Part shown: positions 1 to 20,000 of the stretch, piece after piece
Layout: each line of letters opens with the position of its first letter
How positions within the stretch are numbered: position 1 is the first letter of the stretch
Origin: an uncultured virus (IMG/VR IMGVR_UViG_3300036770_001202)
Taxonomy: Duplodnaviria; Heunggongvirae; Uroviricota; Caudoviricetes
IMG/VR virus record: IMGVR_UViG_3300036770_001202
Length of the DNA: 20,000 bases
Reading direction: 5' to 3' (one strand)
The notes under the pieces: generated by a model
Database searches by the model: none
Seen by the model: the letters and a program-made list of their open reading frames with translations, nothing else
Told to the model about the DNA's origin: nothing
Translations under genes and position numbers: made by a program

Positions 1-126
1 TTTAGTTCATCGGAGATTAGAAACCGTGTTTATGAATTAGAACACCAAAAGCGATTCGAAAAGAGTATTGAACAAGACATTGAACAGTATTCTCCTGGTT
101 TGTTAAAAAAATATAGTGAGAGGTAA
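1..126 (+). CDS. 3' end of upstream gene; possibly a small TagD/RfaE-like cytidylyltransferase (partial)
   Basis: Frame 1 is open to TAA at 124-126: [41 protein letters not shown]. 'FSSSEIR' resembles the C-terminal SS(S/T)xxR motif of HxGH cytidylyltransferases. Only 41 codons are visible. Confidence 0.4.
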
Positions 127-128
127 TT

Positions 129-1199
129 ATGAGTAATTTCTTTAGTGATTTAGTGGAGCAATTGAAAGATGAAGATACTAAGATTCTTGCAGAGGGCGGA
201 GCATCCGCTGAGTTTAGCGGCTGCATCGATACTGGTTCGTATGCTCTTAATGCTTTGCTTAGTGGTAGCATCTATGGTGGTGTACCTAATAATAAAGTAA
301 CCGCATTTGCAGGTGAATCTGCAACAGGCAAGACTTTCTTTATGCTTGGTGTCATCAAACAATTTTTGGATGCAAATCCAGAAGGTGGTGTCATTTACTT
401 TGATACTGAAGCGGCAGTTACAAAGTCTATGATGGAAACTCGCGGTGTTGACACGAAGCGTGTTGTTATCTCTGAACCAGACACAATTCAGAAGTTTCGT
501 CATACCGCACTACAGATTGCGGAAAAGTATGCTGCACAGCCTGAAGCGAAGCGTAAGCCTATGATGATGGTGCTTGATTCGCTTGGTCAATTGTCTTCTA
601 CAAAAGAAATGGAAGATACCGCTGAAGGCAAAGAAACAAAAGACATGACGAAGGCTGCTATTCTTAAAGCAACTTTCCGTGTTCTCAATTTGAAACTTGC
701 AAAGATTGGTGTTCCTTTGCTTGTAACGAATCACGTTTATGACGTTGTTGGTGCATACATTCCGACAAAAGAAATGTCTGGTGGTTCTGGTCTTAAGTAT
801 ACTGCATCGACAATTGTATTCTTGTCGAAGAAGAAAGACAAAGATGGTACTGAAGTTGTTGGTAACATTGTCAAAGCAAAACTTGTCAAATCACGTTTGA
901 CAAAAGAAAATTCTACAGTTGAAGTAAAGATTACATACAGCAAAGGTCTCGACCGCTACTATGGTATACTCGACATTGCAGAGAAGTATGGCATCATCAA
1001 GAAAGTTTCTACTCGCTATGAACTTCCTGATGGCACTAAAATCTTTGGTAAGAACATCAATGAAGAACCTGAGAAGTATTTCACTAAAGAAATTCTAGAC
1101 CAGATTGACGCGGCATGTAGGAAAGAATTCCTGTATGGTCAAGACGGTGTTGCCTCAGTTGAAGATGAAGATGAGTTGGTGACTGAAAATGAAGATTAA
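129..1199 (+). CDS. uvsX: UvsX RecA-like recombinase
   Basis: Walker [14 protein letters not shown], Walker [14 protein letters not shown] and [18 protein letters not shown] upstream. T4-like order uvsX-40-41. Confidence 0.95.
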
Positions 1200-1530
1200 T
1201 CACGATTTTATTATTACCGACACCGATGTTCGTTATAGAAATCTAGACGTTGTTGCAACAGTAAAGATTATTGCCGGAGAATTCAAAGATGTTGAATTTC
1301 ATTTCGGTTCAATTAATATACCAGAAGAAGAAAATTCAGATGGCACCTTTACTTTATCATTCGACTATGATATAATTAGTGATCACAAGCACCTCAAAGA
1401 AAACGAAACCTTTGAGAATGCCCTTGGTGAAATTTTAAACAACATTCTCCTTCATTCTTTAGAAGAAGCGGAGAAAAGGTATAAGAATGAATCTAGAAAA
1501 GAAAATACTCAAACATCTGATATTGGATGA
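1189..1530 (+). CDS. Small acidic protein, positional equivalent of T4 gp40 (head vertex assembly chaperone)
   Basis: 113 aa acidic ORF overlapping both uvsX and gene 41, like T4 gene 40. Function inferred from position and size only. Confidence 0.55.
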
Positions 1531-2887
1531 TGAATATACTCGAAAAGTATTGCCGTTCATCAAGACGGAATACTTTTCTAATTCGTCAGAAAAACTTCTA
1601 TTCGAACAAGTCTCTGCATATGTGATGAAATACAATTCAATGCCAACGAAAGAAGCGTTGGTTATTGAAGTTGATAAAAAGATCAATCTCACAGACGAAC
1701 AACATAAGAAGACGATTGAACTTCTTCAGGAAGTTACTCAAGTAAGTGACGTTACAGACAGCAATTGGCTTATTGATGCTACAGAGGGCTTTTGTCAAGA
1801 GAAAGCAATCTACAATGGCATCATGCAGTCGATTCAAATTTTGGATAATAAAGATGGTAAACAGACGTTGGACAAGGGTGCGATCCCGGCGATCCTTGCG
1901 GACGCTCTCTCGGTTTCTTTTGATCATCATGTTGGTCATGACTTTATCGATGACGCTGAAAATCGTTTCGATTTTTATCACCGAGTCGAAAAGCGAATTC
2001 CGTTCGACCTCGACTACCTTAATCGTATAACGAAGAATGGGTTGCCCCCTAAATCTTTGAACATCGTGCTTGCAGGCACTGGTGTTGGTAAGTCTTTGTT
2101 CATGTGTCATTGTGCAGCAGCAAATCTTAACATTGGTAAAAATGTGTTGTATATTACACTTGAAATGGCTGAAGAGAGAATCGCAGAACGTATTGATGCA
2201 AACTTAATGAACGTTGAAGTTGATAAACTTATTGCACTACCAAAAGAATCTTTCATGACTAAGGTTGATCGTATTCGTGAAAAGACTGCTGGTAAGTTGA
2301 TTATCAAAGAATATCCAACTGCAAGTGCTAACGTTTCACACTTTAAGCATTTGTTGAATGAACTCAAACTCAAGCGTCAATTCGTTCCTGATATCATCTA
2401 TATCGACTATTTGAATATCTGCGCCAGCGCACGAATGAAGATGGGTGCTTCAGTAAACTCCTACACTTATATCAAAGCGATTGCAGAAGAACTCCGTGGT
2501 CTTGCTGTAGAATACAATCTACCAATCGTATCTGCAACACAGACAACTCGCGGTGGATATCAAAACACCGATGTGGAACTTACAGACACTTCAGAATCAT
2601 TTGGTCTGCCGGCGACAGCAGACTTGATGTTTGCTTTGATTAGTACCGAAGAACTTGAAGACTTGAATCAGATTATGGTTAAGCAGTTGAAGAATCGTTA
2701 TAACGATCCAACAACAAACAAGCGTTTTGTAATTGGTGTTGATCGTGCGAAGATGAGACTTTATGATGTAGAACAATCCGCACAGACTGATATCATTGAT
2801 AGCGGTCAAGATGACGGTCCAGCATTTGACAAAACAGATTTTGGACGTAGAGATAAACAACGTAACTTTGAGGGGTTTAAAGTATGA
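1487..2887 (+). CDS. 41: DnaB-like replicative helicase gp41
   Basis: Walker A AGTGVGKS, YITLEMAEE, LIIKEYPT, IYIDYLNI, SATQTTR, SESFGLPATAD and KQLKNRY, all typical T4 gp41 motifs. Confidence 0.96.
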   Translation: MNLEKKILKHLILDDEYTRKVLPFIKTEYFSNSSEKLLFEQVSAYVMKYNSMPTKEALVIEVDKKINLTDEQHKKTIELLQEVTQVSDVTDSNWLIDATEGFCQEKAIYNGIMQSIQILDNKDGKQTLDKGAIPAILADALSVSFDHHVGHDFIDDAENRFDFYHRVEKRIPFDLDYLNRITKNGLPPKSLNIVLAGTGVGKSLFMCHCAAANLNIGKNVLYITLEMAEERIAERIDANLMNVEVDKLIALPKESFMTKVDRIREKTAGKLIIKEYPTASANVSHFKHLLNELKLKRQFVPDIIYIDYLNICASARMKMGASVNSYTYIKAIAEELRGLAVEYNLPIVSATQTTRGGYQNTDVELTDTSESFGLPATADLMFALISTEELEDLNQIMVKQLKNRYNDPTTNKRFVIGVDRAKMRLYDVEQSAQTDIIDSGQDDGPAFDKTDFGRRDKQRNFEGFKV

Positions 2888-3126
2888 GAACTATTCCTGA
2901 AATTGTAGAAGAAATGAAGCAACTAATCGCAGAACTGGAATCACACACTGGTCTTCCTGCAAAGAAAACTGATCCGTATACACAGGTTTCCGATGACACT
3001 ATCAAGTTTACTTTTGATAACATGAATACCGGTGATTATACGTTTTCACATTATGAAAATATGGGTGATATCACCTTAGGGTCGGTAGGTTCAGATACCA
3101 TAACGCTAGGACCCATTAAAAACTAA
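2884..3126 (+). CDS. Hypothetical protein
   Basis: 80 aa ORF with ATGA overlap on the gene 41 stop and GAGG upstream. Confidence 0.7.
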   Translation: MRTIPEIVEEMKQLIAELESHTGLPAKKTDPYTQVSDDTIKFTFDNMNTGDYTFSHYENMGDITLGSVGSDTITLGPIKN

Positions 3127-3151
3127 ATACCGAGAGTGTTGGGTAAAAAAC

Positions 3152-3171
3152 TACTGTATGGGTATACAGTA
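3152..3171. promoter_or_regulatory. LexA (SOS) box-like operator TACTGTATGGGTATACAGTA
   Basis: 20-bp palindrome TA-CTGT-N8-ACAG-TA matching the Beta/Gammaproteobacterial LexA consensus, directly adjacent to a -35 box. Confidence 0.75.
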
Positions 3172-3200
3172 TTGACAAACCCTTATAAATGATGTATCAT
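3172..3200 (+). promoter_or_regulatory. Sigma70-type early promoter
   Basis: TTGACA (3172-3177), 17-bp spacer, TATCAT (3195-3200), 22 nt upstream of ATG 3223. Confidence 0.8.
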
Positions 3201-3222
3201 ATTGCTTGAAATAGAGGTTTAT

Positions 3223-3714
3223 ATGAAGATCACTTTAAGGACTAAAAACGGTGCTGTTCTTACCACCTTTGAACGAAAGTTGGTAAAGTTGGCTGCTATG
3301 TTTTACGCCAATAAATTGATGACTCCTAGAATGGTAAACTCTTTGGGGCTTGTGATAAACGTTCACAAAGATTACCATACTAAAACCGGATATCTAGGTG
3401 ACGTAGTTCCTACGGACGATGATGTAACTTCCCGACCAAAGGAATTTGAAATCAATCTAGATTTACCAAAGAGGTTCAAAAGACTTCTTATTTCGCTTGG
3501 GCATGAAATGGTTCACGTTAAGCAGTATGCAAAGGGTGAATTGAAATTTCATGAAAGAGGAAACGTAGTTACTTTTCAGAAACAACAATACACGGATGAT
3601 GAATATTGGGAATCTCCTTGGGAGATTGAAGCATATGGACGAGAACCTGGACTCTGGCAAAAATTCAAACCAACCTACCGACTCCTTCTGGCAGAAAATC
3701 GAAACAAAGGTTGA
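3223..3714 (+). CDS. Zincin-like HExxH metallopeptidase
   Basis: GHEMVHVKQY (HExxH) plus YWESPWEIEAY with a probable third ligand Glu. Start moved to ATG 3223 because of GAGG RBS at 3214-3217. Confidence 0.8.
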   Translation: MKITLRTKNGAVLTTFERKLVKLAAMFYANKLMTPRMVNSLGLVINVHKDYHTKTGYLGDVVPTDDDVTSRPKEFEINLDLPKRFKRLLISLGHEMVHVKQYAKGELKFHERGNVVTFQKQQYTDDEYWESPWEIEAYGREPGLWQKFKPTYRLLLAENRNKG

Positions 3715-3988
3715 ACAGATACAATCTGTTACCGTAAAAAGTTTCGGTGAAGTCTGCGGCTGGATAGGTCTGGTGTTGATTCACGGATCAACTGTACCAG
3801 TCACACTTTCTGCACTAGCAGGACAAGCAGTATTACTGCCTCCTATTAGTATGGTTTTGTTGATTTGGTCAGGACTATTACTGTTTTTCATTCGATCTGC
3901 AATTCAAAAAGATCGATTGTATATGGTAAGTAATGGTGTTGGTTTCTTCCTGCAAAGTGTGGTTCTTGCGCTACTAGTTTTTAAATGA
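3635..3988 (+). CDS. Small membrane protein with about 3 TM helices, SemiSWEET/PQ-loop-like pattern
   Basis: Three hydrophobic segments (GWIGLVLIHGSTVP; SMVLLIWSGLLLFFI; KDRLYMVSNGVGFFLQSVVLALLVF). GGAG at 3621-3624 favours ATG 3635. Confidence 0.65.
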   Translation: MDENLDSGKNSNQPTDSFWQKIETKVEQIQSVTVKSFGEVCGWIGLVLIHGSTVPVTLSALAGQAVLLPPISMVLLIWSGLLLFFIRSAIQKDRLYMVSNGVGFFLQSVVLALLVFK

Positions 3989-4116
3989 AACGGTGCTGCA
4001 ACTTTGATTGTAGACAAGGGCGTGACTGCCCTAATAGAAAGGCGTATGATGTAAATCCTATGTGGATTGCAATTGCCTTTGTGATTGTTGCGATTATATC
4101 ATTTATTTCATTATGA
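3985..4116 (+). CDS. Small Cys-rich membrane-anchored protein (43 aa, absent from ORF track)
   Basis: MKRCCNFDCRQGRDCPNRKAYDVNPMWIAIAFVIVAIISFISL*, with ATGA overlaps at both ends (3985-3988 and 4113-4116). Confidence 0.7.
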   Translation: MKRCCNFDCRQGRDCPNRKAYDVNPMWIAIAFVIVAIISFISL

Positions 4117-4493
4117 TGATCATTCATACACATTTTAAAAAACCCAAGCAAAAGAAAAAGCCAGGATGGCAAAAAGCACAAGCCGAATATGATGCATGGC
4201 TGCGGTCTGTCGGCGTAAATCCAAATCAGAAAAAAGTGAAGCGAGAGTTTATACCTTATGTACCGGAACCAGCAAAGCCGAATTACAGAGAGACAAAACA
4301 CATACCAAGCCTTTCGGAAAAGGATGCAGTATCTAAACTACAAAGCATTCGTGGACAAAGCCAGACTCCAAAACAAGAGCCCAAAGTCTACACCGGAACT
4401 CGACTCATCGGCATTGGTATGTTGCATAAGTCAAATCTAGTACCAATCTTTAGCAAAGAAGAAGCCGAAGATCAAGCAAAGATGCGAAGATAA
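4113..4493 (+). CDS. Conserved basic hypothetical protein of T4-like phages
   Basis: Start reassigned to ATG 4113 (coupled to the upstream stop). C-terminal VYTGTRLIGIGMLHKSNLVPIFS...AKMRR is a motif I recall from T4-like phage hypotheticals. Confidence 0.7.
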   Translation: MMIIHTHFKKPKQKKKPGWQKAQAEYDAWLRSVGVNPNQKKVKREFIPYVPEPAKPNYRETKHIPSLSEKDAVSKLQSIRGQSQTPKQEPKVYTGTRLIGIGMLHKSNLVPIFSKEEAEDQAKMRR

Positions 4494-4508
4494 GTGGTAA
4501 CAAATTAT

Positions 4509-4516
4509 TATAAATA
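4509..4516 (+). promoter_or_regulatory. T4-type late promoter TATAAATA
   Basis: Exact gp55 late consensus, intergenic, about 40 nt upstream of ATG 4556. Confidence 0.8.
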
Positions 4517-4543
4517 AGCCTGTAATCAAATACAGGCTTTTTT
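4516..4543 (+). terminator. Rho-independent terminator of the early operon
   Basis: Stem AAGCCTGTA/TACAGGCTT, loop ATCAAA, followed by a T-run. Confidence 0.75.
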
Positions 4544-4555
4544 GTTTGGAAAACA

Positions 4556-5782
4556 ATGAAATTTAAAGAATATCTTTTAGAGCAGAAAAATACGCACATG
4601 GAACATGCTGAGGACGATGTTCTCAATCATGGCGTAGAAGGAACTCGCAACAGTATTAACGCACTCAGAGCGGTGCGTGATATGCTTGCTGGTCACTCGG
4701 AAAAGAAGGTTGACGTAACAGTTAAATGGGACGGCGCGCCAGCAATTTTCGCAGGACAGGACCCTGGTGACGGAAAGTTTTTCGTTGCTAAAAAGGGTGT
4801 GTTCAATAAGAATCCAAAAGTATACAAAACGTTCGCAGAAATTGATGATGACACTTCAGGCGACTTAGCAGATAAACTCAAAGCGTGTTTGATGTGGCTG
4901 CCAAAGATTGGAATTAAAGGCGTCATTCAAGGCGACTTACTATTTACCCAATCCGACTTAAAGACAGCATCAATCGATGGTGAAGAGTATATAACATTTC
5001 ATCCAAACACAATCGTATATGCAGTTCCCTCAAAAAGTGAACTTGCTAGAAGTATCAAATCTGCTAAAATTGGCATTGTATGGCATACGTTTTACGAAGG
5101 TGATTCGTTCGAAACAATGTCAGCAGTATTTGGTAAAGACATTTTATCCACACTTAAGAAAGACCGAAATGTGTGGATGACAGACGTAGACTATAAGGAT
5201 GTGTCTGGCAAAGCAACAATGACAAAAGAAGAGACTGAAAAAGTGACGGCAATTCTATCCGAAGCAGGTAGAATATTTCAGAAATTAGATGCTACAATAT
5301 TAAATGCAATTAAAGACGATGAAGAACTCTTGATGCGTATTAAGACATTTAACAATACTAAGATAAGAGCAAGACTACAAATTACAGACGTAAGAAAGCA
5401 TGTTCAAGAGTTAATCGATTACATACAAGAAGTATATACAAAAGAAGAAGAAAGTAAGAAGAGCGAAAAGGGTAAATTGTCCGTCACCCTTAAACGCAAT
5501 CGCATTTTGAGATTTTTCTCTGCGAGAAACAAAACATCACTTGAAAACATCTTTACCATGATGAACTTGCTTGCTGAAGCAAAGTTGATTCTGATTAAGA
5601 AACTAGACGAAGTGAAAAATTTACACACATTCTTGCTTACAAAGAATGGCTATGAAGTCACGGGTGTCGAGGGCTACGTTGCTATCGACAAATTAAAAGG
5701 TAACGCAGTTAAACTGGTAGACAGACTGCAATTCAGTTATGCGAACTTTTCGCCTGACGTAATCAAAGGATGGCAACGATAA
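4556..5782 (+). CDS. Conserved T4-like protein (DUF6267-like) with ATP-dependent ligase/covalent nucleotidyltransferase motifs
   Basis: TVKWDG (motif I KxDG), IQGDLL (III), VEGYVA (IV) and AVKLVDR (V). N-terminus MKFKEYLLE resembles a T4 capsid-targeting sequence. Confidence 0.7.
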   Translation: MKFKEYLLEQKNTHMEHAEDDVLNHGVEGTRNSINALRAVRDMLAGHSEKKVDVTVKWDGAPAIFAGQDPGDGKFFVAKKGVFNKNPKVYKTFAEIDDDTSGDLADKLKACLMWLPKIGIKGVIQGDLLFTQSDLKTASIDGEEYITFHPNTIVYAVPSKSELARSIKSAKIGIVWHTFYEGDSFETMSAVFGKDILSTLKKDRNVWMTDVDYKDVSGKATMTKEETEKVTAILSEAGRIFQKLDATILNAIKDDEELLMRIKTFNNTKIRARLQITDVRKHVQELIDYIQEVYTKEEESKKSEKGKLSVTLKRNRILRFFSARNKTSLENIFTMMNLLAEAKLILIKKLDEVKNLHTFLLTKNGYEVTGVEGYVAIDKLKGNAVKLVDRLQFSYANFSPDVIKGWQR

Positions 5783-6531
5783 TGTATTTACGATTCTTAG
5801 AAGAAGAAAGACTTGCAATTGCTAGAGGACTTGTTAGAGACACCACATTCATTCACAAGTTTGGTGCGGTTCCAGCAATGTCAACTGGAACTACAGGAAC
5901 GATATGGGATGTAAATGATACTCTGTATCCTTGGAGTGCATTCGATACTGCTGGCATACTAACTGTTCAAACTGTTGCATCCAATGGCACACCAAGTACC
6001 GCAGATGATGGAAAAACGATTACTATATTTGGGCTAGACGCAAATTTCAATGTTCAGTCGGAAACAATTACCATTGCTGCTGGAGTTGGAACAGGAACTT
6101 TAAGTTTCAAGAGAGTTTATCGTGCATATACAAGCGGACAGAATTCAACTATTTTTAAAGTTTCTAGAGGTGGAACTGAAGTTTTAAGAATTAATATTGG
6201 AAATGCACAGACACTTATGGCAATTTATACTGTGCCAAATGACTACACAGGATATTTAATGAAAGGTGTTGCTTCGGTTCAAGCCGGCGGTGATGCGACC
6301 GGAAACATGTTTGTTAGATACGATACTGAACCAGGTCCATTTCGAGTTGGACATTCATTTGAAGTGTCTGGAACTGGTGGAGAATATGAATATGAATTTA
6401 GTGTTCCTTTGCCTTTACCAGAAAAAACTGATATTGATGTTCGAGGAACCATGAGAACAAATAATGCTAGAATGACTGTTGCCTTTGATATTATTCTCAT
6501 AAAGAACAACGGTACAGGTGAACGAGCCTAA
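5770..6531 (+). CDS. Beta-rich (Thr/Gly-rich) probable virion-associated protein
   Basis: 253 aa, with LAIARG...IHKFG...TIWD N-terminal pattern and beta-strand composition. Function unknown. Confidence 0.55.
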   Translation: MATIMYLRFLEEERLAIARGLVRDTTFIHKFGAVPAMSTGTTGTIWDVNDTLYPWSAFDTAGILTVQTVASNGTPSTADDGKTITIFGLDANFNVQSETITIAAGVGTGTLSFKRVYRAYTSGQNSTIFKVSRGGTEVLRINIGNAQTLMAIYTVPNDYTGYLMKGVASVQAGGDATGNMFVRYDTEPGPFRVGHSFEVSGTGGEYEYEFSVPLPLPEKTDIDVRGTMRTNNARMTVAFDIILIKNNGTGERA

Positions 6532-6604
6532 AGCATACCTAGGAGGTTTCCGGCTGGACACCTTTATGTATAAAAATAAGAATTTCTAGAAAAGAGGAAA
6601 TCAG

Positions 6605-7423
6605 ATGGCAGCATCAGAAGGCGTAGATTTAGAATGGGCAATTGTTGAATATTCGCGCATCAAATTAAACAAACAACGTGCAGTAACCAAAACATATTCC
6701 TCTAAGATCAAGCAGCAAGCGGAACAATGTGTCGCACACATTTTCAAAGAAGTGGGTAAGACATTTGATATCTACCACTCAGACGAAGATGTTCCGGGCA
6801 TAGGATCGATTTACGCAAAGCCAGAACCGAAGACAGATATTTGTATATTTACCAAGAGTAAGAAGTATTTTGTATCAGTAAAAATGGAAGGTGGCATTCA
6901 GTTAGCATCTGGTCAAGGCGCATCAACAGCAGAACTATTTGAATCCGCAGCAGACGCACTAAAAAATCCTACACAAAAGAAAGTTTTATCTTCTATTGTC
7001 AAAGAATTGAAGACAATGCCAACCCGTTTGCTTTCAATGGGCAATTATGACAGAATTATTTCAGAAGGTAATGAAAAAATCATCAATGAGTTTATCAAAA
7101 AAGGTAAAATCATTCAGGACAAAAGTTACGAATATTGGTTAGAGAATAACAAGCCGCATCTTCTTGGTTCTTTGCTTAAATTTGTCAAAGCAAACGATGA
7201 TTATTATGACGCTATCATTTACGAAGCGTTGACGGGTCAGAAAACACTCAATCAATTCAAAGGCGCAGTCGCAAATTCCATCATTTCTCCGTCAGGATTC
7301 TATGAAATTAATGATGCATATGTGCAAAAACTCAAACCGAAGATCAAAATGGACCTCAGAGCGAAGTCTAGAGGTGGAATTTCGTCAATTGCATTCAGAA
7401 TTGAGACTAAAGGAAGTGTTTAA
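6605..7423 (+). CDS. PD-(D/E)XK restriction-endonuclease-like protein
   Basis: N-terminal helix Glu (DLEWAI), EPKTDI, then VSVK...GGIQLASG (S-x-K variant of the D/E-x-K motif). GAGG RBS upstream. Confidence 0.6.
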   Translation: MAASEGVDLEWAIVEYSRIKLNKQRAVTKTYSSKIKQQAEQCVAHIFKEVGKTFDIYHSDEDVPGIGSIYAKPEPKTDICIFTKSKKYFVSVKMEGGIQLASGQGASTAELFESAADALKNPTQKKVLSSIVKELKTMPTRLLSMGNYDRIISEGNEKIINEFIKKGKIIQDKSYEYWLENNKPHLLGSLLKFVKANDDYYDAIIYEALTGQKTLNQFKGAVANSIISPSGFYEINDAYVQKLKPKIKMDLRAKSRGGISSIAFRIETKGSV

Positions 7424-7431
7424 TATAAATA
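7424..7431 (+). promoter_or_regulatory. T4-type late promoter TATAAATA
   Basis: Exact consensus immediately after the nuclease stop codon. Confidence 0.8.
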
Positions 7432-7440
7432 AAGCAGTAA

Positions 7441-7494
7441 CGCAGTTAGGTTAAGACAAACCTGCGGTTTTGGATCAGTCTAAGGAAAACTCCA
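7441..7494 (+). promoter_or_regulatory. Tandem structured 5'-UTR element (two similar hairpins) covering the RBS
   Basis: CGCAG-TTA-G-GT-TAAG-AC-AAA-C-CTGCG and TGGA-TCA-G-TC-TAAG-GA-AAA-C-TCCA share architecture with compensatory changes. The second contains the AAGGA RBS and the A of the ATG. Confidence 0.6.
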
Positions 7495-10037
7495 TGAAAA
7501 AAACAGTAGTATTCTCATTTGGTAGAATGAATCCCATGACAAATGGGCATGAAAAATTAGCCGACAAGATCAAGTCGGAAGCATTAAAGCGCAAGGCTGA
7601 TGCTAAACTCTACCTTTCCCATAGCACAAATCCAAAAAAAGACCCTCTTGATCACAAGACTAAGGTCAAGTTTGCCAAAAAGGCATTCGGTCCTATGGTG
7701 CAAGATTCAAACGCAAAGATCATTTTTCAGGTTCTTGAAGAACTCAACGGCAAGTATGACAACATTGTGATGGTTGTCGGTAGCGATAGAGTCCAAGAAT
7801 TTGATACAATCATTAAAAAGTATAACGGCAAGGGCGACTACGAATTTAAGTCGATTGAAGTTATTTCAGCAGGCGAACGTGATCCAGACGCAGAAGGCGT
7901 TACTGGTATGTCCGCATCAAAGATGCGCGGTTTCGCAACATCAAACGATTTTGACAGTTTTAAAAAAGGCGTGCCTTCAAAATTTTCTGATGCAGATGCA
8001 AAGGCATTATTTGCAGCAGTTAGACAGGGGATGAACTTGAAAGAAAATTACGAACAACAAGACGAAGTATTAAACTTTGCACAAAGACGTAAACGTGCAA
8101 TGATTTTCAAAAAATTAAGCAGACGTATTCAGAGAGCAAGAATGCGTCAAATGAAACGTGTAGCCGATCCAGAAAGACTAAAGCGTAGAGCAGTTAAGGC
8201 TGCATATAAGTTTTTCCGTAGACGCCTTGCTGGCGGTCAAAACTACGCAGATTTAGGAACTGGACAAAAAATTGCGGTTGATACTCGCTTGCAGAAAATG
8301 GTTCCCGTTATTAAGAAATTTGCAGTCCGTCTTGTGCCTCAAGTCAGAAAAGCAGACTTGGAGCGTAGACAGAGTATGATGGTAAAACAAGCACAAAAAG
8401 AAGAATTTGATTTGAACGATCAATTCACATTGTTCATCGAATCTAAACTGCCACAAGATAAAGACGTTGGTGGTAAAGAAGGCACACAACCATCAAAGTA
8501 TTATAAGGGTCTAGACAAAGACACCAAAGAGAAACGTGACGCACACTTCAAGCGCATGGGTCCAAGATCAGATTCCGATCCGGATGCATATCAAGACGCA
8601 CCTGGCGATAAAGAGGCAAGAGAAAAAGACATGCCTCAATCGAAGCACACTAAAAAGTATAAGCAAATGTTTGGCGAAGAAGTTGGTAGAAAGTCAATGA
8701 CAAGACTTGACCAACTTGTTCGCATGGGATTAGCAGATAAAAAACTTCTAACTGTTATCAAGCGTTCAGTTGACAAGTTAGATTCTGGAGACATGCTGAA
8801 TCCAGCAGAAAGAAAAGCAACACAAGACTTATTACAGACATTGCTTGACATGGTTCTATCTTCTGACGCATTGTTCAGAATGACACGTTCTACTCTACAA
8901 AAAGAAGATGTAGAACTGAATGAACTTGTCTACAAAGGCAATATCGGCGTTATGGAAATGTTTGAGTTTTTTCAAAAAGCAACAGCAGCGCAAATTGCTG
9001 AAATGAAGAAACTCATCGCAGAAAAGAAAAATGCTGAAGCACTCAAGTTACTGACAAAAGTAACTGGTGCAAAATTAAAATTTGATGAAGGATTCATGAC
9101 TGCAATTAGTCCTATCATTCATCATGGCTCATATAAACACGCAAGTAAAACTTTATCAGATGTAATGAAGCGCAAAGAAGGTTCTGGTAAAGATAAACTC
9201 TATTATGCATCACAAGTTGCTAAGAGTTACTCTGGTGTAGATGCTAAAAAACTTGCTTCAATGACTGAAGAAGAAGATTGGGAAGAACTTGATGGTCTTC
9301 AAATGGCGCAGATTGAAGTTGCTAATCTAGCGCAAGACGTTGATCAGTTAGCAGAAATTTTAGATTCTATGGATGAAGAGCCAGAAGCATGGGTTCTCTC
9401 TAAAATTACAAAAGCAGTTGATTACATTGAATCTGTAACAGACTATCTAGAATTCGAAGGCGATTTTGAAGATGGCATGGTTGACGATGAAGAGGAAGAC
9501 GATGGAGAATACTCTGGCATGTCTGATGACGAATTCGAAATGGAAATGGAAGAAGCATACTTGTCAATGGACAAAGAAGAATTCGGTGATTTGTATGAAG
9601 AAGTAAGTCAAGTATTCGAAGAAGTCGAAGGACTGAAAAAGAAAGCAGAAAAGTCTGGCATTGCATACAGCATTCTAAAGAAAGTTTATGACAGAGGCAT
9701 GGCAGCATGGCAAGGTGGTCATCGTCCAGGAACAACACCTCAGCAATGGGCATTTGCGCGAGTAAACTCATTCATCACAAAAGGCAAGGGTACTTGGGGT
9801 GGCGCAGACAGCGATCTTGCTGCTAAAGTAAAAAAGAACGAAGAATTTTCAAAGTTTGCTGAAGCACTCGAATGGGGTACAGATGAAATGCGTATTGCTT
9901 ACGCCAGAACAACACCAGGTCAAAGCGATGAAATTATAAATGCAATGTATTCAGCAGACAAAGCACTGGAGGTTATGAATAATGCAAATCGCCAAAGATT
10001 GTTTAAATTGTATTCCGAAGACGAGAAAAAATCATGA
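7494..10037 (+). CDS. Phage cytidyltransferase-like (HxGH-class) nucleotidyltransferase fused to a long modular C-terminal region
   Basis: FGRMNPMTNGH (T/HxGH), VVGSDR and SAGERDPDAEGVTGMSASKMR in the first ~185 aa, then basic, acidic and DUF5824-like (KKAEKSG...YDRGMAAW..GHRPG.TPQQWAFARVNSF) modules. Start ATG 7494 with AAGGA RBS. Confidence 0.8.
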   Translation: MKKTVVFSFGRMNPMTNGHEKLADKIKSEALKRKADAKLYLSHSTNPKKDPLDHKTKVKFAKKAFGPMVQDSNAKIIFQVLEELNGKYDNIVMVVGSDRVQEFDTIIKKYNGKGDYEFKSIEVISAGERDPDAEGVTGMSASKMRGFATSNDFDSFKKGVPSKFSDADAKALFAAVRQGMNLKENYEQQDEVLNFAQRRKRAMIFKKLSRRIQRARMRQMKRVADPERLKRRAVKAAYKFFRRRLAGGQNYADLGTGQKIAVDTRLQKMVPVIKKFAVRLVPQVRKADLERRQSMMVKQAQKEEFDLNDQFTLFIESKLPQDKDVGGKEGTQPSKYYKGLDKDTKEKRDAHFKRMGPRSDSDPDAYQDAPGDKEAREKDMPQSKHTKKYKQMFGEEVGRKSMTRLDQLVRMGLADKKLLTVIKRSVDKLDSGDMLNPAERKATQDLLQTLLDMVLSSDALFRMTRSTLQKEDVELNELVYKGNIGVMEMFEFFQKATAAQIAEMKKLIAEKKNAEALKLLTKVTGAKLKFDEGFMTAISPIIHHGSYKHASKTLSDVMKRKEGSGKDKLYYASQVAKSYSGVDAKKLASMTEEEDWEELDGLQMAQIEVANLAQDVDQLAEILDSMDEEPEAWVLSKITKAVDYIESVTDYLEFEGDFEDGMVDDEEEDDGEYSGMSDDEFEMEMEEAYLSMDKEEFGDLYEEVSQVFEEVEGLKKKAEKSGIAYSILKKVYDRGMAAWQGGHRPGTTPQQWAFARVNSFITKGKGTWGGADSDLAAKVKKNEEFSKFAEALEWGTDEMRIAYARTTPGQSDEIINAMYSADKALEVMNNANRQRLFKLYSEDEKKS

Positions 10038-10576
10038 TACCATTTAAAAAATTTAACGCAATCAGCGAAGCACTTCAATGGCACTTAGACAATCAGTTGC
10101 CTCTAAGTGAGAACGTATTTCGCGTAGGTTCAAAAAGTTATTTTGATCTTTATCGTGAAGCAAGAAAACTTCACGAAGATGGCGCTATCGAATTTGATGG
10201 TTGGGATAAGTATCTTTTAGAAGAAACTGATATTGGTAAATTTGCATTCAACGAAGAAGGACAACCTGTACCTCTTGACTGTCCAATGTATGAAGAAGAA
10301 GAAAAAGACGTAGAAATTGGAAAGCCAAAGCGTGGTGGTCCTAAAAAGTTTTATGTGTATGTTCGTAAGCCAGATGGTGGTATCAAGAAAGTTACATGGG
10401 GTGATACAACTGGTTTATCCGTTAAGATGAATGATCCTGAAGCGAGAAAATCATTTGCTGCTAGACACCAATGCTCAATGCAAAAAGATAGAACTTCAGC
10501 GGCGTATTGGGCTTGCAACACTCCTCGATATGCAAAACAATTAGGACTTAGCGGTGGCGGAAACTTCTACTGGTAA
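10034..10576 (+). CDS. Two-module hypothetical protein with DUF6321-like C-terminal domain
   Basis: KKFYVYV...KKVTWGD...ARKSFAARHQC...SAAYWAC. ATGA overlap with the upstream gene. Confidence 0.65.
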   Translation: MIPFKKFNAISEALQWHLDNQLPLSENVFRVGSKSYFDLYREARKLHEDGAIEFDGWDKYLLEETDIGKFAFNEEGQPVPLDCPMYEEEEKDVEIGKPKRGGPKKFYVYVRKPDGGIKKVTWGDTTGLSVKMNDPEARKSFAARHQCSMQKDRTSAAYWACNTPRYAKQLGLSGGGNFYW

Positions 10577-10838
10577 ACCATATAAAGATACTCCTCTAGA
10601 CTATAATAGATTTGTTAGAAAATTTTATCATAGTGTAGAGTCTGATGAACTTATATGGCACAGAGATAAAAAGAATAGAACAGTTAAAGTTTTAGAAGGA
10701 AATGGTTGGTTTTTGCAATTTGAAGATAAACTTCCAGAAGAAATGAAAAAGAATGAAGTGTATCGAATCGAAGCAGAGACTTATCACAGAATTATTAAAG
10801 GTAAAGGCAACTTGATTTTAGAAATCAGAGAGGAATAA
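10554..10838 (+). CDS. Small cupin (RmlC-like) protein
   Basis: ELIWHRD...VLEG.GW.LQ...IEAETYHRIIKG cupin-type His motifs. GTG start with AGGA upstream. Confidence 0.65.
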   Translation: MAETSTGKPYKDTPLDYNRFVRKFYHSVESDELIWHRDKKNRTVKVLEGNGWFLQFEDKLPEEMKKNEVYRIEAETYHRIIKGKGNLILEIREE

Positions 10839-10840
10839 AA

Positions 10841-12370
10841 ATGTCGCTTGCAGATAAATTTAATGTACCACAGACTCTTCATGATTACATTTTAAGTGTA
10901 ATGAAAGAAGAAACCGAATATCAGGCTAAGGTCAAAGCACTTATGGCTAAGAAAGGCATTAAGTCTTTAGCCGATCTTTCGCCTGACGAAAAGAAAGCAT
11001 TCTTTAGTCAATTAGATTCTATGCATAAGGCTAAGAATGAAGAGGTTGATGCTGAAGACGAAATGGATGATGAAGAAGACGATAAGAAGAAAAAAAAGAA
11101 AAAGTCTGAAGATGATGAAGAAGAAACAAACGATGTTGATGAAGCATCTTCTCCAGCACAACAAGCGGCTATTGCAATCGCTATGAAAAAAGATGGAAAG
11201 AAACCAAAGGATATGCAAGAAGCGCCTGTTGGTGGAGGAACTTCAATCAAAGGAAATGAAGCAGATCGTGCAAAGGCTACCGCAGAAAGAGCGAAACTGA
11301 CAATGCAAGCGGCGCAGTTACGCATTAAGCAAGCAAAAGAACGTGAAGCACTCTCTAAGAAAAAGAAAGCAGTCAAAGAAGAAACTTCTATTGAAGAATC
11401 TTTCAGCGATGCACAAATTGCTAAACTGAAGGCTGAGTATTCTAAAATTAACACAATTGATCCATCTGGTGATGGCTATAAGAAATTAACTGCAATGCTA
11501 GATAAACTAGACAAGCCAACACTTGAAAAACTTGCTGGCGCAGGTATTAAGTTTGTATCTGGTCTTGCAAAGAATCGTGTTAATCGCATGAAGAATGAAG
11601 CGGTTGTTAAAGGCAAAGGCTATGACAATCCTGATAACGAAAGAAAAGGTCCTGAAGGTAAAGTGCCAATGACAAGTCTCATGCCTGGACATAGTGATAA
11701 AGCAGCACGATTTGCAGCAGTTCAAGCAAAAGGCAGACTAGTTAAAGGTAAAGCACAAAGCGCACCACAAAAAGAAGAAGTTGAACTTGATGAATCTGGT
11801 GACATGGGTCCATCAAACAAAGGCAAAGAAAAACCTGTAATGATGCGCCATAAGACTTCCGGTAGAGAAATTGTTGTTGTTCCATCTGGTGTCAAAGAAA
11901 AACAAAAACTTGGTTATGAAATTGTTAAAGAAGAATCGAAACTTGAAGAAGGTAAATCTAGCACAGGATACAATCTATATCACAAAGACTTTTCTTCAGC
12001 AATGGCACATGCATATGACTTTGCAAAAAACAAGTATGGTATCGAAGTTGATCCAGAAGAGATTGATCGCAAAGTTGCTATGGGTCCAAAGAAACCTTCT
12101 TCAGGAAAGACAAATTCATATCGTTTGATGGGTAAAGATGGCAAGAAAGCAATTCAGGTACAAGTTGCAAATCTTGATAATAAGCGTTATGAACTCAACA
12201 TGTATAAAGAAGAAGTCGATTTAAATAAAGTATTTTTCGAAGCAATGAAGAAAGATAAAAAAGAGGCGACTGCTAAAGATAAGTCTAAAACAGTCAAGGC
12301 TGGAGATAAACTTTCAGGTAAGCAAGAGCCAGTTGAACTTGAACCGGAATTAAAAGAAGAAACAAAATGA
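10841..12370 (+). CDS. Charged modular protein, probable internal head (prohead core-like) polyprotein
   Basis: 509 aa, K/E-rich, with short modules separated by motifs such as VMKEE, VDEA, MQEA, VKEE, IEES, LDES, LEEG and FFEA. GAGG RBS upstream. Confidence 0.6.
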   Translation: MSLADKFNVPQTLHDYILSVMKEETEYQAKVKALMAKKGIKSLADLSPDEKKAFFSQLDSMHKAKNEEVDAEDEMDDEEDDKKKKKKKSEDDEEETNDVDEASSPAQQAAIAIAMKKDGKKPKDMQEAPVGGGTSIKGNEADRAKATAERAKLTMQAAQLRIKQAKEREALSKKKKAVKEETSIEESFSDAQIAKLKAEYSKINTIDPSGDGYKKLTAMLDKLDKPTLEKLAGAGIKFVSGLAKNRVNRMKNEAVVKGKGYDNPDNERKGPEGKVPMTSLMPGHSDKAARFAAVQAKGRLVKGKAQSAPQKEEVELDESGDMGPSNKGKEKPVMMRHKTSGREIVVVPSGVKEKQKLGYEIVKEESKLEEGKSSTGYNLYHKDFSSAMAHAYDFAKNKYGIEVDPEEIDRKVAMGPKKPSSGKTNSYRLMGKDGKKAIQVQVANLDNKRYELNMYKEEVDLNKVFFEAMKKDKKEATAKDKSKTVKAGDKLSGKQEPVELEPELKEETK

Positions 12371-12855
12371 ACGAATTGCCGCAGATTTATTGCGACATGG
12401 ATCAAGTCCTTGTAAACTTTATGGACGGTGCAAATAAAGCACTCGCAGCACAAGGACTTCAACCATTTCAACATACTGAAAAAGATGTGAAGTGGGAAGC
12501 ACTACAGAAAGTGCCTAAGTTTTGGGCAAATCTTGATCCTATGCCCGATGCTATGACACTTTGGAGATATATTCGTCCTTATGGTCCATACATTCTTTCC
12601 ACGCCCTCGAAGCGTATGGCTACATGCAAGCCTGAAAAGATTGAATGGGTTAGAAAACATCTAGGCAGGGTTGAAGAAATCAATCTTGTTCCTAGAGAGG
12701 ATAAGCAAAAATTTGCAACTAGTGATGGTAAACCCAATTTACTCATTGATGACTATGAGAAAAACTGCAAAGAGTGGGAAGCAGCAGGTGGGATTGCCAT
12801 CCGTCATATAAATAGTATGAACACCATTTCACAACTTAGAAAATTAGGATACTAA
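12367..12855 (+). CDS. HAD-superfamily 5'(3')-deoxyribonucleotidase (NT5C-like)
   Basis: Motif I IYCDMDQVL, motif II ILSTP, K in EKIEW, motif IV LLIDD. Confidence 0.85.
   Translation: MNELPQIYCDMDQVLVNFMDGANKALAAQGLQPFQHTEKDVKWEALQKVPKFWANLDPMPDAMTLWRYIRPYGPYILSTPSKRMATCKPEKIEWVRKHLGRVEEINLVPREDKQKFATSDGKPNLLIDDYEKNCKEWEAAGGIAIRHINSMNTISQLRKLGY
12807..12814 (+). promoter_or_regulatory. T4-type late promoter within the 3' end of the HAD gene
   Basis: Exact TATAAATA 56 nt upstream of the structural gene start at 12871. Confidence 0.65.
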
Positions 12856-12870
12856 TAAAGGAGAACTAAC

Positions 12871-13638
12871 ATGGCACTATGGGGAAGCAGAGATTCATTC
12901 TCATTAACAGGTACAGTAGCGTTTGTTAACGCATCGGCTACCGTTACAGGAACTTCAACCGCGTTCGATACAGAACTGGAAGTTGGTGATGTTATCATCA
13001 CTTCAGGTGGAGATAAATTTAAAGTTACAGGCATTACAAGTAATACATCGATCACTATCGATCCTGCTTGGTCTACAGCAAATGCATCTAGCCAGACAAT
13101 CACTGGTCAAGACGCACCTAAATTCCTAGCAGCATCAGGAGCAACAATTCAAGCAATCGACAAAGTTTATGGTGTTGATTCTACTGAAGCAGTTGCACAG
13201 ACAGTTGATCCAGGTTGGGTTTATGTAAACACATACTCAGACATGCACGGTGTAACTCGCACCAAGCGTGAAGTATTGGTTGCATCTTCATCTTACACCG
13301 CTGACGCAGAAGATACTGTATATCCAGACACAGTTATTACTATCAATACAGAGCCTTCTAACTCTAGCGCAAATACTGGCGATGCAATTACATTCACAGT
13401 TGTAGCATCTACCCTACCAGTTGGCACAACAATCAACTATCGTTGGCAAGAGGCTGCTAATGCAAACGTAGCATTCAGCAATTTGACAGACACAGGTGTT
13501 TACTCTAATACCGGTACTGCAACACTTGAAATCAGCGATAACACAGGACTTGATGGTTACATCTATCGCGTTCAGTTGTCTGCTGCTGGCGTAACTGCAA
13601 ACACAGTATCCGCTAACGCAACAATCACAGAAGTTTAA
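12871..13638 (+). CDS. Virion structural protein with C-terminal Ig-like domain
   Basis: MALWG N-terminus, Thr/Ala-rich. C-terminal ITINTEP...ITFTVVAS...NYRWQ...ATLEI...DGYIYRVQL is an I-set Ig pattern. AGGAG RBS. Confidence 0.75.
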   Translation: MALWGSRDSFSLTGTVAFVNASATVTGTSTAFDTELEVGDVIITSGGDKFKVTGITSNTSITIDPAWSTANASSQTITGQDAPKFLAASGATIQAIDKVYGVDSTEAVAQTVDPGWVYVNTYSDMHGVTRTKREVLVASSSYTADAEDTVYPDTVITINTEPSNSSANTGDAITFTVVASTLPVGTTINYRWQEAANANVAFSNLTDTGVYSNTGTATLEISDNTGLDGYIYRVQLSAAGVTANTVSANATITEV

Positions 13639-13643
13639 TTATA

Positions 13644-13667
13644 GGGGGACCTTGAGTCCCCCATTTT
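13644..13667 (+). terminator. GC-rich hairpin, probable terminator or attenuator
   Basis: GGGGGAC-CTTGA-GTCCCCC followed by ATTTT. Confidence 0.6.
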
Positions 13668-13727
13668 GACCTGAGTCCCAGGAGTAGCATTCCCCTTCAA
13701 TGGGGTTTATAAAATTAGGAGAAACAA

Positions 13728-14264
13728 ATGGCAGATAAAAAAGTAACGCAGTTGACTGCACTAACTGCACCAGCAAATACAGACTTGTTATTGATTATTG
13801 ATGACGCTACAGGATCGCCTGTAAGCAAAAAGATTGAACTAGAAGATTTATTCGGAGCAACTTCCGCAGTAACTCACACCACAATGAACTTTGGTTCAAC
13901 TGGTGATGCTACAATTTTTGCAAACACCTTGACGTTAGATACTGCAACAGCAGGTGTAATTACTCGCGGTGTTACAATTAACGAAGATGGTGCTGACTCT
14001 GATACAAGAATTGAATCGGACAATCAAGCAAACATGTTCTTTGTAGATGCATCAGCAGACGCAATTGGTATCATGACAAATGCTCCAACCGAAGCACTTG
14101 ATATCAATTCTGACGCAATTCGTGTTCGTACCGCACAAACACCAGCATCATCAAACAATATCGCAGTTGGTTGGGGTGTAGGAACTATTACATGGGATAC
14201 AAGTTATATTTACGTTGCAGTTAATGCGTCAACAATTATGAGGGCATCTTTGAGCACCTTCTAA
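13728..14264 (+). CDS. Short fibre-like virion structural protein
   Basis: MADKKVTQLTAL...DLLLIID N-terminus, fibre repeat INEDGADSDTRIESD...FFVDASADAIGI, and C-terminal GTITWDTSYIYVAV. AGGAG RBS. Confidence 0.7.
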   Translation: MADKKVTQLTALTAPANTDLLLIIDDATGSPVSKKIELEDLFGATSAVTHTTMNFGSTGDATIFANTLTLDTATAGVITRGVTINEDGADSDTRIESDNQANMFFVDASADAIGIMTNAPTEALDINSDAIRVRTAQTPASSNNIAVGWGVGTITWDTSYIYVAVNASTIMRASLSTF

Positions 14265-14265
14265 A

Positions 14266-14628
14266 ATGATTGAATTGAATAATGATAATTTTGACGAGTA
14301 TGCAATCAGCAACTACAAAAATCCAAATTGCACCTCTGTTTTAGAATTTCTTGATGATTTAAAGATTATAAAGTATATCAAGAGACTTGTCAACAAATAT
14401 GTTGAAAAGAATGAGTTGAAAGAGAGATTGTTGTTAAATCATATAATCTCTCTTTCAAATGTGTTTGGAGTAGAAGCAACTGTCAATATGTTATGGTTTA
14501 AAATTGAAAAAGAAAACCATGATGTGTTGAATGCATTTTTCGTTTATTTAAAATATGTCGATCTGAAAGAGGTAGACGTATTAGATTTAAATTTGTATAA
14601 TAAATTGGAAAAAAGTATAAATGGCTAA
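14266..14628 (+). CDS. Conserved T4-like hypothetical protein
   Basis: ELNNDNF..YA...Y.NP.C...EF.DDLK..KYIKRL...LKERLLLNHII...NVFG pattern, recalled as widespread in T4-like phages. Confidence 0.7.
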   Translation: MIELNNDNFDEYAISNYKNPNCTSVLEFLDDLKIIKYIKRLVNKYVEKNELKERLLLNHIISLSNVFGVEATVNMLWFKIEKENHDVLNAFFVYLKYVDLKEVDVLDLNLYNKLEKSING

Positions 14629-15670
14629 TCTGATTAATCTTTACTTAGTGTATCGTATACTAAGACTTTTCACCACACCGTTTAATGAATGGGAAGCATT
14701 CAAAACTGGTGTGATTGATGCTGAAGGAAACATTATTCTTCCTCCAGAGAAAAGAAGCACCGTTCAAGATGAGTCATTTACAAAATTCGATTTATTAATT
14801 CTAAAACTCAAACGAGTTTTAGAAAAACTTCCTTTTGGTAAAACTCGACTTGCATCATATGCAGCAGCGTTATATCTTTTGAAAGAAGAAAAGAACATTA
14901 ACGTAGAAACTTTAGAGGAAGATTTTCTAAAACATTTCAATGGTAATGAAGAATATCTGAAAGAAGAAATTGCAAATGTAGTTGGATCGGGCGCAATCGC
15001 AGGTACCGATCAAAATCCTCCTATGGGCAAAAAAGCACAGGCTGCATTTATTCGTAGGTTTGCAAACAATGATGTATTCGTTGTTGATACTCAGAGATTT
15101 AATCAAGCAAGATTAGGCAAAAGAAAATATCTCAAATACGAAAAGTATGTAGGCAACGATGAAGTTGGTAATGCAATTCGTGAATATGGTCGCAAATATC
15201 CAAAGCGCCCTATTATCATACAAGACAGTCAAACAAATGCAATGACTTTCTTGCGTTATGGTCGTAGTGGTATGTTTACTGAATCATTTGCACCAGAAGA
15301 AATTAACGAAGAAGTCACTCAATCAGACTTAAAAAAGATTGAACAATACGCAGACAAACTATTCAAAGCAGTTGGTATTGATGTTGCATTTACACGCCAC
15401 TTTTTAGATAGAGTAAATGACGAAAGAAATAGAAAAGAAATTACACCTGATGAATTGACTAATCTATTTAAAAAGACATATGAAAAGCACGGAAGAAAAA
15501 TTCCTAAATTAGGACCCGATGCTGAAGCAGTAATTAATGATATGCAATCAGATATTAATATGCCATTTGTTTTGAAATGGGATAGAGATGCAGAGCAATT
15601 AGATTTGGTTGCAAAAACTGTAATGAGAAAGAAAAATTTCATGACAAGCAATCAGAAATTGACTGTATAA
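14621..15670 (+). CDS. Modular T4-like protein: conserved N-terminal domain plus C-terminal FTRHFLDR domain
   Basis: N-terminal YRILRLFTTPF.EW.AFK.GVID..GN...LASYAAALYLLKE, then modules separated by LKEE, FTE and INEE. Confidence 0.7.
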   Translation: MANLINLYLVYRILRLFTTPFNEWEAFKTGVIDAEGNIILPPEKRSTVQDESFTKFDLLILKLKRVLEKLPFGKTRLASYAAALYLLKEEKNINVETLEEDFLKHFNGNEEYLKEEIANVVGSGAIAGTDQNPPMGKKAQAAFIRRFANNDVFVVDTQRFNQARLGKRKYLKYEKYVGNDEVGNAIREYGRKYPKRPIIIQDSQTNAMTFLRYGRSGMFTESFAPEEINEEVTQSDLKKIEQYADKLFKAVGIDVAFTRHFLDRVNDERNRKEITPDELTNLFKKTYEKHGRKIPKLGPDAEAVINDMQSDINMPFVLKWDRDAEQLDLVAKTVMRKKNFMTSNQKLTV

Positions 15671-15679
15671 GGAGATTAT

Positions 15680-15799
15680 ATGTTAGACATTTTATTTTGG
15701 GTAGCAATAGGCGCATTTGTTGGTTGGAATTTTCCGCAGCCATTTTGGGCTAAGATCATTCAAGAAAAAATTCAATCAGCATTGTCGAAGAAAGAATAA
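15680..15799 (+). CDS. Small single-TM protein (39 aa, absent from ORF track)
   Basis: MLDILFWVAIGAFVGWNFPQPFWAKIIQEKIQSALSKKE* with a strong AAGGAG RBS. Confidence 0.75.
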   Translation: MLDILFWVAIGAFVGWNFPQPFWAKIIQEKIQSALSKKE

Positions 15800-15813
15800 C
15801 GGAGTAAACTGAA

Positions 15814-16278
15814 ATGTGGATACTTAGTTGGCTTCCGTATTGGATTTTTTATGCGGTAGCACTAATAGGTGTTGTCGGATACTTTCTTACATATCTTTTA
15901 AGATTTGTTCCAATTCCTGCACTTTACATATATAAAACTCCAATTCAAATTGTATCAATTGCATTAATTGCGATTGGTGTTTATATGTCTGGTGCAATAG
16001 CAAATGAGGAAGCATGGCAAGCAAAAGTAAAAGAATTAGAAGTTAAAGTTGCACAAGCAGAAGCAAAAGCAGCAGAAGAAAATATTAAAATTGTAGAAAA
16101 GGTTGTTTTCAGAGATAGAGTCATCAAAGAAAAGGGTGATGATATCATCAGATATATTGACAGAGAAGTTGTCAAAAAAGAAGAAGTGATTAAGTTTATT
16201 GAAAATTGTCCTATACCTGCTGAGATAGTTAATACACATAATGAGGCTATCAAACAGTTGAAGGGCAATAAGAAATGA
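15814..16278 (+). CDS. Inner-membrane spanin candidate (Rz/i-spanin-like)
   Basis: N-terminal TM helices, periplasmic coiled coil (AWQAKVKELEVKVAQAEAKAAEEN), late Cys (ENCPIP), and overlap with a lipoprotein gene. Confidence 0.65.
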   Translation: MWILSWLPYWIFYAVALIGVVGYFLTYLLRFVPIPALYIYKTPIQIVSIALIAIGVYMSGAIANEEAWQAKVKELEVKVAQAEAKAAEENIKIVEKVVFRDRVIKEKGDDIIRYIDREVVKKEEVIKFIENCPIPAEIVNTHNEAIKQLKGNKK

Positions 16279-16544
16279 AAAAATTAATCTTGGCAATTTC
16301 ACTAATGTTTATCGCCGGATGTGCAACAACAGTACCAGTAGCAAGAAAATTTCCTGAAGCACCTGAAGCATTAAAAAAACCATGTGAAGACCTTAAATTG
16401 CTGAATGGAGATAAAGTTTCTATTACAGACATGCTTAAAGTCGTGGTAGATAATTACAGATTACATTATGAGTGTTCGAATAAAGTTGAGGGGTGGACCG
16501 AATGGTACACGGAACAAAAGAAAATTTTCGAGGATGTTAAATGA
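16275..16544 (+). CDS. Outer-membrane lipoprotein spanin candidate (Rz1/o-spanin-like)
   Basis: Lipobox IAGC, Pro-rich TVPVARKFPEAPEALKKPC and a second Cys (HYEC). Confidence 0.7.
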   Translation: MKKLILAISLMFIAGCATTVPVARKFPEAPEALKKPCEDLKLLNGDKVSITDMLKVVVDNYRLHYECSNKVEGWTEWYTEQKKIFEDVK

Positions 16545-16810
16545 GAAAAATCATGTTACTAAGCATATCTCTAATGATTCTAACCGGCTGTGCAACATCG
16601 AAAGATTATACAGTCTATGTTGACGCACAGAAGTCCATTAGTAAAGATATCACAATTAATGAAACTGCAAAAGTAAATGCTTTGATCGAAATGACAAAAA
16701 GCGCAGACCCAGCAGTTAGAGCAACTGGCATCATGTTACTGCAACAACTTCAACAAGGAGCAAAAACAGTAACAATAGAGCCTCCTAAGAAAAATATGTT
16801 AGGATTTTAA
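16541..16810 (+). CDS. Lipoprotein
   Basis: Signal peptide with lipobox LTGC. ATGA overlap. Confidence 0.7.
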   Translation: MRKIMLLSISLMILTGCATSKDYTVYVDAQKSISKDITINETAKVNALIEMTKSADPAVRATGIMLLQQLQQGAKTVTIEPPKKNMLGF

Positions 16811-16825
16811 GAAGGGAACAAATAA

Positions 16826-17449
16826 ATGGATTTGACGCTACAACAATTAAAACAATTACTTCCGAAGAATCCTTATGTCGAACAATGGCATAATGCTTTA
16901 GCACAGTTATTTCCTGACTATGAGATCAACACACCAAAGCGTATGGCAGCATTCATTGCACAATGCTCACATGAGTCTGCTGGCTTCATGATTCTTACTG
17001 AAAATCTAAACTACAAATGGCAAACACTTAGAAAGATTTTTCCTAAGTATTTTCCTGATGATGCTATTGCACAAAGATATGCATCAATGCCTAACAAGCA
17101 AGAAGCAATCGCAAACAAAGTCTATGCAAATCGCATGGGCAATGGACCCGAAGAGTCTGGAGATGGTTTCAGATATCGCGGTCGTGGATTGATTCAACTT
17201 ACAGGCAAACAAAATTATTCTTGGTTTGCTGCTTCATTAGAAATTTCTCCTGAAGAAGCAACAGAATACCTTGGCACTTTTGAGGGTGCCGCACAAAGCG
17301 CATGTTGGTTCTGGGAAACCAACAACCTTAATCAATGGGCTGACAAAGGTGACATTTTAACATTAACAAAGCGTATCAATGGTGGTACGATTGGTCTTGA
17401 CGATAGAATTAAACATTACGAACATGCCCTACACGTTCTAGGGGAGTAA
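16826..17449 (+). CDS. Glycoside hydrolase family 19 (chitinase-like) endolysin
   Basis: AAFIAQCSHESAGF, ENLNY, GDGFRYRGRGLIQLTGKQNY and RINGGTIGLDDR. Confidence 0.92.
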   Translation: MDLTLQQLKQLLPKNPYVEQWHNALAQLFPDYEINTPKRMAAFIAQCSHESAGFMILTENLNYKWQTLRKIFPKYFPDDAIAQRYASMPNKQEAIANKVYANRMGNGPEESGDGFRYRGRGLIQLTGKQNYSWFAASLEISPEEATEYLGTFEGAAQSACWFWETNNLNQWADKGDILTLTKRINGGTIGLDDRIKHYEHALHVLGE

Positions 17450-17668
17450 ATGAAATACATATTCTTCATCCTTACAATAATGATGATAACGGGATGTGAA
17501 GAACACTATAGATATCCATGTCAAGACCCGGACAATTGGGAAAAACAAGAATGCAAAAAGCCTTGGTGTAGTGCAAATGGAACTTGTCCAGAGGACCTAA
17601 CACACTATGAGAAAAAATTAAATCAGCCTGCACCTCAATCGTTTTCTAGCAAAGGAGAGTGCAGATGA
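17450..17668 (+). CDS. Small Cys-rich lipoprotein
   Basis: Lipobox ITGC, then YRYPCQDP..W...CKKPWC...GTCP. Confidence 0.7.
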   Translation: MKYIFFILTIMMITGCEEHYRYPCQDPDNWEKQECKKPWCSANGTCPEDLTHYEKKLNQPAPQSFSSKGECR

Positions 17669-18186
17669 TTAAAGATTTATTTACAGGACCAAGATATACT
17701 GACGATGAGTTAAATGCTCGCCTTAAATTTTTTATTGGTATTATTTTAGGTTTAACATTATTTGGTATTGTGTTTGTTGTGTTATACAGTCTTATTTTTG
17801 TAACACAACCTATGAACGGAATGTCACCAGTCGATAATAAATTTTTCGAACTGATCATTCCTATTGCTACGTTCTTAACTGGTACCCTATCAGGCATCAT
17901 GCTTGCTGGTGGTGATAAAGAATTAAGAGCAAAGGCACTTGAAGCAGCAAATAAACCACCTACACCAAGCGGTCCAAGTGGGTTTAGTGGATCATTATCA
18001 AAACCAGGAATTAACGCATCGTTCAATTCTGGTACAGGATTTAATGCTTCATTCAATGTTCCATTTGAAGATGTAAATATTCGTAGACCAATGAGTGCAG
18101 ATGATGTTCCGCCATTTCAAGCGTCAGTAACTACAGGTTTCGGGGGAAGACCCGCTCCTGTGCAACCACCACAACCAGAAATTTAA
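17665..18186 (+). CDS. Two-TM membrane protein, holin candidate
   Basis: TM1 FFIGIILGLTLFGIVFVVLYSLIFV, TM2 LIIPIATFLTGTLSGIML, and a Pro-rich disordered tail. Near the endolysin. GGAG RBS and ATGA overlap support start 17665. Confidence 0.55.
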   Translation: MIKDLFTGPRYTDDELNARLKFFIGIILGLTLFGIVFVVLYSLIFVTQPMNGMSPVDNKFFELIIPIATFLTGTLSGIMLAGGDKELRAKALEAANKPPTPSGPSGFSGSLSKPGINASFNSGTGFNASFNVPFEDVNIRRPMSADDVPPFQASVTTGFGGRPAPVQPPQPEI

Positions 18187-18209
18187 TAAATAGACAACAG
18201 GAGAATGTT

Positions 18210-18446
18210 ATGAAAAAAATCATTAATTCTATTATTATTGCTTCAGCACTTGCAGTAGGATCGTTCGCGATTGCAAAAGAAGAAGAAAAAAAAGCGCCAG
18301 AGGTTAAGTTGGTTTGTATTGACGCAATGACTAAAGATGGTAAGCCAATCATTGACCCAAAAACAAATAAGCCAAAACAGGATTGCAAAAAAATGAAAGT
18401 TCATAAGAAACTTGAAGGCACACCTGTTCCTGAAAAGAAAAAGTAA
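18210..18446 (+). CDS. Small exported Lys-rich protein
   Basis: Sec signal peptide (…SFAIA), two Cys, AGGAG RBS. A late-like ATAAATA lies at about 18186-18192. Confidence 0.7.
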   Translation: MKKIINSIIIASALAVGSFAIAKEEEKKAPEVKLVCIDAMTKDGKPIIDPKTNKPKQDCKKMKVHKKLEGTPVPEKKK

Positions 18447-18452
18447 CAAGAG

Positions 18453-18887
18453 ATGAGCAACGACACGGTCGAACTGAAAGTTGATGTGGAAGTCTTAAAG
18501 ACTCAAGTTTCGAATATTACTGATCTATGCAGAAAGATGGACTCGGTAATTGAGAAACTTGTGGCTAGCCACGACCGTATGGTAAATCAGATATATGACG
18601 ATATGAACGACAAAAAGAAAGAAACAACAGAGGATATCAAAGAATTGCATTCTCGAATCACTACAGTAGACAGAAATCTATCCGACAAGATAGAGTTGAC
18701 TGAGCGTAGGATTATGGAAGAGATAAAATCTTTGCGTCATGATATATCAGAACATAATAAAGTAGAAGACTCAGAATTGAAAAAAATTCTTGAGTGGAAG
18801 TGGATGGCAGCAGGTGGTATCTTAATTCTCGCTTGGTTATTCTCTAACGTAAACTTAGAGGTATTATCAAAACTTTTTCAGTCTTAA
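18453..18887 (+). CDS. Coiled-coil protein with C-terminal TM anchor
   Basis: Heptad-rich helix (DIKELHSRITT) and C-terminal LEWKWMAAGGILILAWLF. Confidence 0.7.
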   Translation: MSNDTVELKVDVEVLKTQVSNITDLCRKMDSVIEKLVASHDRMVNQIYDDMNDKKKETTEDIKELHSRITTVDRNLSDKIELTERRIMEEIKSLRHDISEHNKVEDSELKKILEWKWMAAGGILILAWLFSNVNLEVLSKLFQS

Positions 18888-18905
18888 TCAAAAAGGAAAT
18901 ACATC

Positions 18906-19187
18906 ATGAAACCTTTTTTAATTGCAATGGCGATTGCTGTATTTCCTTTTTCAGCACACTCTCAAATTGTAATGCAGAAACAAGTTGTCTGCGACAAGCC
19001 TATTGTTGTGATGAGGGCTTTGGAAAAAGACTTCGGCGAAGTTCCGATATGGGCATCACAAACAGACGATAAAACTTCAATCATACTAGTGGTCAACAAG
19101 GATAAAGAAACTTGGACTATGATTGAAATGAATTCGGAACTAGCATGTGTTCTGAGTTCTGGTAAAGGACTTCCTGTCACCACTTGA
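18906..19187 (+). CDS. Small exported protein
   Basis: Signal peptide ending AHS, VVC...ACVLSSG Cys pair, AAGGA RBS. Confidence 0.7.
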   Translation: MKPFLIAMAIAVFPFSAHSQIVMQKQVVCDKPIVVMRALEKDFGEVPIWASQTDDKTSIILVVNKDKETWTMIEMNSELACVLSSGKGLPVTT

Positions 19188-19212
19188 CATTTGACCTGAC
19201 ACCGTGTATAAT
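19184..19212 (+). promoter_or_regulatory. Consensus sigma70 promoter for the primase gene
   Basis: TTGACA (19184-19189), 17 bp, TATAAT (19207-19212). Confidence 0.85.
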
Positions 19213-19253
19213 CAACGGTGTTGACTTTGATATGACAGGAATGGACCTAAAAT

Positions 19254-20000
19254 ATGAGCATGTGGATTGACCAGAAATTTATAGGCGCACTTTCCCCCAA
19301 ACTAGACAAGTTTGCCCGTAAAGGCGATTACCTATACAACTTCCGTTGCCCTATCTGTGGCGACTCCCAAACAAATAAAAACAAGGCACGTGGATATGTA
19401 TTTGCGGGCAAGGGTGGACTTTACTTTAAATGCCACAACTGTGCCGCGTCATTATCCTTAGGAAATTTAATCAAACAAGTCGATCCTGCTCTTTATAGAG
19501 AATACTGTTTGGATAGATATAAGTCCGGCGAGACAGGACGTAAAGCACATAAAGACCATGGATTTGTTTTCAAGCCTGTTACATTCGGTAGCAATAAGAC
19601 TGATAATTATAAAGGCGTTTTGGTCAAACTATCTAGTTTATCAGAAAGTCATGAGGCAGTCAAATATGCCAAATCTCGAAAAATACCTGAAGACAAAATT
19701 GATTCTCTCTATTATGTAGACGATGTTTCTAGACTGAAACTGCTTGCACCTGAGTATGAAGAAAAACTTGTTACAAATGAGCCTAGACTTGTTCTAGTGT
19801 TCAATGACGCTGACGGTGAACTTGTTGGCGTTTCATGTCGTGCAATGCGTGGTGAAAAACAAAGATACGTTGTAGTAAAAATAAAAGACGATTCACCCTT
19901 TATTTACAACATGGATTGTGTAAATACTAATGATACAATCTATGTGACTGAAGGACCTATTGATAGTTTGTTTTTGCCTAATGCAGTTGCGGTAGGTAAT
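19254..20000 (+). CDS. 61: DNA primase gp61 (3' truncated by window end)
   Basis: MSMWIDQKFI...YNFRCPICGDSQTNKNKARGY...YFKCHNC zinc ribbon, and TOPRIM YVTEGPIDSLFLPNAVAVG at the window end. Confidence 0.93.
   Translation, partial: MSMWIDQKFIGALSPKLDKFARKGDYLYNFRCPICGDSQTNKNKARGYVFAGKGGLYFKCHNCAASLSLGNLIKQVDPALYREYCLDRYKSGETGRKAHKDHGFVFKPVTFGSNKTDNYKGVLVKLSSLSESHEAVKYAKSRKIPEDKIDSLYYVDDVSRLKLLAPEYEEKLVTNEPRLVLVFNDADGELVGVSCRAMRGEKQRYVVVKIKDDSPFIYNMDCVNTNDTIYVTEGPIDSLFLPNAVAVGN

Follow-up and report, generated by a model that had tools for sequence, protein, structure and literature searches.

The window, a 20,000-nucleotide stretch from an uncultured virus in IMG/VR, carries a compact operon of four genes on its plus strand. 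The genes overlap or abut, and a stem and T-run follow the last of them, forming an intrinsic terminator at 4516-4545 (plus strand; fold -15 kcal/mol, z = -4.45). This arrangement bears out the operon of an HExxH protein, a three-transmembrane protein, a Cys-rich peptide and a basic protein that the sequence-only reading had proposed. Transcription is predicted to start from a promoter on the same strand, composed of the -35 hexamer TTGACA (3172-3177) and, after a 17-nt spacer, the -10 hexamer TATCAT (3195-3200). This promoter scores 11/12 in a promoter scan and is followed by AGAGG at 3213-3217 and an ATG at 3223. Immediately upstream lies a 20-bp palindrome, the LexA-type SOS box TACTGTATGGGTATACAGTA (3152-3171, no strand assigned), with a CTGT-N8-ACAG core at 3154-3169. 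As originally described, it adjoins the -35 hexamer without a gap. Searches of the window for Rfam families and tRNAs returned none.

Gene 1 (3223-3714, plus strand) encodes a 163-aa HExxH protein assigned to PHROG 10499, a family without an assigned function. Residues H94, E95 and H98 are the same in all 26 sequences compared. The best structural match of its model (pLDDT 92) is a YbeY-family chain (1oz9; Z 10.6, rmsd 3.4, 116 aligned), and further matches include YbeY 7y7o (Z 9.6) and Wss1 (Z 7.6). Foldseek against PDB returned nothing at E <= 0.001, and all Pfam and NCBIfam families fell below cutoff. By motif and model, the protein has an HExxH motif on a predicted zincin fold, the combination that marks a zincin metallohydrolase. 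Gene 2 (3635-3988, plus strand; alternative start at 3596) overlaps gene 1, an overlap that its homologues in relatives keep, and encodes a small membrane protein with three hydrophobic segments whose sole family match is a weak one to SemiSWEET_2 (E 0.23). The 43-aa peptide of gene 3 (3985-4116, plus strand) is Cys-rich at its N-terminal end and hydrophobic at its C-terminal end; its counterparts in contigs L300 and L305 share 60% identity with it, and a family search with it was without result. Gene 4 (4113-4493, plus strand) encodes a 126-aa basic protein of PHROG 27048, for which a profile search recovered 5,209 relatives. Its C-terminal motif YTG..GIG.LHKSN.VPIF is invariant, its structural model is poor (pLDDT 68, pTM 0.25), and ESM Atlas gave no usable match.

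The CTGT-N8-ACAG motif class is recognised by LexA of E. coli. Comparison with the recA operator of E. coli K-12 (TACTGTATGAGCATACAGTA, NC_000913.3) confirmed that the phage box differs from it at two of 20 positions. The two sites have in common the CTGT-N8-ACAG core, the TA flanks, the 20-bp palindrome and a sigma70 promoter. CTGT-N8-ACAG is the named LexA operator of E. coli (PMC8565304) and is described as the operator in most Betaproteobacteria (PMC6595937), while the LexA motifs reported for Alphaproteobacteria and Bacteroidetes differ from it (PMC8565304, PMC6595937). The core alone occurs twice in the window against 0.32 copies expected, a count that 8 of 200 shuffles reach; the other copy forms the stem of the operon terminator (4520-4535). 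The extended pattern TACTGTAT-N4-ATACAGTA, with up to three mismatches allowed, has a single match in the window (0.10 expected). This match contains no mismatch over 16 flank positions, in keeping with the fit to the Beta/Gammaproteobacterial LexA consensus first noted. By its sequence, TACTGTATGGGTATACAGTA is thus a very good match to a LexA-type operator of these classes, placed at a strong sigma70-like promoter.

The position of the box is less typical. LexA operators in E. coli usually lie over the -35, the -10 or the transcription start, and the recA box is found between and over the -35 and -10 hexamers. The phage box, in contrast, is wholly upstream: its centre lies about 46 bp 5' of the start predicted near 3207, and it abuts the -35 without reaching into the core promoter. 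It forms an 8-bp stem and is absent from the terminator-scan list of the window. A possible outer stem (3141-3182, plus strand), in which GGGT at 3141-3144 pairs with ACCC at 3179-3182, would enclose both the box and the -35 hexamer. The fold of this outer stem (z = -1.8) is weak evidence, and one compensatory change within it is seen in L100, L300 and L305. Contigs barely cover the box: a 207-nt contig of X7 starts at 3153, and the nearest record, G001, stops short of the box.

Five variants of the box are known at this locus, namely those of the window, L100, L300/L305, L302/L204/L253 and L195/L224. The half-sites ACTGTAT and TACAGTA, the exact N8 spacing and the junction ACAGTA|TTGACA are constant in all five, and positions 9-13 vary. 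L100, L300, L305 and L302, in which the -10 TATCAT is also identical, were found without the motif in the search. L204/L253 and L195/L224 are biased finds, since they were recovered by a pattern that included the motif; the flanks of L195 show no visible similarity to the window. The half-sites of the sequence-only reading are therefore kept in these variants while the centre changes, but the box is not a general feature of the locus. It is present in four of 75 syntenic intervals (at most two mismatches), and the other 71 have at least four mismatches, which is the shuffle level. It is absent even from the closer relatives L314 (gp41 93%) and L301 (85%).

The expected positional conservation upstream of peptidase homologues did not materialise for most relatives. 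Among 35 syntenic loci with a peptidase, the box is present in only three, one of them a near-identical twin of the window, and it was seen upstream of the peptidase in none of 39 inspected loci (80 peptidase-anchored loci in all). In L302/L204/L253 and L195/L224, the gene 4 homologue stands directly behind the box and promoter, and the peptidase is absent. Judged by gene order, it is the basic-protein gene, and not that of the peptidase, that accompanies the box. Gene content around the cassette varies, with the peptidase, three-transmembrane and Cys-rich genes and an 80-aa gene present in some relatives and absent from others. Other palindromes occur in or just upstream of the box position, namely GTTGT-N6-ACAAC in L301 and ATTTCA-N5-TGAAAT in the 58-61% group, which fits a generic stem-loop position.

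The box is also found elsewhere. At a second locus, two relatives have complete boxes in distinct variants, TACTGTATGCATGTACAGTA in G004 and TACTGTATAGAGATACAGTA in G010, and in a third variant of the locus, L417, the box is lost. The two boxes mark the border of a homologous promoter region, with G004/G010 homology beginning 4 nt before the box. The -35 hexamer is 57 bp downstream, which places the box beyond the reach of simple occlusion. The 221-aa protein of this locus matched only its own record and one 99% copy in a scan of viral_contigs. The identical 20-mer of the window occurs in 17 other IMG/VR contigs (GC 0.45-0.61), including L082, where a Peptidase_S24 (UmuD-like) gene follows it after 21 nt. 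The design of a box flush to TTGACA was found in 118 viral stretches, compared with 19 when the pattern was reversed, and L239 has three such units in tandem. A CTGT-N8-ACAG site about 335 bp upstream of a basic-protein homologue in Acidovorax phage ACP17 was rejected; the flanks are absent, and the site is GC-rich and probably coding.

The earlier assignment to a T4-like phage is well founded, as the window encodes a UvsX-like recombinase, a DnaB-like gp41 helicase and a primase. The helicase is 61-65% identical to those of Melnitz and cyanomyophages, and the closest named phages are Kyanoviridae or resemble them. Five related records, one of them 100% complete, gave no Peptidase_S24 match, and a search of five records for a tyrosine integrase likewise found none. 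From this gene content, the phage is a T4-like (Kyanoviridae-like) lytic myophage, with the lack of lysogeny genes judged from the related records. Sequencing runs that contain window DNA are labelled subsurface, riverine and freshwater, and no RNA run is listed among them. When the host was sought through DUF6267 relatives in genome_contigs, the only matches were three MAG contigs (55-56% identity) titled Saprospiraceae, Marinovum and Melainabacteria; these taxa are unrelated and the result was set aside as uninformative. Melnitz, the nearest isolate, has OM43 as its host and lacks a convincing box. Inspection of the context of its six CTGT-N8-ACAG sites found the extended LexA flanks at none and a recognisable promoter alongside none. 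Methylophilales are said to use a noncanonical betaproteobacterial LexA motif that differs from CTGT-N8-ACAG.

Our preferred reading, held with moderate confidence, is that the 20-bp palindrome serves as an operator for LexA of a beta- or gammaproteobacterial host, the host class following from the class of the operator. It would probably tie a few phage genes to the DNA-damage state of the host. Bound at about -36 to -55, a LexA dimer would contact the -35 hexamer as well as the upstream zone that RNA polymerase contacts, and would weaken the early promoter as long as the cell is undamaged. Once host RecA is activated, either by UV or other damage before infection or by infection itself, LexA would cleave itself and the promoter would fire fully. 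The operon under this control would comprise the conserved basic protein and, in the lineage of the window, the zincin-like protein with a pair of small membrane proteins. We infer LexA binding, host identity, repression rather than activation and the roles of the gene products; for repression, the reason is the position of the box, 5' of the -35 hexamer and clear of the core promoter. A broader proposal, which we put forward only tentatively, is that aquatic T4-like phages, for which we know of no middle-promoter machinery, wire a subset of their early promoters to the host SOS repressor, and that the class of operator follows the class of host, with CTGT-N8-ACAG as the class of this freshwater clade. 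LexA might then sense damage, or might time the infection through its release once the phage breaks host DNA.

The main rival to this LexA reading, which we consider rather unlikely, is that the locus holds a PeSL-like cassette of stem-loop and early promoter, shuffled by recombination, whose likeness to a LexA box is coincidental. PeSLs are described as composite terminator/early-promoter motifs at indel boundaries in T4-like phages, occurring as sets of copies within one genome (PMC4122927). The palindrome resembles them in forming a stem-loop directly 5' of a near-consensus early sigma70 promoter, and the box-promoter unit marks a border where gene content varies. The start of homology 4 nt before the box at the second locus, the other palindromes in or near the same position in relatives and the compensatory change in the outer stem also speak for such a cassette. 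However, the stem is AT-rich rather than GC-rich and has no T-run, unlike the terminator of the operon itself, and so does not look terminator-like. Whereas PeSLs come in sets, the palindrome is unrepeated in the window, and the related records of 143-152 kb have either no copy of the box (G003) or one (G002 and G004). Across the five variants here and the two at the second locus, the arms never covary; the N8 spacing is constant and the paired length ranges from 6 to 8. A cassette of this kind would also leave the identity of the arms to the LexA half-site to chance. Pure chance, meaning a palindrome without any function, is very unlikely, because the half-sites, the N8 spacing and the -35 junction are kept while the centre varies. 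It is true that 20 of 200 shuffles contain a match to the flank pattern at three or fewer mismatches, but the actual match has none, and the half-sites recur at the second locus.

Two further explanations also place a protein at the site. LexA could bind for another purpose, either in a sponge that drains or holds it or as an activator working from about -46, which we judge quite improbable. The placement of the box outside the core promoter, the still greater distance from the -35 at the second locus and the three tandem units of L239 would suit such a role. LexA is abundant in E. coli, however, so one site would be unable to titrate it, and each locus has a single site. LexA has been reported to act as an activator. 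There is a slim prospect that the binder is instead a phage-encoded regulator or a host factor that reads a TGT-N8-ACA-type palindrome. In its favour, LexA binding is itself a prediction, and much of the phage genome lies outside the window. Against it, no S24 repressor was found in the five related records, Pfam and PHROG scans of the 24 window proteins turned up no regulator, and no informative position of the site departs from the LexA operator.

If the palindrome is indeed a host LexA operator, it differs in setting from the known cases. SOS boxes of E. coli are host sites, whereas this candidate sits in a lytic T4-like phage. On mobile elements, LexA operators are switches out of lysogeny and are typical of temperate phages and plasmids; coliphage 186 tum and the CTX phage are LexA-controlled. 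Promoter P1 of GIL01 is likewise controlled by LexA (PMC4551915, PMC6182141). The phage of the window would share with GIL01, 186 and CTX a host LexA operator at the mobile element's own promoter that reads the SOS state. In those elements, however, the operator gates the exit from lysogeny, while here it would govern an early operon in a phage in whose relatives no integrase or S24 repressor was found. Another parallel is the set of host CtrA sites described in phages of Alphaproteobacteria, for which tuning of the lytic programme, or 'lytic deferment', has been proposed (PMC9437464). As described there, these too are sites for a global regulator of the host within phage promoters, but the regulator, the motif and the host class are different.

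A search of a limited set of literature yielded no report of LexA boxes in strictly lytic phages, whether T4-like or not. If the proposed operator is real, strictly lytic phages also read the DNA-damage state of their host, which would bear on the dynamics between phages and hosts in waters under sunlight or other stress. The type of box could then give a clue to the host class of uncultured phages from sequence alone. It would also mean that timing matters for the small basic protein, a member of a very widespread family.

A separate observation concerns the variant of the second locus that has lost the box. L417 contains GTGAACCAAAGTTCAC, which prompted a scan for Gram-positive-type GAAC-N4-GTTC boxes. 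Counts equalled the control in two of five records and were slightly above it in the other three, and each of the Melnitz matches belonged to a tRNA-like stretch, to a terminator or to sequence that looks coding; these candidates were rejected. In HTVC008M, GTTC-N7-GTTC occurs eight times, as often as its control (eight), and two of the eight lie within a shared hairpin-plus-box unit.

The LexA-type box read from the sequence (TACTGTATGGGTATACAGTA, 3152-3171) directly abuts a plus-strand -35 hexamer, TTGACA (3172-3177), with the -10 hexamer TATCAT (3195-3200) 17 nt further on. This promoter scores 11/12, was among the three best in the window in a promoter scan, and places the box centre ~46 bp ahead of a predicted start near 3207. 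An AGAGG (3213-3217) precedes the ATG at 3223, where the first of four plus-strand genes begins. These encode a 163-aa HExxH protein (gene 1, 3223-3714), a protein with three hydrophobic segments (gene 2, 3-TM, 3635 or 3596 to 3988), a 43-aa peptide, Cys-rich at its N-terminus and hydrophobic in its tail (gene 3, 3985-4116), and a 126-aa basic protein (gene 4, 4113-4493). Neighbouring genes overlap or abut, and a strong plus-strand terminator (4516-4545) follows the operon. GC content is even along the window (0.33-0.42), and the operon therefore does not stand out in composition. The overlap of genes 1 and 2 (3635-3714) covers ~80 nt in different frames, with a similar overlap in relatives at 57-87% identity. 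The same terminator hairpin lies 3' of the basic-protein gene in two distant relatives (L346 and L366).

The window holds two copies of CTGT-N8-ACAG where 0.32 are expected, the second being the stem of the operon terminator (4520-4535, CTGTAATCAAATACAG), which happens to fit the pattern. The box has zero mismatches to the 16 flank positions TACTGTAT/ATACAGTA, for which 0.10 matches with up to three mismatches are expected in the window. The sequence-only reading had counted two differences in 20 positions from the E. coli recA operator; that figure is correct, the K-12 operator reading TACTGTATGAGCATACAGTA in NC_000913.3. As far as the cited sections go, CTGT-N8-ACAG is the LexA motif of E. 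coli and most Betaproteobacteria, GTTC-N7-GTTC that of Alphaproteobacteria, and GGA-N5-TCC or CTAA-N5-TTAG those of Bacteroidetes (PMC8565304; PMC6595937). The identical 20-mer is present in 17 further IMG/VR contigs (GC 0.45-0.61). A scan of 13 flanking ORFs gave one Peptidase_S24 (UmuD-like) protein, encoded at locus L082 21 nt downstream of the 20-mer, one DUF1654 and 11 without a family.

The box at the operon promoter is confirmed as a real feature, and its conservation among relatives is patchy. Relatives were first collected by gene anchors, with no use of the motif. In a set of 80 loci anchored on the downstream DUF6267 gene, 75 carried both gp41 and DUF6267 and had the interval between them scored. 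A box site (≤2 mismatches to the 16 flank positions) was present in four of these syntenic intervals (L300, L302, L305 and L298, an almost identical copy of the window), and the best site in the remaining 71 had 4-6 mismatches, as in shuffled sequence. The box is absent from L314 (gp41 93%) and L301 (gp41 85%), and its presence does not track overall relatedness. A metagenome scan yielded L100 (86% amino-acid identity), which reads AACTGTATACCTTTACAGTA followed by TTGACA, with box positions 2-8 and 14-20 the same as in the window and 1, 9, 10, 11 and 13 changed; in L101 and L106 the sequence ends before the box position. No LexA-type box was found upstream of the peptidase homologue in the 39 loci inspected from 80 peptidase-anchored IMG/VR loci (≤61% identity). 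The peptidase gene in these 39 has a TTGACA-N17-TA(T/C)AAT promoter, and many carry ATTTCATAATGTGAAAT ~25 bp upstream of the -35 instead of the box. Directly after the gp41 stop codon, in L003-L018, the palindrome ATTTCATAATGTGAAAT is common to relatives with 58-61% peptidase identity. At the window's box position, L301 has GTTGT-(T-rich 6)-ACAAC (~2845-2880), 3 nt from TTGACA; this element has two copies in each of the related virus records G003, G004 and G010, and none in the window.

Scanning with CTGT-N8-ACAGTATTGACA returned 118 stretches versus 19 for the reversed pattern, the former count being inflated by one coding-sequence family (~16 of 80 fetched stretches). Among the 80 are relatives of the window phage, namely L204/L253 (gp41 86%) and L195/L224 (gp41 77%), in which the box lies flush to TTGACA between gp41 and DUF6267, with no peptidase, 3-TM or Cys-peptide gene present. 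L195 keeps TACTGTATAAATTTACAGTA followed by TTGACA, its flanks and promoter spacer having no visible similarity to the window, and a contig from another study (run X6) runs from the gp41 end into the same box type. Because the basic-protein gene stands directly behind the box in both pairs, the conserved unit, as read from gene order, is box, promoter and basic protein, the window lineage having three extra genes between promoter and basic-protein gene. The link to the peptidase drawn in the sequence-only reading is not supported, since the box occurs in 3 of 35 loci with a peptidase homologue and it is the basic protein that accompanies it; the proposed connection to pseudolysogeny is likewise unsupported. 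An IMG/VR contig with no protein similarity to the window (L239, ~2494-2654, minus strand) carries CTGT-N8-ACAGTATTGACA three times in tandem, at a spacing of 60-70 bp.

The basic protein falls in PHROG 27048, with 5,209 relatives in a profile search and an invariant C-terminus (YTG..GIG.LHKSN.VPIF..A.DQA.MRR); its predicted model is mostly disordered. Gene 1, with 498 relatives, belongs to PHROG 10499, which has no assigned function, and H94, E95 and H98 are invariant in 26 sequences. Its predicted model (pLDDT 92.1, pTM 0.88) resembles small zincin-fold hydrolases, matching best the YbeY-family chain 1oz9 (Z 10.6, rmsd 3.4, 116 aligned), then YbeY 7y7o (Z 9.6) and M1 aminopeptidase catalytic domains (Z 8-9.5), and more weakly Wss1 (Z 7.6), SPRTN (Z 6.8) and PprI (Z 6.6). 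A Foldseek search with the model gave no match at E ≤ 0.001. Given these fold matches and the Foldseek result, a peptidase role is plausible, and a YbeY-like nuclease equally so.

A host LexA operator is the best available reading of the box, and one we slightly favour. From the observed sequence features we infer steps of binding, damping and release: a host LexA dimer would occupy the box at about -36 to -55 and touch the -35 and upstream polymerase contacts, lowering early transcription until LexA is cleaved under the action of RecA. Since the core promoter does not include the box, the site may instead serve LexA-dependent activation, or mere LexA capture. In the literature searched, we found no description of LexA operators in T4-like phages or in other phages with a strictly lytic cycle. 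In HTVC008M, GTTC-N7-GTTC has 8 sites versus 8 in the control, two of them within a shared hairpin-plus-box unit.

The main rival is a cassette like the PeSLs, which the cited portion of one study describes as a stem-loop plus early promoter shuffled among T4-type phages (PMC4122927). The box-promoter unit does sit at gene-content boundaries, other palindromes occupy or adjoin the same position in relatives, and one compensatory change preserves an outer stem enclosing box and -35 (GGGT/ACCC in the window, GGCT/AGCC in L100 and L300, GGGCT/AGCCC in L305). However, the box stem itself is AT-rich and lacks a T-run, its arms show no covariation in seven variants, and the N8 spacing is constant. 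Copy number also argues against such a cassette, with a single box in 20 kb and none (G003) or one (G002, G004) in related 143-152 kb genomes.

One further full box each was found in G004 (143 kb; TACTGTATGCATGTACAGTA; L386/L416, ~1499-1518) and in G010, the contig of L301 (TACTGTATAGAGATACAGTA; L395/L418). Both sit where a homologous region begins and are followed by GTTTTTACCCC, a GTTGT-N6-ACAAC hairpin, TTGAC(A/C)-N17-TATACT and three conserved genes. At this second locus, 57 bp separate the box from the -35 of the conserved early promoter, a placement not accounted for by simple occlusion. Anchoring a scan on this promoter alone gave four loci with three distinct sequences, two with the box; the third (L417) has lost it, with one half-site left. 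Just 3' of the stop codon of the upstream methyltransferase-like gene lies GAACCAAAGTTC (L417/G011, ~276-287; G003, 134553), L417 and G003 both being without a CTGT-type box at this locus. Genome-wide counts of GAAC-N4-GTTC are near control.

Proteins encoded in the window include a UvsX-like recombinase, a primase, a GH19-type endolysin and a gp41-type helicase. The helicase shares 64.7% identity with its counterpart in Methylophilales phage Melnitz (filed under Kyanoviridae) and 61-65% with cyanomyophage helicases. The window covers 20 kb of the phage itself. Among related records, five (one complete with terminal repeats) gave no match to Peptidase_S24 and five gave none to the tyrosine integrase family; control genomes matched in both searches. 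Should LexA be the protein that reads it, the box class would indicate a beta- or gammaproteobacterial host. Weak support for such a host comes from sequencing runs with window DNA, labelled subsurface, riverine and freshwater. It also comes from the few cultured phages in which a homologue of the basic protein was found, matching part of its length at 34-58% identity, namely Delftia phage PhiW-14, Acidovorax phage ACP17, Synechococcus phage BUCT-ZZ01 and phage C48C1.

Elsewhere in the window, the minus strand carries a perfect TTGACA-N17-TATAAT (14365-14393) within the DUF7207 gene (14266-14628), which, like every long ORF of the window, is on the plus strand. Another perfect consensus promoter (19184-19212) precedes the primase gene (19254), its -10 spanned by the inverted repeat CACCGT/ACGGTG. 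The DUF6267 protein (4556-5782) contains VKWDG, similar to the KxDG motif found in ligases and nucleotidyltransferases. PHROG 455 also matches the neighbouring 855-aa 'cytidyltransferase'-like protein beside it.

Follow-up and report, generated by a model that had tools for sequence, protein, structure and literature searches.

Covarying tandem hairpins in the leader of a late gene module of T4-like phages, a candidate protein-binding translational operator

The window, that is the whole stretch of DNA analysed here, is 20,000 nt long and comes from an uncultured virus of the Caudoviricetes (IMG/VR IMGVR_UViG_3300036770_001202). The following features lie at the locus:

7424..7431, + strand: T4-type late-promoter box TATAAATA, one of three such boxes found by sequence scan in the window
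7441..7466, + strand: hairpin 1, CGCAG (7441-45)/UUAG/GU/UAAG/AC/AAAC/CUGCG (7462-66), from the sequence, the minimum free energy (MFE) fold and covariation of the outer and inner stems
7467..7470, + strand: linker GUUU between the hairpins, from the sequence
7471..7494, + strand: hairpin 2, UGGA (7471-74)/UCAG/UC/UAAG/GA/AAAC/UCCA (7491-94), from the sequence, the MFE fold and comparison
7494..10037, + strand: gene behind the leader, encoding 847 aa, from the open reading frame and from profile and structure work
Residues 1-194 of its product, + strand: HxGH (TNGH) nucleotidyltransferase-like domain (CTP_transf_like, E 0.007, below the cut-off)
Residues 188-300, nt 8055-8393, + strand: Arg-rich four-helix domain, from domain alignment and a model with pLDDT 88
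Residues 707-774, nt 9612-9815, + strand: DUF5824, from a profile match with E 5.5e-18

The stop codon TAA of the upstream gene (7421-7423) abuts the TATAAATA box, and hairpin 1 begins 9 nt past the box. The identity of the box as a late promoter and the location of the start site are taken from the T4 literature (PMC3014915, in excerpt). Both hairpins have a common design, with an outer stem, an internal loop made of 5'-UNAG and 5'-AANC, a 2-bp inner stem and a tetraloop. The original prediction had described two look-alike units of this architecture, the second holding the Shine-Dalgarno sequence and ending on the start codon. The sequence reads as claimed, and the MFE fold consists of exactly the two hairpins; AAGGA (7482-7486) sits in the loop and the 3' inner stem of hairpin 2, whose final base is the A of the ATG at 7494-96. 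This ATG, which is kept in homologues, is the start codon of the gene, and not the TTG at 7470 given in the list of open reading frames. The 847-aa product matches phrog_3041 and phrog_395, 'cytidyltransferase'.

On the evidence of the window alone, the hairpin pair is not beyond chance, since the leader folds with an MFE of -10.9 kcal/mol at a z of only -0.20 (74 of 200 shuffles were at least as stable) and at least two matches to the core pattern TYAGNNTAAGNNAAAC turned up in 12 of 200 shuffles of the window. In the window itself this pattern has two sites only, both of them the hairpins, where 0.37 matches were expected. It was the comparison with relatives that settled the reality of the hairpins, and at the level of sequence the observation is confirmed.

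For this comparison the N-terminal 202 aa of the downstream protein were used to collect 55 viral-contig loci, and the upstream 100 nt of each were inspected. The expectation that the motif would stand upstream of homologous genes held for loci with 61-100% protein identity but failed for more distant loci, where it is missing. Alignment of 28 distinct homologous leaders gave 31 invariant columns, and RNAalifold independently recovered both hairpins, 4 of whose 11 pairs are compensatory. The structure drawn in the original prediction is 96.5% paired in these leaders, as against 22-44% when the partners are slid, and five pairs are altered on both sides. Covariation was 0.177 compared with 0.085 in shuffles, a value reached by none of 500 shuffles. 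Pooling of hairpins 1 and 2 as copies of a single unit gave 38 distinct units, in which all five core pairs of the stems were 100% paired with differing letters, and covariation rose to 0.636 against 0.235; 45 distinct units aligned to a covariance model were 96.7% paired, in an alignment that is itself fitted to the model. Distant members have wholly swapped outer stems, namely GCGU:ACGC (L045), UUCGAG:CUCGAG (in the cultured phage DLP_6), GCAUAG:CUAUGC (L262) and GUGG:CCAC (L254). The pairing, the RNAalifold result and the shuffles bear out the view that this is a structured RNA whose stems covary and whose loop and bulge letters are fixed.

Which letters are fixed differs in part from what had been proposed. 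The UAAG loop is invariant in the window, but across relatives it is mostly a loop of the YNMG type, and the constant part is the internal loop UNAG/AANC; the letters invariant in all 38 units are U7, A9, G10, A14, G16, A19 and C22. The tetraloops of these units are UAAG, UACG, CACG, CAAG and UAUG, of which all but UAUG make a YNMG/UNCG-type cap, with a Y-N-M-G loop on a closing Watson-Crick pair (36 of 38 units, the two exceptions being UAUG). Distant members have UUCG (L258, L261) or CUAG (L254), which also fit YNMG, and some of them carry a 3-bp stem with a triloop instead of the tetraloop cap while keeping UNAG/AAAC. The linker between the hairpins differs in both length and sequence among relatives, from -3 to 13 nt. 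The letters of the internal loop in question show no variation, and covariation therefore cannot tell whether a G-C pair is flanked there by two 3-nt bulges or the loop is a symmetric 4x4 one. In a single case, hairpin 2 of L111, the 5' side has changed from G to A together with a change from A to G on the 3' side, which would keep a purine-purine pair in the symmetric reading and hints at G.A pairing. Two other arrangements were considered and rejected: loop-loop or bulge-loop pairing between the units (UUAG with CUAA) is not kept across relatives, and hairpin 1 followed by GUUUU could resemble a terminator only in close kin of the window, where alone the U run is found.

Leader identity to the window is 70-100%, while identity at near-fourfold third codon positions of the adjoining gene is 33-57% in 25 of 26 comparisons. 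Since the leader is the better conserved of the two, this comparison indicates that it is under purifying selection.

In order to place the motif among known RNAs and genomes, several searches were made. Rfam 15 gave no match at gathering thresholds over the whole window, and on 7380-7540 at E up to 10 it gave five chance-level matches only (E 2.2-8.3; 9-14 bits against thresholds of 44-208), none of them on the hairpins' own architecture; to this depth the motif is, as had been supposed, no named Rfam family. Listings of the literature on T4 late-promoter leaders and on candidate structured phage RNAs showed no description of the motif, and no papers were found on 'cytitidyltransferase' or on DUF5824. 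Judged by sequence comparison, the motif defines a family of phage leader RNAs that is new and uncatalogued and whose general kind is known. A tandem covariance model (R1) gave one strong match per record (79-84 bits) in five records, one of which is a complete 149.6 kb genome, and all its other matches had E of at least 0.76. In complete genomes of 150 and 222 kb, a single-unit model (R2) placed the unit at this locus and nowhere else, the one further match in the two genomes having E 0.22. With one strong match per genome from these models, the motif is confined to this gene module.

Viral contigs scanned for the exact pattern yielded at least 120 stretches. The 80 examined included many new phage leaders and about two dozen chance matches inside coding DNA, which had no promoter box or stem. 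Candidates were filtered by a script for the core, pairing in the inner stem, 3 bp or more in the outer stem, a promoter-like box no more than 30 nt away and an open reading frame downstream, and 57 distinct leaders passed, 45 tandem and 12 single; L111, scored as single, has a degenerate second unit that the pattern missed. A GC-rich contig (L107/L155) that has the core and a 3+4 bp stem and lacks both promoter box and open reading frame was set aside as possibly a chance match. Outside the script's set, a single unit in L045 was detected by the models with filters off, and the cultured Stenotrophomonas phage DLP_6, which had been left out of model building, carries a single unit just upstream of the AGAGGAA-N5-ATG of its 'cytitidyltransferase' gene. 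Neither the cyanophages P-TIM68 and S-MbCM100 nor HTVC008M, phAPEC6 and PA5oct have the motif, and they have little or no leader before the gene. A scan of 185,579 genomes of bacteria and archaea gave one match to the exact pattern of hairpin 1, on a phage-like contig of 2.5 kb. This contig (L195, CAILUB010000105.1), from a Cytophagaceae MAG bin, contains a late promoter, both hairpins and a phage gene start; probably it is DNA of a phage that was wrongly assigned to the MAG.

In each of the 57 leaders, for which the script required such a box, an octamer resembling a late promoter precedes the first stem by 5-12 nt (mode 9-10), and both hairpins are thus whole in the late transcript. At T4 gene e and I-TevI, by comparison, the late promoter lies inside the 5' arm of an inhibitory hairpin, which late transcripts lack (PMC3014915, in excerpt). 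Start-site sequestration of this kind was excluded here, because both hairpins lie wholly downstream of the promoter. Occlusion of the ribosome-binding site, as originally proposed, is true of hairpin 2 in the window but is not general: the 12 single-hairpin leaders have a free AGGA or GAGG Shine-Dalgarno 5-10 nt downstream of the hairpin, and in a large group of leaders the ATG lies 6-7 nt past hairpin 2.

A hairpin so close to the promoter might act without any partner, as a structural 5' element that protects the late mRNA from 5'-end-dependent decay or positions the start region. By the T4-type spacing of the start site from the late promoter box, a first stem 5-12 nt past the box is 0-7 nt from the start site. 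The very stable YNMG/UNCG-type tetraloops seen in 36 of the 38 units would suit such a role (YNMG family: PMC2346598, in excerpt), and T4 itself uses start-region structures, as at genes 25 and 38 (PMC3014915, in excerpt). Protection, however, needs neither fixed internal-loop letters, of which U7, A9, G10, A19 and C22 are invariant in 38 units, nor a fixed 2-bp spacing and confinement to one gene per genome, and the predicted stability is ordinary. We consider a partner-less element rather unlikely. A protein docking site fits better in five features, which are the fixed internal loop, the fixed 2-bp spacer, the stable cap, the weak intrinsic stability and the placement at or next to the start site of a single gene in each genome; the weak fold (z -0.2) is as expected of a site that needs a partner.

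The first gene after the leader differs among relatives, and may encode the nucleotidyltransferase, the Arg-rich helical domain, DUF6267 or DUF5824. Transferase-first leaders precede either the GRMNPMTNGH form or a divergent GGGFQPFHxGH form. In a split form (G008), the promoter and hairpins stand directly before the Arg-rich gene, and a separate transferase gene precedes the promoter; in L231 the giant fusion behind the leader begins with DUF6267; in L190 the first gene is DUF5824 only; and in G010 it is a DUF5824/DUF5661 gene with neither transferase nor Arg-rich domain. Since the first gene varies in this way, the arrangement of these loci indicates that the motif belongs to the gene module and not, as had been assumed, to the nucleotidyltransferase. 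The module itself has, on the sequences compared, been repeatedly split and fused among relatives.

These gene arrangements also bear on the possibility of a riboswitch, in which the internal loops would bind a small molecule, such as a nucleotide or cofactor linked to the transferase, and thereby change access to the start site, the tandem arrangement providing cooperativity. Conserved letters in an internal loop between covarying stems, with a less constrained apical loop in distant members, would be in keeping with this, as would the tandem arrangement and the HxGH nucleotidyltransferase that the module usually includes or adjoins. Against it, the motif matches no Rfam family even at E up to 10, its exact hairpin 1 pattern is missing from bacterial genomes apart from the phage-like contig, and it is missing from the four cultured cyanophage and jumbo-phage transferase homologues examined and from HTVC008M. 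It also precedes genes without a transferase domain (G008, G010), single isolated units exist, and inspection of the leader alignment showed no conserved alternative pairing typical of an expression platform. We regard a riboswitch as unlikely. A narrower version would have a phage-only aptamer of T4-like viruses, whose UNAG/AANC senses a nucleotide-type metabolite of the HxGH transferase/DUF6267 (KxDG) module and would adjust a late function of the virion stage to conditions in the infected cell; it appears improbable to the same degree.

Two known riboswitch classes were compared directly. Guanidine-II (mini-ykkC) and NAD+-I (nadA) riboswitches have two small similar tandem stem-loops before the start codon, and in guanidine-II each hairpin is capped by an ACGR tetraloop. 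The tandem layout is a likeness to both; these classes are bacterial, and the nadA consensus is different. Guanidine-II was rejected, with no ACGR in the loop register supported by covariation and no Rfam match, and so was NAD+-I, with no match even at E up to 10 and the tandem layout as its sole likeness.

The other proposal of the original prediction, that the hairpins could be an autogenous operator for the nucleotidyltransferase or its Arg-rich module, led to the domain itself. In domain alignment, the Arg-rich region proved to be a genuine domain, about 110 aa long and with a conserved pattern. Its four-helix model (pLDDT 88) matches no known RNA-binding fold or solved structure (best Foldseek E 2), and searches with its sequence gave no PDB match and no Pfam match at E up to 1. 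Among loci L001-L055, all tandem-motif loci that could be read for at least 243 aa have 10-14 Arg per 40 aa, with the exception of L042, and the eight motif-less loci have at most 5. The Arg count in this gene is at most 6 in five motif-less cultured homologues and 13 in the motif-bearing DLP_6. When loci were collected through the Arg-rich domain alone, 61 of 76 had an upstream hairpin match in the same orientation (E up to 0.1), and in a 62nd (L261, with the UUCG cap) the hairpin was visible with filters off. As to the 14 without a match, two (L240, L267) are cut off upstream, the upstream DNA covered in three (L228, L229, L234) is 250 nt, and the remaining nine are distant Lys-rich stand-alone forms directly behind another gene. 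There are exceptions in the other direction too: L045 has one hairpin and no Arg-rich domain, only a Lys-rich stretch, and G010 and its kin have two hairpins and no Arg-rich domain anywhere on the 28 kb fragment. The co-occurrence of hairpins and domain is suggestive only, because much of it reflects shared ancestry, not many independent events. On these sequences, the Arg-rich-module interpretation gains correlative support and the nucleotide-riboswitch one gains none, and the original interpretation as a whole is partly supported.

Two observations on individual Arg-rich loci may be recorded here. In L042 the frame from 1501 ends after 205 aa at the start of the Arg-rich domain (...AGRRKR), and the near-identical L043 continues; the stop may be a frameshift or an assembly error. 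A further exception to the co-occurrence is Pelagibacter phage HTVC008M, whose gp142 (L273 1474-1845) is a stand-alone gene of 123 aa for the Arg/Lys-rich domain, with no leader or hairpin, which overlaps the previous gene and lies 6 kb downstream of the cytidyltransferase gene.

An Arg-rich protein encoded directly behind promoter-proximal hairpins also recalls transcription antitermination. The lambda N gene lies behind nutL, through which N represses its own translation, and the HK022 put element consists of two tandem hairpins. By analogy, the hairpins might be a nut/put-like RNA that acts on transcription, modifying RNA polymerase for read-through of the late operon. They would be the first RNA to emerge after the promoter, they are two in tandem like put, and the gene for the Arg-rich domain follows directly, as N does behind nutL (nut/boxB: PMC2724277, in excerpt). 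On the other hand, no convincing + strand terminator-like site was found between the motif and 11,530, and the loops are tetraloops, not boxB-type pentaloops. Antitermination is not known to be required in T4-type late transcription, and we think a role of this kind very unlikely. The likeness to lambda N and nutL boxB is that of a promoter-proximal hairpin followed by an Arg-rich protein gene (nut components: PMC2724277, in excerpt). They differ in that boxB has a GNRA-like pentaloop and an adjacent boxA, and N is a 107-aa antiterminator; here the caps are YNMG tetraloops, the Arg-rich domain forms a folded helical unit of 110 aa within a large protein, and the operon was found to have no terminators, as far as 11,530, that would need overriding.

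We infer that the binder is a protein rather than a small molecule, and it is by inference too that we name this protein and take the outcome to be translational repression. In the reading that we favour tentatively, and to which we give slightly less than an even chance on the sequence evidence, the hairpins are a protein-binding translational operator, for which the Arg-rich domain of the gene's own product is the leading candidate partner. The two hairpins would form the 5' leader of a late phage mRNA and serve as a cis-acting operator. Each unit would be a small rigid hairpin, with an outer stem of 3-6 bp, the UNAG/AANC loop, exactly 2 bp and a stable YNMG-type cap, whose internal loop offers a protein a sequence-specific place to dock; a pair of units would accept a dimer or two copies of the protein. 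On binding, the protein would lend stability to a fold that is weak by itself and would block access of the 30S subunit, since the last unit abuts or overlaps the Shine-Dalgarno and the ATG, and the level of the module's product would in this manner be set late in infection. The best candidate binder would be the product itself, through its conserved Arg-rich four-helix domain, which would amount to autogenous control.

Operators of this general kind have precedents, each of which matches the hairpins in part. The T4 gp43 hairpin operator and the gp32 leader pseudoknot are structured start-site leaders bound by their own product (PMC3014915, in excerpt). Like them, the hairpins are gene-specific, occur once per genome and stand in a T4-type mRNA leader at the translation start. 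There is no likeness in sequence or shape, and the T4 examples belong to early or middle genes of DNA-binding proteins, whereas the hairpins here lie in a late transcript, are tandem, have internal loops and have a binder that is only proposed. In the MS2, Qbeta and PP7 replicase operators, binding of a coat-protein dimer to a small hairpin at the start site represses translation. The hairpins resemble these in being small, in their fixed unpaired bases and in holding or abutting the start site; they differ from them in that the RNA-phage operators are single hairpins with a bulged A, no internal loop and a known coat-protein partner. The E. coli thrS operator has two similar leader hairpins, each bound by one subunit of a dimer, and the one proximal to the Shine-Dalgarno blocks the ribosome. 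The likeness is again two similar hairpins in a leader, one of them beside the Shine-Dalgarno, but the thrS hairpins mimic tRNA anticodon arms and have 7-nt loops, and those described here have no tRNA likeness. In the enterovirus cloverleaf, a YNMG tetraloop caps stem-loop D and is bound by the viral 3C protein (PMC2346598, PMC5633025, both in excerpt). As far as these excerpts describe it, stem-loop D is likewise a viral 5' hairpin with a YNMG cap and a non-canonical stem region that serves as a protein site; it differs in belonging to a eukaryotic RNA virus and in serving replication, not translation.

Sites of two known RNA-binding proteins were also considered. CsrA/RsmA sites have GGA in each hairpin loop, within an A(N)GGA core. 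Hairpin 2 mostly reads A(A/C)GGA, and hairpin 1 has GGC or GAC (UAAGAC in the window); CsrA-type sites were rejected because hairpin 1 lacks GGA. A second idea is that the hairpins mimic the rRNA site of a host ribosomal protein, namely that of S8 in helix 21, which shares AAGUC...GA.AC with hairpin 2. E. coli 16S rRNA reads AAGUC at 595-599 and GAUAC at 639-643, and hairpin 2 reads AAGUC...GAAAAC, with an invariant G-C (38 of 38) at the matching place. The S8 site needs a (G597-C643)-U641 triple, an invariant A642 5' of C643 and an A595-(A596-U644) triple (PMC4176348, in excerpt). In the hairpins, by contrast, A, C or U may precede the C, the 3' bulge is 3 nt rather than 2, and the equivalent of U644 is in a covarying Watson-Crick pair. 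The hairpin model also finds nothing in E. coli 16S, 23S and 5S rRNA (best E 0.61, 0.33). Mimicry of S8 was rejected on these defining triples, and we give it next to no probability. A separate stretch of E. coli 23S rRNA at about 621-634 (L274 740-753), AGCCGAAGGGAAAC, has the core layout of AG, a 2-bp stem, a 4-nt loop and AAAC; as a relative of the hairpin unit it scores E 1.6, and it was taken as a chance match because the core pattern has no matching outer stem.

Structured regulatory RNAs of phage genomes are poorly charted, and this hairpin family is small and sharply defined. Its covariation support spans many uncultured freshwater and marine T4-like phages, and its presence in the culturable Stenotrophomonas phage DLP_6 makes it directly testable. 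The motif marks a late module composed of DUF6267 with KxDG, an HxGH transferase, a new Arg-rich helical domain and the very widespread DUF5824, and the hairpins give a handle on how this module is controlled. If the Arg-rich domain is the partner, they would constitute a compact new RNA-protein recognition system, and if a metabolite is, a virus-restricted riboswitch class.

Several features of the module were noted in addition. The transferase and DUF6267 have no sequence relatives in the PDB and no useful NCBIfam match. The DUF6267 protein of the window (4556-5782) has the motif VKWDGAP, which we take to be a KxDG-like motif of ligase/capping-type nucleotidyltransferases. The phrog_455 profile joins DUF6267 to the transferase, and in L227 and L231 DUF6267 is part of a fusion with the entire module, which points to one functional unit of two nucleotidyl-transfer domains. 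DUF5824 has a core of about 80 aa with 60-80% identity, occurs in 2165 protein clusters (E up to 0.001), and is often C-terminal in proteins of very different lengths, so that it looks like a mobile module; its four-helix model (pLDDT 75) had no PDB match at E up to 0.001. The separate 180-aa open reading frame at 10034-10576 of the window is joined to the end of the upstream protein in G009 (L189) and G006, the G009 fusion being 972 aa long and 83% identical to it over 172 aa.

Shortly before the DUF6267 gene (ATG 4556), another TATAAATA box (4509-4516) overlaps with a hairpin of 9 perfect base pairs at 4516-4539. A T run follows this hairpin, which is scored as a terminator on either strand. 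Late transcription of the T4 type from this box would begin within the 5' arm of the hairpin, so that transcripts from upstream could terminate there and late transcripts would be free of it. In two distant variants, the module is followed by a small protein with the motif FHWNV.G.NF.QYH (L187 3241-3798; L190 3223-3663), presumably ferritin/Dps-like.
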